DNA of 64,000 nt from Anaerolineae bacterium (GTDB lineage: Bacteria > Chloroflexota > Anaerolineae > Aggregatilineales > Phototrophicaceae), in NCBI GenBank assembly GCA_020849765.1, contig JADLAY010000017.1, positions 44,906-108,905 on the forward strand, given 5' to 3'. Within the stretch, counting starts at the first letter, position 1. Each line of letters begins with the position of its first letter. The notes beneath the pieces are model-generated. The model was not told the DNA's origin and did not search any database. It was given only the letters and a program-made list of their open reading frames with translations. The position numbers were made by a program, and so were the translations under genes. Shown piece by piece: positions 1-64,000 of the stretch.

Positions 1-1575
1 GGCGTCGCCGCCCTGAGCGCGGTGCCCGGCGCGGTCGTGGTTACTGAGGTCGCCTGCCGCCTGCGCCCCGTGAGTTGGATCGCGATTGCGCTCGTCGTTG
101 CCCTTGCGCTCCCGGTAATGGCGCCGCGCTATCCCAACGTCGTCATCGACGAGCCGGTCACGCCGGGCACCAGCATCCGCTACGAGAGCATCTCCGGCAA
201 CCTGGGCGCGGTCGCCACGGCGGAGTACACGCCGCGCTGGGCGCAAGAACGCCCGCTGGCGGAAGGCTCACCCCAATTCTTCGACGATTGGCGCTGGAAC
301 GTCTACGTCTTGCGCGGTAGCCTGCCGGACGACGTCACGATCACAAGTGAGGACGGCGCACAGCGGACGGGCACACGCATCACCATCGACGCGCCGCAAG
401 CGTTCGCGCTCGACGTGCACCAGTTCTACTTCCCCGGCTGGGCGGCGACGCTCGACGGTGCGCCGGTCGAGATCGCGATTGCCGAACCGTACGGCACCAT
501 GCGCATCCAGATTCCGGCGGGCGAGCACACGCTCGAAGTCTGGTACGCAGGCACCGATGCACAGCACACCGGCGATCTGCTGACGCTGGCCGGGCTGGCG
601 ATCTGCGGGCTGCTGCTGACGCGTCGCAAGCAGAGCACGCCGACCGCCTACGTGGACGACGACAGGCGCACGGGATGGATCGTCGCTGCCGCTGCGATCG
701 TGTTCGCGCTGGTCTACGCCGGGATGGCGAGCCGCCCGTCAACGGATGCGCCGTTCACGCCGCCGCAGAATCTCTCGGCGGCGGGCGGCACGTTCGCGGA
801 TGCTGAGGGGACGCCGCAGATCGAACTGCTCGGCGTGAACCTGTCGCAAACGGACGCGATTCAAGCGGGCGACTGGCTCTACGTCGATCTGTACTGGCGC
901 GCGCTCGGCCCGCTCGACCCCGGTTGGCGCTTCGCCCTGACGCTGATCGACCCGACGCTCAGCCTCGTCTGGGCGCAGAGCGATACCGGCGCGCCCGGCG
1001 GCTTCGACCCGACCATCTGGCCAAGCGATCGCTACGTCGTCGACCGGCACGTCCTGCGCATCCGCGAGGATGGCCAACCTTACGTCGCTGATCTGGCCCT
1101 GCGCATCTACAACGAAGATGGCGACGAGCTGACCTACACGGGCGCCCCGCTGCCGTCGATCCGCATCCTCAACCCGACCTGCCCCGCGCCGCCCGTTGAT
1201 TCGACGCCGGTCTCGCTCACGTTTGGCGATGCAATCTCGCTGCGGACCTATTCATGGGAGCAGGATGGGGATACGGCGCGACTCAGGCTCGACTGGACGA
1301 CAAAGACGCCCTCCGGTGAGGACTACGCCCTGTTCATCCATTTTATGCGGGGTGATGAGCTGCTGCTGGCGGCGGATCGCTCGCCGCTTGACGCGTATCC
1401 GTCGTACCTGTGGACGGCGGGCCAATGCCTCGTCCACTATTCGGCCGTCGAGGTGCCGCCCGGCGCCGACCGGGTACTGATCGGCTTCTACGACCGCGCG
1501 ACATTAGCGAGGCTGCCCGCACACGGCAGCGCTGTGACACTCGAAAACGACGGCCTCGTCATCCGGCTGGATTGA
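1..1575 (+). CDS. 5'-truncated CDS: membrane-anchored protein with a large extracytoplasmic region, function unknown (envelope-glycan neighbourhood)
   Basis: Frame 1 is open from nt 1 (no stop upstream of the listed GTG at 22) to TGA 1573-1575. TM-like stretches VSWIAIALVVALALPVMA and LLTLAGLAICGLLLT. No motif I can name. Confidence 0.55.
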   Translation, partial: GVAALSAVPGAVVVTEVACRLRPVSWIAIALVVALALPVMAPRYPNVVIDEPVTPGTSIRYESISGNLGAVATAEYTPRWAQERPLAEGSPQFFDDWRWNVYVLRGSLPDDVTITSEDGAQRTGTRITIDAPQAFALDVHQFYFPGWAATLDGAPVEIAIAEPYGTMRIQIPAGEHTLEVWYAGTDAQHTGDLLTLAGLAICGLLLTRRKQSTPTAYVDDDRRTGWIVAAAAIVFALVYAGMASRPSTDAPFTPPQNLSAAGGTFADAEGTPQIELLGVNLSQTDAIQAGDWLYVDLYWRALGPLDPGWRFALTLIDPTLSLVWAQSDTGAPGGFDPTIWPSDRYVVDRHVLRIREDGQPYVADLALRIYNEDGDELTYTGAPLPSIRILNPTCPAPPVDSTPVSLTFGDAISLRTYSWEQDGDTARLRLDWTTKTPSGEDYALFIHFMRGDELLLAADRSPLDAYPSYLWTAGQCLVHYSAVEVPPGADRVLIGFYDRATLARLPAHGSAVTLENDGLVIRLD

Positions 1576-1612
1576 CGGGCCGCGTTGTGGGGGTTGTGAG
1601 AAGGCTTTTCAA

Positions 1613-1813
1613 TCAGCCGGTTTGACGCACTTCGTCGTCTTCGTCCCAGGCACCGCGTTCCTGGCCCTCGCCGAGCAGGTGCGAGCGGGCTTCGACGACC
1701 TGTTCGAAGTCAACCGGAGCCGGAGCGATCCTGGCGACGCGAGCGTCTTCACCTGAGCCGTCGACCACTTTCGTGCCGAGCGCATCATTCGGGCGGAAGT
1801 TGTCGTGGGTCAT
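1613..1813 (-). CDS. Small acidic protein, 66 aa (paralog A of 2021-2329)
   Basis: ATG 1811-1813 (MTHDNF..) is preceded by GCAAGGAAAACGATC. C-terminus SHLLGEGQERGAWDEDDEVRQTG is nearly identical to that of the neighbour. The listed 81-aa ORF was trimmed to the ATG with an RBS. Confidence 0.6.
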   Translation of the reverse strand: MTHDNFRPNDALGTKVVDGSGEDARVARIAPAPVDFEQVVEARSHLLGEGQERGAWDEDDEVRQTG

Positions 1814-1864
1814 GATCGTTTTCCTTGCCGGGATAGATGTGCAAAATTTCACAATCAAACCCGT

Positions 1865-1915
1865 ATTAAATCGGAAAACGTGACCCTTCGCAAAGGGATT
1901 GTGACATTTGTCACT
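1865..1915 (-). promoter_or_regulatory. Putative promoter of small-protein gene A with an upstream CRP/FNR-like palindrome
   Basis: Minus strand: TTGCGA (plus 1888-1893), 17 nt, TTTAAT (plus 1865-1870). TGTGA-N6-TCAC lies at 1900-1915, 6 nt upstream of the -35. The same layout recurs before paralog B. Confidence 0.4.
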
Positions 1916-2020
1916 AACGAAAACGGCGATCAGGTGACGATCTGCCGCCAGCGGAGTTGTGCTGCTGGGCGCTCGCCGATCGATCCTGAGCGCCGCAGCA
2001 GTCTTCGTCAGATGCGACGC

Positions 2021-2329
2021 TCAGCCCGATTGGCGAACGTCGTCGTCTTCATCGGCCTTGCCGCGTTCCTGCCCTTCGCCGAGCAGACGTGAGCGCCCCT
2101 CGTCGTGATCTTCTTTGTCCGGTGACTTCGTTGACGCTTTGACGTCACGGACGTCTTCGCCCTCGTCGTCGTTCGCTTCATTCTTCTTGCCAAAGGCGTA
2201 GTCACCGTGCGGATCGTCGTCCGCCTTGCTCGCTGGTGTGCGCCCACGCCAACTCACGGACGTCGTATTCTGCAGCGGCGGCGCTTCCTTGTCCTTGCCG
2301 TCCTTCGGCTTTTGTTTGTCGTCGCTCAT
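2021..2329 (-). CDS. Small acidic Lys/Asp/Glu-rich protein, 102 aa (paralog B)
   Basis: These are the last 102 codons of the listed 363-aa ORF. ATG 2327-2329 (MSDDKQK..) is preceded by GCAAGGAAACCATC. C-terminus is SRLLGEGQERGKADEDDDVRQSG. The rest of the 363-aa ORF overlaps the GT4 gene out of frame. Confidence 0.6.
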   Translation of the reverse strand: MSDDKQKPKDGKDKEAPPLQNTTSVSWRGRTPASKADDDPHGDYAFGKKNEANDDEGEDVRDVKASTKSPDKEDHDEGRSRLLGEGQERGKADEDDDVRQSG

Positions 2330-2375
2330 GATGGTTTCCTTGCTGGATATGACCGTAAAGATTACGACCTTCCCG

Positions 2376-2424
2376 ATCTTAGACCGAAAATGCGCTGCCG
2401 CAAAGGACTTGTGACCTATCTCGC
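2376..2424 (-). promoter_or_regulatory. Putative promoter of small-protein gene B with a half-conserved CRP/FNR-like box
   Basis: Minus strand: TTGCGG (plus 2398-2403), 16 nt, TAAGAT (plus 2376-2381). TGTGA-N6-TCGC lies at 2410-2424, again 6 nt upstream of the -35. Confidence 0.35.
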
Positions 2425-3543
2425 TCCCTGCTGGGTGACCCAGCGGTAGACGGCGTCGATCTGCTCGACCATCGCCGCGAGGCTGAGCGATTCCGCTGTC
2501 CGTCGCGCCTCCACCCGCGCCGCCGCCAGCCGCGCCGGATCGTCGAGCAAGCCCCGGATGGCCGCCGCCATCGCCCCGGCATCGCCCACCGGCACGGCGA
2601 CGCCCAGGCCGCGATGATCCGGCAGCATGCCGACCGCGGTGCCGACTGTGGGCAGGCCGCAGGACGCCGCTTCGAGCGTCGCCAGCGGGCCGGTCTCCGT
2701 CCAGGTTGCCATCAGGTGCAGCGCCGCGCGCCGGTAATGGGCGGGCAGGTCGAGGTGATCGACGCGCCCGATCCAGCGCACGCGCTCGGCCACGCCAAGC
2801 TCGACCGCCAACCGTTCGAGCCGCCCCCGCTCCGGGCCGTCGCCGATCACCTCGAGCGTCACGTCGGCGGGTAGCAGCGCCAGCGCGCGCAGCAGCAGCG
2901 CCTGATCTTTGATCGGGATCAGTGAGCCGACGTGGATCAAACGCCGAGGGTCGTAATCGCCGCCGGGCGTGAAATGATCCGTATCGACGCCGAGACAGAC
3001 GCGCTGCAAACGCTCGGCAGGCACGCGATAGCCGGCCCGCCCGATCAGGCCGTCGCTGTAGGCACAGGTCGAGAGCACGGCATCTGCCCGCAGCGCCTGA
3101 CCGACGATCCACCGGCTGAAGCGCGAGCGCTGCAAGCCGTAGCCGACTTCGGGGAAGCTGACCAGTTCACCGCCCAGGATCGAGACGACCGACGGCAGGC
3201 CGAGCTGCCGCCCTGCCCAGGCGGCCAGCGCGCCGGTCTCATCCGCCCACAGGCCATGGAGCAGATCGAACGGCGCCTCACGATGGAGCCGCCGGATCAC
3301 CCGCAGCGCATCGGCCCACAGCAGCAAACGACGCGCGCCGCTGGCTTGCGCCCAGCCAAGCGCCGTCACACCGACGCCGTCGATGCGATAGCGGTCGCGC
3401 CGGTGTGGATAGCGCAGGGCGATCACGTGGACGTCGTGCGTCTCGGCCAGCCGCGCGATCGTGCGCCGCCAGACCGGCAGCGCCCAGTCGGTCTCGTCAG
3501 TGCTGTGGCCGGGGATCAGGATGCCGACGCGCAAGCGCTTCAC
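2416..3543 (-). CDS. Glycosyltransferase, GT4 (Glycos_transf_1-type)
   Basis: 375 aa. N-terminal Rossmann start MKRLRVGILIPG. C-terminal GT1/GT4-like region (..HVGSLIPIKDQ.., ..EASCGLPTVGTAVGMLPD..). 4-nt overlap with the upstream GT39 gene. Confidence 0.8.
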   Translation of the reverse strand: MKRLRVGILIPGHSTDETDWALPVWRRTIARLAETHDVHVIALRYPHRRDRYRIDGVGVTALGWAQASGARRLLLWADALRVIRRLHREAPFDLLHGLWADETGALAAWAGRQLGLPSVVSILGGELVSFPEVGYGLQRSRFSRWIVGQALRADAVLSTCAYSDGLIGRAGYRVPAERLQRVCLGVDTDHFTPGGDYDPRRLIHVGSLIPIKDQALLLRALALLPADVTLEVIGDGPERGRLERLAVELGVAERVRWIGRVDHLDLPAHYRRAALHLMATWTETGPLATLEAASCGLPTVGTAVGMLPDHRGLGVAVPVGDAGAMAAAIRGLLDDPARLAAARVEARRTAESLSLAAMVEQIDAVYRWVTQQGAR

Positions 3544-5156
3544 GGTCGCACCTCGTAGAGCGTGAAGTTGCCGTAGCGCCCGATTTCGTCCAGGCCGCGC
3601 GTCTCACGCAGCCAGCGGACGGCGATCTCCGGGCTGAGGCCGCGCCATTGATTCTCGATCTGCCAGCGGTTGATCAGCAGATAATCGGTCGCCCCATCGC
3701 GCGCGCCGGCCAGCGTCTCCGGCGTCTGATCGTAGAGTTCGCGCGGCTCGAAGCGGGTGTAGCGGCGGAGGGGCAGCGCCAGCCCCAGGGCATAAACGCG
3801 CGCGTCGGGCGGGAGCTGCGTCTCCAACCAGGCGATCACCTGCTTGTCTTCGCTCTGGCGGGCGATGAAGGCCCTCGTGTAATCGACGCCGGTCGCGATC
3901 ATCTGCCCCAGCCCGACCGTGCAGACGATCAGCGCCAGCGCGAGCGCAAACCTGCGAACGCGATGCTGAAGCGTGAGCAACGCCTCCAGGCCGAGCGCCG
4001 CCAGCAGTGCGACCGCCGGGACGACGATCAGTGGGAAGCGGATGTTCTGGTACGGTGTCCCGGCCAGGAAGGCGTATGGCAGCAGCAGCCAGCCGAGGGC
4101 GAGGAGAGTCAGTGGTAGGGGCGCCCTCACCCTAAATCCCTCTCCCTGATGGAGAGGGACTTTCACGAGATCTTTTCGCTCCCCTTCTCCCTGAGGGAGA
4201 AGGGGCTGGGGGATGAGGGTCACAGGAGTCTGTCGTCTCTGCGACAGCGTCAACGCCCACTGCTTCCGCCATAGCAGCGCATAGACCCCAACGGCGACCA
4301 GCGGCGCGAGCCACGGCGACAGATAGATCGGCGCGTAGACCGGCTGCGCGTAGAAGGCGGCGTTGGTCGTCGCATACTCGAAATGTCCGTCGGCGTTGTC
4401 GAACGTGCTGCGCAGAGCATTGGCGGGCGACCAGCCGATCACCCACGGATGATCGAGCGCCGGGTAGGGATTGTTCAGGCTGTAGGCCGTCTGCGCGAGG
4501 ACGATCGGCAGCGCGCACAGAGCGGCGATCCCCAGGTGACGGAGCCTGGCGCGCATCGCGATCAGGGCCGCGATCCAGACCGGGACGAGGCCGAGGTAGA
4601 TCCAGCGCGTGACGACGGCGCAGACGAGCGCGACCGCCGCCAGGGCCAGCAAACCCCCACGCCCCGTGCGACCATAGTGCATGAGACCGAGCGCACTCAA
4701 ACTTGCCCAGAACAGCGCCGGAATATCCGACATGAGGACGACGCTCGACTGGATCGCCTGGCCGCCGACGGCGACGATCAGCCCGGCCAGCGCCGCGCTC
4801 CACGGGCGGCAGCCGCACTCGCGCGCCAGCAGGTAGACGATGGCACTGAGCGCGACGCCGATCAGCAGGCCGACCGCCTGCGCCGCGGCGATGCTCCCGC
4901 CGCTGACGGCGAAGACGAGCCCCAGCAGCGCCGGGTAGCCAAGCGGCCAGTAGAACGGCGGGATCGCCTCGCCATGCGCGAGCGCCGCCGACAGCCGCTC
5001 GGCGAAGTCGGCATAGGCGTAGGCGTCCTGGCCGTAAAGACCGTCGAAGCCCGCCCCGGCGAGCACGTGCAGGCGCAGCGCCAGCGCGACGAGGCAGACG
5101 AAAGCGAGGAGGAGTGAGTCGAGTGAAGGGCGAAGGCGGGGAGTCATACCACTCAC
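3540..5156 (-). CDS. Polytopic membrane glycosyltransferase, GT39/ArnT/PMT_2-like (GT-C)
   Basis: 538 aa with more than 10 hydrophobic helices. N-terminal DAYAYADFAERL-type loop typical of ArnT/PMT-like enzymes. Contains an in-frame repeat insertion (see 4124-4220). Confidence 0.7.
   Translation of the reverse strand: MSGMTPRLRPSLDSLLLAFVCLVALALRLHVLAGAGFDGLYGQDAYAYADFAERLSAALAHGEAIPPFYWPLGYPALLGLVFAVSGGSIAAAQAVGLLIGVALSAIVYLLARECGCRPWSAALAGLIVAVGGQAIQSSVVLMSDIPALFWASLSALGLMHYGRTGRGGLLALAAVALVCAVVTRWIYLGLVPVWIAALIAMRARLRHLGIAALCALPIVLAQTAYSLNNPYPALDHPWVIGWSPANALRSTFDNADGHFEYATTNAAFYAQPVYAPIYLSPWLAPLVAVGVYALLWRKQWALTLSQRRQTPVTLIPQPLLPQGEGERKDLVKVPLHQGEGFRVRAPLPLTLLALGWLLLPYAFLAGTPYQNIRFPLIVVPAVALLAALGLEALLTLQHRVRRFALALALIVCTVGLGQMIATGVDYTRAFIARQSEDKQVIAWLETQLPPDARVYALGLALPLRRYTRFEPRELYDQTPETLAGARDGATDYLLINRWQIENQWRGLSPEIAVRWLRETRGLDEIGRYGNFTLYEVRP
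4124..4220. repeat. Hairpin-pair repeat element (family B), copy 1, inserted in-frame in the GT39 gene
   Basis: Layout: CCCTCACCCTAAA, then TCCCTCTCCCTGATGGAGAGGGA, then a spacer, then CCCCTTCTCCCTGAGGGAGAAGGGG, then GGGGATGAGGGT. Same architecture in inverted orientation at 41581-41700, and a shorter form at 52014-52081. Confidence 0.75.
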
Positions 5157-5335
5157 CGCGCGCGATCCATCGCCAGGGACTCAAGCCCCTGGCTAGGGTT
5201 GCGCCCGGTGAACCGGGCTGCGATGGCCGACGCCACCCGAAAACTAGCCCCGTTTACGGGGCGCAGCCTCAGCCGGATGGTTAACCATCCGGCGGGCACC
5301 AGATCTGGCAACATCGTTCACTTTCGCTTCCCCAT
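5157..5335. repeat. Intergenic cluster of four short GC-rich hairpins
   Basis: CCAGGG-N7-CCCCTGG; CCCGG-TGAA-CCGGG; GCCCCG-TTTA-CGGGGC; GCCGGATGG-TTAA-CCATCCGGC (perfect). Lies between the MerR-family stop and the GT39 start. Confidence 0.5.
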
Positions 5336-6145
5336 TCATACCCGTTGCACCGGGAACTGCACCTCGGTTACGTAGGCATCCGGCGCGATACCCTCGGCGG
5401 GTCCGTGCAGATAGACCTCGCGGCTCGGCCCGGCGATCGGGTAGCCATTCTGCTCGATCCAGCGCATAACGGCGGTGTAGGCGGTGCCGATCGAGTCATA
5501 CTCGCCCTGGTAGATCGTCGTCACCATGTCCGCGCCGGGCAATGCGCGCACCTGGACGCGCCCGTCGCCCTCGCCGCCCACGATGGGCACGACGACCTCG
5601 ACGTCGCAGTCGGACTCGCGGTATTCGCCGTCGTGGAAGATCGCCATCAGCGGCCCGGTCGGCTGGATGCCGCGCGGCATCAGACTGCCGAACAGATCGC
5701 CGACGAGCTGGCCGGTGTGGCTGTAGGTCGGGATGGTGGCCCGCAGCGACGCTACCGTGAGCGACTCGACCGGCTTGAGCACGACTTCGTAGGCGGGCAG
5801 GTCGCCCTCGCGCTCGATCTGCTTGAGCCGCAGCATCAGTTGTTCCAGGCGCTGCTGCTCGGCGGCCATCTGCTGCTCGATCTCGGCGCGGCGCAGGCGG
5901 AACATGCCGCGCAGTTCGTCGGCGGAGATGTCCTCAGCGATCATCTGGCGGATCTGTTCCAGCGAGAAGCCGAGCGCCTTGAGCGCCAGAATGCGATTGA
6001 GGCGCGGCAGTTGATCTGCCGAGTAATAGCGATAGCCGGTCGCCGGGTCGACGCGCGCGGGCTGCAGCAGGCCCTCCTGATCGTAGAAACGAAGCGTCTT
6101 GACGGTGACCTGGCTCAACCTGGAGAATTCGCCGATTTTGAACAT
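5336..6145 (-). CDS. MerR-family transcriptional regulator with a C-terminal GyrI-like effector-binding domain (BmrR/TipA-type)
   Basis: Starts MFKIGEFSRLSQVTVKTLRFYDQEGLL (MerR HTH), followed by a coiled coil, then a GyrI-like C-terminal half. ATG at 6143-6145. The upstream part of the listed 413-aa ORF was discarded. Confidence 0.85.
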   Translation of the reverse strand: MFKIGEFSRLSQVTVKTLRFYDQEGLLQPARVDPATGYRYYSADQLPRLNRILALKALGFSLEQIRQMIAEDISADELRGMFRLRRAEIEQQMAAEQQRLEQLMLRLKQIEREGDLPAYEVVLKPVESLTVASLRATIPTYSHTGQLVGDLFGSLMPRGIQPTGPLMAIFHDGEYRESDCDVEVVVPIVGGEGDGRVQVRALPGADMVTTIYQGEYDSIGTAYTAVMRWIEQNGYPIAGPSREVYLHGPAEGIAPDAYVTEVQFPVQRV

Positions 6146-6235
6146 GCACTCGTCCTTGACTCTCCCTTTAGGGGAGGGTGCATCATGAGAGTAGTGTACG
6201 CCAGCATGCCCATCAGCACTACGCGGAGGAACGCG

Positions 6236-6859
6236 ATGCTCACCAAACTCGACCTCAAGAAAGATCTCAAACACCTGTACAACCCGTCGGCCAAGGACTT
6301 CAGCGTGGTCGAGGTGCCACCGCTGCGCTTCCTCATGATCGACGGCGCGGGCGATCCGAATACGTCGCCGGCCTACACGGATGCCGTCAGCGCATTGTTC
6401 GGCGTCGCTAACGCGATCAAGTTCGCCGTCAAGAAAGCGGGGCTGCTCGATTATGCCGTCATGCCGCTCGAAGGGTTGTGGTGGGCAGAGGATATGACGC
6501 AGTTCAGCACGGACGACAAATCGAACTGGCTGTGGACGGTCATGGTCGCCCAGCCGGAGGTCGTGAGCGAGGCGCACGTCGAGGCGGCACTGGCTGCGGT
6601 CAAACGCAAGGCGCCGTCACCCGCGCTGGATCGGGTGCGCTTCGAGATCTTCCACGAGGGGCTATCCGTCCAGATCATGCACATCGGCCCGTTCACGGCG
6701 GAAGGGCCGACCATCGCCCGCCTGCATGGCGAATTCATGCCCGCGCATGGCTACGTCGAAGCCGGGCAGCATCACGAGATCTATCTGACCGACGTCCGCC
6801 GCGCCGCGCCGGAGAAGTGGAAGACCGTCCTTCGTCAGCCGGTGCGCCCGCGCGGTTGA
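6236..6859 (+). CDS. GyrI-like small-molecule-binding domain protein
   Basis: ATG 6236 with GGAGGA 6 nt upstream. MLTKLDLKKDLKHLYNPSAKDFSVVEVPPLRFLMIDG.. is typical of GyrI-like/DUF-type binders. Divergent from the MerR gene. The first ~300 codons of the listed 504-aa ORF are antisense to the MerR gene. Confidence 0.75.
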   Translation: MLTKLDLKKDLKHLYNPSAKDFSVVEVPPLRFLMIDGAGDPNTSPAYTDAVSALFGVANAIKFAVKKAGLLDYAVMPLEGLWWAEDMTQFSTDDKSNWLWTVMVAQPEVVSEAHVEAALAAVKRKAPSPALDRVRFEIFHEGLSVQIMHIGPFTAEGPTIARLHGEFMPAHGYVEAGQHHEIYLTDVRRAAPEKWKTVLRQPVRPRG

Positions 6860-8085
6860 TCGCCGCCCAAACCGATCATGAGCGCGATGAAAGCCAGCGC
6901 CTCGACCAGCGCCAACGCTTGAGCTGCGCCCACCGCCCCTGCCCGCTCGATCAGCCAGGCGCTGGCGGCGAACTGGACGACGACCGCCGCGCCATTGACC
7001 AGATTGACCCGCGCTTCGCGCCCGCGCGCATAGCCATCAAGCGTACGCCCGCCGCGCAGCAGTCCGAAGGCGAGCGCCAGGCCGAGCCATTGCAGCGCCG
7101 GAACGGCGGGCGTGAAGTCCGCGCCGAAGACGAGCTCGATCAGCAGCGGGGCGAACAGTGCTAGCGCCGCGCCCGCCAGCACGCCATAGCCGAGCAAGCC
7201 GAGCAGCGCCCGGCGGAAGGTCGCCCGCAGGCGTTGAGGATCGGCGGCCAGGGCGCTCAAGGCCGGGAACAACGCGCCGAAGAAGGCGTTCGGCAGCAGG
7301 CGTGCGGCCTCACTGAAACGGTTCGCCGCCGCGAAATAACCCGCCGCATCCGCCCCGGCCAGGCTTTCGAGCAGGATGAAGCTCAGGCGCATCTGTGCGG
7401 CGAAGAAGACCGCCGCCAACCCGAAATGGCCGCTCGCGCGCAGCAGCGGCAGCACAGCCATCCGCCTCCCGCTCGGCGGCGCGTAATGGCGCGCGCGGTA
7501 GATCCACCAGGCTGCACCCAACTGCCCGGCTGAGGTCAGCGTGTTGATCAGGAAGACGAGCAGCAGGCGCGCGCTCATATCGGCGGATGGTTCCGTCAAT
7601 AGAGCCAGCGCCGTCAACGGCAGTTGCACGACCAGCATGCCGATATTCAGCCACGGGATCGGGCGCATGTCGCCGCGCGCGCGAAAGACCGCCGTGTAGG
7701 TGCTGAACAGCGGTTGGATCAGCACCAGCGGCGCGCTGATCTGCAAGCCGATGGCGGTCAGCGGGTCGGTGCTCAGGCTCGGCGCGGCGACGATCAAGAG
7801 CAGCGTCATGCCGCCGCCCATGATCTGGCGGGCGCGCACCGCCGCTCGCACGAGATCACCGCGGCGCGCCTCGTCCTGCGCGATCTCACGCGTCAGCAGT
7901 GTGCCCAGCCCGAACTCGACCCCCAGCGCCAGCGGCATGACCCAGGCCAGCGCCACGCCGTAGATGCCCAGCCCCTCTGCGCCGAGCGCCCGTCCGATCA
8001 GCGCGGCGAGCAGGAACGACAGCCCGGCCGTGCCGACATTGCTGACGGCGAGCGTGATCGTGTGGGTGGAGAGTCGTCCGCGCAT
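6835..8085 (-). CDS. Polysaccharide/oligosaccharide flippase (Wzx/MOP superfamily)
   Basis: 416 aa, about 12 TM. The N-terminus (..ITLAVSNVGTAGLSFLLAALIGRALGAEGLGIYGVA..) is typical of Polysacc_synt proteins. Confidence 0.7.
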   Translation of the reverse strand: MRGRLSTHTITLAVSNVGTAGLSFLLAALIGRALGAEGLGIYGVALAWVMPLALGVEFGLGTLLTREIAQDEARRGDLVRAAVRARQIMGGGMTLLLIVAAPSLSTDPLTAIGLQISAPLVLIQPLFSTYTAVFRARGDMRPIPWLNIGMLVVQLPLTALALLTEPSADMSARLLLVFLINTLTSAGQLGAAWWIYRARHYAPPSGRRMAVLPLLRASGHFGLAAVFFAAQMRLSFILLESLAGADAAGYFAAANRFSEAARLLPNAFFGALFPALSALAADPQRLRATFRRALLGLLGYGVLAGAALALFAPLLIELVFGADFTPAVPALQWLGLALAFGLLRGGRTLDGYARGREARVNLVNGAAVVVQFAASAWLIERAGAVGAAQALALVEALAFIALMIGLGGDQPRGRTG

Positions 8086-8118
8086 GTTCCTCCGAGGCGG
8101 GTGTGATGCGAGGTCGAT

Positions 8119-8199
8119 TGTAGCGGATGGCGACGCAAATCAGGTTGCGGTCTCATGTAGGGGCGAGGCGATGCCTCGCCCTGGGTCGCCCTACATGAG
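8119..8199. repeat. REP-like elements (family A, GTAG-headed palindromes)
   Basis: GTAGGGGCGAGGC-GAT-GCCTCGCCC at 8157-8181, nested in the outer inverted repeat CTCATGTAGGG..CCCTACATGAG (8152-8199). A degenerate GTAGCGGATGGCGACGCAAATC at 8119-8143 resembles the REP at 33380. Confidence 0.6.
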
Positions 8200-8288
8200 A
8201 TGTGGCTGGCTCGCAAATCGTGGTTTGTTGGCCTTACATGGACTGCGGGTGATCGGCTATATTCATCCGGCGCAAAAATCATACCAGT

Positions 8289-9500
8289 ATGGTTCCACAA
8301 CGAAAGTCGCTACACATGCGGGCTCGCAAGGTTGACTACACGGCTGTCTTGATCGCTTATTTCAGTTTCATTGTGCTGGGGATGCCCGGCGCGCTGCTCG
8401 GTATCGTCTGGTCGCCGCACATGCGCGAGACGTTCGCGCTCGACCTGGACGGGGTCGCGGCACTCTATGCCACCGTCAGCATCGGTTATTTCGTCGCCAG
8501 TTTCATCAGCGGGCGCCTGTTCTCACGCTACAACATCGGCCTGCTGCTGACCGGGGGCTGCGCGATTGCGGCCATCGCCTTTACCGGGTATGCCCTGGCA
8601 TCGACATGGGGACTGGTCGTGGCGATCGGGTTTGCGGCAGGCTTCGGCGTCGGCATCCTCGACGGCGGCATGAATATCTACTTCGCCGCGCATTTCGATT
8701 CACGCCTGATGAACTGGCTGCATGCCTCGTTCGGCATCGGCGCGACGCTGGCGCCGTTCATCATCAACATCGTGCTGATCAACAACGGCTCCTGGCGCAT
8801 CGGCTACTGGATGATCGCCGGGTTGTACGTGCTGGTCGCCATCCTCTACTTCGTCACGCGCGCGCGCTGGCTGCCGCTCGATGGCGTGGTTGACCAGGCG
8901 AAAGCACGCAAAGGGACGCCCGTTCGGGATACGCTGCGGCTGCCGATCGTCTGGGTCGGGATCATCTTTTTCGTCCTGTTCGCCGGTCTGGAATCGAGTA
9001 CCGGCCAGTGGAGCAAGACGATTTTCAACGAGTCGCGCGGCGTCCCGGAGACCATCGCCAGCAACTGGGTCGGGCTTTACTGGCTCAGTTTCACCATCGG
9101 GCGCATCTTCTTCGGCTTCATCGTGACGCGCGTCGAAGCCAGCCGCCTGATTCGCATCTGCATGTTCGGGGCGTTGGCCGGGCTGGCCCTGTTCGTCTGG
9201 AATCCATTCCTGGAAAGCGGTCTGCTGGCGGTGGCGCTGTTCGGCTTCATGCTCGGCCCGATCTTCGCCATGATGGTGACGGCGACTCAGGAACGCCTGG
9301 GCGGCACGCATGCAGCCAATGCCATCGGCTTCCAGGTCGCCTCGTCGACGATCGGCATTGGCCTGATGCCGGGTCTGCTCGGCGTGGCGGGCGTCACCTT
9401 TGGCCTGGAGAGCATCACGGTCGCGCTGCTGGTCGTGCTGCTGATCATGACGGTCCTCTACGAACTATGGGGGCGGATGCCGGTGCGCATCGCCGCGTAG
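8289..9500 (+). CDS. MFS transporter
   Basis: 403 aa, 12 predicted TM, MFS-like loop pattern. Alternative start at ATG 8316. Confidence 0.75.
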   Translation: MVPQRKSLHMRARKVDYTAVLIAYFSFIVLGMPGALLGIVWSPHMRETFALDLDGVAALYATVSIGYFVASFISGRLFSRYNIGLLLTGGCAIAAIAFTGYALASTWGLVVAIGFAAGFGVGILDGGMNIYFAAHFDSRLMNWLHASFGIGATLAPFIINIVLINNGSWRIGYWMIAGLYVLVAILYFVTRARWLPLDGVVDQAKARKGTPVRDTLRLPIVWVGIIFFVLFAGLESSTGQWSKTIFNESRGVPETIASNWVGLYWLSFTIGRIFFGFIVTRVEASRLIRICMFGALAGLALFVWNPFLESGLLAVALFGFMLGPIFAMMVTATQERLGGTHAANAIGFQVASSTIGIGLMPGLLGVAGVTFGLESITVALLVVLLIMTVLYELWGRMPVRIAA

Positions 9501-9516
9501 CGTGGGTCAAGAATCA

Positions 9517-9545
9517 GAGGAGCAGCCTCTGGAATGCTGCTCCTC
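9517..9545. terminator. Bidirectional hairpin between convergent genes
   Basis: GAGGAGCAGC-N9-GCTGCTCCTC (10 bp) between the MFS stop (9500) and the minus-strand stop at 9649. No clear U-tract. Confidence 0.4.
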
Positions 9546-9648
9546 AAACGTGCTATCGCTTCAGGTCGGCTGTTACGATATCCGGTCGCTCTCACCGCCA
9601 CTGCTCACAGCCGATGTAAATTCACAGTCTGTTCACCCAGACGTCGGC

Positions 9649-10986
9649 TTATGGAAGCCCCAACCCTCCTGGCAATCCGCCGCCACCGCCGCCCGTCACA
9701 TTGTTGACCACGTCGTTGACGTTTTCGACCACCGGGTCGACGACGCCACCCGTATCGCCGCCGGTCGTCTCATTCACGGTTTCGACGACCGGATCCACTA
9801 CGCCGCTGGTGCCGCCGGTATCCGCGGAATTGAGCACGTCGTTGACCGTATCGACCACCGGGTCGACGACGCCGCCCGTATCGCCGCCGGTCGCGTCATT
9901 CACCGCGTTGACGACCGGATCAATCACGCCGCTGGTGCCACCGCCCGTGCCCGTGGAGTTGAGCACGTCGTTGACCGTATCGACCACCGGGTCGACGACG
10001 CCGGTCGTATCGCTGCCGGTCACGCCATTCACGGTGTCCTGAACGCCGTTGACGATCGGGTCGATGACATTGCCCGCGCTATCGACGACCGGGTAGACGA
10101 TGTTGCCTGCGCTATCCACAACCGGCTCGATGATGTTGCCCGCGCTGTCGACCACAGGCTCGATCAGGCCGATATCGACGATGCTCGGATCGATGGTCGA
10201 GACGACGCCGGTGATCAGGTCGATGAGCGAGTCGGTATCGCTGATAGTGTCGTCGACGATAGTCACGACCGGAACATCCGAGCAATCACCGCCGACGGTC
10301 ACGTCTGAGACGGAGATGAGGCCGGTCGTGCCGTTATCATTGATCAGCAGCAGATCGCCCGTATCGACGCTGCCGACGACGGCCACAGGCGCTTCCGTGC
10401 CGACGGCAATCGCCGAACCGCCGCCTGAACTCGTCTGGATCGAGACGCCCGTCCCACCATTAGAACCCGCCAGGCACGACGTACTGGTCAGGTCGATGCC
10501 ACCCTCGATCAGCAGCGAGCCGTCGGCGGTCGTCGCCATCGAGGCCAGCAGGTCGAAGTTCTCTTCTGAGCAGGCAATGTCATTCGGATCGCCGGTCATC
10601 AGCATGAGGCCGTACCACTGCGCCTGCTGCGGATTCTGCGCCACGACATTCAACACATAGTTGGCACTACCGGGCACGATGCGCAGGCACATACCGCTGA
10701 CGCCGAGCTTCGCCATCATGACGTTCTCCAGCGTCAACTGGTCTGAGATGATGACGTTGAGCGGGTCCTGGTAGTCCTGGCTGGCCGCCATCACGTAAAT
10801 CGTCTGATTATTGAGCGCAGAGAAACGATACTGGTTGGACATCTGCGCGCCATTTACGTATTCCTGAACAATCTGGCCAAAGGGCAATACTGTGGGTACA
10901 GTCTGCGCGCCAGCGGGCTGAGCCAACAGCAGACTTACGAGCGATAGCATAATGAGAGCGACGAGGTAAGGTTTTTGGAGCCGCAT
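9649..10986 (-). CDS. Secreted protein with a C-terminal array of DPVVDxVN-type repeats, function unknown
   Basis: ATG 10984-10986 (MRLQKPYLVALIMLSLVSLLLAQPAGAQT is a signal peptide). The C-terminal ~165 aa are built of [IV]-[DE]-P-V-V-[DE]-x-[VA]-N units with Gly/Thr linkers, ending GGGGGLPGGLGLP. Confidence 0.7.
   Translation of the reverse strand: MRLQKPYLVALIMLSLVSLLLAQPAGAQTVPTVLPFGQIVQEYVNGAQMSNQYRFSALNNQTIYVMAASQDYQDPLNVIISDQLTLENVMMAKLGVSGMCLRIVPGSANYVLNVVAQNPQQAQWYGLMLMTGDPNDIACSEENFDLLASMATTADGSLLIEGGIDLTSTSCLAGSNGGTGVSIQTSSGGGSAIAVGTEAPVAVVGSVDTGDLLLINDNGTTGLISVSDVTVGGDCSDVPVVTIVDDTISDTDSLIDLITGVVSTIDPSIVDIGLIEPVVDSAGNIIEPVVDSAGNIVYPVVDSAGNVIDPIVNGVQDTVNGVTGSDTTGVVDPVVDTVNDVLNSTGTGGGTSGVIDPVVNAVNDATGGDTGGVVDPVVDTVNDVLNSADTGGTSGVVDPVVETVNETTGGDTGGVVDPVVENVNDVVNNVTGGGGGGLPGGLGLP
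9652..10190. repeat. Coding tandem repeats (about 33-nt and about 60-66-nt units)
   Basis: Repeated gtcgacgac(g/c)cc.. / caccgggtcgacgacgcc.. blocks. Protein level: EPVVDSAGNII x3, then TGGDTGGVVDPVVDTVNDVLNS-like x about 6. Confidence 0.7.
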
Positions 10987-11326
10987 ACTGTCACTATCCT
11001 TCAATTAATCCTCCGATAATCTCAACATAAGGTGTCAACCGGACTTTATGACTAAAGGAAGAATTTGTGAATATATGCGCGAGATTTACATTCTTCACAG
11101 ATGGTTGATAGTGCAGACGTTCCGACGCTCAAATGCGCAAGCGCAGGTTGTCTCAAGGGTTCTTTAGGAAAACCTCAAGGGTCACTAGTAGCTAATATAA
11201 ACGACCTTGAAGCCCGATCTGCGGCTCCTGGGGGGATATTTGCTGCATAAATTCGTTGAAAAGTCGCTGGAAATGCATCTTCTGAGGCTCGGTTATTGCC
11301 TGACCAGCGCATTGCAGGCACTAGAG

Positions 11327-12199
11327 CTAACCCGATTCGTCGACGCCGTGGACGATGCCATCACGTTCGAACTCGATCCAGTAGTGATCGGCGAAGGCCG
11401 CCAGCGCGGGGATGCGCCCGATGCGATCGTCGAGCGCAGTGAGTACACGCAGCAACGGAGGGCGCCGCTCGATCACGCCATAGATGTCGCTCGGCGGCAG
11501 CCACAGGCCGAGCGGCTCGACGCGCGTCCGCCGGAACCACGGCGCGAAATCACGTGCCAACTTGCCGGGGGATGGGTAGAAGATGGCGGGGGCGGACAGG
11601 GCACGCCCTGTCCCTACAGGCAGGTCGTGATTTGTAGGGACGTCATGCTTGGCGTCCGCCGTCGTGCGCTTGCCTTCGAAGGTCGTCCCACCGCCCCAGC
11701 GCCGGAAAGCGACGTCGAATTCACCGTGCAGCGCATGCCAGCCGATCTCCCACAGGCACAGCGGCGGCATGACGCCGAAGGCCGCCCGCCCGCCCGGCGC
11801 CACGATCGTCGCCAGCCACGCCGCGAGAGGCTGCCAGCCGCTCAGGCAGTTGAGCACACCGAAGTTGGCGAAGACGAGATCGACCTTCTCCTCCGCCGGA
11901 TATGGATTCAAGTCGCTAAGGTCAAGATGTTCGACGCGCACGTTGGCATACCCGGCCAGCTTGGTGCGGGCGGCATCGAGCATCGCTTCGCTGGCGTCGG
12001 TCGCGATCACATGGACGCCGCGCCGGGCCAGATGCAGCGCATCCTCGCCCGTGCCGCAGCCGAGTTCGAGCGCCGTCTCGCCGGGCGCGATCAGCCGATC
12101 CAGCCGTGCGTGGACGCGTTCGCGCAGGTGACGCGCGATCGGCGAGTCCGTGAAGTCGGCGTCATAGGTCGGCGCGAGCGAGTCGAAAGCTGCAGGCAT
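11327..12199 (-). CDS. Class I SAM-dependent methyltransferase (with an in-frame REP-doublet insertion)
   Basis: Motif I ALELGCGTGEDALHLARRG. Starts 6 nt after the radical-SAM stop (operon). Confidence 0.8.
   Translation of the reverse strand: MPAAFDSLAPTYDADFTDSPIARHLRERVHARLDRLIAPGETALELGCGTGEDALHLARRGVHVIATDASEAMLDAARTKLAGYANVRVEHLDLSDLNPYPAEEKVDLVFANFGVLNCLSGWQPLAAWLATIVAPGGRAAFGVMPPLCLWEIGWHALHGEFDVAFRRWGGGTTFEGKRTTADAKHDVPTNHDLPVGTGRALSAPAIFYPSPGKLARDFAPWFRRTRVEPLGLWLPPSDIYGVIERRPPLLRVLTALDDRIGRIPALAAFADHYWIEFERDGIVHGVDESG
11594..11657. repeat. REP doublet (family A) inside the methyltransferase CDS
   Basis: GGACAGGGCACGCCCTGTCCCTAC, then a 16-nt spacer, then GTAGGGACGTCATGCTTGGCGTCC. 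Translated in-frame as ..HDVPTNHDLPVGTGRALSAP.. The first unit is identical to 39082-39105. Confidence 0.7.
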
Positions 12200-12205
12200 T
12201 GCGCC

Positions 12206-13702
12206 TCAGTCGACCAACCCGCCAACGATCACGGGCGGCGAGGCGGGCGGCAGCAGCGCCAGCCGGTCGAGTTCGGCGCGGGCGGCGGGCAGCGTCAGCG
12301 TGTGGTAGATCATGGCGGCGGTCTGGCGCAGCAGGCCGGGCGAAAGCTGGCGTGGATCGCGCAGCACGTCGCGCAGGGCGGCGCTCGTCTTGCGCGCGCG
12401 GTACTCCTTATGCACGACCGTGTGTAGTTGGCGGTAGAACTCGGTGCGATACGGCCCCTGGTAGAGCATGGCCAGGTCGGCGCTGTCGATCCAGTTGGCG
12501 CGCACGCCCAGCTCGTGCTTAACGTCCTCGTAGAACTTCGTCCCCGGCAGCGGATAGCTGACGCTGATGCCGATGTCGTCCGGCAGCAAGTCGCGCACCA
12601 TCTTGAGCGTCAGCTCGATGTCCTCGCGCGTCTCGCCGGGATAGCCGAACTGCAGGAAGAAGGCGACCTTGACGCCATGCGCGTGCAGTTGGCGCGTCGC
12701 CTCGTAGATCTGCTCGACGGTCGTGCCCTTGTCCATCGCGTCCAGGATCTTCTGCGAGCCGCTCTCGGCGCCGACCCAGACGATTTTCGCGCCCGCCCGC
12801 GCCAGCGCCGGGATGGTGCGCCCGCGCAGCAGCAGATCGACGCGATTGAGGCTCTTGAACGGGATGTGCACGTTTGCCGCGTCGAGTTGGTCGGCGAACT
12901 GCTCGATCCAGCGATCCTGAATGCCCATGATGTCGTCCATGAACCAGATGTGATCCGGCGCGAAGTTCTCCTGCAGCCAGCGCATTTCGGCGACGACGTT
13001 CTCCGGGCTGCGCACGTGATAGCGCTGGCCCCAGATCGGCTTGGCGCACCAGTTGCAGTGGAAGGGACAGCCGCGCGTCGTCACCAGGTTCATGCTGTAG
13101 TAGCCGTGGTGTTCGCGCCAGATGCGGGCGTACTTGTCGCGGTCGACCAGATCCCAGGCCGGGAACGGCAGCGAGTCGAGATCGGCGATCACGGGGCGCG
13201 GCAGCGTGCGCACGACCGTATCCGCACCGTCCAGGTAGGCGATGCCTGGCACGTCGGGCATTTCCGCACGGCCTAGCTGGTCGATCAGCTCCGGCAGCGT
13301 CGCGTCACCCTCACCGAGGATGACGGCATCCGCCCCAGCGTGCAGATAGGCGCCCGGATGATCGCTCGCATCCGATCCGCAAGCGATGACGACGCAGCCG
13401 CGCGCCTTGGCCATGCCGATCATTTCGAGCGCTGCCTCACGCATGCGCAGCAGGCTCATCTTGCTCAGGTAGTTGAAGTTGTCCTCGTAGATGACGGCGT
13501 AGCGCGGCTGATGCTGGGTCAGCGCGGCGTCCCATTCGCCCGTGCCCTCGCTGAGCATCGCGTCGAACAGCGCCACCTTGTAGCCGCGTTCACGCATGAC
13601 CGCCGCCGCGTAGAGCGTGCCGAGCGGCGGGTAGGGCTGCATCGCCTCGTAGAGCTTGGGGTCGAAGCGGAGGAAGTAGGATTGACCAAACAGGATGTCC
13701 AT
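12206..13702 (-). CDS. B12-binding-domain radical SAM protein
   Basis: 498 aa. N-terminal cobalamin-binding-like domain (..PPLGTLYAAAVMRERGYKVALFD..) and CX3CX2C (TRGCPFHCNWCAKP). Confidence 0.85.
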   Translation of the reverse strand: MDILFGQSYFLRFDPKLYEAMQPYPPLGTLYAAAVMRERGYKVALFDAMLSEGTGEWDAALTQHQPRYAVIYEDNFNYLSKMSLLRMREAALEMIGMAKARGCVVIACGSDASDHPGAYLHAGADAVILGEGDATLPELIDQLGRAEMPDVPGIAYLDGADTVVRTLPRPVIADLDSLPFPAWDLVDRDKYARIWREHHGYYSMNLVTTRGCPFHCNWCAKPIWGQRYHVRSPENVVAEMRWLQENFAPDHIWFMDDIMGIQDRWIEQFADQLDAANVHIPFKSLNRVDLLLRGRTIPALARAGAKIVWVGAESGSQKILDAMDKGTTVEQIYEATRQLHAHGVKVAFFLQFGYPGETREDIELTLKMVRDLLPDDIGISVSYPLPGTKFYEDVKHELGVRANWIDSADLAMLYQGPYRTEFYRQLHTVVHKEYRARKTSAALRDVLRDPRQLSPGLLRQTAAMIYHTLTLPAARAELDRLALLPPASPPVIVGGLVD

Positions 13703-13741
13703 CGGCGGTCGGCTTTCGGCTATCCGCTGTCAGCCCTTCAA

Positions 13742-13856
13742 TTGAACCGCAGCCTGCTCCCCCGCGCAAGCGCGAGCCGAAACGAAGGGAAAACTTATGA
13801 ACCACGGAGAGCACAAAGGGGAGATTCTTTGTGTCCTTTGCGCCTTTGCGGTTCAA
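13742..13856. repeat. Inverted-repeat-bounded intergenic element
   Basis: TTGAACCGCA (13742-13751) pairs with TGCGGTTCAA (13847-13856). Internal hairpin CACAAAG-N9-CTTTGTG. Single copy in the window. Confidence 0.4.
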
Positions 13857-13973
13857 CATCCTCGTTCATTCCCATGATTCCTCGATACTCCCCACGCAGA
13901 GGTCTGCCTTACAATGAATATTATCGTGCAAAAAGATTGCTTCTGTCGTGCAGCCACGGAGGACGTCCAGCTC

Positions 13974-15467
13974 ATGAAACGTACTATCTTTGTGGGCATT
14001 CTTGCATCGCTTTTGCTGACGGTCGCGCCCGCCCTCGCCCAGATGCCCTTCGCCGGGCAGACGGTGATCGTGGCGACGCAGTCCGGCACCTCGATCGGCG
14101 GCCCCGTCATCGACTACCGGGAAGCCTGGGAAGCGAAAACGGGCGGTTTCGTCGAGATCATCCAGGTCCCCTTCGGGGAGTTGTTCGACACGATCATGAC
14201 CGATTTCAACGGCGAAGAGAGCGAGATCGACGTCATCATCTACGCGTCGGATTGGTCGGGTGACATCATGGGCGGCGGCCACGTGCTGCCGATCCCGGAC
14301 TCGATCAAGGAGCAAATCGATTGGGGCGACATCCTGCCGCTTTACCGCGAGCGGATCGCCGATTGGGGCGGCGTCACCTATGCGCTCCCGTTCGACGGCG
14401 ACTCGCACATGCTCTATTACCGCAAGGATCTCGTCAGCGCGGATTCGCCATTCGCCGCCGAGTTCGAATCGACCTATGGCTACCCGCTCGGCGAGCCGCA
14501 AACGTGGGCGCAATATGCGGACGTCGCCCAGTTCTTCAACGGGCGCGACGTCGAGACCGCCGGGCTGACCGCGCCGATCTTCGGCGTGATCGAGGCGCAG
14601 AAACCGGCGGCCCAGAGCTACTGGTTCCTGATGACGCGCGCCGCCGGCTATGCCAAAGTCCCCGGCGACCCGTGCTTCTTCTTCACCTGTACTGATGACG
14701 CGCCGATGCAGCCGCTGGTCAATACGCCCGGCTGGGTGCGCGGCCTCCAGGATTGGATCGACGTCAGCCCCTACGGCCCGCCGAACATGATCGAGTCGGA
14801 CGTGACGGCTGTCCGCCGCCTGTTCCCGTCCGGCCAGGCTGTGCTGGCACTCGATTGGGGCGACGTCGGCCCGCTGACGGTCGATTCGGCCCGCTCGTCG
14901 GTCAAGGATCTGGCGGGCTTCGGCGTGCTGCCGGGCGGCGACCAGTATTGGGACCCGTCGCTCAACAATGGCGCGGGAGATTGGGTCTCGCCGGAAGGCG
15001 GCGTCAACCGCGCGCCCTTCATCGCCTTCGGCGGCTGGGTGATCTCGGTCTCGGCACGCAGTGACGTGGCCGACGCCGCGCTCGACTTCGCCGCCTACAT
15101 GGCGGATAAGGATCTGGCGGGCGTGCTGGCGACGACCGGCGGCACCGGCGTCAATCCGCTGCGTGCCAGCCAGTTCGATAACATCGACCTCTGGATCAAC
15201 GCCGGGTTCAGCGAAGAATCGGCGCAGGAATATCTCGACGCCGTGCGCGCGACGATCGCCGATCCGAATGCCGTGCTCGACCTGCGCATCCCCGGCGCTG
15301 CCGAGTACTTCGCCGCCCTCGACGACGAGATCCACCATGCGCTGCTTGGCGAGGTGACGGCGCAGGAGGCGCTCGACGCGGTCGCCGCCGAGTGGGACGC
15401 GATCACCGACCGCTTTGGGCGCGACGAGCAGTTGACGCTCTACCGCCAGTCACTGGGGTTGGAGTGA
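13974..15467 (+). CDS. ABC-transporter extracellular solute-binding protein (family 1, sugar-type), orphan
   Basis: ATG 13974 with ACGGAGGA upstream. Signal peptide MKRTIFVGILASLLLTVAPALAQ. SBP_bac_1-like sequence. No permease or ATPase genes adjacent. Confidence 0.75.
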   Translation: MKRTIFVGILASLLLTVAPALAQMPFAGQTVIVATQSGTSIGGPVIDYREAWEAKTGGFVEIIQVPFGELFDTIMTDFNGEESEIDVIIYASDWSGDIMGGGHVLPIPDSIKEQIDWGDILPLYRERIADWGGVTYALPFDGDSHMLYYRKDLVSADSPFAAEFESTYGYPLGEPQTWAQYADVAQFFNGRDVETAGLTAPIFGVIEAQKPAAQSYWFLMTRAAGYAKVPGDPCFFFTCTDDAPMQPLVNTPGWVRGLQDWIDVSPYGPPNMIESDVTAVRRLFPSGQAVLALDWGDVGPLTVDSARSSVKDLAGFGVLPGGDQYWDPSLNNGAGDWVSPEGGVNRAPFIAFGGWVISVSARSDVADAALDFAAYMADKDLAGVLATTGGTGVNPLRASQFDNIDLWINAGFSEESAQEYLDAVRATIADPNAVLDLRIPGAAEYFAALDDEIHHALLGEVTAQEALDAVAAEWDAITDRFGRDEQLTLYRQSLGLE

Positions 15468-15510
15468 GCCAAGACCTACATACGAATCCAACGGTTATTC
15501 ACTGCACATT

Positions 15511-15534
15511 GGGCGCATCACGATGCGCCCCTAC
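15511..15534. repeat. REP-like element (family A)
   Basis: GGGCGCATC-AC-GATGCGCCC followed by CTAC. Its reverse complement is GTAG plus a palindrome. Confidence 0.5.
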
Positions 15535-15606
15535 TTGGCATTTGGCTGTTGGTGGGTCAGAATGGCCTGCCAATAGCCGATCATTGCAACTGCCAAGAGC
15601 CAGCTC

Positions 15607-16797
15607 ATGACTGAACGCCTTTACTACGATGACTCGTACACCCATTCGTTCACGGCCACCATCACCGAGACATTGACCCACGACGGACACACCGCCGTCG
15701 TGCTCGAACGCACCTATTTCTACCCGACCGGCGGCGGCCAGCCCCATGACACCGGCACCATCGGCGGCGTACGCGTGCTCGACGTGTTCACACGCCCGGA
15801 GGACAAGGCCGTCGTCCACGTGCTCGACGGCGAGGCGGCGGGCGAGGTCAGCTGCGAAATCGACTGGGCGCGCCGCTTCGATCACATGCAGCAGCACACC
15901 GGCCAGCACATTCTCACCCAGGCGTTCGTCCAGACTGCGGGTACGTCCACCGTCGGCTTCCACCTGAGCGAGAACAGCGTCACCATCGACCTCGACGCAG
16001 AAGCGCTGACCCCGGAACAAATCGCCACTGCCGAGTCTCTGGCAAATCAAATCGTCTACAAAGACCGCCGGGTGACGACTCGCCTGATCGACCCGGAGGC
16101 CGCCGAGGGCGTACGCATGCGCCGCGTACCAGAGGCGCTGGCGACCAATGGTCTGCGCGTGGTCGAGGTAGAGGATTTCGATTCGACGGCCTGTGGCGGT
16201 ACACACGTCGCGCGTACGGGGCAGATCGGCGCGATCAAGGTCGTCGGGCTGGAGCGCTACAAAGGTGGCCAGCGCATCGAGTTCCGCTGCGGCTGGCGGG
16301 CACTCCACGACTACGACCTGCGCATCGGCGTGACGGGCCAGTTGACGAGCGCCCTGACCTGCGGCCTGGTCGATCTCCCGGCGGCGGTCGAACGCCTACA
16401 AAACACGAACCGCGACCGTGAGCGGACGATCAAGACGCTGCAAGAGCGGCTAATCGAATACGAGGCGGTCGATCTGCTGGCGAATGCGCAAGAGCGCGAC
16501 GGCGCGCGCTGGATCATCGCCGCCTTCGACGACCGGGATGCGGCGGCACTGCGCTGGCTGGCCGGGCGGCTCGTGCAGGAGCCAGGCGTGATCGTGCTGC
16601 TCGGCATCGGCGGTGAGAAGACGCACGTCATCTGCGCGCGCAGTGCGGAGCTGACGCAGGACATGAACGCAATGTTGCAGACGGCGTTAGCGCCGTTCGG
16701 GGGACGCGGCGGCGGTAAACCGGCGCAGGCGCAGGGTGGCGGCGAAGGAGCATCACGCGATCAGGTGCAGGCGGCGCTGGAAGCCGCGGCGGGCTGA
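15607..16797 (+). CDS. alaX: Alanyl-tRNA editing protein, AlaX-L type (AlaRS editing domain + DHHA1)
   Basis: MTERLYYDDSYTHSF.., HMQQHTGQHILTQAF and CGGTHV zinc/editing motifs. C-terminal GGRGGGKP.AQG (DHHA1). Confidence 0.85.
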   Translation: MTERLYYDDSYTHSFTATITETLTHDGHTAVVLERTYFYPTGGGQPHDTGTIGGVRVLDVFTRPEDKAVVHVLDGEAAGEVSCEIDWARRFDHMQQHTGQHILTQAFVQTAGTSTVGFHLSENSVTIDLDAEALTPEQIATAESLANQIVYKDRRVTTRLIDPEAAEGVRMRRVPEALATNGLRVVEVEDFDSTACGGTHVARTGQIGAIKVVGLERYKGGQRIEFRCGWRALHDYDLRIGVTGQLTSALTCGLVDLPAAVERLQNTNRDRERTIKTLQERLIEYEAVDLLANAQERDGARWIIAAFDDRDAAALRWLAGRLVQEPGVIVLLGIGGEKTHVICARSAELTQDMNAMLQTALAPFGGRGGGKPAQAQGGGEGASRDQVQAALEAAAG

Positions 16798-16816
16798 GAG
16801 AATTCACACAAATTGT

Positions 16817-16840
16817 ACGGGCGGGATATATCCCGCCCGT
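16817..16840. terminator. Bidirectional terminator-like palindrome
   Basis: ACGGGCGGGATA/TATCCCGCCCGT is a perfect 12-bp palindrome between convergent alaX and cyclophilin genes. Weak T-tract. Confidence 0.45.
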
Positions 16841-16852
16841 GCATTGTTCCGC

Positions 16853-18094
16853 CTAGAGTTCCGCGGCGAAGATGTCCGACAGCAGCGCTTCGTAGAGCTG
16901 AGCGCCGACGAAGCGCGTCAGCCACAATTCCGGCCCGGACTCCTGATCGGCGGGGATGATGACCTCCGCCGTGGCGACGAAACGCCCGCGCTGCAAGTGA
17001 GTGAACGCGTGCGTGGCGTCCACATCACAGACGGTCTCGCTGCGCGTGTAGAGTGGGTACTTGAGCAGCACCGGGTTGCTCGGCGTGTAGCCATCGGCCT
17101 CGGCCAGCGTGTCCAGATAGCCATCGGTGATGGCGGCGTGCGCATCCGCGGCGCTCGCGTACGCATCGACCGTGTAGGCGACCTGCATGAACGGCAGTTG
17201 GCTCAGGTCACAGGTGGTCGTCTCAATTGAGTTGGCAACGCGATAGGCGTGATTGTGCGCAGCCAGGAAGTCGGCAAAGGCCGCCTGCTCGCTCTCCGGC
17301 GCGCTGGCCGCCGTCTCCTCGGTCGTGCGGATGCCGCTGCTGGCATCATCGACGATCAGGCCTTCGGGGACGTCCGGGCGAATGACGTCCAGGGCCGCTT
17401 CCACGTCTTCCGCGGTCGTTGTCGAGGTCTCATGCGCCGGCAGATCGACCGCCACTTCAGCCGGGTCGGTCAGGATGACGACCGTTTGCAGCGTCGTGCC
17501 CGGCTCGGGGTCCGTCTCCGGGTCGCGCAGGCGGATCGCGTCGACGTTCGACTGCCCATCGACCACCTTGCCGAAAATAGTGTGCTGGTAATTGAGATGC
17601 GGCGTCGGCACGGTCGTGATGAAAAACTGGCTGCCGTTGGTGCCTGCGCCCGCGTTCGCCATCGCCAGCAGGCCGGGCGTATCGAACGTCAGGTACGGCA
17701 GCAGTTCGTCAGTGAACTGGTAGCCGGGGCCGCTGGTGCCGGTCGCGGTCGGGTCGCCGCCCTGGGCCATGAAGCCCTCGATCACGCGGTGAAAGGTCGT
17801 GTTGTTGTAATAACCGTTGTCAGCCAGGAAGACGAAGTTGTTGACGGTCAGCGGCGTGTATTCTTCGAGCAAATCAATCGTGACCGGGCCGACGTCTGTG
17901 CAGAAGACAGCGTAGTAATCCGCGTTGGCTTCGAGCACCGTTTCCGGGTTTTCGTATTCGCGCGATGCGGGATCGGCGGCGGGCACGGCTTCGGCGCAGA
18001 TGTCCGCGGGGGTGCGCGCCTCTTGGGCGGCGGCGGGCAGCGTCATCGCCAGCACGAGCGCGGCGGCGATCAGCAGGGATAAGCAGCGTTTCAT
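16853..18094 (-). CDS. Secreted cyclophilin-type peptidyl-prolyl isomerase with a ~200-aa C-terminal extension
   Basis: Signal peptide MKRCLSLLIAAALVLAMTLPAAAQ. FHRVIEGFMAQGGDP and SQFFITT cyclophilin motifs. Confidence 0.85.
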   Translation of the reverse strand: MKRCLSLLIAAALVLAMTLPAAAQEARTPADICAEAVPAADPASREYENPETVLEANADYYAVFCTDVGPVTIDLLEEYTPLTVNNFVFLADNGYYNNTTFHRVIEGFMAQGGDPTATGTSGPGYQFTDELLPYLTFDTPGLLAMANAGAGTNGSQFFITTVPTPHLNYQHTIFGKVVDGQSNVDAIRLRDPETDPEPGTTLQTVVILTDPAEVAVDLPAHETSTTTAEDVEAALDVIRPDVPEGLIVDDASSGIRTTEETAASAPESEQAAFADFLAAHNHAYRVANSIETTTCDLSQLPFMQVAYTVDAYASAADAHAAITDGYLDTLAEADGYTPSNPVLLKYPLYTRSETVCDVDATHAFTHLQRGRFVATAEVIIPADQESGPELWLTRFVGAQLYEALLSDIFAAEL

Positions 18095-18329
18095 CTAGAC
18101 TCTCCGTTCAGTCAGGCGGGAGGCTCAATGGTAGCCGATACGCCCAGCTTTGCCAGGGCGGGAGTTTGAGGACAGAGGCACGCCGAAGCACTCATAGTCA
18201 GCCAGACTGGCTTACCGACGTACCATTTGCCAGACGACTTAAGAGGATCATCCTCCCCCATTTTCACGGGGGTTTCGACACTTGGCGTAGAAGATTTACA
18301 AATTTCTTCTATTTGGAAATTATCATGCT

Positions 18330-19367
18330 ATGGCATACGGCAATCGTATGAACTTCTACGGCCACACAAGCCTGATGGAAGGGTCGGTGAATATGAGTTT
18401 GGAGACATCTCACGTGCAGTTGGCGCAAGCGATGGCACATCTCGAAAAAGATGAAACAGCCGAAGCGTTGCGCTTGCTGAATGACCTGATTGAAAAGGTC
18501 GACCTCCTCGACGCGCATCGTTTGCGCTTCACCATCTTGATAAAACGAATCGACAATCCCCATGATCTACGCGCATCACTGGACGTGTTGCGAACGGAAG
18601 CCCCTGATATATACAGCGCCGGGTTGGTGGAACTCGAGACTCAAATTCACAATCGTTTGAGCGAATTGCAGGACGGGATTACCGAAGCCACGCAGCGTGC
18701 CGAGATGCAGTCGTACCTCGACGAATACGACGCACTTGTGGTGTTGAGCGACCTGTTCCCCGTCATTCAGGTTGCCCGTGGGCTGGGCTATATGGCCGCC
18801 GCTCGCATCAGGGACAAAAAGGGGCAACCGGGCACCGAATCCCCCTACGAACATCTGCGGAGATTGCTCGCTAAAGACATGGCGGTCCCTTTCATGCGCG
18901 AACGTAATGAAACGGACAGCGTCGACGATACACAGGCCGAAAGGTGGCGCATGACCGCAGAACAGGCACTGTCTGCGGCGCTGATTTCCTTAACGCCGAA
19001 TCATCCATCCGTTGTCGAGATCCATGAAGTCTTAGGGATGCTCTACGAGGGCATGCATGAATACAGCAAGGCACTGCGGTCCTTTCAGGCCGCAATAGAG
19101 CACGGCAGCAGCAACATGGAGGACAAGGTACACGAACTCACAACGAAGATCAAACAGGAAACAGAGCGTCTGGCACTGGAGCGAGTCGATTCACTCCTGG
19201 CGAACCAACACCTGGACGAAGCCGAAACCTGCCTGGCGGAGTATGCGCCAGATGCGTTGACCGATGCCTGGCACTTACGTTATGCGGAACTCGCATTGCT
19301 ACGTGGTGACCGCGAAACAGCAATGCATCACTACGCCCTCATCCTGCCCCTTGTCCACAACAAATGA
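18330..19367 (+). CDS. All-helical, TPR-like repeat protein, function unknown
   Basis: 345 aa with natural composition in a lower-GC patch. Start uncertain (ATGs at 18330, 18348, 18375, 18390). The stop is 15 nt before the next gene's ATG (AAGGAG RBS), so an operon. Confidence 0.6.
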   Translation: MAYGNRMNFYGHTSLMEGSVNMSLETSHVQLAQAMAHLEKDETAEALRLLNDLIEKVDLLDAHRLRFTILIKRIDNPHDLRASLDVLRTEAPDIYSAGLVELETQIHNRLSELQDGITEATQRAEMQSYLDEYDALVVLSDLFPVIQVARGLGYMAAARIRDKKGQPGTESPYEHLRRLLAKDMAVPFMRERNETDSVDDTQAERWRMTAEQALSAALISLTPNHPSVVEIHEVLGMLYEGMHEYSKALRSFQAAIEHGSSNMEDKVHELTTKIKQETERLALERVDSLLANQHLDEAETCLAEYAPDALTDAWHLRYAELALLRGDRETAMHHYALILPLVHNK

Positions 19368-19382
19368 GCAAGGAGATACCTG

Positions 19383-22124
19383 ATGGACTGGAATGATCCT
19401 TTCGTTGTGAGTAAAGCCTACGCGAAACTCCGCTCCATCGATCCGCCTGTCAATGCCGGATCAGATGCGGCTGTCCTTCCTCACGTGGCATTCAACGTGC
19501 CCGCCGATGACGTCAGGCGCCGAGCGCTTGCGGGTGTGCTTCATCTTCATCGCCAGGGTCGCCAGCAGTTTGATTTTCTGCCGCACCTGGAGACAGCCCT
19601 CCTATATGGCGACTTCGATGAGGAGACCAAACGCACGCTGCGCGCTGAAATCCGGGCGATTGAACGCGAGCGCCAGCAAGCTGCTTTTGCGACGATTCGC
19701 AGACTCAAGCGGAAGAAACTGCATGTCCAACCGAAACGCCGTTCGACAACCCGCCAACCCGCATCGTTTGTGATGCAGGTGACCGACGATAGCTGCATCG
19801 TCCGCTTTGGCTACCGGCTCACTAACGTGCGCGCAGTGCGCTTTGACATGCCCGTCGAGGCGGAAGGCGCGGCGTTACTCAGAACGCTGACTCAGGCTGT
19901 TGAAATCTGGAAAGACCGCCTCAGCCTGGGCCTTGAAGCTGACTTTACCTGGCGCTATTCCAGCGAGGCTCACCGTGTGAATCTGGAGTTGCTGGTTGAG
20001 CTTCATTTGCCGGAACCTGAAATGGCGGAGGAAGTCGTTCGTGGCCTACAAACCATCATTGAAAACCAACAGCCATTTCCCGAAGTCTATCATTTTGCGC
20101 GAATCGTCGAAAGGAAGCATCTTAAGAATTTCTACGGCAGCACATCGTTTGCCAGCGTCGCGGAGATCGTGCGCCATGAAGGTGTGATGGAGTATGAAGG
20201 GAAGAACCTCTATGTGATCTTTCCGGTGAAGGTGGATAGCGACCGCTTACACGATCTCATGGTCTACCTGCGTAGCGCAACGGATGGCAACGTCATCGAC
20301 ATCAAGATACGCCCCTCTGCGGTGACGCGCTCAGAGATCGATGCCGCTCTCGAGGCTATCACCATTGGCGTGAGTTATTATGACGAGGACAGCGAAGAGA
20401 TTCGGCTGAAAATGTCGGAAGGCGCGATCTTTGACCATCAATGGCTGAAAGCGCTGGATGCTTACCGGATGATGCTTTCCCAGATCCACAGCCAGGCTTA
20501 CGAAGTGCGCCTGCGTGTTGCCAGCAAAACGGATATCGACATCTTGCCGCTCGCCACGTTGGCCGGGCGTTCGCTCCTTGGCCTGGGAGCCTTCGACGTG
20601 ATTCCGGCGGCCTATGGTGCTCGGTCAATCGCCCTTGACGATCTGTCACCTCGCACCCGCGCCCCGGCAGAACTATCTCGGTTGCGCCGCATGTGGTCGC
20701 TTGTCGAAACAGCTTTTGTCACCCGCCTGCCACGACCATCTGCGGCGGGCATACCGGGAATCCCAATGACCCAGGTTAAGCCCCACCGGATACCCTCCGG
20801 GCTGCCTGAAGAGGGCTGTGTACTTGGACAGGTCACATCACAGGGAGAAACCACACCCACCCTGGTAAAACTACCTTACGTCGACCGCACACGACATGTC
20901 TATGTCGTCGGCCGAACCGGCACCGGCAAAACGACCATGCTGCATAACATGGCGCTGCAAGACATCGAAAATGGGCATGGTGTTGGGGTGATCGACCCCC
21001 ATGGCGACTTGATCGATGCGTTGTTGGAGCGCATACCGCACCATAGAGCCGGGGATGTTGTCCTGTTTGACCCTGGGGATATCTCGCGCCCGGTGGGTTT
21101 GAATTTGCTCGACGTGGAGGGCCCCATTGCGCAGAATTTGGCTGTCGCCGATTTTATTGGCTTGATGTACAGCATGTACGATCCGGGCCACACCGGGATC
21201 GTCGGCCCTCGATTCGAGCAAAGCGTGCGCAACAGCATGTACACCGCGATGGCAATACCCGGTGCGACCATCATCGACGTGCTGCGCATTATTAGCGATA
21301 ACCGGTACAGTCACGACGTCCAGAAGTATCTCACCGATCCGATTGTCAAAGACTATTGGGAGAAGATATACGACAGCCAGAGTGACTTTCATCGCAGCGA
21401 AGTCAAAGACTACATCACCAGCAAGTTCAGCCGCTTCACATCCGATCGTATGGTGCGGCAGATTATCGGCCAATCCAAGACCAGTCTCAATTTCGCCGAC
21501 ATTTTCAACAACAAGAAGATTCTGCTCGTCAATCTGGCGAAAGGGCGTATCGGCGAGTTCAACAGCCAGTTCCTGGGCTTCATTCTCGTATCGCAATTGT
21601 TGATTGCCGCATTCCAACGTGTGAACCAGGCTGTTGATCTGCGTATCCCATACTATCTGTACATTGATGAGTTTCAGAACTTCGCCACACCCGGCCTGGG
21701 GGCCATGCTTTCGGAGGGGCGAAAATATGGACTGGCGCTCACGCTGGCGCATCAATTCATCCATCAGCTGGATGTCAAAATCCGTGAAGCGGTTTTCGGT
21801 AACGTAGGCACTATCTGCGCTTTCCAGGTTGGGTTGCAGGATGCAGAGTATCTGGCTCGCGAGATGTACCCCGTCTTTGGCACTGACGATCTGGTCAATT
21901 TGCCAGCATATCATGCCGCGTCCAAGATTTTGGCGCACAAACAGACCCTGATGCCGTTTGTGATGCAGACGCTGCCCGAACAGAATCAGCCGCGAAAGGA
22001 AGTTGCTGACGCCATCCGGACTTTCAGTGGCCTGACATATGGGAGTAACGCGGCTGTCGTCGAAGACAACATTCGCGCTCAATTCGCGCTGCCCCTACAG
22101 AAACGTATGGAGCTGCTGACCTGA
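19383..22124 (+). CDS. Large P-loop ATPase of the HerA/FtsK/VirD4-TraD type with an unrecognised ~480-aa N-terminal region
   Basis: Walker A VVGRTGTGKTT (about nt 20905-20940), then VGVIDPHGDL. Walker B-like YYLYIDEFQNF. EGRKYGLALTLAHQ (TraG-D_C/HerA-like). No TM segments. Confidence 0.75.
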   Translation: MDWNDPFVVSKAYAKLRSIDPPVNAGSDAAVLPHVAFNVPADDVRRRALAGVLHLHRQGRQQFDFLPHLETALLYGDFDEETKRTLRAEIRAIERERQQAAFATIRRLKRKKLHVQPKRRSTTRQPASFVMQVTDDSCIVRFGYRLTNVRAVRFDMPVEAEGAALLRTLTQAVEIWKDRLSLGLEADFTWRYSSEAHRVNLELLVELHLPEPEMAEEVVRGLQTIIENQQPFPEVYHFARIVERKHLKNFYGSTSFASVAEIVRHEGVMEYEGKNLYVIFPVKVDSDRLHDLMVYLRSATDGNVIDIKIRPSAVTRSEIDAALEAITIGVSYYDEDSEEIRLKMSEGAIFDHQWLKALDAYRMMLSQIHSQAYEVRLRVASKTDIDILPLATLAGRSLLGLGAFDVIPAAYGARSIALDDLSPRTRAPAELSRLRRMWSLVETAFVTRLPRPSAAGIPGIPMTQVKPHRIPSGLPEEGCVLGQVTSQGETTPTLVKLPYVDRTRHVYVVGRTGTGKTTMLHNMALQDIENGHGVGVIDPHGDLIDALLERIPHHRAGDVVLFDPGDISRPVGLNLLDVEGPIAQNLAVADFIGLMYSMYDPGHTGIVGPRFEQSVRNSMYTAMAIPGATIIDVLRIISDNRYSHDVQKYLTDPIVKDYWEKIYDSQSDFHRSEVKDYITSKFSRFTSDRMVRQIIGQSKTSLNFADIFNNKKILLVNLAKGRIGEFNSQFLGFILVSQLLIAAFQRVNQAVDLRIPYYLYIDEFQNFATPGLGAMLSEGRKYGLALTLAHQFIHQLDVKIREAVFGNVGTICAFQVGLQDAEYLAREMYPVFGTDDLVNLPAYHAASKILAHKQTLMPFVMQTLPEQNQPRKEVADAIRTFSGLTYGSNAAVVEDNIRAQFALPLQKRMELLT

Positions 22125-22566
22125 CAACCCGTAATGCAAAGGCAAGAATGCCACAGAGCATAAGGCGAAGACTGGCTTCAGGTGAGCAAGTACCAACGGC
22201 CAATGAGGCGAGAACTGCCGTCAGGGGTCGTCGGCAGTCACCTGTGGCAATACCCAGGACGTTCAACCAGCGGCGAAGATCGGCTTGAGGACGAGCGCGC
22301 CGCCGAGGCAGACGAAGATGTAGACGAGATTGACGACCGCGCGGGTCGCCCAGGGATGGTGCGAGAAATCGAGCCCGACCGCGCGCCCAACGATCACAAC
22401 GACGGTCGCCAGGTCGTGCAGGCCCGCCCGAAATGACGAACGTCATCAGCAGCGCGATCACACAGCGTGGGATTCGGCCTCTCACACGGAAGGCTCATGC
22501 AACCGATGCTAACGCGGCGGCGTATACGGGGTTACGACTCGTGAACACAAATGCAGGGCATTGATC

Positions 22567-23271
22567 ATGGCGAAGGCACAACCGCAGACGTCCAGGCGAC
22601 ATTCGTGGATCGGCCCGATCCTTGCCGCGGTGATGTTCATCGCCGTCACCGGCGGGCTGATCTACGCCATGAATACGCTCGGCACGGAGCGCTTGCAGCA
22701 GATCGTGCGCGACGCCGGGCCGCTCGCCCCGCTGATCTACATCCTGCTGCGCGCGGCGACCTACGTTTTCGCCCCGCTAACGACCGGCCCGATCCAGATC
22801 GCGAGCGGCGCATTGTTCGGCGTCTGGGGCGGCATTATCCTGTCGGTCATCGGCGAGACGCTCGGCGGCAGCATCAACTTCTTCATCGGGCGGCGCTTTG
22901 GGCGCCCGGTCGCGCTGCGGCTGGCCGGTGAGGAAGGGCTGAAGAAAGCTGAGGAGTACTACCAGCTCGTCGGCGATTGGCGCGGGCTGGTCGTCGCGCG
23001 GTTGGTGCTGTTCGCCATCTGGGACTTCCTCAGCTACGTGATCGGCTTCACGCCCGCGAAGTTCATCCATTACCTGCTCGTGTCGCTGTTCGTCGGCGCC
23101 ATCCCGACGGCAGCGGCCGTCTTCCTCGGCTCACAGTTAGGCGGCGACAATCAAACACTGCTGATCGTCGGCCTGATCGTCCTCTGCGTCGTCTTGCTGC
23201 TGCCGGTGCTGTTCAGCAAGCGCATCCGCCATTGGATGAGCACGCGCGGTTCCGCCAAACCCGGGTTGTAA
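22567..23271 (+). CDS. TVP38/TMEM64 (DedA-related, SNARE-associated) family membrane protein
   Basis: ..PLIYILLRAATYVFAPLTTGPIQIASGALFGVWGG..INFFIGRRFGRP.. is the family signature. ATG 22567 is preferred over TTG 22561. Confidence 0.8.
   Translation: MAKAQPQTSRRHSWIGPILAAVMFIAVTGGLIYAMNTLGTERLQQIVRDAGPLAPLIYILLRAATYVFAPLTTGPIQIASGALFGVWGGIILSVIGETLGGSINFFIGRRFGRPVALRLAGEEGLKKAEEYYQLVGDWRGLVVARLVLFAIWDFLSYVIGFTPAKFIHYLLVSLFVGAIPTAAAVFLGSQLGGDNQTLLIVGLIVLCVVLLLPVLFSKRIRHWMSTRGSAKPGL
23158..23249 (+). repeat. Direct repeat copy A (3' end of the TVP38-family gene)
   Basis: 92 nt, 3 mismatches to 24104-24195 by hand alignment. Confidence 0.8.
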
Positions 23272-23359
23272 GCAGGTGATGGGTTTGCTGCAGCAGGGAT
23301 TAGCCGACTATACTGACACAAAGACTGAGTAGGCTATCAGAAGACAAACGGAGGCACGG

Positions 23360-24061
23360 ATGATGGATGCCAGTTTGATTCAACAAGCATATACCAGCAT
23401 TCAGCAGCACTTTGTCGAAACGGGACGCGCTCCACATTACACCGAATTAGCCTCGCTCCTGAGGATTACGCCCGACGAGGCACGCGCAGTCCAAAGCGCC
23501 GCAGCCAAAGCCGGTGTCGGGTGCTGGATTAGCGCAGACACCGATTACATCGCCTCATGGGCACCCTTCTCAAACATCCCCACCCAGTATCTCGTCACGG
23601 TAGACGGCCAACAAAAATGGTATGCGCAGTGAGGCCTGGAATCGCTGGCCGTGGGCTGGCTCTTTCCGGGCAAGGAAGTGCGCATAGAAGCGCGCTGTCT
23701 TGATTGCGGCGAGTCTATCCTCGTGCGCACAAAGGATGGCGAACTTCTGGACGCAAATCCGGACACCATTATCGGGCACATCAGCCTTCCCATCCGCCAA
23801 TGGGGAGCCGTCGCCAACGCCTTCCTCTGAAGTCACATCAATCTCTTCCGGTCGGAAGAACATGCGAAAAACTGGTTGCTCTATGATCCGTTGTCCGAGG
23901 AGTCGATCATGTCGCTGGCGGAGTGGATGCGGCTTGTCCGTGTCGGCTTGTGGCGCAACCGACTGCAGCCGGATTATCTCGCGCGGGTAGGCGAGTATCG
24001 CGCTGAGTTCCTGGCTACGGTGCATGAGATGGGCAAGACAGGCCCCTTCTGGCAGGTTTGA
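23360..24061 (+). CDS. MerB (alkylmercury lyase)-family protein with two in-frame TGA codons at the catalytic-Cys positions; candidate selenoprotein (alternative: pseudogene)
   Basis: One frame runs from ATG 23360 (GGAGG upstream) to TGA 24059-24061, interrupted only by TGA 23630-23632 and TGA 23828-23830. Motifs WYAQ-U-GLESLA, ARCLDCGESILV and FL-U-SHINLFRSEEHAKNW parallel MerB YAW-C96-ALD, the internal Cys region and F-C159-C-HVHFF..EDW. Confidence 0.6.
23644..23660 (+). other. SECIS-like hairpin 1
   Basis: GCUGGCC-GUG-GGCUGGC: 7 bp (5 Watson-Crick + 2 G-U). The loop starts 19 nt after the A of TGA 23630-23632. Confidence 0.4.
23844..23859 (+). other. SECIS-like hairpin 2
   Basis: UCUUCC-GGUC-GGAAGA: 6 Watson-Crick bp. 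The loop starts 20 nt after the A of TGA 23828-23830. Confidence 0.45.
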
Positions 24062-24103
24062 TAGACCAGGAAACAACTTTAGAGAGCTGATGCTCTCCAA
24101 ATG

Positions 24104-24195
24104 CTGCTGATCGTCGGCCTGATCGTCCTCTACGTCGTCTTGCTGCTGCCGGTGCTGCTCAGCAAGCGCATCCGCCACTGGATGAGCACGCGCGG
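24104..24195 (+). repeat. Direct repeat copy B (orphan duplicate of the TVP38-family 3' end)
   Basis: Encodes an orphan frame MLLIVGLIVLYVVLLLPVLLSKRIRHWMSTRGTSKGDC. Preceded by the hairpin GAGAGC-TGAT-GCTCTC (24082-24097). Confidence 0.8.
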
Positions 24196-24321
24196 CACCT
24201 CCAAAGGCGACTGCTGAGCCGTAAATTCACACGAAACCCGCGAAACGTAGGTCACGAGTCGGGTAGCGCGGCGCATTCTGTGGCAGGATCGGGCCGTCGC
24301 TCAGCGAATGGAGTACTGCCC

Positions 24322-24717
24322 ATGACACATACTCAGACTCAGTCATCCATCACGCCGTTCATGCTCGTGATCGGCATCGCCGTCGCGCTCTTCCTCGTGA
24401 GCATCGTCGCGCCGTTTTACGCCCTGGGGCTGCATCTCGAACCGGCCAATCTGGTCGCGGGCGGCAGCTTCGATCCGAAAGGCTTCGAACTGACCGGTGG
24501 CTGGCTGCGCATGGTCGGCTTCCTCACGCTCACGCTCGGCCCGCTGGCCGTGGCCGTCTGCGGCGGCCTGATCGCCTTCCGCCTGCTGCGACGCGGGGAT
24601 CAGCTTCCCAGCCGTCTGCGCCTCTACGGGGTGATCAGCTGCGCGGCAGCCATCGGCCTGTGGCTGTTCATCTTCTCGCCGCTGGGCCGCTTGATCCTGG
24701 CCTGGTTTCTCGACTAG
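24322..24717 (+). CDS. Small 4-TM membrane protein, function unknown
   Basis: 131 aa from ATG 24322 (MTHTQTQSSITPFMLVIGIAVALFLV..). Four hydrophobic helices. Confidence 0.55.
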   Translation: MTHTQTQSSITPFMLVIGIAVALFLVSIVAPFYALGLHLEPANLVAGGSFDPKGFELTGGWLRMVGFLTLTLGPLAVAVCGGLIAFRLLRRGDQLPSRLRLYGVISCAAAIGLWLFIFSPLGRLILAWFLD

Positions 24718-25862
24718 CCAGCAGGGCGAATACTCGAGGCAGCTTCGATATGAGCGGAGGCTGCCTCTGTCCATGCATCCGCATGGCCGATCGCCCCCTC
24801 CAGCACATCCTCTCGCAAGATCTGCCTCATCTTCTCCGGTTGTTCGTGGAACGGACTGTGAGCGGACTGCTCGAAGGTGTAGAAGCCCTTCAGAGGTGCT
24901 TTGATCTGCTCGAAGTATGCCCTGGCTTCCGGATAGGATGTCGTGTAATCGTGGCTGCCATGCACGAAATAGACGGGCAGCTTCAGTTCCGTCACCACTT
25001 GCGTCAGATCGGTGGCGAGGAGCTGCTCCCACAAGACGGCCCTGGAGAAGAACTTGCCGCGCCACAGGCTGATCTTTTCGCTGACCGTGTATTCCGGGCT
25101 CAGCCAAGATCGCAGGAAGATGCCCGTGATGACCGACCTCATGTCGCGCGTCGTGCCGATGCCAAGGCTGTGCATGGCGTCGTCGCGCAGTGCGTTGTAC
25201 GCCGCGGGCAGCCCATCCGTCATCGTGACGGGCGCTTGCTCTAGCTTGCGCGCCATCCTCCGGTTGCCGTTGGCCTTGAACTGCTGAAGCATGTAGTCGT
25301 AGGCCCACTTTTCGGACTTCAGCTGGTACGTCACCTGGCTGATGCCGATGTAGGCGTGATAGATTTCCGGTGTCCGTGCCGCGACTTGCAGACCGAGAAA
25401 GCTGCCCCAGGAATGCCCCATCAGGTAGATCTTGTCTTGACCAAAGCGCTGGCGCAGATAATTCGTGACTTCGAGCGTATCCGCGATCAGTTGCTCCACG
25501 GTGAGGGTCGCCGCGGACATCCCGGCATGGTAGGAGAGACCTGCGCCGCGCTGTTCCCACCAGCAGACGGTGAAGTCGTTCTCCAGATCCGCCGGATAAC
25601 GCCGGTTGAGGAAGTATGTCGGCATTCCAGGGCCGCCGTGAAGGAAGAGCAGCACCGGCTTCGATAGATCCTTGCTCCTGATGAACATGCCCTGGGCCAG
25701 GCCGTTGATGTTGACATGGATCTTTTCGGACAGGCTGCCCGTCAGTGGGTTGCCATCTTCATCGAGGAGCGGCGCCGGTCTTCCGTGACTCCAGAGCAGC
25801 AGCGCGCCGACCGGCATGAGAAGGCAAATCAACAGGATCGTGATTGCAGGCAACATAGGCAT
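24714..25862 (-). CDS. Alpha/beta hydrolase (proline iminopeptidase/epoxide-hydrolase-like), membrane-anchored
   Basis: HGGPG oxyanion motif (LLFLHGGPGMP). Nucleophile elbow GHSWG. N-terminal TM. Confidence 0.8.
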   Translation of the reverse strand: MPMLPAITILLICLLMPVGALLLWSHGRPAPLLDEDGNPLTGSLSEKIHVNINGLAQGMFIRSKDLSKPVLLFLHGGPGMPTYFLNRRYPADLENDFTVCWWEQRGAGLSYHAGMSAATLTVEQLIADTLEVTNYLRQRFGQDKIYLMGHSWGSFLGLQVAARTPEIYHAYIGISQVTYQLKSEKWAYDYMLQQFKANGNRRMARKLEQAPVTMTDGLPAAYNALRDDAMHSLGIGTTRDMRSVITGIFLRSWLSPEYTVSEKISLWRGKFFSRAVLWEQLLATDLTQVVTELKLPVYFVHGSHDYTTSYPEARAYFEQIKAPLKGFYTFEQSAHSPFHEQPEKMRQILREDVLEGAIGHADAWTEAASAHIEAASSIRPAG

Positions 25863-25999
25863 CCCGTTTCGCAGAGGGAAGGAGGGAAAATCGCCGGGCT
25901 TTGTCTCCGTTTGTCGTTGGGGGAATTAAGGTCACGCTAGACGTGCCGGAGTCCGATAAGGCCGAACTCCGGCACGATTCTGCGCCGCAGCCGAGTCCG

Positions 26000-26494
26000 T
26001 TACGACTCGTTTACAGGCGTGCGCCTGATACGGCGGATGATGTAACGCAGGGTGCCATCCGGCACTTTGACTTCGATCACGTCGCCCTTCTGGCAGCCGA
26101 GCAGGATCTTGCCGACCGGCGATTCGACTGAGACGCCGTCGCCCAGGTAGGCGACTTCCTCGTGGCTGCGCAGGACGAAGGTATCCGTTTCGCTGGTGTC
26201 GATGTCTTCGATGGTGACTTCGTCGCCCATGTCGACGCGATGCGGATCGGGATCTTCCTCAATGATCTCCGCCCGGTCGAGCACCGAACGCAAATAATTG
26301 ATGCGCTCGTCCAGATATTCTTTCTGCACGCGCGATTCGTAATCCGTGCCCTCGTCGTCCGGCTGCAGACCGCCCTCGCGGCGGATGTCGATCAGCTGTT
26401 CGGTCACCTGACGCTGGCGCTCGAGTAAAGCGTCGAGCTCGCGCTTGAGATTGTCATAACCCTGGCGTGTGAGTGTGAAGTTTTCAGCAGCCAT
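26000..26494 (-). CDS. greA: Transcription elongation factor GreA
   Basis: 164 aa from ATG 26492-26494. MAAENFTLTRQGYDNLKRELDAL.. coiled-coil N-terminus and a C-terminal ..SVESPVGKILLGCQKGDVIEVKVP.. motif. Confidence 0.9.
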   Translation of the reverse strand: MAAENFTLTRQGYDNLKRELDALLERQRQVTEQLIDIRREGGLQPDDEGTDYESRVQKEYLDERINYLRSVLDRAEIIEEDPDPHRVDMGDEVTIEDIDTSETDTFVLRSHEEVAYLGDGVSVESPVGKILLGCQKGDVIEVKVPDGTLRYIIRRIRRTPVNES

Positions 26495-26701
26495 TGCACG
26501 CCTCCAATTGTGCGTGTGGTGATTATCCTGAATTGTAGGGCCTTTTGCCCGGACATAGGACAGGGTTCGCGGGTGATGTTCGGCATGTTTACCGGTTGGT
26601 GAGTGAATGGCGACATCTATGGTAATCGCCCCTGTTTCTGTGTAGGATGGAGACTGACACGCGACTCTGGCGTAATGGAGTAGTAAAGCAAGGATAAGCA
26701 G

Positions 26702-27802
26702 ATGCATCGACTTTTTCTGATAGGGGCGGCGCTCGCGGCGGTTTTATTGATCGGCGTGCAGGTGACCGTCGCACAAGACCCGACGGCGACGACTGAGATG
26801 GCCGAGACGGTGGAGAGCCCCATCCCGGAGAACATTCGCCAGTCATTGCTGGCGGGTGGCGTCAATTTGCAGTTTGGCTTTTATGATACGGACAATTACG
26901 AGCCGGAGTCGTTTGACGAGGAACTGCCGTTGATCGCCGAGGCGGGCGCGCGCCACGTGCGGCTGCCGATCAGCATGGACATTCTCGAACGCGATCAAAC
27001 CGGGCGCCTGCGCAGCGACCGCTTCGCCGACGTCAAGCGCTTCGTCGAGCTGGCGCAGTCATACGGCCTGCTCACGATCATCGACGTGCACAACACCGGC
27101 CTGCGCGAATGCGACGGCTGCCCATGGACAGAAAATTACATGTGGGGCGTGGACGTGCCGAGTGTGCGCGAGCGCCACACCAGCCTGATGGTGGCGCTGG
27201 TCACAGAGTTGTATCGCAGTGGTCTGGATCGCGATTGGTTCGTCGTTCAGCCCGCCAACGAGCCGATCTTCTCCAGCAATCCAGGCGACTGGTACGCATA
27301 TCAGGCGGAACTGCTCGGCGAAATGCGCCAGGAGTGCCCGGACTGTGTGTTCTTCGCCATGGCCCACGACTGGCAGAGCATCCAGGCGACCGTCGACAAC
27401 CTCAATCCCCCGCTTGACGATCCGCTGCTCATCTACGACGTGCATTTCTACGAGCCGCTGGCGCTGACTCACTGCGCATTTCCGGGCCAGGAGAACACCT
27501 GCCTCGGATTGGAATACCCCGGCACGTTTACTTCGTGGCGCGGCGAGGAATACTGGGACAAGGCCAAGATCGAAGAGACCTTCCAGCCGCTCGTCAACTG
27601 GCGCGATCAGTATGGCGTGATGGTGCACTTCAGCGAGGTCGGCACTGCTGACCTGCTGGCCGAAGATGTGCGCGCCCATTACCTCGGCGACGTGGTGTCG
27701 ACCCTGCGTGAAGACGGCTTCGGCTACTCGATCTTCGAGTGGCACCGCAACTTCGGCGTCAAGGGCTTCCCGGACGTGCTGGCGGCGGTCTTCCCTAACT
27801 AG
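26702..27802 (+). CDS. Secreted glycoside hydrolase family 5 (cellulase-like)
   Basis: Signal peptide MHRLFLIGAALAAVLLIGVQVTVAQ. RHVRLPI, IIDVHN and QPANEP (catalytic acid/base NEP) motifs. Confidence 0.75.
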   Translation: MHRLFLIGAALAAVLLIGVQVTVAQDPTATTEMAETVESPIPENIRQSLLAGGVNLQFGFYDTDNYEPESFDEELPLIAEAGARHVRLPISMDILERDQTGRLRSDRFADVKRFVELAQSYGLLTIIDVHNTGLRECDGCPWTENYMWGVDVPSVRERHTSLMVALVTELYRSGLDRDWFVVQPANEPIFSSNPGDWYAYQAELLGEMRQECPDCVFFAMAHDWQSIQATVDNLNPPLDDPLLIYDVHFYEPLALTHCAFPGQENTCLGLEYPGTFTSWRGEEYWDKAKIEETFQPLVNWRDQYGVMVHFSEVGTADLLAEDVRAHYLGDVVSTLREDGFGYSIFEWHRNFGVKGFPDVLAAVFPN

Positions 27803-27825
27803 AAACGGCCACAATCCCCTACGGA

Positions 27826-27870
27826 TAAAAACAGGCGGCGCATCGGTCAAAGATGCGCCGCCTGTTTGTT
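27826..27870. terminator. Bidirectional rho-independent terminator
   Basis: AAAA-ACAGGCGGCGCATC-N7-GATGCGCCGCCTGT-TTTGTT (14-bp stem) between convergent genes. Confidence 0.8.
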
Positions 27871-27891
27871 CTCGAACTGTGATACACGGAC

Positions 27892-28428
27892 TCAGCGGGC
27901 GAAGATCGAGATGGTGCCGCTCTCGCCGACCGAGCGCCCATCGACGAACTGCACGGTACTGCTGACGATCACATCCGCCAGGTACAGGTCGGCATACGCG
28001 CCGGACACCGACAGGATCACCCCGGTCGCACGGATGGTAGCCAGGTCTTCACCTTCGGGGTGATGGAAGTTGCCCGCATAATAGCCCTCGATCATGCCGG
28101 CCTCGGTTTCAATCGTGAACATGACCGTCACCTGATGAAATGGCGGTGACGGATTGGACGTCATCTCGCTGACGCGCGCCGTGATGGTGCCCGCGAGCGT
28201 GCCGCTCGCCGACCCCGCCGACATGATGCGGAAGGTCATGCGCCCGTCCGTCAGCAGTTCGATCGTGGGCGGCCCGGCAGCCGCGGTGCTGAAATCCACG
28301 ACGACGGGCGTGCTCGCAAGATTGATGGGTTCAATCATGTCCGCCTCCTGAGCCAGCGCCATGCCGGACAGGCCGACAATAGCGAGGCAGACGACCAACA
28401 GGGTGAGAAAGTGGCTTCGCTTCAACAT
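27892..28428 (-). CDS. Secreted hypothetical protein
   Basis: 178 aa. Signal peptide MLKRSHFLTLLVVCLAIVGLSGMALAQ. No recognisable motif. Confidence 0.55.
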   Translation of the reverse strand: MLKRSHFLTLLVVCLAIVGLSGMALAQEADMIEPINLASTPVVVDFSTAAAGPPTIELLTDGRMTFRIMSAGSASGTLAGTITARVSEMTSNPSPPFHQVTVMFTIETEAGMIEGYYAGNFHHPEGEDLATIRATGVILSVSGAYADLYLADVIVSSTVQFVDGRSVGESGTISIFAR

Positions 28429-28568
28429 GGTTCGCTCCTGAAATAGTGAATGGACTTCTCCAATGAACCATGTTCAGGCGGCAAACCGAAGGCGTCATCC
28501 GCACAAAAAACCGTACAATGATCTCATAATAGCTATTTTACGAAAACTCAGGCAATTTACGGGGTTTG

Positions 28569-30917
28569 ATGGTTCAGGAAATCACCTTCAGTCAATGGCT
28601 CAAGACGCGGCGCAAACTGTTGGATCTCACACAGCAGGCGCTGGCGGATCGCATCCACTGCTCGGTCGAGACGATCTTCAAGATCGAAGCCGGGCAGCGC
28701 CGCCCCTCACCGCAGATCGCGCGGCTGATCGCCGACGAGCTGAACATCCCGGCGCATGAGCAAGACGACTTCATCGGCTTCGCGCGCGCCGAAGCGCCAA
28801 CCCGCCTGCACAGCCACCGAGTCGAGTTCACGCCCTGGCGCGACGCCTTCATTCCCCAGCACAATCTGCCGCTGCAGTTCACGGCGTTGATCGGGCGCGA
28901 GCAGCACGCCCAGGAAGCGCTCGTGCGCCTGCGCGAGGAAGACGTGCGCCTGCTGACGATTCTGGGGCCGCCCGGCATCGGCAAAACCCGGCTCGCGATC
29001 CAACTGGGCAGCGACGCCCTGCTCGACTTCCCCGACGGCGTCACGTTCGTCGAGCTGGCCTCCGTCACCCAGCCTGACCGCGTGATCCCGGCCATCGCCC
29101 GCACGCTCGACATCTCGATTGCCGGTCACAAGAAGCCGCTCGAAAGCCTGCAAGCCTATCTCTACGAGCGGCACACACTGCTCATCCTCGACAACTTCGA
29201 GCAAATCCTGGACGCAGCGCCCGACGTGCATGCCCTGCTGGCCGCCTGCCCGCTGATCAAGGTGGTCGCCACCAGCCGCGCGCCGCTCCGTCTGCGCGGC
29301 GAACGGCAGTTCCCGTTACAACCGCTGGCGCTGCCCGCACGCATCAACGATCTGAATGTCCACGGGCTGGCAGGCTATGCGTCCATCCAGTTGTTCGTCG
29401 ACCGGGCACGAGCTGTACAGCCCGGCTTCGCGCTGAGCGCCGATAATGCCGCCGCGCTGGCTGCCATCTGCGCCCGGCTTGACGGCCTGCCGCTCGCCAT
29501 CGAGATCGTCGCGGCGCAGGTGGCCGTGCTGCAACCGGAGGAAATCCTCGATCATCTGACCGGGCGGCGACTGCTGCAAAGCCAGGGCATGGCCGATGCT
29601 GATCCGCGCCATCAAACACTGAACGCTGCCATCGACTGGAGCTATCGCCAGCTTCATGACGACGAGCAGGTCTTCTTCCGGCGTATGGGCATCTTCGTCG
29701 ATGGCTGTGCGCTCGAAGCCGCTCAGGCTGTCTGCCAGCCGGAGCAGGACATTGTCCAGGTGCTGTCCAAGCTCGTGAGCATGAATCTGCTCAAACGCGA
29801 AACGGGCGCGGGGGGCGCATCCCGCTACCAGATGCTGGATACACTGCGCGCCTTCGCCCGCCAGGAACTGCATGCGCAAGCTGAATGGGATCCGCTTCTA
29901 TCACGCCACGCCGCTTATTTCCACGACTTCGCCCTGGCGCAAGAGGCGAGCGTGCGCAGTCACGGTCAGGTCGACGGCCTGGAGCGCGTCGAGCGCGAGC
30001 ACAGCAATCTTCAGGCGGCGCTGGATTACTTCCTGGCGACAGGGGCATGGGCGCAAGGGCTGACGCTGGCCGGGGCGCTGATCGAGTTCTGGGTCTATCG
30101 CAACCACCTGCTCGTCGGCCTGGATTACGTTCGCGCGTTCCTGGATGCCACGGCGGGCGATCCAGCGCTGCACGCGAGCCGGGCGCGGCTGTTGAACGGC
30201 GCGGCTATCCTGGCCTATTTTGCCGGGGATTATGCCGCCATCGGCCCCTATGCCGAAGCGGCACTCGCGGCAGCACAATCGGCCAACAACCCGCGCGAGA
30301 TCGCCTGGGCCTGCGCCAACCTGGGCATGATGAGCGGCGGCATGCACGATTTCGCAGCGGCGATCCGGTTCTTCGAGCAGGGCATGGCTGCAGCTCAAGA
30401 AGCCGATCTCCCATGGGAGACGGGCAGCCTGCTCAACGGCCTGGGCGAAGTCGCGCGCAGCCAGCGGCGCTATGAGGAAGCGATGCGCTACTACCAGCGC
30501 GGGCTTGCCGATGCCCGAAAGCTGGGGAATCACTGGCTCGCGGCGCACATCCTCGACAACATTGCGCACGCTGCCTATGCCCAGGGGCAGTTCGAGGTCG
30601 CCGCCGCATACACGCGCCAGAGCCTGGAGGCGAGCATGATCCTGGGCGACGAACGCGGCATCGCCATGTGCCTGGAGAAGATGGGCGGGATCGCCATCGC
30701 CAGCGGCGCGCCCGAACGGGCAGCGCACCTCCTCGGCGCGGCGGAAGCCCTGCGCAAAGCCAAGAACGCGCCGGTCGAGGGCATGGATGCCGAGGATTAT
30801 CATCGCTTCGTGGCCGACGTGCGCCAACAGCTCGCCCCGGATGCGCTCGAAGCAGCCTGGCAGTTCGGGGGGCAAACGCCCCTGGCGCAGATCATCGATC
30901 AGGTGCTCAACGGCTGA
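28569..30917 (+). CDS. STAND-type regulator: XRE HTH + NB-ARC/AAA ATPase + TPR repeats
   Basis: HTH FSQWLKTRRKLLDLTQQALADRIHCSVETIFKIEAG. Walker A LGPPGIGKTRLA. Walker B LLILDNFEQ. The C-terminal half is TPR-like. Confidence 0.8.
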   Translation: MVQEITFSQWLKTRRKLLDLTQQALADRIHCSVETIFKIEAGQRRPSPQIARLIADELNIPAHEQDDFIGFARAEAPTRLHSHRVEFTPWRDAFIPQHNLPLQFTALIGREQHAQEALVRLREEDVRLLTILGPPGIGKTRLAIQLGSDALLDFPDGVTFVELASVTQPDRVIPAIARTLDISIAGHKKPLESLQAYLYERHTLLILDNFEQILDAAPDVHALLAACPLIKVVATSRAPLRLRGERQFPLQPLALPARINDLNVHGLAGYASIQLFVDRARAVQPGFALSADNAAALAAICARLDGLPLAIEIVAAQVAVLQPEEILDHLTGRRLLQSQGMADADPRHQTLNAAIDWSYRQLHDDEQVFFRRMGIFVDGCALEAAQAVCQPEQDIVQVLSKLVSMNLLKRETGAGGASRYQMLDTLRAFARQELHAQAEWDPLLSRHAAYFHDFALAQEASVRSHGQVDGLERVEREHSNLQAALDYFLATGAWAQGLTLAGALIEFWVYRNHLLVGLDYVRAFLDATAGDPALHASRARLLNGAAILAYFAGDYAAIGPYAEAALAAAQSANNPREIAWACANLGMMSGGMHDFAAAIRFFEQGMAAAQEADLPWETGSLLNGLGEVARSQRRYEEAMRYYQRGLADARKLGNHWLAAHILDNIAHAAYAQGQFEVAAAYTRQSLEASMILGDERGIAMCLEKMGGIAIASGAPERAAHLLGAAEALRKAKNAPVEGMDAEDYHRFVADVRQQLAPDALEAAWQFGGQTPLAQIIDQVLNG

Positions 30918-31079
30918 CAAACAAGGGCGACTCTGGCCTGCCACGGCAGAATTTACGCCGTATTTACGCGACCCCCTAAACTGTAGGTGGCCCGCCACAT
31001 CAAATTTATCCTAAATTAAGAGGGTGCGGCGCGTGCTTCTGGTGCGCGTCGCTTCTATTTGTAGGGTGGGAGGTGGGCC

Positions 31080-32921
31080 ATGTTTGATTTCCTTATTATC
31101 GCGGTGCCAGTACTCGTGGTACTGGTCGTCCTGGTGGTCGTGCTGCCGGGCCTGCTGCTCGGCCTGACGATCATCGGTGAGCGCCAGGTTGGCGTCGTCG
31201 TCAAGCGCTTTGCAGTGAGCGGGAAGTCGCTGACTCCCGGCCAACTGATCGCGCTCAACGGTGAGGCGGGTTACCAGGCGGATACGCTGGCGCCAGGTTG
31301 GCATTTCGGTTACTGGTCGTGGATGTACAACGTCGTCAAAGTGCCGGTGACCGTGATTCCGCAGGGCGAAATCGGCCTGATCGTCGCGGCGGGCGGTGCG
31401 GCTGTCCCAGCGGATCGCATCCTGGGCAAAGTCGTCGATTGCGATAACTTCCAGGACGCGCGTGCCTTCTTGACGCATGGCGGCGAAAAAGGCCGCCAGC
31501 TCGGCATCCTGACGGCGGGCAGCTACCGCATCAACACGGCGCTGTTCACCGTGATCACACGGCGCAATGCCGACCAGAACGACATGAATCCGGACGATCT
31601 GATGGTCCGTTCGATCGAGCCGGATAAGGTCGGCATCCTGACGACGCTGGACGGCGCGCCGATTCTCGATGGTGAGATCGCGGCGCTGTTCCTGCCGGGG
31701 CACGATAACTTCCAGAATGCGCAGGCCTTCATCGACAATGGCGGCCAGCGCGGTCTGCAGGAGCAGGTGCTGCTGTCCGGCAGTTGGAATCTCAACCCGT
31801 GGTTCGTCAAGGTCGAGCAGGTGCCGATGACGGAGATCCCGATCGGCCACGTCGGCGTGGTCATCTCGTTCATCGGTAAGGCACACGTCGACATCAGCGG
31901 CACGGAGTTTAAGCACGGTGACCTGGTCAACACCGGTCACAAGGGCGTGTGGGCGATCCCGCTCTACCCCGGCAAACACCCGATCAACACGCGAGTCATG
32001 CGGGTCGAGCTGGTGCCGACGACCAACATCGTGCTCAACTGGTCGAACCGGATCGAAGCGCATCATTATGATGCCCGTCTGTCGTCGATCACTGTGCGCT
32101 CGCATGATGGCTTCGGCTTCAGCCTGGACGTCTCGCAGGTGATCCACGTCGGTGCGCTGGAAGCGCCGCGCGTCATCTCGCGCGTCGGCTCAGTGCAGAA
32201 TCTGGTCGATCACGTGCTGGAGCCGATCGTCGCCAACTACTTCCGCAATGCGGCCCAGTCGTACACCGTGCTCGACTTCCTGATCGCACGCAGCGATCGC
32301 CAGCACGAGGCGGCTGAACACATCGGGCGCGCGCTGCGGCTGTACGACGTCGAAGCCATCGATACGCTGATCGGCGACATCAACCCGCCGGCAGAGCTGA
32401 TGGCGACGCTGACCGACCGCAAGATCGCGGAGGAGCAGAACAAGACTTACCGCGTGCAGCAGGAAGCGCAGGCGCAGCGCCAGCAGCTCGTGCGCGCGAC
32501 TTCCCTGGCGGACATCCAGCAGGAGGTCGTCCACAGCGAGCAGGGCGTCAACATTGCCGAACTGCAAGCGCAGGCGGCCATCAAGCAGGCGAGCGGCGAC
32601 GCCGAGTCGATCAAGCTGCGCGCTCAGGGTGAAGCTGAGGCCATTCGTGCCCGCGGCGAAGCCCAGGCCGATGCTTACCGCGCCGGTGCCGAAGCGATGG
32701 GCGAGCAGGGCTACACCGCCGTGCAGCTCATGCAGATCGTCGGCGACCGCGGCGTGCGGATCATCCCGGACATCATGGTCGGTGGTCAGGGTCAGGGCGG
32801 CGGCAGCATGGTCGAGGCGCTGCTCGGCCTGCTCATGACGCAGCAGCTCGGCCAGGGGCACAAGCCGGTCACGGTCGAGTCCAACGGCGCGACCAACGGC
32901 AAGACTGAGCCGTCCGCGTAA
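31080..32921 (+). CDS. Flotillin / SPFH-domain membrane-scaffold protein
   Basis: N-terminal TM (LIIAVPVLVVLVVLVVVLPGLLLGL), an SPFH region, and a long Ala/Glu/Gln-rich coiled coil (..AQAQRQQL..AELQAQAAIKQA..). Confidence 0.8.
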   Translation: MFDFLIIAVPVLVVLVVLVVVLPGLLLGLTIIGERQVGVVVKRFAVSGKSLTPGQLIALNGEAGYQADTLAPGWHFGYWSWMYNVVKVPVTVIPQGEIGLIVAAGGAAVPADRILGKVVDCDNFQDARAFLTHGGEKGRQLGILTAGSYRINTALFTVITRRNADQNDMNPDDLMVRSIEPDKVGILTTLDGAPILDGEIAALFLPGHDNFQNAQAFIDNGGQRGLQEQVLLSGSWNLNPWFVKVEQVPMTEIPIGHVGVVISFIGKAHVDISGTEFKHGDLVNTGHKGVWAIPLYPGKHPINTRVMRVELVPTTNIVLNWSNRIEAHHYDARLSSITVRSHDGFGFSLDVSQVIHVGALEAPRVISRVGSVQNLVDHVLEPIVANYFRNAAQSYTVLDFLIARSDRQHEAAEHIGRALRLYDVEAIDTLIGDINPPAELMATLTDRKIAEEQNKTYRVQQEAQAQRQQLVRATSLADIQQEVVHSEQGVNIAELQAQAAIKQASGDAESIKLRAQGEAEAIRARGEAQADAYRAGAEAMGEQGYTAVQLMQIVGDRGVRIIPDIMVGGQGQGGGSMVEALLGLLMTQQLGQGHKPVTVESNGATNGKTEPSA

Positions 32922-32932
32922 GGCAGTATGCG

Positions 32933-32960
32933 GTGGGGCGAGGATTGCGCCTCGCCCCAC
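32933..32960. repeat. REP-like palindrome (GTGG head), probable terminator of the flotillin gene
   Basis: GTGGGGCGAGG-ATTGCG-CCTCGCCCCAC, 12 nt after the TAA stop. Related to the core at 8157-8181. Confidence 0.5.
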
Positions 32961-32970
32961 TGCGATCTTC

Positions 32971-33291
32971 TCACCAGAACAGATCATCCTTCCGCTTTTG
33001 CTTCGAAACCCTCTTCCGTTCTCGCTTCGGCATCACAAATAGGTGCCAGATGATCGCTGTCAGGAGAAATCCGATCACCGGGCTGACCCCGCCCCCTTCC
33101 ATCCACCACAAGGTTTTTACAAACCCAAGACCTGGGAAAACATCGCGAGGATCGAGATCGGCCAGAAACTGCTGCCACGAGAGTTCAATCGCCAGGTATA
33201 TGATTGCGCCAACCACGAGTGTCGATATCACAAACAAGACGCCGAATTGCACATGCCGGGCAGTTTTGCGCTTTGGATCGTGATCGAACAT
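32971..33291 (-). CDS. Small 2-TM membrane protein, function unknown
   Basis: 106 aa. Two hydrophobic helices and a basic C-terminal tail. Confidence 0.5.
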   Translation of the reverse strand: MFDHDPKRKTARHVQFGVLFVISTLVVGAIIYLAIELSWQQFLADLDPRDVFPGLGFVKTLWWMEGGGVSPVIGFLLTAIIWHLFVMPKRERKRVSKQKRKDDLFW

Positions 33292-33379
33292 GGGCCGGTG
33301 ACCTCTCGAACGCGGTCAAGAGCCTGCTTGATAAGGTATATACAGCCTCGGCCTCGGATATTCCCAGTCGACGCCGGGC

Positions 33380-33404
33380 GTAGGGATTTGGCGACGCCAA
33401 ATCC
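33380..33404. repeat. REP-like element (GTAG + perfect palindrome)
   Basis: GTAG-GGATTTGGCG-A-CGCCAAATCC. Confidence 0.55.
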
Positions 33405-33648
33405 TCCACGTGAATCCCTGGCCTGCGACTATTTTCTGGCGGGGCCGGGGTGTGCCGCGTTATACTGCGCACATCTATCTGTAATCGCAATTCAAGAGCG
33501 CCCACGCGCCTCCGTCGCAGACAGATCATCGATCGGCTGGATGGTTCTAAGCGCGCTGATGGCGCAGAGTCCATCAACGAAAATGGACGGCATAGTTTAC
33601 AGATAGCGATACAGAATTATGCCTTTAAAGGAGGCGGTCTTGACTTAC

Positions 33649-34635
33649 ATGCCTGCAGAAACCCGTTATGATTCCATGCGCTACAACCGGACGGGACGCA
33701 GCGGCTTGCTGCTGCCTGCGGTGTCGCTCGGCATCTGGTACAACTTCGGCGGCGTCGATCCGCTGGAAAATGCCCGCGCCATGATCCACAAGGCATTCGA
33801 CCTGGGCATCACGCACATCGACATCGGCAACAACTACGGGCCGCCGCCCGGCTCGGCGGAAGAGACGCTCGGCCGCATTCTGCGCGACGACCTCTCCAGC
33901 TACCGCGACGAACTGGTCATCTCGGACAAGGCCGGTTACTACATGTGGCCCGGCCCTTATGGCGAGTGGGGATCGCGCAAGTACCTGATCGCGAGCTGCG
34001 ACCAGAGCCTCAAGCGCACCGGCCTCGAATACTTTGACATCTTCTACAGCCACCGGCCCGACCCGGACACACCGCTCGAAGAGACGATGGGCGCGCTCGA
34101 CTATATCGTGCGCAGCGGACGCGCGCTCTACGCGGGCATCTCGACCTACAGCCTGGAGCAGACGCGCGAAGCCTCACGCATCCTGCGCGAACTGGGCACG
34201 CCCTGCCTGATCCACCAGCCGCGCTACAACATGTTCGACCGCTGGATCGAGGACGGCCTGCTCGACGTGCTCGAAGAAGAAGGCATCGGCTGCATCGCCT
34301 TCTCGCCGCTGGCGCAGGGCATCCTGACCAACAAGTACATCCGCGAGATGCCGGATGATTCGCGGGCGCAGAAGCTGTCCGGTCGCTTCCACTGGGGCGA
34401 TGAGGTCAGCGAAGATCGTGTCGCTATGGTGCGCAAGCTGAACGAGATTGCCAAGGCGCGCGGGCAGAACATGGCCCAACTGGCCGTCGCCTGGGTGCTG
34501 CGCAACAAGGGCATGACCTCGGCGCTGATCGGCGCCAGCCGCCCGGAGCAGATCGAGGACGTGGTCAAGGCGCTCGACAACCTGGACTTCAGCGACGAAG
34601 AGCTGCAGGCCATCGAAGGCATCCTGGCCGGGTAA
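33649..34635 (+). CDS. Aldo/keto reductase (YghZ/L-glyceraldehyde-3-phosphate reductase-like)
   Basis: MPAETRYDSMRYNRTGRSGLLLPAVSLGIWYNFGG parallels the YghZ N-terminus. An in-frame TTG at 33640 or ATG at 33619 are possible starts. Confidence 0.85.
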   Translation: MPAETRYDSMRYNRTGRSGLLLPAVSLGIWYNFGGVDPLENARAMIHKAFDLGITHIDIGNNYGPPPGSAEETLGRILRDDLSSYRDELVISDKAGYYMWPGPYGEWGSRKYLIASCDQSLKRTGLEYFDIFYSHRPDPDTPLEETMGALDYIVRSGRALYAGISTYSLEQTREASRILRELGTPCLIHQPRYNMFDRWIEDGLLDVLEEEGIGCIAFSPLAQGILTNKYIREMPDDSRAQKLSGRFHWGDEVSEDRVAMVRKLNEIAKARGQNMAQLAVAWVLRNKGMTSALIGASRPEQIEDVVKALDNLDFSDEELQAIEGILAG

Positions 34636-34648
34636 CTCAGGCGGCATT

Positions 34649-35185
34649 GTGCCGGATGTGATCACCGATCTCGCCGAGATCGAGCAGTTGGCGCGGGCGC
34701 GCCGCGACGAATTCGAGATCCTGCGCTACCAGTTGGAAGCGATGGACGACCTCGACGACGCGGCGCTCGACGCCTTTGTCGATGCGGTCGCAGCGCCGAT
34801 CGTTGCGGCCATCGACTGCACGCAGTGCGCCAACTGCTGCCGCTCGCTCCACGTCTACGTCACGGCGGAGGATGCGCAGCGCCTCGCCGATGGACTGCAC
34901 ATTCCCCTCGACGCCATCGAGACGCGCTACATCAATCGCGAGGCCGCGCAGGCGGACGATGAATGGGGCATGCTGCGCGCGCGCCCGTGTGCGTTTCTCC
35001 AGGGTAAGCTGTGTTCGGTCTACGCGCAGCGGCCGGATGCGTGCCGCCGCTATCCGCAGTTCACGCCGGACTTCCGCTGGACGCTGGCGGATACCCTCGA
35101 CGGCGCCGCCCTGTGCCCGATCATCTACAATGTGCTGAGCGAGATCGTCCGCCGCGTCGACGCGGGCGAACTGAAGGAATCCTGA
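34649..35185 (+). CDS. YkgJ-family cysteine-cluster (CxxCxxCC) protein
   Basis: CTQCANCCRS motif plus a downstream Cys pair (CAFL..CSVY..CRRYP). Confidence 0.75.
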   Translation: MPDVITDLAEIEQLARARRDEFEILRYQLEAMDDLDDAALDAFVDAVAAPIVAAIDCTQCANCCRSLHVYVTAEDAQRLADGLHIPLDAIETRYINREAAQADDEWGMLRARPCAFLQGKLCSVYAQRPDACRRYPQFTPDFRWTLADTLDGAALCPIIYNVLSEIVRRVDAGELKES

Positions 35186-35188
35186 CGG

Positions 35189-35929
35189 CTAATCGCCCTC
35201 GTTATCTTCCGGGCGCGTCAGGCGCATGAAGGCGCGCTCCTGCGGGGAGAGGAAGGTCGGGTATTCGGTCTCGTCGTAAGCTTCGAGGATGCGGTAGCCC
35301 TCTTTGATGTAGCTGCGGATCGTGTGCAGGCTGATGCCCATCTCGTCCGCCGCCAGGTGCGCGGGCATGCCCTTGACGACGCACAACTCAATCGCCTGGC
35401 GCACGCGGTCGGTCAGATGCGGGTACTCGCGCTGCTTGGGCAGCACCGCCGCCGCGTGGATGCGGCTGGACATGTCGTCGCGCCGGCTAACCATGCGCGC
35501 GATCTCCTGCGTGACGAGGAAGTCATGATCGCGGGCGTAGACGATGGCCCAGGCGATTTGCAGGCGCACCTCGTGCTTGAGCAGGTAGGCGCGTGCCCCA
35601 GCACGATCCGCCGCGGCGATCAGGGCCGGGTCGGCGAACTGGGCCAGGCAGATGATCATGACATCCTTGATGGTCGAGCGCATCTTCTTGATCGCGCCCT
35701 CCAGCATCTCCGGGCCGCCCATGTGATCCGAGTCGAAGACGATGATATCCGGCAGTTCAGCCAGCGGCGTCTCCGCCAGGTAGGTCCACATCGCTTCAGC
35801 GCTCTCGGTCAGGAAGGTCACGCGCGTGCGCCGATCCCAGGCGAGGTAGCCGTTGATGGCCTGGAGGGCGTAGTAATCACTATCCAACAGCAAGACCTTG
35901 AGGTTGATATTGCTGATCGGGTCGTTCAT
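35189..35929 (-). CDS. Response-regulator-like protein with a LuxR-type HTH
   Basis: N-terminal REC-like fold (KVLLLDSD.., IVFDSD). C-terminal LTDRVRQAIELCVVKGMPAHLAADEMGISLHTIRSYIKEG. Confidence 0.7.
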   Translation of the reverse strand: MNDPISNINLKVLLLDSDYYALQAINGYLAWDRRTRVTFLTESAEAMWTYLAETPLAELPDIIVFDSDHMGGPEMLEGAIKKMRSTIKDVMIICLAQFADPALIAAADRAGARAYLLKHEVRLQIAWAIVYARDHDFLVTQEIARMVSRRDDMSSRIHAAAVLPKQREYPHLTDRVRQAIELCVVKGMPAHLAADEMGISLHTIRSYIKEGYRILEAYDETEYPTFLSPQERAFMRLTRPEDNEGD

Positions 35930-36093
35930 GACCGTTATGCCCTTCTTGCCCCTGCGGCGTCCACCTGAAATGACCTTCTAAGTATACGCCATCACGCGGC
36001 GCTGAAAATAACAAACATCCTCACAATGTGCAGGCCCGGCAAATTGCGGTATGATCCGCCTCTGATGGCCTACAGCAAGCTGCGAGAGATCGT

Positions 36094-36366
36094 ATGACGA
36101 CCGAATCTCAGGGTCTGGCAAAATTCCCGCCCGTGCGCTGGGCAATGATACATCCGCGCCTCGCCGCCTGGATCGTGCTCTCCGTCGGCATGATCGTGCT
36201 CTTGATCGTCGAAGCGCGCGATGTCGGTCTGCTTCCAGGCCAGTGGCTTGCGCTGTTCGTCGCCTGCGTGCTCGTCTCCGGGCTGTGCATCTGGATCATC
36301 AGTTGGGAAGATGACGACGAGGAAGACGAGACGGTCGATGCCGACTCCGGCCAGAACTCGGCCTGA
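36094..36366 (+). CDS. Small 2-TM protein with an acidic tail
   Basis: 90 aa. Two hydrophobic helices and a DDDEEDE tail. Confidence 0.45.
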   Translation: MTTESQGLAKFPPVRWAMIHPRLAAWIVLSVGMIVLLIVEARDVGLLPGQWLALFVACVLVSGLCIWIISWEDDDEEDETVDADSGQNSA

Positions 36367-36380
36367 AGTCTGAGCCGCCG

Positions 36381-37010
36381 ATGGGCGACTATCCCCCAGG
36401 GTTCTACCTCCAGGCGGCCATTGAGACGCCCTGGAAAGTCCACAACAGCCTGATCCGCCACCTTGTCATCCCGGTGGCGCGCCTCAAGTTTGCGCTGGCC
36501 GGTATCCCCTGGCGGCGCGGATGGATGCTCTACGGCGTGCCGATCCTGCTCAAGCACCGCCAGAGCACGATCGCCATCGGCGACCGGCTCAGTCTGCGCT
36601 CGACGCTGCGCAGCAATCCACTCGGCCCCAATCACCCCGTCATCCTGTGCACCTGGCGCGAGGGCGCGCGCCTCATCATCGGCGACGACTTCGGCATGAC
36701 CGGCGGCTGCATCGTCGCCGAGCAGGAGATCGTCATCGGCAACCGCGTGACCATCGGCGCCAACTGCACGATCATGGACACCGACTTCCACCCGCTCGAT
36801 CCACAAACGCGTCACGCACGCCCGTACGACGCGGCCACCGCCCCCGTGCGCATCGAGGACGACGTGTTCGTCGGCATGAACAGCCTGATCCTCAAGGGCG
36901 TCACCCTCGGCGCAGGCAGCGTGATCGGCGCGGGCAGCGTCGTCACGTCCGACATCCCGCCCGGCGTGATCGCCGCGGGGGTGCCTGCGAAGGTGATCAG
37001 GGGGTTGTGA
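36381..37010 (+). CDS. Hexapeptide-repeat (left-handed beta-helix) acyl/acetyltransferase
   Basis: Repeated [LIV]-G-x4 units: IGNRVTIGANCTI, VFVGMNSLILKGVTLGAGSVIGAGSVV. Confidence 0.8.
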   Translation: MGDYPPGFYLQAAIETPWKVHNSLIRHLVIPVARLKFALAGIPWRRGWMLYGVPILLKHRQSTIAIGDRLSLRSTLRSNPLGPNHPVILCTWREGARLIIGDDFGMTGGCIVAEQEIVIGNRVTIGANCTIMDTDFHPLDPQTRHARPYDAATAPVRIEDDVFVGMNSLILKGVTLGAGSVIGAGSVVTSDIPPGVIAAGVPAKVIRGL

Positions 37011-37119
37011 GCGAACGTATCTGCGTTCATCTGACCACGTGTTGTCGAATATTTGCATCGTCGACTTACGAAATAGATAATAAACGTGGTGTACTTATTA
37101 GGAGTTCTTTCAAACCACA

Positions 37120-38775
37120 ATGCCTAGTGCATTCATCTCTTATCGCCGCGTCGAAAGCGCTGCCCTTGCCACGCTGATCGCCGTCACCTTGCAAGACAAG
37201 CATGGCATTGAAGTTTTCGTCGATACCCGCAGTACCGACGGTGGTGGCCTGTTTCCTGACCGCTTGCGCCGCGCCATTGAACATTGCGACGTATTCGTTT
37301 GCCTGCTTGGCGCGACGACGCTGGAATCCGCCTGGGTGATGGAAGAGATCGAACATGCGCATAACTTGCGCAAGACGATGATCCCGGTCTTCCAGGAACG
37401 TTACGTTCCGCCCAACCCAATTCCCAGCGTACACGTCGAAGCACTGCTGCAATCGGATGGATTGCAGGTTCTTGATGTGCGCAACGTGTACGTCGATCAA
37501 GCTATCTCCGACTTGGCGTCAATGATCAGAAGATCCGTCGGTGCTCCAATGCCGCCGCCCAGGCGAGGCATCGGGTTACCTCTGATTGCCGCAGTCTTGG
37601 TGTTGCTCGCGTTAGTCGCCCTTGGCATCTTCCTGGTGTCTCGCGCCATGGAATCCCCCACTTCAACAGCCAGTCCGACACAGATCGCGGGTGGTGTGAC
37701 CGCCAGCACCACCATCGAGCAACCCACCGCTGCACCGACAGAAGATGCGGCTGGCACACGGGTCGCCCAATTGCAGGCCAGCCTGACCGCCTTGGCGCAA
37801 CTTCAAATCGTAGGGGAAGAAACCGCGACGGCGGACGCCGCAACGCGTGGTGCTGCTGCACAAATCGATGCGACTTTGCGGGCAGCCGCGGACACCGCGA
37901 CCGCGGCTGCCCTCGCTATCACGCAATCCGTATTGGGTGAAACGGCGACTCAGCAAGCCATTGACGCGACCGCGATAGCTAGTGTATCGACAGATACTCC
38001 CACCCCATCCGCGACACCTACGCCTATCACACTGGAATATGCTTACGCCCAGGCAGTAAATTATGATGATGGTCAGGGAAATACGGCATGGACGCCTATT
38101 GCATATACGTTTGGGGATGGCGTGACGATGGTTCTAGTACCGACGGGCTGCTTTTTGATGGGTAGCAGCGAAGGTAATATTAACGAACAGCCCATCAATG
38201 AGCAGTGCTTTGTCGTGCCATTCTGGATCGACCAGACTGAAGTGACACAGGCCGATTTTGTACGTCTGAGTGGACAAAAGGCGGCCCCGAATGAATTTCC
38301 TGCTGACCAACACCCCGTTGAGAATATCACTTGGTTCGAAGCACGTAATTTCTGCGTGTTGCGGGGTGCGCGCTTGCCAACAGAGCGCGAATGGGAATAT
38401 GCAGCCCGCGGCCCTGAAGGATGGATCTACCCATGGGGAAACATGTGGGACACGAGCTATGCTGCATGGAACCGGAGTAGATCGCAAAGAACCGCCATCG
38501 TGGGAACAGCATCAAATGGGGTTTCCTGGGTCGGTGCACAGGATATGAGCGGCAACGTCTGGGAGTGGGCGAGCTCCCTTTACCAGCCGTACCCCTATGC
38601 GGCAGACGATGGACGAGAGGGGGATATGAGAGACCTTGCGGATGCTCAACGTGTGTTGAGAGGCGGTTCTTGGTACTACGTCAGTACTATTGGCCTACGC
38701 GCGCCTACGCGCAGCGGACTCGACCCAATAGCCAAAGACAATCTATTAGGTTTCCGTTGCGCCCGCGATGTCTGA
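37120..38775 (+). CDS. TIR domain - TM - Ala/Thr-rich linker - FGE-sulfatase (SUMF1-like) domain fusion protein
   Basis: TIR_2-like FISYRRVES..CDVFVCLLG..SAWVMEEIEHA. TM IGLPLIAAVLVLLALVALGIFLV. C-terminal WIDQTEVTQADF, ENITWFEARNFC, RLPTEREWEYAARG, RVLRGGSW, GFRCA. Confidence 0.8.
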   Translation: MPSAFISYRRVESAALATLIAVTLQDKHGIEVFVDTRSTDGGGLFPDRLRRAIEHCDVFVCLLGATTLESAWVMEEIEHAHNLRKTMIPVFQERYVPPNPIPSVHVEALLQSDGLQVLDVRNVYVDQAISDLASMIRRSVGAPMPPPRRGIGLPLIAAVLVLLALVALGIFLVSRAMESPTSTASPTQIAGGVTASTTIEQPTAAPTEDAAGTRVAQLQASLTALAQLQIVGEETATADAATRGAAAQIDATLRAAADTATAAALAITQSVLGETATQQAIDATAIASVSTDTPTPSATPTPITLEYAYAQAVNYDDGQGNTAWTPIAYTFGDGVTMVLVPTGCFLMGSSEGNINEQPINEQCFVVPFWIDQTEVTQADFVRLSGQKAAPNEFPADQHPVENITWFEARNFCVLRGARLPTEREWEYAARGPEGWIYPWGNMWDTSYAAWNRSRSQRTAIVGTASNGVSWVGAQDMSGNVWEWASSLYQPYPYAADDGREGDMRDLADAQRVLRGGSWYYVSTIGLRAPTRSGLDPIAKDNLLGFRCARDV

Positions 38776-39313
38776 TTGCGACCACACTTACCCCCAGCGC
38801 AAATCGCCTCGTCTCCGCGACTATGATTACGCACAATCCGGTGCATATTTCGTCACCATCTGTACCTATCGACGTGAGCATCTCTTTGGCGAGGTCGTCG
38901 ATCAACAGATGCATCTGTCGCGGATGGGATCGATTGCTCATGACCTGTGGTACACCATCCCCGATCATCATTCGCAGGTCGAACTCGATGCGTTCGTCGT
39001 CATGCCCAACCATGTCCACGGCATCATCGTTGTAGGGACGCCGCGTGCGGCGTCCGGCGGCGAGAATGATGGGCGATCGGCGGACAGGGCACGCCCTGTC
39101 CCTACGGAATCGCTCGGAGCGATCATCGGTGCGTACAAGTCCGCCGTGACACGCACCGTCAATCAGGCGATGAGGTTGGTCGCGCCGACGGTCTGGCAGA
39201 CGCGCTATGACCATCACATCATTCGCAGCGAGCACGATCTAGACCGCATCCGCGCCTACGTCGCCGACAACTCCGCGCGATGGCTGGATGACACGCTGTT
39301 CACAAAAGGATAG
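38768..39313 (+). CDS. REP-associated tyrosine transposase (RAYT, IS200/Y1 HUH family)
   Basis: YDYAQSGAYFVTICT, HUH motif MPNHVHGIIV, VWQTRYDHHIIRSEHDL..YVADNSARW. The ATG overlaps the upstream stop (ATGTCTGA). Carries its own REP doublet in-frame. Confidence 0.8.
   Translation: MSDCDHTYPQRKSPRLRDYDYAQSGAYFVTICTYRREHLFGEVVDQQMHLSRMGSIAHDLWYTIPDHHSQVELDAFVVMPNHVHGIIVVGTPRAASGGENDGRSADRARPVPTESLGAIIGAYKSAVTRTVNQAMRLVAPTVWQTRYDHHIIRSEHDLDRIRAYVADNSARWLDDTLFTKG
39032..39105. repeat. REP doublet (REPIN-like) inside the RAYT CDS
   Basis: GTAGGGACGCCGCGTGCGGCGTCC (39032-39055) and GGACAGGGCACGCCCTGTCCCTAC (39082-39105) in inverted orientation. Translated as ..GTPRAASGGENDGRSADRARPVPTE.. Confidence 0.7.
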
Positions 39314-39316
39314 CCC

Positions 39317-40732
39317 TCAGCACTCGGCGACGTTGACCGGGATCTGCACGGCGAGGCCGCCCTCTGCCGTCTCTTTGTACTTGTCGCTCATGTCGCGCGC
39401 CGTCTCCCACATCGTGCGGATGACCGCATCCAGCGAGACGCGCGCGTTCTGCGGTGTGCTCTCCAGGGCGATGTGCGCGGCGGTGATCGCCTTCATGGCG
39501 CCCATGGCATTACGCTCGATGCACGGGATCTGCACCAGCCCGCCGACCGGATCGCAGGTCAGGCCGAGGTGATGCTCCATCGCGATCTCGGCGGCCATCA
39601 GCGCCTGATCGACCGTGCCGCCCAGGCATTCGGTCAGCGCTGCCGCGGCCATCGCCGATGAGACGCCGATCTCCGCCTGGCAGCCGCCGAGCGCCGCGGA
39701 AATCGTCGCGCCCGTCTTGAACAGCCCGCCGATGGCGCTCGCGGTCAGCAGGAAGCGCAGCGAATCCGCCTCGCTCGCCTGATGCGCGCAGACGAAATGC
39801 ATCAGCACCGCCGGGATGACCCCGGCTGCCCCGTTGGTCGGCGCGGTGACGACTCGCCCGAAGGCGGCGTTCTCCTCGTTGACGGCCAATGCGAAGCAGC
39901 TCACCCACTTGACCGTGTCCTGGAATGTGCGCGGGCGCGACCGGATCGCTTCGATCCACGAGTCGCGGTCGTGGTAGGTCGCCACATCCATCAGCTTGCG
40001 GTGCATGTGCTGGGCGCGGCGCACGACGCGCAGCCCGCCCGGCAGATCGCCATCGGCATGGCAGCCGCGGTAGATCGAGTCGGCCATCGTCCCCCAGATG
40101 CGGCGCAGCCCGGCGTCGATCGTGACGTCGTCGCGCCAGGCACGCTCGTTTTCGCGTACCATCTCCCAGATCGACAGCCCGTGCCCGTGGCAGCAGTCCG
40201 CGATCTCGGCGGCGCTCATGCATGGATACGGCGCGGTGATCTCGTCCTCGCCGGTCGCCTCACCCTCGCGGACGACGAAGCCACCGCCTATCGAATAGTA
40301 GGTGCCTTCGACGGTCGATCCATCGTCGAGCCGGGCGCTCAGGCGGATGCCGTTGGGATGAAACGGCAGCGATCGGTTGTAGTGGAAGATCAGGTCGGCG
40401 GCGGGGTCGAAGGGGATGATCTTGCGACCCAGCAGCGCGATTTCGCCCGCCATCTCCGTCTGGCGGATGACGTGGCCGACGTGCCGCGTATCACAGCTTG
40501 CCGGGTCTTCGCCGCGCAGACCCATCAGCACCGCGATGTCGGTGCCATGGCCGCGACCGGTCTTCGCCAGCGAGCCGAATAGCTCGACCTGGACGCTCGC
40601 GACCGAGTCGAGATTGCCCGCCGCCTCGAGTTCGTACAGAAAGCGCTCGGCGGCGCGCCACGGCCCCATCGTGTGCGAACTGGACGGCCCGACGCCGATC
40701 TTGAAGATGTCGAAAACGCTGATCCGCTGCAT
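39317..40732 (-). CDS. sdaA: L-serine ammonia-lyase (Fe-S type, single-chain)
   Basis: [24 protein letters not shown] is the canonical N-terminus. 471 aa. Confidence 0.9.
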
Positions 40733-40846
40733 GGTTTGTATCGCTCGCTTCTCGTGTGCGGAATTATACCTCCGGCGAGCGCATCCGTTGCACTCCCTGG
40801 TGTACAGTCGAGCAGATTTTCTTCCGCCCCCGAATGAAAGCCGTCG

Positions 40847-41458
40847 CTAGCGGAATCCATTCCACATCAGGTTCAGGTAGGCGGGCAGAATGTCCTTGAC
40901 GACCTGCTGCGCGGCCTGCTCGGCGGAGATCGGCAGGCCCTTCTCCAGCCACCACGAGGCAATCCCGATGAAGCCGGTGCTGTAGAACTGGAGCGTCATC
41001 TCCAGCGGATAGCCGATGTCGAGCTGCGGATGATCCCGCGTGATCGGCTCGAAGATCAGCTCGTTCAGCAGCGCCTGAAACAACTCGCGAAACAGTGGAT
41101 CGCCATGCTTGCCGAGCAGGGTTCGGTAGAAAGCCTCATGCCGCTCCAGGTGGTGCAAGACGTTCGCCACGACCGGCTCCAATGACGCCGGGTCCTGCTG
41201 CTTATCCCAAACTTTGTAGATTTCTGTGCGCACTTCGCCGAACAGGGTTTTCGCGCAATCTTCCAGCAGTTCGTGCAAGCCGCTGTAATGCAGGTAGAAC
41301 GTCGTTCGATGCAACCCGGCTTGCTGAGTCACGTCCTGGATCGTCAGGCTGGAGAAGCCCCTGTCCGCGATCAGCGCCATCAGCGCATTGCGCAGTAAGG
41401 CGCGGGTGCGAACGATTCGGGGGTCCTGGGTCGCGTCGTTCATCGATACCTTGTCCAT
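40847..41458 (-). CDS. TetR/AcrR-family transcriptional regulator
   Basis: RIVRTRALLRNALMALIADRGFSSLTIQDVTQQAGLHRTTFYLHY (TetR HTH). Start at MDKVS or MNDAT (41443). Divergent from the MMPL gene. Confidence 0.85.
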   Translation of the reverse strand: MDKVSMNDATQDPRIVRTRALLRNALMALIADRGFSSLTIQDVTQQAGLHRTTFYLHYSGLHELLEDCAKTLFGEVRTEIYKVWDKQQDPASLEPVVANVLHHLERHEAFYRTLLGKHGDPLFRELFQALLNELIFEPITRDHPQLDIGYPLEMTLQFYSTGFIGIASWWLEKGLPISAEQAAQQVVKDILPAYLNLMWNGFR

Positions 41459-41580
41459 ATTTGTCGAATAGACAACACAGGCCGTGGAAATGTCGATTTG
41501 TAATTCGAGCCTGTGCGTATAATACAACTTATCGACAGAATGTCGATTAGCGAACCTGCATGGTGTTGGCGCGCCAGCCT

Positions 41581-41700
41581 ACCCTCAACCCCGTCCCCTT
41601 CTCCCTGATGGAGAAGGGGAGAAAAATCGGTTCTGAAAGTCCCTCTCCCTGACGACCAAAGGGAGCACCGAAGGTTGGGAGAGGGATTTAAGGTGAGGGC
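41581..41700. repeat. Hairpin-pair repeat element (family B), copy 2, intergenic, inverted relative to copy 1
   Basis: CCCTTCTCCCTGATGGAGAAGGGG .. TCCCTCTCCC-N..-GGGAGAGGGATTTAAGGTGAGGG. Its reverse complement aligns along copy 1. Confidence 0.75.
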
Positions 41701-41831
41701 AACAAAGAGCACAACGAATGATGACCAAGTCACACTGAGTTCTGCCCCGCCAGCGCGGCCCCGTTCTTGTTTGTCTGTTGAACCGAGTACTTACCGTAAT
41801 CCATTCGCATTGATGCGTGAGGAATCACTTC

Positions 41832-44423
41832 ATGTCCTATCGCCGTATCGGCGCGGCGGCCGTCCGCCTGCGCTATCCCATTATCGTCGCCTGGATTGCC
41901 GCCGCGGTCATCATCACGCTGCTGGCGCCGAATCTATCCGACGTGACGACTGCCGATCTCTCGCAGATGCTGCCGACCGACGCGCCGTTCAATTATGCCG
42001 CGGACATCTACAAAGCCGCCTTCCCCGACTCTGCGGACACGACCGGCGCCGTGATCGTCATCAAGACGACCGATGCCGAGGGCGTCCTCAATCAGGCTGC
42101 GCCCACCTTCGCCGAGCAAACCCGGACGCCCGCCGCTGAATTCATCAGCGAGCTGTGCGCGTGGCTGAGCAGCGACGACGCCCCAGAGCGCATCACCGGC
42201 GTGACCTGCCCCGTGAGCGCTGAGGAAGTCGCCGGGATGACGATCGACAGCAGCAACCAGGTCGCCATGGTTCCGCTCAACCTGGCGGATGGCGACGTCA
42301 TCTTCGAGCAGGTGGTCGCCGACCCGATTCGCGCCTGGATCGGTGAGCATCAGCCGGACGGCATCACCAGCTACATCACCGGGTCACAGGCGGTGATTTC
42401 TGCCTTCGTCGACGCGGCGCTGACGACGGTCGAGCGCACGCTGATCGTGACGGTCGCGCTGGTCGTGCTGCTGCTGCTGCTGATTTACCGCTCGCCGGTC
42501 AGCCCGATCATCCCGCTGACTGCCGTCACGCTGTCGTACCTGATCACGCGCGGAATCGTCGGCGTGCTTGCGGCCAACGTGCTGACCGTCTCCAGCTACG
42601 CCGACATCCTGCTCGTCGTCGTCATTTACGGCGCGGGCACGGATTACTGCCTGTTCCTGATCAGCCGCTTCCGCGAGGAGGTCGCCGGGCACCTGGCCAT
42701 CCCCGAAGCGACGATCACGACCGTCGAAAGCGTGGGCGAGACGATCGCCAGCAGCGCAGGGACGATCTTCGTCGGCTTCACGGCCATGGTCTTCGCGCAT
42801 TTCGGCGTCTTCAACGCCTCCGGCCCGACGCTGGCGATCGGGATCGTCATCTCGTTGATCGCGGGCCTGACGCTCGTGCCCGCGATGCTGTCCGCCCTCG
42901 GCAACCGGGCATTCTGGCCCGGCACAGCCAGGCACCGCGCGCAAGGCCGATTCTACGCCGCGACGTCGAACCTGGTCGCGCGTCACCCGGCGCTGATCAT
43001 GATCATCATCATTGCGGTGATGCTGCCGCTCGGCATCTACGGCTTCAACGCGCCGCTCAGCTACAGTTCGCTCGAAGATCTGCCGGATCACGTCGAGGCT
43101 AAAGCGGGCTTCAACGTGCTTGAGGATACGCTCGGCCCCGGCAACCTGGCACCGCTGACGGTCGTCGTCACCGAGCGCGACCCGGCCACCATGACCGGCG
43201 AGATCATCCAGCTCGAGTCCGATCTGCTGGCGCTTGACGGTGTCGCCGACGTCATGAGCCTGAACAATCCGGTCGGGCAAGGCGGCGAGATCAGCAGCCT
43301 GCTGCGCGTCGACAGCCAGCTGCGCCTGATCGGGAGCTTCCTCTCGTTGGGCAGCACGGAGACGATGCCCGATCTGCAATCGATCAACACGATGTTCGCC
43401 GGCATGCAGCAGTATCTTGACAATCTCGCGGCGAAGTTCCCCAGCATCGCCGATGACCCCGACCTGCTGACGCTCAAGCAGAGCTTCACCAGCCTGTTGA
43501 CCTTCGCGCAGCATCAGGCGGATGTGGCGCCCGCGCTCGAAAACCTGGCGACGCGCTTCGAGTCAATCGACGATCCCTACTTCGACATCAGCGAACTGGC
43601 GAACCTGATGCCCGCCGATTCTGGCATGGCCGAAGGCGCCATGTTCACGCAGTTGATCGACCAGTATCTATCGACCGACCGGCAGAATTACCGCATGACA
43701 GTCATCCTGACCGGCGACCCCAACAGCGGCCAGGCGCTGGATACGCTGCTCGAAATCCGCGGCGTGCTGGATCACTACAAGAACGGCGGCGAAGCAGTCG
43801 TCAACGGGCAGCCCGCCATGCTGGCCGACCTGCGCGACGTGCTCAACTCCGATCTCGTCCTGACCATCGGCGTCGTCAGCCTGGGCATCTTCCTCGTCCT
43901 GCTGGTGATGCTGCGCAGCTTCATCGCGCCGCTGTATTTGATCGCGACGGTGAGCCTGAGCTACTCGTTCACGATGGGGATCACCGATCTCGTATTCCGC
44001 ACCTTCTTCGGAGCGGAGAACGGCCTGTCATTCGTCATCCCGGTCTTCTGCTTCGTCTTTTTGGTCGCGCTGGGCGTCGATTACAGCATCTTCCTGATGG
44101 GGCGCGTCAAGGAAGAAGTCGCGCAGCGGGGCATCGGTGACGGCATCCACGAAGCGGTCGTCGCCACCGGGCCGATCATCACGTCGGCGGGCATCATCCT
44201 GGCGGGCACCTTTGGCTCGATGATGTTCGGCGATGTCGCGGCGTTGGCGCAGCTTGGCTTCTCCGTCGCCGTCGGCATTTTGATCGACACGCTGGTGGTG
44301 CGCACGATGCTCGTCCCGGCGATCACGCTGCTGCTGGGGAAGTGGGCCTGGTGGCCCGGCGGCACCGCGCAGGCGAACACAGAGGCGAAGGCCGTAAGCG
44401 ACGCCCGTCTGGCAAAAGGGTAA
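41832..44423 (+). CDS. MMPL-family (RND superfamily) membrane transporter
   Basis: About 860 aa with two 6-TM bundles and two large loops. ATG 41832 with GAGGAA upstream. Paired with a divergent TetR gene. Confidence 0.8.
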   Translation: MSYRRIGAAAVRLRYPIIVAWIAAAVIITLLAPNLSDVTTADLSQMLPTDAPFNYAADIYKAAFPDSADTTGAVIVIKTTDAEGVLNQAAPTFAEQTRTPAAEFISELCAWLSSDDAPERITGVTCPVSAEEVAGMTIDSSNQVAMVPLNLADGDVIFEQVVADPIRAWIGEHQPDGITSYITGSQAVISAFVDAALTTVERTLIVTVALVVLLLLLIYRSPVSPIIPLTAVTLSYLITRGIVGVLAANVLTVSSYADILLVVVIYGAGTDYCLFLISRFREEVAGHLAIPEATITTVESVGETIASSAGTIFVGFTAMVFAHFGVFNASGPTLAIGIVISLIAGLTLVPAMLSALGNRAFWPGTARHRAQGRFYAATSNLVARHPALIMIIIIAVMLPLGIYGFNAPLSYSSLEDLPDHVEAKAGFNVLEDTLGPGNLAPLTVVVTERDPATMTGEIIQLESDLLALDGVADVMSLNNPVGQGGEISSLLRVDSQLRLIGSFLSLGSTETMPDLQSINTMFAGMQQYLDNLAAKFPSIADDPDLLTLKQSFTSLLTFAQHQADVAPALENLATRFESIDDPYFDISELANLMPADSGMAEGAMFTQLIDQYLSTDRQNYRMTVILTGDPNSGQALDTLLEIRGVLDHYKNGGEAVVNGQPAMLADLRDVLNSDLVLTIGVVSLGIFLVLLVMLRSFIAPLYLIATVSLSYSFTMGITDLVFRTFFGAENGLSFVIPVFCFVFLVALGVDYSIFLMGRVKEEVAQRGIGDGIHEAVVATGPIITSAGIILAGTFGSMMFGDVAALAQLGFSVAVGILIDTLVVRTMLVPAITLLLGKWAWWPGGTAQANTEAKAVSDARLAKG

Positions 44424-44498
44424 CCAACAACCACTCACCCCGCGCGTCATGGGATGCGCGACCCGTCAGACGGCGGTCGCATCCTATGACGGGGCAAG

Positions 44499-44530
44499 AA
44501 AAAACCCGCGTCATTTGGCGCGGGTTTTTA
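44499..44530. terminator. Bidirectional rho-independent terminator
   Basis: AAAAAA-CCCGCG-TCATTTGG-CGCGGG-TTTTTA between the MMPL stop and the tRNA 3' end. Confidence 0.8.
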
Positions 44531-44532
44531 TA

Positions 44533-44603
44533 CTGGGGGACCTGGATTCGAACCAAGATCACCTGGGCCAGAACCAGGCGTTCTGCCGTTGAACTATCCC
44601 CCA
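44533..44603 (-). tRNA. tRNA-Gln (anticodon CTG)
   Basis: Hand-folded cloverleaf. Acceptor TGGGGGA/TCCCCCA; D stem GTTC/GAAC; anticodon stem CCTGG/CCAGG with loop TTCTGGC; T arm CTTGG-TTCGAAT-CCAGG; discriminator G. CCA is not encoded. Confidence 0.85.
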
Positions 44604-44647
44604 TAGTTCGAAGCGAATAGTAGCACAGCCCCCACGCCCGATCAAGG

Positions 44648-46357
44648 CTAAACCCGCGCAGTTCCCAACGGAGTCGGCGCATCGGCGAAAGCGAGCGGCA
44701 AACGCACGCGGAAGGTGCTGCCTTTGCCAGGCATGCTCTCGACCTCGATCGTGCCTTCGTGCGCGTCGACCACCATCTTGGCGATGGTCAGCCCCAGGCC
44801 CAGCCCGGCGCGCGAAGGCGTGCGCGCACCATCGACTTTGTAGAACGGCTCGAAGATGCGCGTCAACTGGTCGGCGGCGATGCCCTCACCCGTGTCGCTG
44901 ACCTCGACCACCATGTGGCGGCGTTCGGCTTCGGCGCACAGGATGATGCGCCCGCCCTCGGCAGTGTGCGCCAGCGCGTTTTCGATCAGATGCGTGAAGG
45001 CGATCTGCAGTTTGGCCTCGTCGGCTTTGACGAATGGCAGGCCGTCATCCATCTGGACGAGGAAGGTCAGCTTGCGCGTGGTCGCCCTGGGCATGTAGTG
45101 CTCGTTGAGGCGGATCAAAAGCGGGCGGATGTCGACCGGCAGCGGTTTCGGATCGTTGACCGCGGTGATCAGCGACAGGTTGGCGATCTGTGTGTTCATC
45201 TGAAAGACGGAATCGCGAATCGCCGACAGGCTCTGATCGATGCGCTGGCTGTCACCGCCATCTTCCAGGATCTTGCCGATCACGTAGCGCGCGCTCTCGA
45301 CGCGGGAGAGGCGTGTGCGGAAATCGTGCGAGACGGCCTGCACGAACTGGTTGAGCAGCGCAAACCGCTCGTGCTGGAGGGTAAGCTGCCAGCGCTGTTC
45401 TTCCTCGCGTTTGCGCGCCGTAATATCGACCACCGCACCATAGTGGCCGATCACGCGTGTGTGGGCGACGTTCCAGTTCGGCACGCGTTTGATCGACAAC
45501 CAGCGCAGCTCGCCATCCTTGCGGAAGATGCGATATTCGCTTTCGACGAGCTGCCCGGAGATGACCGCCCGCAGCCCATCCTGCGCCTTGGCCATGTCAT
45601 CCGGGTGGACAATCGAGAGCACTTCCTCGGCGGGCAGTTCTTCAAAGCTGTAGCCGGTGATGTCCTCGAACGCGTCGGTGATCCACTCGCGCACGTAGCG
45701 CCCGCTGCTGTTGAGCCGGTGATAGAAGGTGTAATCCGACGTCAGGTCGGAGATCATGCGATAGCGATCCTGGCTGGCCTGGAGCGCATGCTGCTTGTTG
45801 GTCTCTTTGCGTTTCCAGTGATAGAGAAAGATCAGGCTGTAGATGCCCGCGATCAGGTTGAAGGCAAGCGGGCCTTCGATGATGTCTTGCAGCGGAACAC
45901 CGAGCACGTACGGCCCGCCGACGAACATCAGGGCACAATAGGTCAGCATGATCACGAACGCGCTGCTGATAGAGACAAACGACGCGGAGAAGATGACGAC
46001 GTTGATCAGGTAGTAGAGGATGTCCATGCCGCGATGCCCGGACAGCAGACCGGACACCAGCAGCGTGATCATGGTCGCTACGCCCGCCCCGGTGAGGACG
46101 GTCGCGCGCAGTTGGCCGTAACGGCTGAAGACGTAAGCGACGATGTAGAGGAAGGCGCTGGCGACGATGACCAGCACTTCGGCGGGGCGCTGGCGCCAGA
46201 CCAGGGGCAGGATGACGATGGTGCTGAAGAGGGACAGCAGCACCACCACCACGCTCAGCGAGGCGAGTGACTGCACATCGTAACGGCGATCGTCGTCCTC
46301 TACTTCGACCCAGGGCGCTGTGATCCTGTTCCAGAGGGACATGAATCGCGTGCGCAT
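44648..46357 (-). CDS. Membrane sensor histidine kinase (multi-TM + PAS + HisKA + HATPase_c)
   Basis: H-box VSHDFRTRLS. G-boxes DTGEGI and GLGLGLTIAK. PAS-like region. Start uncertain (ATG 46357 chosen; the listed TTG is at 46453). Confidence 0.8.
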   Translation of the reverse strand: MRTRFMSLWNRITAPWVEVEDDDRRYDVQSLASLSVVVVLLSLFSTIVILPLVWRQRPAEVLVIVASAFLYIVAYVFSRYGQLRATVLTGAGVATMITLLVSGLLSGHRGMDILYYLINVVIFSASFVSISSAFVIMLTYCALMFVGGPYVLGVPLQDIIEGPLAFNLIAGIYSLIFLYHWKRKETNKQHALQASQDRYRMISDLTSDYTFYHRLNSSGRYVREWITDAFEDITGYSFEELPAEEVLSIVHPDDMAKAQDGLRAVISGQLVESEYRIFRKDGELRWLSIKRVPNWNVAHTRVIGHYGAVVDITARKREEEQRWQLTLQHERFALLNQFVQAVSHDFRTRLSRVESARYVIGKILEDGGDSQRIDQSLSAIRDSVFQMNTQIANLSLITAVNDPKPLPVDIRPLLIRLNEHYMPRATTRKLTFLVQMDDGLPFVKADEAKLQIAFTHLIENALAHTAEGGRIILCAEAERRHMVVEVSDTGEGIAADQLTRIFEPFYKVDGARTPSRAGLGLGLTIAKMVVDAHEGTIEVESMPGKGSTFRVRLPLAFADAPTPLGTARV

Positions 46358-46577
46358 CGTTTCGATGGAATTCCGCGTGATAATGATTGACCTCGACGAA
46401 CTGTTCCCCAGGCGTCCCCATGCCTCATTCACATTGCCAAACGTTGGTGGCAATCCGATGCTGTTCCGCGCGCATCCTGGCAGCGCTTTCGATCTTTAGT
46501 CGATCACAGTATACGGGCAATCTTCGATTCCGAGTCGCGTAATTGATCCGCCGTCCGCTTATGTTGGCGAATGCGCC

Positions 46578-48101
46578 TCAGCCGCCCACCTGCGCCAGCG
46601 CCAGGTCGATCCGGCGCAGCGTTTCGTCCTTGCCGATGATCTCCATCGTCTCGAAGGTCGGCGTCGAAATCGTCTGGCCGGTGACCGCAACGCGCAGGAC
46701 GCCGAACAACTGGCCGTTGCTCAGGCCAAGCTCTTCTGTCAGCGGCTGGATGGCATCGTGCAGCGCCTGCGTCGTGAAGTCGTCGACGCCCGCCAGCATT
46801 GCGCGCGAACGCGCCAGCGCCTGGGCCGTGGCCGCCGCGTCCATCTTCTTCTGGATGATCGCCTCGGCGGGCGCGGGCGTGAACTCCGGCTTGAAGAAGA
46901 AGCCCGCTAAGCCAACGACTTCGTTGAGCGTCTTGATGCGCGTCTGCACCTGCGGTGTCACCTTGAGCAGCAAATCCTGATCGACGGTCAGCCCGGCATC
47001 TTCGAGCGGCTTGCGCAGACGGGCGGCCAGTTCGTCGACCGGCAGTTCGCGGATGTGCAGGCCGTTGAGCCATTCGAGCTTCTCGGTCGGGAAGGTCGAG
47101 TTGGCCTCGTTGATGCGTTCGAGTTCGAAGCGCTCGACGGCATCTTTGATGTAGAAGAATTCGCGGTCATCGCCAAAGTTCCAGCCGATGTTGGCCAGGA
47201 AGTTATCCAGCGCCTCCGGCAGATAACCGGCTTTCATGAAGTCGTGCGCCATGACCGGGATCGGGTTGCCGTGCTTATCCTTCGGCGGCTTGCGTTTGCT
47301 CAGCTTGCCCTTGCCGTCCGGGTTGAGGATGACCGGCAGATGCGCATAGATCGGCGGCTCCCAGCCGAACGCCAGCCACAACTGCCAGTGCACCGGCAGC
47401 GACGGCAGCCATTCGACAGCGCGCATCACGTGCGAGATCTCCATAAAGTGATCGTCGACGACGTGCGCCAGATGATAGGTCGGCAGGCCGTCGGCCTTGA
47501 GCAGCACCATGTCCTGGAGCGTGGCATTTTCGAAGACGACGCGCCCGCGTATCACGTCCTCGATGGCCGTGTCACCTTCGAGCGGCATCTTGAAGCGGAC
47601 GACCGGCACGCGCCCCTCCGCTTCGAAGGCGGCGCGCTCGTCGGCGCTGAGCGTGCGATGCTGGCGGTTGTAGCCCGGCGGCTGCTTGCGCGCCATCTGC
47701 TCCTTGCGCATCTGATCGAGTTCTTCCGCCGTCTCGTAAGCGTAGTAGGCTTTGTCGTTTTCGATCAGCCAGTTCGCCCATGTCTGATAGAGTTCCCGCC
47801 GTTCGCTCTGGATGTAGGGGCCGTAATCGCCGCCGACGTCCGGGCCTTCATCCCAGTTCAGACCCGCCCAGCGCAGCGCCTCGGTCAATTCTTCGAGCGA
47901 GTGCGGCTCGTAGCGTTTCTGGTCGGTGTCTTCGATGCGCAGGATGAACCTGCCGCCGTGGCGCCGGGCGAACATCCAGTTGAAGAGCGCCGTGCGCAGG
48001 CCGCCGATGTGCAGCGAGCCGGTCGGGCTGGGCGCGAAGCGTGTGCGCACGGGACGGTTGGGTATCGGTTCAGTCACGAGTCGTCTCCTGAGGGTCGACA
48101 T
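46578..48101 (-). CDS. gltX: Glutamate--tRNA ligase
   Basis: RTRFAPSPTGSLHIGG (HIGH) and KLSKRK (KMSKS). Alternative start GTG 48077, preceded by AGGAGA. Confidence 0.9.
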   Translation of the reverse strand: MSTLRRRLVTEPIPNRPVRTRFAPSPTGSLHIGGLRTALFNWMFARRHGGRFILRIEDTDQKRYEPHSLEELTEALRWAGLNWDEGPDVGGDYGPYIQSERRELYQTWANWLIENDKAYYAYETAEELDQMRKEQMARKQPPGYNRQHRTLSADERAAFEAEGRVPVVRFKMPLEGDTAIEDVIRGRVVFENATLQDMVLLKADGLPTYHLAHVVDDHFMEISHVMRAVEWLPSLPVHWQLWLAFGWEPPIYAHLPVILNPDGKGKLSKRKPPKDKHGNPIPVMAHDFMKAGYLPEALDNFLANIGWNFGDDREFFYIKDAVERFELERINEANSTFPTEKLEWLNGLHIRELPVDELAARLRKPLEDAGLTVDQDLLLKVTPQVQTRIKTLNEVVGLAGFFFKPEFTPAPAEAIIQKKMDAAATAQALARSRAMLAGVDDFTTQALHDAIQPLTEELGLSNGQLFGVLRVAVTGQTISTPTFETMEIIGKDETLRRIDLALAQVGG

Positions 48102-48124
48102 GAGTGCGGATGATGAATGGCGGC

Positions 48125-48133
48125 ATTATACCA
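48125..48133 (-). promoter_or_regulatory. Extended -10 element (TGGTATAAT) of the gltX promoter
   Basis: The minus strand reads TGGTATAAT. It lies between the upstream hairpin and the gltX start. Confidence 0.45.
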
Positions 48134-48160
48134 GTCGTCGCCAGGGATTTTGAGCCGTGA

Positions 48161-48200
48161 GGGGAAAAGAAATAAGGGCACGCTTGTGGCGTACCCTTAT
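48161..48200 (-). terminator. Rho-independent terminator-like hairpin
   Basis: Minus strand: ATAAGGGTACGC-N5-GCGTGCCCTTAT followed by TTCTTTTCCCC. Confidence 0.5.
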
Positions 48201-48266
48201 GTATCGCGATGGTGAGCGACGTAGGCTTGAATGATCGCGTTAAATTTAGAGTAGGGCACTTTTGCG

Positions 48267-48297
48267 TAAAAAAGAATTAAGGAATCTCAATTCTTCC
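48267..48297 (-). terminator. Rho-independent terminator of the 762-aa gene
   Basis: Minus strand: AAGAATT-N10-AATTCTT followed by TTTTT, about 35 nt after the stop at 48331. Confidence 0.55.
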
Positions 48298-48330
48298 AAC
48301 ACATCTCAATTTACTAACAAAAGTGCCGTT

Positions 48331-50619
48331 TCAAGTGGGCGACACGGGGTTACCCGCAAAGCCGTCCTCGTCCTGCGCCGACGTGCCTTCGCTCTTGTGC
48401 AGTTGCTTGCGCGCCTGCTGCCCTCGCGATCCGTTCGGGTCGAGCGCGAGCGCCTGCTCAAAATGGGCGCGCGCCGCGTCCGGTTGGCCGCACTGCTGCA
48501 GAATCTGCGCATATTCGACGTGCATCGAGGCAGCGATCACGAGCAGCTTCATCGCGCGGTCGTTCGCCGTCTGGGTGGCAAGCGCCAGCGCCTCATCACA
48601 GCGCGCATTGAAGGCCAACGCGAGCGCGTGCGACATCTGCCTGCCCAAGCGGCCATAATCCGCCAGCGCATTGCCGATCAAGGGCCGCGAGTCAAACTGA
48701 CTCGCCACGTCGATCATGTCCAGCGCCCGCGCCGGGTCGGACTCCGTGTTCAGGTAGTAATGTGCAAGACCCTCGTAGCCGATCGCCAGCTCCGGCGCGA
48801 GGCGAGTCGCCGCCTCGAGATACGGCAGCGCCTCGTCGTGGCGCTCCATGTTGATCAGGCAGTAGCCGATGTTCGCGACCAGCATGGCGACGTTCTGCTG
48901 CGCCATAACGCCAGGTCTGCGCACAATCTCGCGCAAGAGCGGCAGCGCCTCTTCGTGCCGCCCCGCCAGCAGCAGCCCGTAGATCTGCCAGATCGGATTG
49001 CCATGTTTGGCGGCCTGCGCGTCGGTCTCATCCGGCGGATAGCCGTTGCGTTCCAGCAGGTGATCATAGTCGCCATGCATGAGCAGACGGACGTTCGTCC
49101 GCGTGTTCGTGTCGCCGAGCGAGAGCAGATAACCGCTGACGAGCGAGCGCGCGAGAACGTAGCCCAGCCCCGCGCTGAGGGCGAACTCGACTGCAATGCG
49201 CGCAGAATCGATCAATTCCGTGAGCACGAACAGCATGCCGGTCATCGCGATCAGCATGAACGCGACCTGCACGAAGTAGCTGAGGATGAAATGCCGGGCA
49301 TTCAAGGGATTGGGCACTGCGTCTTGCGCGTCGAATTCCGGCAGCGACGCCAGGATGGCGCGCGTTTCGGCCCAGCGGCGGCGGCTCTGTCGAAAATTCG
49401 GGATGTAGCGCAGGAAGAAATCGGCGGCGATCAGCAGCAACGGCGTGAGCAGGGAGAGCATCGAACCGGCAATGATACCGTCAGGATCATCGACCGATGC
49501 GGTGGTACCACGATTGAACACGGTCAGCAGGAGCGAGTCATCCGGGCCGGGGGCGAGTTGAACCGGAACCCCGTCCCCCACGTCAGGCAGATTCGCTCTC
49601 CAATGCCAGGTATCGTCCTCGTAAACGTAGACGGCGTCGCCGCTACCTACCCATACGCGCTCACCCAGGACAGCGCCAGCCCAGATGTAATCTTTCATGC
49701 CAATCGAATCCGGCCAGAATTCTTCAGTCTTGCCGTCACGGGTATCAAGGCGCTGCACGCCATAGCCATCCAGATACCAGATCGCCTCACCGGTGGCGCC
49801 GACCAACGAAAGGTACCCGTAGTACTGCGCGGACTCTGAACCCGCGGGCTGCCAGCCATCGCCATCGAAACGCCACAGCCCGCGGTAGCTCAGCCAGAGC
49901 GAGCCATCTGCCATGCGGATGAAGACCGGGGGATAAATCTCGTCGTAGAAATCCTCTTCAATCGACACCCCAGGCAGCGCTTTGATGACCGGCGTGTGCT
50001 TCCAGGCACCCTGCCAGAAGCGCGACAGATTGTTATCGGCGTCGATGACGAAGACACCGTACTCACCCGCGGCGATCGCAAGCGGGACATCCGTCAGCAG
50101 CGTGTCCCGGAACACCTCCCAATGCGCCCCATCAAAGTGGAAGATGTCGCTGCCCGTGGCGCCCCAGAGTTGCTCACCATCGGTGGTGATGCGTGTGTTA
50201 TCGTGCAGTTCGACGCCGGTCGAAAACGATGGATACGAAACCCACAGACCGTTGCGATAGCGACTGAGCAAGCCGCCATCGCCATCGACCGCCCACAGCG
50301 CGCCCGCGTCGTCCATGACCAGATTGATCGTATCCGCCATCACGTCGCCTGACGGCAGGTCGAAGCGGGCCCACTCGCCGCTCGCATCCAGGCGATAGAG
50401 TTGCAGTGAGGGCAGCGTGATTCGGTAGGTGAGGACGACTGCCGGGATCAGCAGAATCAGCAGGATGGCGGCGATGGCATAGAAGCGGATGCGGGCAGCG
50501 CGCCGGTAGCGCTTCCCCTGGGCGATCAAAGCGGGGAGATCGAGGTTGTCATGCGCGGCCAAGGGATGCTCCAGTGCATGTGACGATATCCTTAGCATAA
50601 GGCCGCGCACGATGTTCAT
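48331..50619 (-). CDS. Membrane protein: N-terminal TM, extracytoplasmic beta-propeller-like region, multi-TM block, C-terminal TPR repeats
   Basis: 762 aa. Repeated ..G.LW..DG.. blades. TM cluster around aa 400-520. TPR-like C-terminus (..EALPLLREI.., ..YYLNTESDPARAL..). Confidence 0.6.
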   Translation of the reverse strand: MNIVRGLMLRISSHALEHPLAAHDNLDLPALIAQGKRYRRAARIRFYAIAAILLILLIPAVVLTYRITLPSLQLYRLDASGEWARFDLPSGDVMADTINLVMDDAGALWAVDGDGGLLSRYRNGLWVSYPSFSTGVELHDNTRITTDGEQLWGATGSDIFHFDGAHWEVFRDTLLTDVPLAIAAGEYGVFVIDADNNLSRFWQGAWKHTPVIKALPGVSIEEDFYDEIYPPVFIRMADGSLWLSYRGLWRFDGDGWQPAGSESAQYYGYLSLVGATGEAIWYLDGYGVQRLDTRDGKTEEFWPDSIGMKDYIWAGAVLGERVWVGSGDAVYVYEDDTWHWRANLPDVGDGVPVQLAPGPDDSLLLTVFNRGTTASVDDPDGIIAGSMLSLLTPLLLIAADFFLRYIPNFRQSRRRWAETRAILASLPEFDAQDAVPNPLNARHFILSYFVQVAFMLIAMTGMLFVLTELIDSARIAVEFALSAGLGYVLARSLVSGYLLSLGDTNTRTNVRLLMHGDYDHLLERNGYPPDETDAQAAKHGNPIWQIYGLLLAGRHEEALPLLREIVRRPGVMAQQNVAMLVANIGYCLINMERHDEALPYLEAATRLAPELAIGYEGLAHYYLNTESDPARALDMIDVASQFDSRPLIGNALADYGRLGRQMSHALALAFNARCDEALALATQTANDRAMKLLVIAASMHVEYAQILQQCGQPDAARAHFEQALALDPNGSRGQQARKQLHKSEGTSAQDEDGFAGNPVSPT

Positions 50620-50743
50620 GCGTAAATGTGGCGCTCAGGCGAGGAGGTTTTTACGCATGAGGGATTGTCGAAAACGAGCACCGCTTCTTGCGCACGCCTG
50701 GGGTAAAATCAGCCGCATGAACCTCGATACTGTGAACCGGTAG

Positions 50744-52000
50744 ATGTCTATGGCAACCATTCGCGAACTTCGCTGCTCGCTCTGCAATCACACTTACGCG
50801 CCGGACGCCGTCGCCTACACCTGCCCCGTCTGCGGCGAGGTCGGCACGCTCGACGTGCTCTATGACTACGACGCCCTGCGCGCGACGCTCGACCGCGATG
50901 CGATCGGCGCCAGCCGCGAGGTGTCAATGTGGCGCTATCGAGCGCTGCTGCCGCTCGGCGACGATGCCGAAGTCCCGCCGCTGCGCGTGGGTGGCACGCC
51001 GTTCTATCACGCGCCGCGCCTGGCCGCCGATCTCGGATTGCGCGCGGCCTGGGTCAAGGACGACGGCCTCAACCCGACCGGCTCGCTCAAAGACCGCGCC
51101 AGCGCCATGATCGTCGCCCGCGCGCTTGAGGGCCGCATCCCGGTCGTCTCGACGGCGAGCACGGGCAATGCGGCGGCGGCACTGGCCGGGGTCGGCGCAT
51201 CGGTCGGTGCGGATCGCGTGCGGATCGTCATCTTCGTGCCCGCCAGCGCGCCGGAAGCCAAGATCGCGCAGCTACTCGTCTACGGCGCGACGGTCGTGCT
51301 GGTCGAGGATAGCTACGACGTCGCCTTCGACCTGTGCTTCGCCATCTGCCAGGAGCAGGGCTGGTACTGCCGCAACACCGGCATCAACCCGTTCACCGCC
51401 GAGGGCAAGAAGACCGTCGCCTTCGAGATCGCCGAGGCGCTCGGCTGGCGCGCGCCGGATGCGCTGGTCGTCAGCGTCGGCGACGGCAACATCATCGCCG
51501 GGGTGCACAAGGGCTTCAGCGATCTGCAGCGCCTGGGCTGGATTGACAGGATTCCGCGGTTGATCGGTGTACAAGCAGAAGGCAGCTCGCCACTCGTGCA
51601 CGCGTGGCAGAACGGCACCGCCGCGCAGGACATGCCGCCGGAAGATGCGCAGACGCTGGCGGACAGCATCAGCGCGGGCATCCCGCGCGATCGAGCCAAG
51701 GCGCTGCGGGCGGTGCGCGAGACGAACGGCGCCTTCATCGCCCTGCCGGATGAGGCGATCCTGGCGGCGATCCCGACGTTTGCGCGGCTGACCGGAGTCT
51801 TCGCCGAGCCGTCCGCCGCCTCAATTTACGCCGGGGCGCGACGTGCTGTAGAATTGGGATATCTACACCCGGAGGACGAGGTCGTCTTCCTGGCGACCGG
51901 CAGCGGCCTGAAGGACGTCCGCCGCGCGCAGCAATCCGTCAGCGGTGGGCTGCGCGTGCCGCCGACGCTGGAGGCGATCCGGCAGGTGTTAGGTCTCTGA
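50744..52000 (+). CDS. thrC: Threonine synthase-like PLP-dependent enzyme with an N-terminal zinc ribbon
   Basis: CSLC..CPVC ribbon. PLP-lysine motif NPTGSLKDRAS. STASTGNAAAALA. Confidence 0.75.
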   Translation: MSMATIRELRCSLCNHTYAPDAVAYTCPVCGEVGTLDVLYDYDALRATLDRDAIGASREVSMWRYRALLPLGDDAEVPPLRVGGTPFYHAPRLAADLGLRAAWVKDDGLNPTGSLKDRASAMIVARALEGRIPVVSTASTGNAAAALAGVGASVGADRVRIVIFVPASAPEAKIAQLLVYGATVVLVEDSYDVAFDLCFAICQEQGWYCRNTGINPFTAEGKKTVAFEIAEALGWRAPDALVVSVGDGNIIAGVHKGFSDLQRLGWIDRIPRLIGVQAEGSSPLVHAWQNGTAAQDMPPEDAQTLADSISAGIPRDRAKALRAVRETNGAFIALPDEAILAAIPTFARLTGVFAEPSAASIYAGARRAVELGYLHPEDEVVFLATGSGLKDVRRAQQSVSGGLRVPPTLEAIRQVLGL

Positions 52001-52013
52001 GGCGAACAGAACG

Positions 52014-52081
52014 CCTCACCCCCGTCTCGCTCCGCTTCGACTCCCCCTCTCTGTGCGCGGAGAAGGGGTTGGGGGGTGAGG
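52014..52081. repeat. Hairpin repeat element (family B), short copy 3
   Basis: CCTCACCCCC .. CTCCCCCTCTC-TGTGCGC-GGAGAAGGGG-TTGGGGGGTGAGG. Confidence 0.6.
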
Positions 52082-52177
52082 TTCATGGATAGGTCTTAGT
52101 TGAATTCGATGAGTGCACACGATCAGAAGCTTGATCTGGGCACCGCACATCCTGAAGGGCGAAATGGGGAACGGCAC

Positions 52178-53185
52178 ATGACATCACATCCCCGTTATTC
52201 AATCGTCGCGCCCATCTTCAACGAAGAGGGCAATATCCCCCTGCTCTATGACCGCATGTGTAGGGTCATGGACGGGCTGGGCGAACCGTGGGAGATGATC
52301 TGCGTCAACGACGGCAGCCGCGACCGCTCGGCGGAGCTGCTCGACGAACTGGCCGCGCGCGATTCACGGATCAAGGCGATCCACTTCGCGCGCAACTTCG
52401 GCCACCAGATCGCGGTCACGGCGGGCATCGACTACGCGCTGGGCGACGCGGTCATTCTGATCGACGCCGACCTGCAAGACCCGCCGGAGTTGATCGTTGA
52501 CATGGTCGAGCGCTGGAAGGCGGGCTACGAGGTCGTCTATGCCACGCGCGAACGGCGCGAGGGCGAAACGTGGTTCAAGATCTTCACCGCGCACATGTTC
52601 TACCGCGTCATCCATGCCATCACCGACGTGCACATCCCGGTTGATACAGGTGACTTCCGGCTGATGGATCGGCGCGTGGTCGACGTGCTCAAGTCGATGC
52701 GCGAGCACAGCCGTTTCATCCGCGGCATGACGAGCTGGGTCGGCTTCCGCCAGATCGGCGTCAGCTACGTGCGCGATCAACGGCACTCCGGCGAGACCAA
52801 ATACCCCCTGCGCAAGATGATCCGCTTCGCGCTCGATGCCATCACCGGCTTCTCGTTCTGGCCGCTGCAGATCATGATCTACGTCGCGCTGCTGCTCGGC
52901 GTGCTGGCGCTGCTGGCGATCCCGTTCGTGACGATCATGCGCGTGGCGACGGATACCCTCTGGTTCGAGGGTCAGGCGACCACCATCATCCTGCTGCTGC
53001 TGCTGAGTTCGTTCCAGTTGTTCTTCCTGTTCGTTCTCGGCCAGTACGTCGCGCGCACATATGACGAGACGCGCAACCGGCCGCTCTACGTCGTCGCGCG
53101 CACCGAGGGTTTCGACAGTCAGGATACGGACAAGCACCTGCCACTGCTGACCGAGGAAGCGTTCGAAGTCGAGAGCGGCGACTGA
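52178..53185 (+). CDS. GT2 polyprenyl-phosphate glycosyltransferase (ArnC/GtrB/DPM1-like)
   Basis: YSIVAPIFNEEGNI, CVNDGSRD and LIDADLQDPPE (DXD) motifs. Two C-terminal TM helices. ATG 52178. Confidence 0.85.
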   Translation: MTSHPRYSIVAPIFNEEGNIPLLYDRMCRVMDGLGEPWEMICVNDGSRDRSAELLDELAARDSRIKAIHFARNFGHQIAVTAGIDYALGDAVILIDADLQDPPELIVDMVERWKAGYEVVYATRERREGETWFKIFTAHMFYRVIHAITDVHIPVDTGDFRLMDRRVVDVLKSMREHSRFIRGMTSWVGFRQIGVSYVRDQRHSGETKYPLRKMIRFALDAITGFSFWPLQIMIYVALLLGVLALLAIPFVTIMRVATDTLWFEGQATTIILLLLLSSFQLFFLFVLGQYVARTYDETRNRPLYVVARTEGFDSQDTDKHLPLLTEEAFEVESGD

Positions 53186-53493
53186 CCATCGTCGCGCCGT
53201 ATCGGCACAGTCGGATACTCCAGATCAATCACCTTACGGCGAAGTCGTGCAAATGGACAGAAAGTGTGCACGCGTTCGCCGGACGTTGAAACGCCTGGCT
53301 ATAGCTCATTAAGCGCACTAAAGGCGCTTCATTATCGTTCTTGGTCTATTCTAGCCCCTTCAGTGGGTTTGATTTTTGTTAGCCGTGCGGCTTCAGCCAA
53401 CGGCGGCAACAGCCGAATCATCCACAAGAAATGCATCGCCGTCCCCATCTGTCATCCATTCTCATCTTGTCACTGTCTTCAGACAAATATGAG

Positions 53494-53520
53494 AGGGTGC
53501 GCCGCGATGCACCCTTTTTC
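53494..53520 (+). terminator. Rho-independent terminator with no CDS upstream (candidate 3' end of an ncRNA)
   Basis: AGGGTGC-GCCGCGAT-GCACCCT followed by TTTTT. Confidence 0.6.
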
Positions 53521-53596
53521 GATTCCTTTGCGTGCCTTTCCTCGCGTTTCGGGGTTTAATAAAACGTAGAGAGCGCCTCATGGCGGGGGGTAACAG

Positions 53597-53836
53597 GTGT
53601 TGCAAGACGATACGATGACACGAGAACAGCTCAAAGAAGTGTTGGAGTACCGCAAGCTGGTGCTGCTCTACGAAGCGGTCGATGCTGAAATCGATCAACT
53701 GATCATGCAGCACGGCGGGCGCAGCGAAGACATGCCAGACGCAGACCGCGACCGCTATCGCGATCTGGCACGCCAGCGCGACGATCTGCAGAACGACATG
53801 CGCGCGATGGAGCAGCGCCTGCTCGACGAAGAGTAG
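53597..53836 (+). CDS. Small charged coiled-coil protein, function unknown
   Basis: 79 aa from GTG 53597 (G-rich RBS), or 73 aa from ATG 53615. Natural helical, charged composition. Confidence 0.45.
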   Translation: MLQDDTMTREQLKEVLEYRKLVLLYEAVDAEIDQLIMQHGGRSEDMPDADRDRYRDLARQRDDLQNDMRAMEQRLLDEE

Positions 53837-53845
53837 CGCTCAGCC

Positions 53846-54436
53846 TTAATCGCGGCGCAGGATCAACCAACCCACGATCATAATCGCCGCCCCCGCCGCC
53901 ACCAGGAAGACCATGTTATCGGTTGGCGCGGGCGGGGCAGAGATGCGCGTGCGTTCCTCCTCGGTACGCGCACGACGACGCGCCAGTTCCAGTTCGAGAC
54001 TTTGCAACCCCATCGCCATCGCCCACCTGTGATTCGCGCTGAAGATCGGGCGCAGCAGCGGCGTCAGCGTCTTGAGCAGCGGTTTCTCCGCGCGGATCGT
54101 CCACTCGTAGGTCGCGACCACCCAATCGCCATCCTGCGCGAAGGTCCACTCCCCGTGGCCGACGAAATCACCCTTCGCCTCCAGCAAAATGCGCTTGCCC
54201 CGCTCGATCTCAGCCACGCGAAAGTCCCAGCGCAGCGTGTACGGCAGCCAGCCCTTGGTGTAGAGGCTGATCTCCTCGCCGATGCCGTTCGCATCGCCCG
54301 GCTTGATCCGCTGCACGCCCAGGTAGACGGCGGGCCACCAGCGCGGCAGATCGGTCGCGTCCGCCAGGACGTCCATCACCTCGTCGACCGTCCCCCACAC
54401 CCGCCACTGCGTGATGAAGTGATACTGGTTGTCCAT
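53846..54436 (-). CDS. SRPBCC (START/polyketide-cyclase-like) family protein with a C-terminal TM
   Basis: MDNQYHFITQWRVWGTVDEVMDVLADATDLPRWWP.. ATG 54434-54436 with AAGGAG 8 nt upstream. The C-terminal MVFLVAAGAAIMIVGWLIL is a TM helix. Confidence 0.7.
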   Translation of the reverse strand: MDNQYHFITQWRVWGTVDEVMDVLADATDLPRWWPAVYLGVQRIKPGDANGIGEEISLYTKGWLPYTLRWDFRVAEIERGKRILLEAKGDFVGHGEWTFAQDGDWVVATYEWTIRAEKPLLKTLTPLLRPIFSANHRWAMAMGLQSLELELARRRARTEEERTRISAPPAPTDNMVFLVAAGAAIMIVGWLILRRD

Positions 54437-54637
54437 GCTGATGTGCTCCTTGGGCACTGTGACCGGATGGCGGGAATGCTAGCACGAAGGGGCGAGGATC
54501 TCCCATACTAGATGATCCGTAGCTGGCCGCAACAGCCTTGCCGCGTGCCTAAGGCGAGACCTCAGTCAGGGAATTCGAAGCTGGTTTCGGAAGCAATGCC
54601 TTGTCGGAGCGCCACTCGATAGGCACCAAAACGATCA

Positions 54638-64000: not shown

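What the first reader, a model, noticed from the sequence alone, without database searches (positions are those of the whole stretch)
37120..39313. TIR - TM - FGE-sulfatase fusion protein overlapping a RAYT transposase gene
The 551-aa protein combines three parts. The first is a cytoplasmic TIR_2-like domain (FISYRRVES.., CDVFVCLLG, SAWVMEEIEHA). The second is a single TM (IGLPLIAAVLVLLALVALGIFLV) with a long Ala/Thr-rich linker. The third is a complete FGE-sulfatase/SUMF1-type domain (RLPTEREWEYAARG, RVLRGGSW, GFRCA), predicted to be outside the cell. This topology suggests an external ligand-sensing module wired to a TIR effector. FGE-sulfatase domains fused to conflict-system effectors have been noted in comparative-genomics work on multicellular bacteria, so the domain pairing may not be new. 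The membrane-spanning arrangement and its immediate 8-nt overlap (ATGTCTGA) with a RAYT gene are notable. The patch (37.0-39.3 kb) also looks less GC-rich than its neighbours.
Basis: partly seen in the sequence, partly recalled or inferred. Interest (0 to 1): 0.55.

Follow-up and report, generated by a model that had tools for sequence, protein, structure and literature searches.

The report
Transmembrane TIR protein with FGE-like ectodomain
This gene encodes a membrane-spanning protein with a probable NAD-cleaving TIR domain inside the cell and a non-enzymatic lectin-fold binding domain outside; it belongs to a large, uncharacterised receptor-like family in Chloroflexota, and its overlap with the transposase-like gene is an accident of a recent insertion.

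Summary
ORF 37120-38775 (551 aa; NCBI MCC6613108.1, Anaerolineae MAG) has three parts: an N-terminal TIR_2 domain, one strongly hydrophobic helix (aa 150-173), and a C-terminal FGE-sulfatase-fold domain. Its stop overlaps the start of a RAYT-like gene by 8 nt.

- The FGE domain lacks the catalytic cysteine pair, so it is a binding module, not an enzyme. The TIR keeps the glutamate that aligns with SARM1 E642, invariant in the 57 aligned family members.
- The architecture is common. 66 of the 120 best homologues are TIR-TM-FGE, and every source-named hit and genome locus is Chloroflexota. The same TIR-TM head is also fused to SH3b, PD40 and other binding ectodomains. TIR and FGE divergence are uncorrelated, which indicates module shuffling.
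- The RAYT link is incidental. A syntenic relative (81-90% nucleotide identity) has the acetyltransferase followed directly by RAYT, with no TIR gene. None of 13 homologous TIR loci encodes a RAYT. The TIR gene has GC3 0.58 against about 0.85 for its neighbours, so it looks recently inserted.

Most likely function: an outside-in sensor in which ligand-driven clustering activates a cytoplasmic TIR NADase. No paper describing this membrane version was found. Verdict: an uncharacterised variant of known TIR/FGS conflict proteins, of moderate interest.

The parts
37011..38789 (+). Segment present in the window but absent from the syntenic relative L014. It holds the intergenic leader, the whole TIR-TM-FGE gene and the first ~7 codons of the present RAYT reading frame.
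   Evidence: blastn of window against L014: homology stops at 37002 and resumes at 38790, while only 47 nt separate the matching points in L014. GC3 is 0.58 against 0.88-0.90 in flanking genes. ACTTAC occurs at 37064-37069 and 38786-38791; this may be a chance repeat.
37052..37081 (+). Promoter-like site TTTGCA-18-GATAAT upstream of the TIR gene, inside the inserted segment. Weak evidence only.
   Evidence: Consensus scan: 1 site found against 1.1 expected in shuffles, so it is not significant on its own.
37120..38775 (+). TIR-TM-FGE gene, 551 aa (NCBI MCC6613108.1).
   Evidence: The N-terminus MPSAFISYRR matches the starts of family members.
37132..37482 (+). TIR domain (aa 5-121), predicted cytoplasmic.
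   Evidence: Pfam TIR_2 1.2e-15. Best solved relative is the SARM1 TIR domain, E=5e-8. AF2 pLDDT mostly above 90.
37345..37347 (+). Codon of Glu76, which aligns with the catalytic Glu642 of SARM1.
   Evidence: Alignment WVMEEI / WVHKEI. E76 is invariant in 27 of 27 and 57 of 57 family members and nearly invariant (at least 90%) in 148 clade representatives.
37567..37638 (+). Single transmembrane helix (aa 150-173), oriented N-in/C-out.
   Evidence: Kyte-Doolittle 3.26. AF2 helix at 153-174. Positive-inside rule across the family.
37639..38124 (+). Ala/Thr/Pro-rich extracytoplasmic stalk (aa 174-335). It includes two long predicted helices (aa 210-235 and 240-286) of moderate confidence.
   Evidence: Linker length in the family ranges from 24 to 201 aa, with composition T 22%, A 16%, P 12%.
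38125..38766 (+). FGE-sulfatase / C-type-lectin-fold domain (aa 336-549), predicted extracytoplasmic and non-catalytic.
   Evidence: Pfam 8.8e-42. Foldseek to CalU17, FGE, pFGE and TvpA, E=1e-13 to 1e-15. AF2 pLDDT above 90.
38662..38712 (+). Loop GGSWYYVSTIGLRAPTR, which replaces the Cu-binding Cys-x4-Cys loop of true FGEs. It is one of the most variable stretches in the family.
   Evidence: Alignment to S. coelicolor FGE: GGSYLCHDSYCNRYR against GGSWYYVSTI--GLR. Column conservation is 0.34-0.37.
38768..38775 (+). 8-nt overlap ATGTCTGA between the stop of the TIR gene and the start of the RAYT gene.
   Evidence: The ATG is supplied by DNA that is absent from L014.
38768..39313 (+). Resident RAYT-like (IS200/Y1-type HUH) gene, 181 aa (MCC6613109.1). 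It is not part of the TIR system.
   Evidence: Its 81%-identical (82.5% in a global alignment) orthologue sits in the syntenic position in L014. dN/dS is 0.23 and dS 0.38, like the neighbours. H82-x-H84 and Y164 are invariant in 120 of 120 homologues.

Best explanation
The gene encodes a type II (N-in, C-out) single-pass membrane protein. Its N-terminal TIR domain faces the cytoplasm and keeps the residues expected of an NAD+-cleaving TIR. Its C-terminal FGE/C-type-lectin-fold domain sits outside the membrane on a Thr/Ala/Pro-rich stalk. That domain has lost the catalytic cysteines, so it acts as a ligand-binding module.

The protein belongs to a large Chloroflexota family built on one plan: a TIR head, one TM helix, a variable stalk and an exchangeable binding ectodomain. 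The ectodomain is most often FGE-like, but can be SH3b, PD40 or LysM+FGE.

Proposed mechanism (inferred, not shown): binding of an external ligand clusters the ectodomains. The ligand could be a surface or glycan feature of a phage, competitor or damaged envelope. Clustering brings the cytoplasmic TIR domains together, which switches on NAD+ hydrolysis or cyclisation. The cell then arrests or dies, or a nucleotide signal is released.

In this genome the gene is a recent, self-contained acquisition. It was inserted between an acetyltransferase gene and a resident domesticated RAYT gene. The 8-nt overlap is the insertion junction and is not a functional coupling to transposition.
For: Shown:
- Domains and boundaries.
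- One TM helix, with the positive-inside rule holding in the query and in 53 of 57 relatives.
- E76 aligns with SARM1 E642. FISYRR, the FxD motif and W72 also align. E76 is invariant in 57 family members and nearly invariant (at least 90%) in 148 clade representatives.
- The FGE Cys pair is absent. The best sequence match is the non-catalytic pFGE/SUMF2.
- Near-invariant Cys pairs C344/C363 and C412/C547 sit in the ectodomain.
- 66 of 120 top homologues are TIR-1TM-FGE.
- Of the 150 best 50%-identity cluster representatives found with the TIR head, 68 have a TM helix directly after an N-terminal TIR. 30 of the 94 N-terminal-TIR representatives carry FGE (24 of them with the TM helix). The others carry SH3_3 (15 of 44 scanned), PD40 or beta-propellers.
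- TIR and FGE identities are uncorrelated (r=0.04).
- Paralogue arrays occur in other genomes.
- The same FGE clade is also fused behind a TM helix to Ser/Thr kinases (P0013 and P0103).
- Insertion: synteny with L014, which lacks the gene. GC3 is 0.58 against about 0.85. Homologues elsewhere match their host GC.

From the literature: FGS/CLec domains are proposed invader sensors coupled to TIR and other effectors (PMC7159879, PMC8195603, PMC10907252, PMC13581612).
Against: - There is no biochemical evidence. NADase competence is inferred from one aligned Glu and a few motifs.
- The ligand is unknown.
- The neighbourhoods of relatives are mostly housekeeping genes, not defence islands, and this locus is not one either, so an immune role is not supported by context.
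- PADLOC gives only weak generic ThsB-like TIR hits.
- Topology was inferred from hydropathy and charge, not from a dedicated predictor.
- One relative (L010) has TIR-FGE without a detectable TM helix.
- Insertion rather than deletion in the relative is inferred from composition, not proven.
Confidence: 0.55

Rival explanations
1. Thoeris-like signalling. The membrane TIR does not deplete NAD+. On activation it makes a cyclic-ADPR-type signal that switches on a separate effector encoded elsewhere in the genome.
For: Weak similarity to ThsB profiles (PADLOC PDLC00434 5e-11; Pfam ThsB_TIR 3.7e-4; NCBIfam ThcB4 50.9 bits). Other TIR genes exist in the same window (55645-56148).
Against: No ThsA-type partner (SIR2, Macro or SLOG) is adjacent here or in 13 related loci, and neighbourhoods are not conserved. 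NCBIfam ThcB4 scores far below its cut-off of 220. The closest solved TIR is SARM1, an NAD+ consumer.
Confidence: 0.15
2. Housekeeping envelope sensor or anchor. The ectodomain binds the cell's own wall, sheath or exopolysaccharide, and the TIR serves as a protein-interaction or regulatory module in filament development, not in conflict.
For: The alternative ectodomains are classic wall-binding modules (SH3b, LysM, PD40). Gene contexts are housekeeping. The same FGE clade is fused to Ser/Thr kinases, like ordinary receptor kinases.
Against: The catalytic Glu and surrounding motifs are strictly conserved, which argues for an enzyme rather than a scaffold. Patchy presence or absence between close relatives, foreign codon usage, module shuffling and paralogue arrays are hallmarks of conflict or accessory genes.
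Confidence: 0.15
3. The FGE-like domain is an extracellular enzyme (an Fe- or Cu-dependent oxidase, as the NCBI name 'SUMF1/EgtB/PvdO family nonheme iron enzyme' implies), and the TIR regulates or anchors it.
For: The database name. The fold is shared with FGE, EgtB, OvsA and CalU17.
Against: The FGE Cu-binding Cys pair is missing. To my knowledge, the metal site of EgtB, SenA and OvoA lies in an N-terminal DinB-like domain; the NCBIfam matches cover only the C-terminal FGE-like part of those profiles, at 88 bits against a cut-off of 360. The best sequence match is the non-catalytic pFGE. The region around the former active site is among the least conserved in the family.
Confidence: 0.06
4. 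The TIR-TM-FGE gene and the RAYT gene form a functional or mobile unit, an operon in which the transposase moves or regulates the receptor gene.
For: The 8-nt overlap, and the absence of a terminator-like site or promoter-like site between the genes, mean RAYT must now be read through from upstream. The insertion lies exactly at the RAYT start. ACTTAC occurs at both junctions.
Against: RAYT is present without the TIR gene at the same syntenic spot in L014. It evolves like its neighbours, with dN/dS 0.23 and dS 0.38. There is no RAYT homologue in 13 TIR-homologue loci. DNA homology between TIR genes starts at the ORF, with no shared ends. A 6-mer repeat is weak evidence.
Confidence: 0.04
5. The ectodomain is a diversity-generating-retroelement (DGR) target, hypermutated like TvpA/Mtd-type FGS domains.
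For: The fold resembles TvpA, with the highest target-normalised TM-score among the listed hits, 0.68. Literature links FGS sensors with DGRs. The C-terminal loop is variable.
Against: No template repeat of the 3' part of the gene exists anywhere in the 64-kb window. No reverse-transcriptase gene was noticed among the ORFs that were scanned.
Confidence: 0.05

Closest known systems
SARM1-type and bacterial NAD+-cleaving TIR domains (SARM1, AbTir, ThsB, TIR-SAVED, TIR-STING)
   Same: TIR fold. FISYRR, the FxD motif and W-x3-E align with the SARM1 TIR, including the catalytic Glu. By analogy, activation would be expected to require oligomerisation.
   Different: Here the TIR is the N-terminal cytoplasmic head of a single-pass membrane protein. 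It has no SAM/ARM, SAVED, STING or ThsA partner. Enzymatic activity is untested.
FGS (FGE-sulfatase/C-type-lectin fold) sensor domains of STAND, vWA-MoxR ternary and DGR-linked conflict systems (Kaur et al. 2020 PMC7159879; Kaur et al. 2021 PMC8195603; Dore et al. 2024 PMC10907252; PMC13581612)
   Same: A non-catalytic FGS domain at the C-terminus, with effector domains (including TIR) always N-terminal to it. Preference for multicellular or filamentous bacteria. Paralogue diversification.
   Different: Those systems are described mainly as intracellular. They use an NTPase switch (STAND, MoxR-vWA) between sensor and effector, and are often DGR-diversified. Here there is no NTPase and no DGR in the window, a TM helix replaces the switch, and the sensor is outside.
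pFGE / SUMF2 (PDB 1y4j) and true FGEs (SUMF1; S. coelicolor and T. curvata FGE)
   Same: Same fold. Motifs RLPTEAEWEYAARG, GNVWEW, RGGS and GFRCA are shared. The Cys at the positions of C412 and C547 is retained.
   Different: Like pFGE and unlike FGE, the protein lacks the Cys-x4-Cys copper site. It is not a formylglycine-generating enzyme.
Animal Toll-like receptors
   Same: The logic is the same: ligand-binding ectodomain, one TM helix, cytoplasmic TIR. Signalling is presumed to occur by induced proximity of TIR domains.
   Different: Opposite polarity (type II, TIR at the N-terminus). The ectodomain is lectin-fold rather than LRR. The TIR is probably an enzyme rather than an adaptor scaffold. 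No homology outside the TIR fold, so this would be convergence.
Ser/Thr kinase-TM-FGE receptor kinases of Chloroflexota (P0013 and P0103)
   Same: The same FGE-like ectodomain clade (43-47% identity) behind a TM helix, with a cytoplasmic signalling enzyme at the N-terminus.
   Different: The output domain is a kinase instead of a TIR.
RAYT / TnpA-REP (REP-associated tyrosine transposases, IS200/IS605 Y1 HUH family), for the downstream gene
   Same: Y1_Tnp profile match. HUH (H82-V-H84) and Tyr164 are invariant. The gene is single-copy and vertically inherited. REP-like hairpins occur in the window.
   Different: Scores below the NCBIfam REP_Tyr_transpos cut-off (53 against 80). No REP elements flank the gene itself. 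No functional link to the TIR gene.

Membership tests
TIR domain superfamily (Pfam TIR_2, PF13676) | Profile match above the curated cut-off | tested here: met
   58.5 bits against a cut-off of 28, aa 5-121. PF01582 scores 27.2 against 21.3.
NAD+-cleaving (enzymatic) TIR domains | Catalytic glutamate in the W-x3-E helix (SARM1 E642 equivalent) | tested here: met
   E76 aligns with SARM1 E642. It is invariant in 57 of 57 family members and at least 90% conserved in 148 representatives.
NAD+-cleaving (enzymatic) TIR domains | Measured NADase or cyclase activity | not testable with these tools
   Needs a biochemical assay.
FGE-sulfatase fold (Pfam PF03781) | Profile match above the cut-off, and the fold itself | tested here: met
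   143.9 bits against 23.3, covering profile positions 4-255 of 255. Foldseek E=1e-13 to 1e-15 to FGE, pFGE, CalU17 and TvpA.
Formylglycine-generating enzyme (SUMF1-type, catalytic) | Copper-binding Cys-x4-Cys pair (human C336/C341) | tested here: not met
   S. coelicolor FGE GGSYLCHDSYCNRYR aligns with query GGSWYYVSTI--GLR. Both Cys are missing.
Formylglycine-generating enzyme (SUMF1-type, catalytic) | Structural Ca2+-binding residues | not tested
   No coordinates or reliable residue list were available. Only the surrounding GNVWEW motif is seen to be retained.
EgtB / SenA / OvoA sulfoxide synthases | Full-length equivalog score | tested here: not met
   NCBIfam egtB scores 88.2 bits against a cut-off of 360, SenA 81 against 420, ovoA_Nterm 20 against 400. 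Only the C-terminal FGE-like part of those profiles matches.
Thoeris ThsB | ThsB equivalog score plus an adjacent ThsA effector | tested here: not met
   ThcB4 scores 50.9 bits against a cut-off of 220. No ThsA-like neighbour lies here or in related loci.
STAND / vWA-MoxR FGS conflict systems (Kaur et al.) | NTPase switch (STAND, or MoxR plus vWA) in the same protein or operon | tested here: not met
   No NTPase domain in the protein. The neighbours are an acetyltransferase, the RAYT gene and serine dehydratase.
DGR variable proteins | Template repeat matching the 3' variable region, plus a reverse transcriptase | tested here: not met
   No repeat of 38301-38790 in the 64-kb window. The rest of the genome was not available.
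Toll-like receptors | LRR ectodomain, type I orientation, C-terminal TIR | tested here: not met
   FGE-fold ectodomain, TIR at the N-terminus, type II orientation. The resemblance is in logic only.
RAYT (REP-associated tyrosine transposase), downstream gene | HUH motif and catalytic Tyr; profile score; association with REP elements | tested here: inconclusive
   H82-x-H84 and Y164 are invariant and Pfam Y1_Tnp is above its cut-off. NCBIfam scores 53.2, below 80. REP-like hairpins lie 2.3 kb away but do not flank the gene.

The most novel reading that the evidence does not exclude
TIR-TM-ectodomain proteins of filamentous Chloroflexota are true cell-surface immune receptors, a bacterial and convergent counterpart of Toll-like receptors. 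They would detect a phage, predator or competitor molecule outside the cell, before any genome entry, and answer by TIR-driven NAD+ collapse of that cell in the filament. Specificity would be diversified by shuffling ectodomain modules and by tandem paralogue arrays rather than by DGRs.
Probability: 0.25. Interest if true: 0.8.

Novelty: new variant of a known kind. Interest (0 to 1): 0.5.

Why it matters
To my knowledge, nearly all bacterial immune sensors characterised so far act inside the cell. This is a widespread family that wires an external lectin-fold binding domain straight through the membrane to a TIR enzyme. If it senses outside-in, it would show that surface pattern recognition coupled to TIR signalling also exists in bacteria.

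The family also offers a simple one-protein system for studying how clustering activates TIR NADases. The exchangeable ectodomains (FGE-like, SH3b, PD40) and the uncorrelated divergence of head and ectodomain suggest a naturally modular receptor scaffold.

The specific locus additionally documents a clean gain of such a gene between two closely related genomes.

Tried and rejected
- DGR diversification: no template repeat of the gene's 3' end in the window.
- REP elements flanking the RAYT gene: none. The only REP-like hairpins are at 4.1 kb and 41.6 kb.
- Conserved TIR-RAYT operon: rejected. There is no RAYT homologue in 13 related loci, and the syntenic relative has RAYT without the TIR gene.
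- Shared mobile-element ends between TIR genes: DNA similarity starts at the ORF.
- Carriage on phages or plasmids: only the FGE domain matches, with no full-length hit.
- Paralogues of the same TIR, FGE or RAYT in the window by tblastn: none. A divergent second TIR was found later by Pfam.
- Membership in Thoeris, EgtB or FGE enzyme families: failed cut-offs or defining residues.
- 'TIR more conserved than FGE' as a sign of ectodomain diversifying selection: rejected. All-pair identities are similar (0.51 against 0.53) and uncorrelated, which points to module shuffling instead.
- Polarising insertion against deletion from RAYT N-termini: uninformative, because N-termini vary across the family.

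Dead ends:
- The contig of P0001 is not on record in the gene-position index.
- The first family alignment was too diverse for the genome scan.
- The metagenome scan with RAYT peptides found nothing.
- PMC7685563 is not held.
- RAYT has no solved relative by sequence.
- The afdb50 fold library is unavailable.
- Six literature searches found no paper on a TIR-TM-FGE architecture.
Full report
1. THE OBSERVATION

The window contains ORF 37120..38775 (+, 551 aa) and ORF 38768..39313 (+, 181 aa). The sequence ...GCGATGTCTGATTGC... places the downstream ATG at 38768-38770 and the upstream TGA at 38773-38775. That is an 8-nt overlap, as reported.

Pfam assigns TIR_2 to aa 5-121 (E=1.2e-15, 58.5 bits, cut-off 28). 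It assigns FGE-sulfatase to aa 336-549 (E=8.8e-42, covering profile positions 4-255 of 255).

A hydropathy scan finds a single hydrophobic segment at aa ~150-173, with a 19-residue Kyte-Doolittle mean of 3.26. Four Arg lie in the 15 residues before it and one after it. The following 160 residues are 24% Ala and 18% Thr.

The downstream protein matches Y1_Tnp (30.7 bits against 23). It also matches NCBIfam REP_Tyr_transpos, but below that family's cut-off (53 against 80).

Whole-base GC of 37120-39313 is 57.5% against 61.9% for the window, only the 11th percentile. Third-position GC is 0.58 for the TIR gene and 0.69 for RAYT. Most genes score 0.78-0.89, and the two flanking genes score 0.88-0.90.

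The exact proteins are already in NCBI. MCC6613108.1 is named 'SUMF1/EgtB/PvdO family nonheme iron enzyme' and MCC6613109.1 is named 'transposase'. Both come from an Anaerolineae MAG.

2. THE THREE PARTS

TIR domain. The closest solved relative is the SARM1 TIR domain (E=5e-8). The alignment covers FISYRR, the F-x-D strand and WVMEEI against WVHKEI. Query Glu76 therefore lies on the SARM1 Glu that I know as the catalytic E642 (the residue number is from memory). Glu76 is invariant in 27 and in 57 aligned family members. It is at least 90% conserved in 148 representatives of the wider clade. PADLOC and NCBIfam give only weak, sub-threshold ThsB-like matches.

FGE domain. The best sequence match is pFGE/SUMF2, the non-catalytic paralogue, followed by CalU17, EgtB and true FGEs. 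In the alignment to S. coelicolor FGE, the copper-binding loop GGSYLCHDSYCNRYR corresponds to GGSWYYVSTI--GLR, so both catalytic cysteines are absent. The EgtB, SenA and OvoA equivalog scores are far below cut-off and cover only the shared C-terminal fold. The domain is therefore a fold member but not an FGE or a sulfoxide synthase. The NCBI name 'nonheme iron enzyme' is generic.

Structure model. An AlphaFold2 model built on 57 homologues has mean pLDDT 83. It is mostly above 90 for the TIR (aa 1-140) and the FGE domain (aa 300-551). It shows a helix at 153-174, a disordered stretch at 177-208, and two long helices of moderate confidence at 210-235 and 240-286. Foldseek matches CalU17, FGEs, pFGE, EgtB and the DGR protein TvpA at E=1e-13 to 1e-15.

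3. TOPOLOGY

No dedicated predictor was available, so the topology is inferred.
- There is no N-terminal signal peptide. The TIR starts at residue 2-5.
- There is one strong TM helix.
- Across 57 family members, the 15 residues before the helix carry on average 3.61 Lys+Arg, against 0.46 after it. The N flank exceeds the C flank in 53 of 57 members.
- The stalk is rich in Thr, Ala and Pro and ranges from 24 to 201 aa in length.
- Two Cys pairs in the FGE domain are co-conserved: C344/C363 in 51 of 57 members each, and C412/C547 in 56 of 57 each. From memory, the latter pair corresponds to a structural disulfide of ER-luminal human FGE. This fits an oxidising, extracytoplasmic location.

All of this agrees with N-in/C-out: TIR in the cytoplasm, where NAD+ is, and the FGE domain outside.

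4. HOW COMMON IS THE ARCHITECTURE?

A search of 5.8 billion proteins gave 1381 hits at E<1e-5 among the 8000 candidates scored. Of the best 120, 67 contain both domains, and 66 of those have one hydrophobic helix between them. Some carry two or three FGE domains. All hits that carry an organism name from their source are Chloroflexota: Anaerolineae, Phototrophicaceae or 'Chloroflexi'.

A scan of one genome per GTDB species, using two conserved TIR peptides, returned 10 loci. All are Chloroflexota, Anaerolineae or Aggregatilineales MAGs.

An exhaustive HMMER search with the TIR-TM head (aa 1-175) against 1.84 billion 50%-identity representatives found 3395, 428 and 120 proteins at E<1e-3, E<1e-10 and E<1e-30. 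Of the best 150:
- 94 have the TIR at the N-terminus.
- 68 of those have a TM helix right behind it.
- 30 carry an FGE domain.
- 56 have the TIR at the C-terminus or inside long proteins.

Pfam scanning of 44 N-terminal-TIR, non-FGE representatives shows bacterial SH3 domains in 15. PD40 and other beta-propellers, kinases and TPRs occur in smaller numbers. One family member also has LysM (P0090).

The same FGE clade also occurs in three other settings. It appears as secreted multi-FGE proteins, behind a TM helix in Ser/Thr kinases (P0013, P0103), and behind short cytoplasmic tails.

Within 57 TIR-TM-FGE proteins, the pairwise identity of the TIR halves and of the FGE halves is uncorrelated (r=0.04). 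For example, P0005 has TIR 86% and FGE 52%, while P0065 has TIR 27% and FGE 63%. The two modules have therefore been recombined repeatedly.

Some genomes hold arrays. L005 has four adjacent type-II-membrane FGE genes, two of them with different TIR heads. L015 has two paralogues 0.5 kb apart.

In short, this is a large modular family with the plan TIR, TM helix, stalk and binding ectodomain.

5. THE RAYT OVERLAP

The nearest relative of the RAYT protein (P0122, 81% identity) lies on a JGI metagenome contig (L014). That contig is syntenic with the window at 81-90% nucleotide identity over about 12 kb. The shared gene order is: aldo-keto reductase, CxxCxxCC protein, response-regulator-like gene, 90-aa ORF, hexapeptide acetyltransferase, RAYT, L-serine ammonia-lyase, TetR, MMPL.

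In L014 the acetyltransferase stop is followed after 28 nt by the RAYT start. There is no TIR gene.

Homology to the window ends at 37002 and resumes at 38790. The segment of about 1.78 kb at 37011-38789 therefore replaces 38 nt of the relative.

The right junction lies inside the first codons of RAYT. L014 reads MAHHPQRKSPRL and the window reads MSDCDHTYPQRKSPRL. The window's RAYT start codon, and hence the overlap, is supplied by the extra DNA.

RAYT and its L014 orthologue differ by dN/dS 0.23 and dS 0.38. This is like the eight flanking genes, which show dN/dS 0.09-0.20 and dS 0.24-0.79. RAYT keeps the HUH histidines and Tyr164, which are invariant in 120 of 120 homologues. It is a resident, vertically inherited, selected gene.

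None of the 13 loci that encode TIR homologues contains a RAYT homologue. Their neighbourhoods are unrelated and mostly housekeeping.

DNA similarity between TIR genes begins at the start codon, with no shared ends. Homologues elsewhere have the GC content of their host loci. The window's copy is GC3-poor relative to its genome.

The most economical reading is a recent horizontal gain of a one-gene cassette from a lower-GC Chloroflexota relative, dropped into an existing co-directional gene string. Loss in the L014 lineage cannot be strictly excluded.

A promoter-like site (37052-37081) lies in the inserted leader but is not statistically distinguishable from chance. ACTTAC occurs at both junctions, which is too short to interpret.

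A consequence worth testing: RAYT now probably depends on read-through and translational coupling from the TIR gene.

6. MECHANISM

Shown:
- The anatomy.
- The retained TIR catalytic residue.
- The lost FGE catalytic residues.
- The family-wide topology signal.
- The modularity.

Inferred: the ectodomain binds an external ligand. Ligand-induced clustering, possibly helped by the helical stalk, brings the TIR domains together. TIR assembly then activates NAD+ cleavage, as established for SARM1 and bacterial TIR effectors (general knowledge). The result is NAD+ depletion, or a nucleotide signal, and arrest or death of the cell.

The nature of the ligand is open. The alternative ectodomains (SH3b, LysM, PD40) suggest cell-wall or glycan-type ligands. 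Published comparative genomics proposes FGS domains as direct invader sensors (PMC8195603, PMC7159879, PMC10907252, PMC13581612).

Against an immune role: the locus and those of relatives are not defence islands. The rivals are scored in the structured fields. They are a Thoeris-like signal generator, a self-envelope sensor or scaffold, an extracellular enzyme, a RAYT-linked unit and a DGR target.

7. COMPARISON WITH WHAT IS KNOWN, AND NOVELTY

Pairing of FGS domains with TIR and other effectors is documented. In the text I could read, it is described for intracellular proteins with STAND or MoxR-vWA switches, often with DGRs. Dore et al. note that a few DGR targets place CLec domains in the periplasm.

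I found no paper describing the direct TIR-TM-FGE, or more broadly TIR-TM-ectodomain, family. Six searches of the held library covered this. Its coverage is incomplete, and supplementary tables of the Aravind-lab papers were not searched.

The protein fails the defining tests for FGE enzymes, EgtB-type synthases, Thoeris ThsB, NTPase-based FGS systems, DGR targets (within the window) and TLRs. It passes those for the TIR and FGE folds.

I therefore file it as a new, uncharacterised variant of a known kind: a TIR-effector and FGS-sensor conflict or signalling protein. This particular gene is an ordinary member of a large Chloroflexota family.

8. VERDICT

The finding is real, and the receptor-like interpretation is reasonable but unproven. 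The architecture is common rather than singular.

Interest is moderate (0.5). The family would become important if outside-in TIR signalling were demonstrated.

Noticed in passing
window 54638-56148 (- strand): A second, divergent TIR gene lies at 55645-56148 (167 aa, Pfam TIR_2 9e-14, proline-rich tail). It is immediately followed by a 331-aa protein with several hydrophobic helices and no Pfam match (54638-55633). Both have very low GC3 (0.48-0.51) and sit next to gyrA. This looks like a separate two-gene TIR plus membrane-protein cassette, also compositionally foreign.
   Followed up: partly
window 4140-4205 and 41595-41695: Paired GC-rich hairpins occur at two loci: TCCCTCTCCCTGATGGAGAGGGA and CCCCTTCTCCCTGA(G/T)GGAGAAGGGG. 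The 25-mer is expected 0 times by chance. The 41.6-kb copy lies in the only part of the TetR-MMPL spacer that does not align with the syntenic relative L014. They are REP/REPIN-like and are possible substrates of the RAYT gene 2.3 kb away.
   Followed up: partly
window 18330-22124 (+): A low-GC3 (0.64-0.65) gene pair: a TPR protein (345 aa) and a 913-aa HerA/TrwB-like ATPase (Pfam TrwB_AAD_bind and DUF87; PADLOC mad8 3e-15). It may be another accessory or defence-type island.
   Followed up: no
L005 6154-12070 (Aggregatilineales MAG JBGAHG010000060): A tandem array of four type-II-membrane FGE-ectodomain genes. Two have different TIR heads and two have only short cytoplasmic tails. The stalks share QTATA..WTATPTP-like motifs.
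   Followed up: partly
L015 4281-11771: Two TIR-TM-FGE paralogues are separated by a YjbR gene. They lie next to a 1153-aa Pkinase-AAA_16-TPR (STAND-like) protein and a WD40 protein.
   Followed up: no
L009, L012, L013 (genes starting at 8001, 123 and 8001): The same conserved TIR-TM head (56-68% identity) carries non-FGE C-terminal regions: SH3b-like regions in L009 and L012, and a Cys-rich repeat in L013. L010 has TIR-FGE without a detectable TM helix.
   Followed up: partly
window 40754-40847 versus L014 10008-12037: The syntenic relative has two extra genes (an HTH_31/MLTR_LBD regulator and an NAD-dependent epimerase) between the serine ammonia-lyase and TetR genes. The window lacks them. 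This is a second indel between the two genomes.
   Followed up: no
window 26000-26707 (-): A GreA/GreB-like protein has a ~77-aa N-terminal extension and reduced GC3 (0.67). GreA/B C-terminal domains are mentioned as conflict-system components in PMC8195603.
   Followed up: no

Follow-up and report, generated by a model that had tools for sequence, protein, structure and literature searches.

In-frame REP hairpins in the variable loop of a RAYT gene from an Anaerolineae bacterium

The stretch of DNA analysed here (64 kb from an Anaerolineae bacterium, referred to below as the window) holds one copy of a RAYT gene, which encodes a domesticated transposase, and a doublet of REP hairpins, small DNA elements that such enzymes would mobilise, is read in frame within it in a surface loop (Table 1). 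The open reading frame is intact and under purifying selection, with a core dN/dS of 0.20 against the orthologue in a relative, L115. At its 5' end the start overlaps the stop of an upstream TIR/FGE-sulfatase open reading frame by 8 nt, and at its 3' end the stop lies 3 nt from a convergent serine dehydratase gene; because the neighbours are this close, there is no room for flanking REPs at the locus. The REPtron layout, i.e. a gene flanked by REPs, is absent here. About 5.4 kb separate the gene from the nearest extragenic REP, and no further REP is found within 5 kb of it. Synteny between the L115 locus and the window extends through the serine dehydratase gene, and L115 carries the same REP units; in a second relative, L120, the doublet is kept though the genomic context differs.

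Table 1. Genes and REP-related features in the 64-kb window
Feature	Position	Strand	Remarks
Degenerate REP remnant	8119..8143	+	related to 33380 unit; not a proper palindrome
Extragenic REP	8157..8194	+	GTAG-GGGCGAGGC-gat-GCCTCGCCC plus second CCCTAC foot; divergent intergenic region
Class I SAM-dependent methyltransferase gene	11327..12199	-	290 aa; hosts second doublet
u2 copy in methyltransferase	11594..11617	-	read VGTGRALS; identical to 39082-39105 and to orthologous L116 unit
REP unit A	11634..11657	+	GTAG-GGACGTCA-tgct-TGGCGTCC; read on gene strand as DAKHDVPT
Extragenic REP	15511..15534	-	GTAG-GGGCGCAT-cgtg-ATGCGCCC
Extragenic palindrome	32933..32960	.	foot at each end, GTGG-GGCGAGG-...-CCTCGCC-CCAC; 12 nt past Band_7 gene stop
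Extragenic REP	33380..33404	+	GTAG-GGATTTGGC-gac-GCCAAATCC
RAYT / TnpAREP-like HUH-Y1 gene	38768..39313	+	181 aa; H82-V-H84, W143-Q144, catalytic Y164
REP unit u1	39032..39055	+	GTAG-GGACGCCG-cgtg-CGGCGTCC; 8-bp hairpin; read V-G-T-P-R-A-A-S
Spacer between u1 and u2	39056..39081	+	26 nt; peptide GGENDGRSA
REP unit u2	39082..39105	- (GTAG head)	GTAG-GGACAGGG-cgtg-CCCTGTCC; 8-bp hairpin; read in gene as (A)DRARPVPT

A preliminary description of this DNA had proposed a RAYT with an HUH motif, and profile and fold comparisons bear this out. The Pfam profile Y1_Tnp matches with 30.7 bits against a gathering score of 23, the match covering the C-terminal half only, and the NCBIfam profile REP_Tyr_transpos gives 53.2 bits against a cutoff of 80, the match being split by the insert in the loop. 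A sequence-profile search of the PDB returned a sole match, the Escherichia coli TnpAREP structure 4ER8 (E 3.6e-6), and the same structure heads the Foldseek matches (E 1.3e-7), followed by the TnpA proteins of ISDra2 and IS608; sequence identity to 4ER8 is about 17%. The AlphaFold model (pLDDT 83.9) has an IS200-like fold; strand beta3 carries the HUH motif and the C-terminal helix a single catalytic tyrosine. Which tyrosine is this? It is Y164 and not the tyrosine of the string GAYKS; Y164 aligns with Y115 of E. coli and, like the HUH and W-Q motifs, is invariant in the alignment of homologues (A1). From H84 to Y164 the distance is 80 aa, and 17 aa remain after Y164, without a C-terminal extension. 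An N-terminal motif, PQRKSPRLxGYDY, is conserved in the same alignment. At positions 148/149 the protein shows an HD-to-DH swap; their E. coli counterparts in the alignment, W99 and E100, contact the GTAG, and activity of the RAYT on GTAG REPs would accordingly not be assured.

The two units of the RAYT doublet have different stems and lie with their heads outward, and the ends GTAGGGAC...GTCCCTAC are complementary. By its sequence the doublet is of the REPIN-like or 'double foot' form. Minimum-energy folds pair both units of the inverted doublet end to end, with modest z-scores of -1.5 to -2.5. Unit u1, all eight codons of which are four-fold degenerate at the third position, is identical in L115 and L120. 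The spacer has three substitutions relative to each of these, and both have an additional duplication of half a unit (18 nt) at its 3' end. AlphaFold models residues 90-115 as coil with a pLDDT of about 60, between the strand at 82-89 and the helix at 116-135, in agreement with an earlier placement of the insert between the HUH strand and the downstream helix (alphaC); the loop that carries the doublet is thus predicted to be disordered. The 24-nt unit GGACAGGGCACGCCCTGTCCCTAC occurs exactly twice in the window, at 11594 and 39082, 27 kb apart, and the identity claimed for one unit of the two doublets is therefore exact; from 100 shuffles no occurrence is expected, even with three mismatches allowed. 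No second copy of u1 is present in the 64-kb window, and a JGI metagenome scan gave one match to it, which is intergenic and not in a RAYT. Rfam has no match at the hairpins, its sole match in the window being a tRNA.

Seven palindromes with GT[AG]G heads had been listed in the preliminary description. Six are well formed (8157, 15511, 32933, 33380 and both doublets), but that at 8119-8143 is related to the 33380 unit only in degenerate form. None of the four singletons falls within a convincing gene; both doublets are intragenic, sitting in frame in their open reading frames and encoding the peptides that had been quoted for them. Double-footed forms in the window are the 32933-32960 palindrome, which is present at the orthologous site in L115 (position 3829), and the outer ends of the RAYT doublet. 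The window has 11 perfect GT[AG]G-headed hairpins whose stem is 7 bp or longer, against 3.1 +/- 1.9 (maximum 6) in Markov simulations, and the hexamer GTAGGG/CCCTAC is found 24 times where 11.0 +/- 3.5 are expected. Beyond the window, a scan of genome contigs for GTAGGGACAGGGCNNGCCCTGTCC found at least 114 loci in several phyla, in related and unrelated genomes alike, with BIME-like arrays; a megablast of the window against the loci listed gave no match. BIME-like tandem REP doublets are also seen in Aggregatilineales; regularly spaced matches in Aggregatilineales SYSU G02658 were considered as a CRISPR array, but the 'spacers' are identical, and the matches are therefore tandem 78-nt REP doublets of the BIME-like kind.

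The second doublet, in the methyltransferase, consists of unit A and the u2 copy with heads inward; 7 of the 8 stem positions of unit A pair. The insert occupies about residues 175-205, a loop of pLDDT 45-61 in the AlphaFold model, and both inserts are therefore in low-confidence loops, which is what the structural check suggested earlier was to establish. Alignment with orthologues at 71-83% identity upholds the proposed insertion: they carry both units, either one, or neither, all at this one loop. Some keep only the second unit, with a different stem, and in more distant orthologues the segment is mostly missing. Unit A differs from its counterpart in L116 at 4 of 24 positions and at 3 of 24 from that in L118, which is a perfect palindrome; in L119 a different perfect palindrome is found at the same site. 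The methyltransferase units, as their sequences indicate, decay, vanish or get swapped among orthologues.

How is the equivalent loop filled in other RAYTs? Between the HUH motif and alphaC its length ranges from 9 to 92 aa among 108 parsed homologues, and at least 57 of the 108 have an equivalent doublet or single unit there, recognizable by VGTxxxxS or DxAxxVPT peptides. Whole clades of close homologues have REP-free loops of 9-13 aa. Homologues found through the REP pattern only, which include Bacteroidota, carry a unit in the same loop in six of seven cases, read as VGTGxALS or DRACPVPT. The codon junctions of the units with beta3 and alphaC are nearly constant. In L123 an extra ub copy lies 48 nt upstream of the RAYT gene, i.e. 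a flanking unit is present. A 1206-aa open reading frame in L124, annotated as Y1_Tnp, was considered as a giant REP-filled RAYT and rejected, for it has no REP-derived loop peptides and only its C-terminal piece is IS200-like. The relatives that share the window insert have protein identities of 81% and 73% (first search). Loop type largely tracks the core tree of the RAYT (an approximate tree, not bootstrapped), which suggests that the inserts are inherited rather than sporadic. The idea of a sporadic or self-targeting insertion in the RAYT finds no support, as the insert is shared by relatives, the loop type largely follows the core tree and the units are more conserved than the surrounding codons.

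This conservation was followed at the DNA level in seven RAYT genes that form two independent groups. The two in-gene REP units show no differences in 48 nt, both in all three pairs of group 1 (three genes) and in all six pairs of group 2 (four genes), while the coding cores diverge by 14.9-27.5% and 25.6-35.6%, respectively, and third codon positions differ by 23-63%. Against the core, the invariance of the units has P values of 4e-4 to 7e-10 per pair, where, owing to shared ancestry, the pairs of one group are not independent of each other. The first base past u2 varies (ACG vs ACA), and the spacers between the units vary freely. At the DNA level, selection or homogenisation keeps the REPs of the RAYT gene from changing. 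Since the codons of u1 are all four-fold degenerate, selection on the peptide cannot explain the identity of the unit. A cis-acting copy under selection could lie behind the invariance, or else recurrent re-templating. Ancestral conserved sequence had been named beforehand as an outcome that would speak against insertion; the RAYT segment is indeed ancestral and conserved, but as DNA hairpins and not as a protein motif.

With good confidence, the window gene is an ordinary RAYT of subclass 2.4 / Group 4, the class being judged from features, with a beta3-alphaC loop that is filled by REP hairpins of its own kind and read in frame. To go by sequence comparisons, the doublet is inherited together with its gene, and REP units come and go in place, are exchanged for others and become duplicated by half. 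By analogy with E. coli TnpAREP and the IS200/IS605 family, the RAYT would bind folded single-stranded REPs via the hairpin and the GTAG foot, and would cut and rejoin DNA beside them. In this way copies might be seeded between genes and, in rare cases, also in coding loops that tolerate them, where only those that preserve the frame and are free of stops would survive. Hairpin-driven slippage may then generate the variation in loop length.

What keeps the in-gene units unchanged? That the segment is ordinary ancestral protein sequence, with palindromes and GTAG ends that arose by coincidence or from codon usage and are unrelated to REPs, is highly improbable. The two closest relatives do conserve the peptide, as this would predict, but an identical 24-mer stands in an unrelated gene where none is expected by chance, hairpins of the same form occur in intergenic DNA, the loop is modelled as disordered coil, and it is hypervariable or missing in homologues; a conserved protein motif was rejected on this hypervariability of the family loop and on the conservation at synonymous sites. 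A reading that can be entertained only tentatively makes the doublet a putative selected cis element and not a neutral passenger, either a linked master REPIN, which would guarantee that enzyme and substrate are inherited together, or an operator that senses or limits RAYT expression, its exact units being held by the sequence-specific recognition of the enzyme. The absence of differences in 48 nt in the face of 23-63% change at third positions favours it, together with the degenerate u1 codons, which exclude peptide selection as the cause, and with the finding that the base after u2 differs and the spacers vary while the junctions are nearly constant. Methyltransferase units of the same kinds decay or get replaced (3-4 differences in 24, plus loss), the L120 doublet is kept in its different context, and no further REP lies within 5 kb of the window gene. 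On the other hand, the short REP-free loops of whole clades mean that the protein family can do without the element, gene conversion or re-insertion could also yield the conservation, and the DNA comparison covers only seven genes.

It is also conceivable, though again doubtful, that the in-gene units are continually overwritten, by gene conversion from dispersed copies or by RAYT-mediated replacement at a hot spot where existing REPs attract new ones, and that the in-gene copy has no function. Donors would be at hand for one unit, as the u2/ua family is abundant and widespread (the 114 or more loci in several phyla, with BIME-like arrays), and the extra ub copy upstream of the L123 gene fits as well. 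Half-unit duplications and unit swaps mark the loop as recombinationally active, and the different perfect palindrome of L119 at the methyltransferase site is what replacement would leave. Yet unit A of the methyltransferase escaped overwriting and has decayed in two lineages; the junctions are constant; and donors for u1 may be scarce, there being no second copy in the window and one match in the metagenome scan. If the cis-element reading is true, it would explain why these 48 nt are the least variable of the gene while synonymous sites are near saturation and the units in a passenger gene decay. If selection is at work, the hairpins, which can be recoded synonymously, would offer REPIN-RAYT research a simple genetic handle on the coupling of enzyme and repeat in cis, a coupling that the literature searched does not address.

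The phenomenon is real but not new, and the novelty implied in the preliminary description falls away: in-frame intragenic REPs between HuH and Y were reported for TnpAY1 subclass 2.4, the RAYT-borne case thus having been described in 2018 (Quentin et al., 2018, BMC Genomics 19:475), and in-frame GTAG REPs are known in many other proteins (Di Nocera et al., 2013). As it was reported, the locus matters little, being one more example of the subclass, from an uncultured Anaerolineae, and one more protein with in-frame REPs. The modest addition is that the units in the RAYT are unchanged while the codons of their host diverge by 15-36%, and those in the methyltransferase drift, vanish and swap.

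Among known systems, IS200/IS605 TnpA shares the HUH/Y1 fold and, as predicted here, the recognition of single-stranded DNA hairpins. Its hairpins end a mobile IS that holds the gene, whereas here they are inside the open reading frame, and in the one relative examined the position of the window gene is conserved, with synteny. E. coli TnpAREP (4ER8; subclass 2.2 / Group 2) is similar in its HUH/Y1 fold with the catalytic tyrosine in the last helix, but has a C-terminal tail that the window RAYT lacks. Its REPtron has GTAG-footed hairpin substrates, putative in the present case, and two REP types in inverted doublets, and relatives of the window RAYT have tandem arrays like those of E. coli REP/BIME; the E. 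coli REPs are, however, longer, bulged, imperfect and gene-flanking, in contrast to the perfect 8-9 bp stems found in the gene here. The Pseudomonas REPIN-RAYT systems (Bertels and Rainey, 2011; Groups 2 and 3) also have inverted doublets that can fold as one long hairpin, REP sequences that are kept over long times, and RAYTs that are under purifying selection and apparently vertically inherited and single-copy, the last being judged here from the 64-kb window only. Their REPINs differ in that they are extragenic and flank the RAYT, and the units of a doublet are near-identical, whereas the stems differ here. Further known cases are the in-frame GTAG/CGTC REPs (Di Nocera et al., 2013) and the Rickettsia palindromic elements (RPE), small palindromes in loops of otherwise conserved proteins. 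These are often dimers that encode 20-30 aa, and their presence varies among orthologues, as in the methyltransferase; their hosts are other proteins, often the products of DNA repair genes, and here the host is the presumed mobilising enzyme itself.

The nearest system is subclass 2.4, which equals RAYT Group 4 (Bertels et al., 2017), a group common in Caldilineae; its hosts are Chloroflexi (Caldilineae), Cyanobacteria and Bacteroidetes, and in the supplements of Quentin et al. (2018) that were examined no Chloroflexi genus names were found. Quentin et al. (2018) describe a beta3/alphaC insertion that varies greatly in both length and sequence, a HuH-Y distance that is enlarged to a median of 88 aa, a short conserved N-terminal motif and the lack of a C-terminal extension. 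The window RAYT matches every sequence feature tested (variable loop, in-gene REPs, HuH-Y distance, N-terminal motif), its membership being judged from these features and not from the authors' profiles; it departs from the subclass in a locus where flanking REPs are not possible. The REPs of the subclass are of GTAG+GGAC/GGGC short-stem and 'double foot' types, e.g. GTAGGGACGCACTGCGTGCGTCC (Quentin et al., 2018, Table S1), and the window units share this form, GTAG with a G/C-rich basal stem or a double foot. The loop inserts of the subclass were treated as probably neutral decorations (Quentin et al., 2018); in contrast to that account, the in-gene units described here are invariant at synonymous sites across diverged genes.

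The RAYT gene (HUH/Y1, TnpAREP-like) shares its first 8 nt with the end of the TIR/FGE-sulfatase ORF that precedes it, and a convergent L-serine dehydratase gene lies 3 nt beyond the RAYT stop. Its product, 100% identical to the NCBI entry 'MAG: transposase [Anaerolineae bacterium]', scores above the gathering threshold of Pfam Y1_Tnp, which covers the C-terminal half alone, and reaches 53 bits with NCBIfam REP_Tyr_transpos, below the cutoff of 80. E. coli TnpAREP (4ER8) is the sole PDB match of a 41-homologue profile and the top fold match of the AlphaFold model (pLDDT 83.9), followed by IS200/IS605 transposases. H82-V-H84, W143-Q144 and Y164 are invariant in the homologue alignment, Y164 being aligned with Y115, the catalytic tyrosine in E. 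coli. Residues 148-149 show an HD-to-DH swap: nearly all homologues, including an 81% relative, read RYHDHIIR, whereas the window reads RYDHHIIR. The swapped residues align with W99 and E100 of E. coli TnpAREP, which are listed as GTAG-contact residues. An orthologue in another genome (L115) shares synteny with the window through its serine dehydratase neighbour; the RAYT core dN/dS is 0.20 (dS 0.49). On sequence grounds, the gene is functional-looking and appears inherited.

The overlapping upstream ORF encodes a TIR domain at its N-terminus and an FGE-sulfatase domain at its C-terminus, together with a possibly membrane-spanning hydrophobic stretch. TIR proteins are also encoded near two RAYT homologues, a TIR-NACHT-FGE-sulfatase directly upstream on the same strand in L124 (5208-8405) and a TIR-HEAT protein ~0.9 kb upstream in L123 (7905-9074). 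Chance could account for this in genomes rich in TIR proteins, or the neighbourhood could be a recurrent one. L124 also holds a 1206-aa ORF (13337-16957) annotated Y1_Tnp; judged by eye from the translation only, its N-terminus seems to resemble a response regulator, its long middle part looks acidic and of low complexity, and an IS200-like piece without an obvious HUH motif seems to form the C-terminus.

Features of the window discussed in the text
Feature	Position	Strand	Sequence or remark
RAYT ORF	38768-39313	+	181 aa
u1 (REP unit)	39032-39055	coding	GTAG-GGACGCCG-cgtg-CGGCGTCC
Spacer between u1 and u2			26 nt
u2 (REP unit)	39082-39105	coding	GGACAGGG-cacg-CCCTGTCC-CTAC
Swapped RAYT residues	39209-39214
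TIR/FGE-sulfatase ORF	37120-38775	+
Class I methyltransferase gene	11327-12199	-
Copy of u2 (unit B position)	11594-11617		exact copy
Unit A (partner of u2 copy)	11634-11657		GTAG-GGACGTCA-tgct-TGGCGTCC
Second variable loop site, methyltransferase	11900-11935
REP unit	8157		GTAGGG + 8-9 bp stem + 3-4 nt loop
REP unit	15534	-	same form
REP unit	33380		same form
GTGG double-footed unit	32933-32960		just after Band_7 gene
Degenerate remnant	8119
Inverted repeat	27829-27867		AAACAGGCGGCGCATC / GATGCGCCGCCTGTTT
Terminator-like palindrome	44500-44529		AAAAACCCGCGTCA/TGGCGCGGGTTTTT
tRNA gene	44533-44603	-	Rfam 62.5 bits

The REP doublets that the preliminary description placed inside the RAYT and methyltransferase genes are borne out, u2 being identical in the two; no chance matches to its sequence are expected, even at 3 mismatches. 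The GTAG feet point outward in the RAYT doublet and inward in the methyltransferase pair. Of the seven palindromes originally listed, the two doublets and four further units stand, the latter all outside convincing genes (4/4), and the 8119 element is a degenerate remnant only. The 64-kb window contains 11 perfect GT[AG]G hairpins (3.1 +/- 1.9 in simulations) and 24 GTAGGG hexamers (11.0 +/- 3.5 expected). As single strands, both doublets prefer one long REPIN-like hairpin in which unit pairs with unit, with modest folding z-scores of about -1.5 to -2.5. In the one metagenome scan, u1 was rare. The GTGG double-footed unit is retained at the orthologous position in L115 (3829), with the same stem and a different loop (attgcg vs cgcgat). 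Elsewhere, a tRNA gene is adjoined by a terminator-like palindrome, and a perfect 16-nt inverted repeat with a 7-nt loop, without GTAG foot, is probably a terminator.

Where do the inserts lie in the proteins? The modelled RAYT has coil at residues 90-115 (pLDDT about 60), flanked by the HUH strand (82-89) on one side and helix 116-135 on the other; the methyltransferase insert (about residues 175-205) has pLDDT 45-61. These segments are predicted surface loops, in keeping with what was initially suspected. The methyltransferase site proved variable among orthologues: L116 (83% protein identity) has the full pair; L118 (76%) has unit A alone, in the form of a perfect palindrome; in L119 (76%) the sole element is another perfect palindrome, GGACGAGG/CCTCGTCC, which sits at the unit B position and has two base pairs altered, in both arms; and L117 (71%) lacks the two units and has an unrelated short element in their place. 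In orthologues further removed, the site is mostly empty. Unit A differs among lineages at 3-4 of 24 positions. The insert is a passenger in a loop that tolerates it, where units are gained, lost, replaced and left to decay. A second variable loop in these four orthologues holds another short element of CACAGAG-type DNA, encoding NH(R/G)xTE(I/F/S)TE(G); in L117 this element is also found at the REP site, and the window gene is without it.

The RAYT units are constant. In group 1 (the window, L115 and L120) u1 and u2 are identical, with 0/48 differences in each pair; coding-core divergence is 14.9%, 27.5% and 24.3% (23-46% at third positions), and at the core rate unit identity has a P between 4e-4 and 2e-7 (pairs inside one group share ancestry and are non-independent; P values are per group, never multiplied). 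Each of the eight u1 codons has a four-fold degenerate third position, which excludes peptide-level selection as the cause of the constancy. The base directly 3' of u2 differs between relatives; the 26-nt spacer has 3 substitutions, and half-unit duplications of 18 nt have arisen in it independently. A second, independent group (L022, L123, L124, L125; core protein identity 61-77%) gave the same outcome: GTAGGGACAGGGCCTGCCCTGTCC and GGACAACGCAGGCGTTGTCCCTAC are identical in all four genes, nucleotide divergence of the cores is 26-36% (47-63% at third positions), the spacers (14-35 nt) are unalignable, and unit junctions with flanking codons are nearly constant. Such invariance shows that the in-gene RAYT units do not just drift along as passengers. 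They might be maintained by selection for a copy that acts in cis, or by continual homogenisation; the two carry about equal weight. By analogy with the biochemistry of E. coli TnpAREP and IS200/IS605, REPs would be processed as folded single strands and would land in tolerant loops, frame-preserving, stop-free copies being the only likely survivors.

Across 108 parsed RAYT homologues, the post-HUH loop spans 9 to 92 aa, and at least 57 carry VGTxxxxS or DxAxxVPT, translation signatures of REP units. On an approximate neighbour-joining core tree, without support values, loop types mostly cluster, though not without exceptions: VGTxPAxS...DxAGxVPT doublets characterise one large group, VG[ML]RRASS singles another, and 9-13 aa loops with no REP the others. 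The insert is a family trait, and the loop-less clades show that the family can do without it. Among the u2-pattern matches listed, loci retrieved solely by u2-type pattern content, there are seven RAYT homologues; six carry the unit in-gene in the same loop, translated as VGTGxALS or DRACPVPT, and four of these six are Bacteroidota (Weeksella L033, Chryseobacterium L029, Cytophagales L074, Bacteroidales L040). Tandem half-unit repeats are frequent in these homologues.

The four Bacteroidota loops share a GGACAGGGC..GCCCTGTCC double-foot unit; half-unit repeats in tandem (VGTGQNN x3, DVGTGH x3) come before it, and low-complexity stretches (PPPP, QSQQ) after it. In Aggregatilineales SYSU G02658, one REP doublet is repeated at periods of 72-103 nt in long tandem arrays on both the chromosome and the plasmid (several on the plasmid): L044 (3019-3700), read directly, with the unit GTAGGGACAGGGCCTGCCCTGTCC + 18 nt + GGACGCGACAGGTCGCGTCCCTAC + 12 nt, and L037, L045, L056, L075 and L079, deduced from match spacing. 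CRISPR was rejected for these arrays, which are BIME-like.

In-frame intragenic REPs between HuH and Y are the 'unique feature' of TnpAY1 subclass 2.4 (Quentin et al., 2018; PMC6006769), which has double-foot REPs, an enlarged HuH-Y distance without a C-terminal extension, and a highly variable beta3/alphaC insertion, modelled there as a peripheral extension. Subclass 2.4 is Bertels' Group 4, frequent in Cyanobacteria, Chlorobia and Caldilineae. GTAG REPs read in frame inside genes, frequently as dimers coding for 20-30 aa, were catalogued by Di Nocera et al. (2013); a literature search found no work on intragenic REPs later than these papers. The initial interpretation, a RAYT with its own REPs, was right in kind, but its novelty falls to Quentin et al. 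(2018): the window RAYT with in-gene REPs is real and of an already known kind. What is added here is the contrast between constant in-gene RAYT units and methyltransferase units that are gained, lost, replaced or decayed. The best-supported reading is that of an ordinary RAYT of subclass 2.4 / Group 4, with REPs of its own kind in the loop; the subclass 2.4 REPs in Table S1 of Quentin et al. (2018), e.g. GTAGGGACGCACTGCGTGCGTCC, share their form with the window units.
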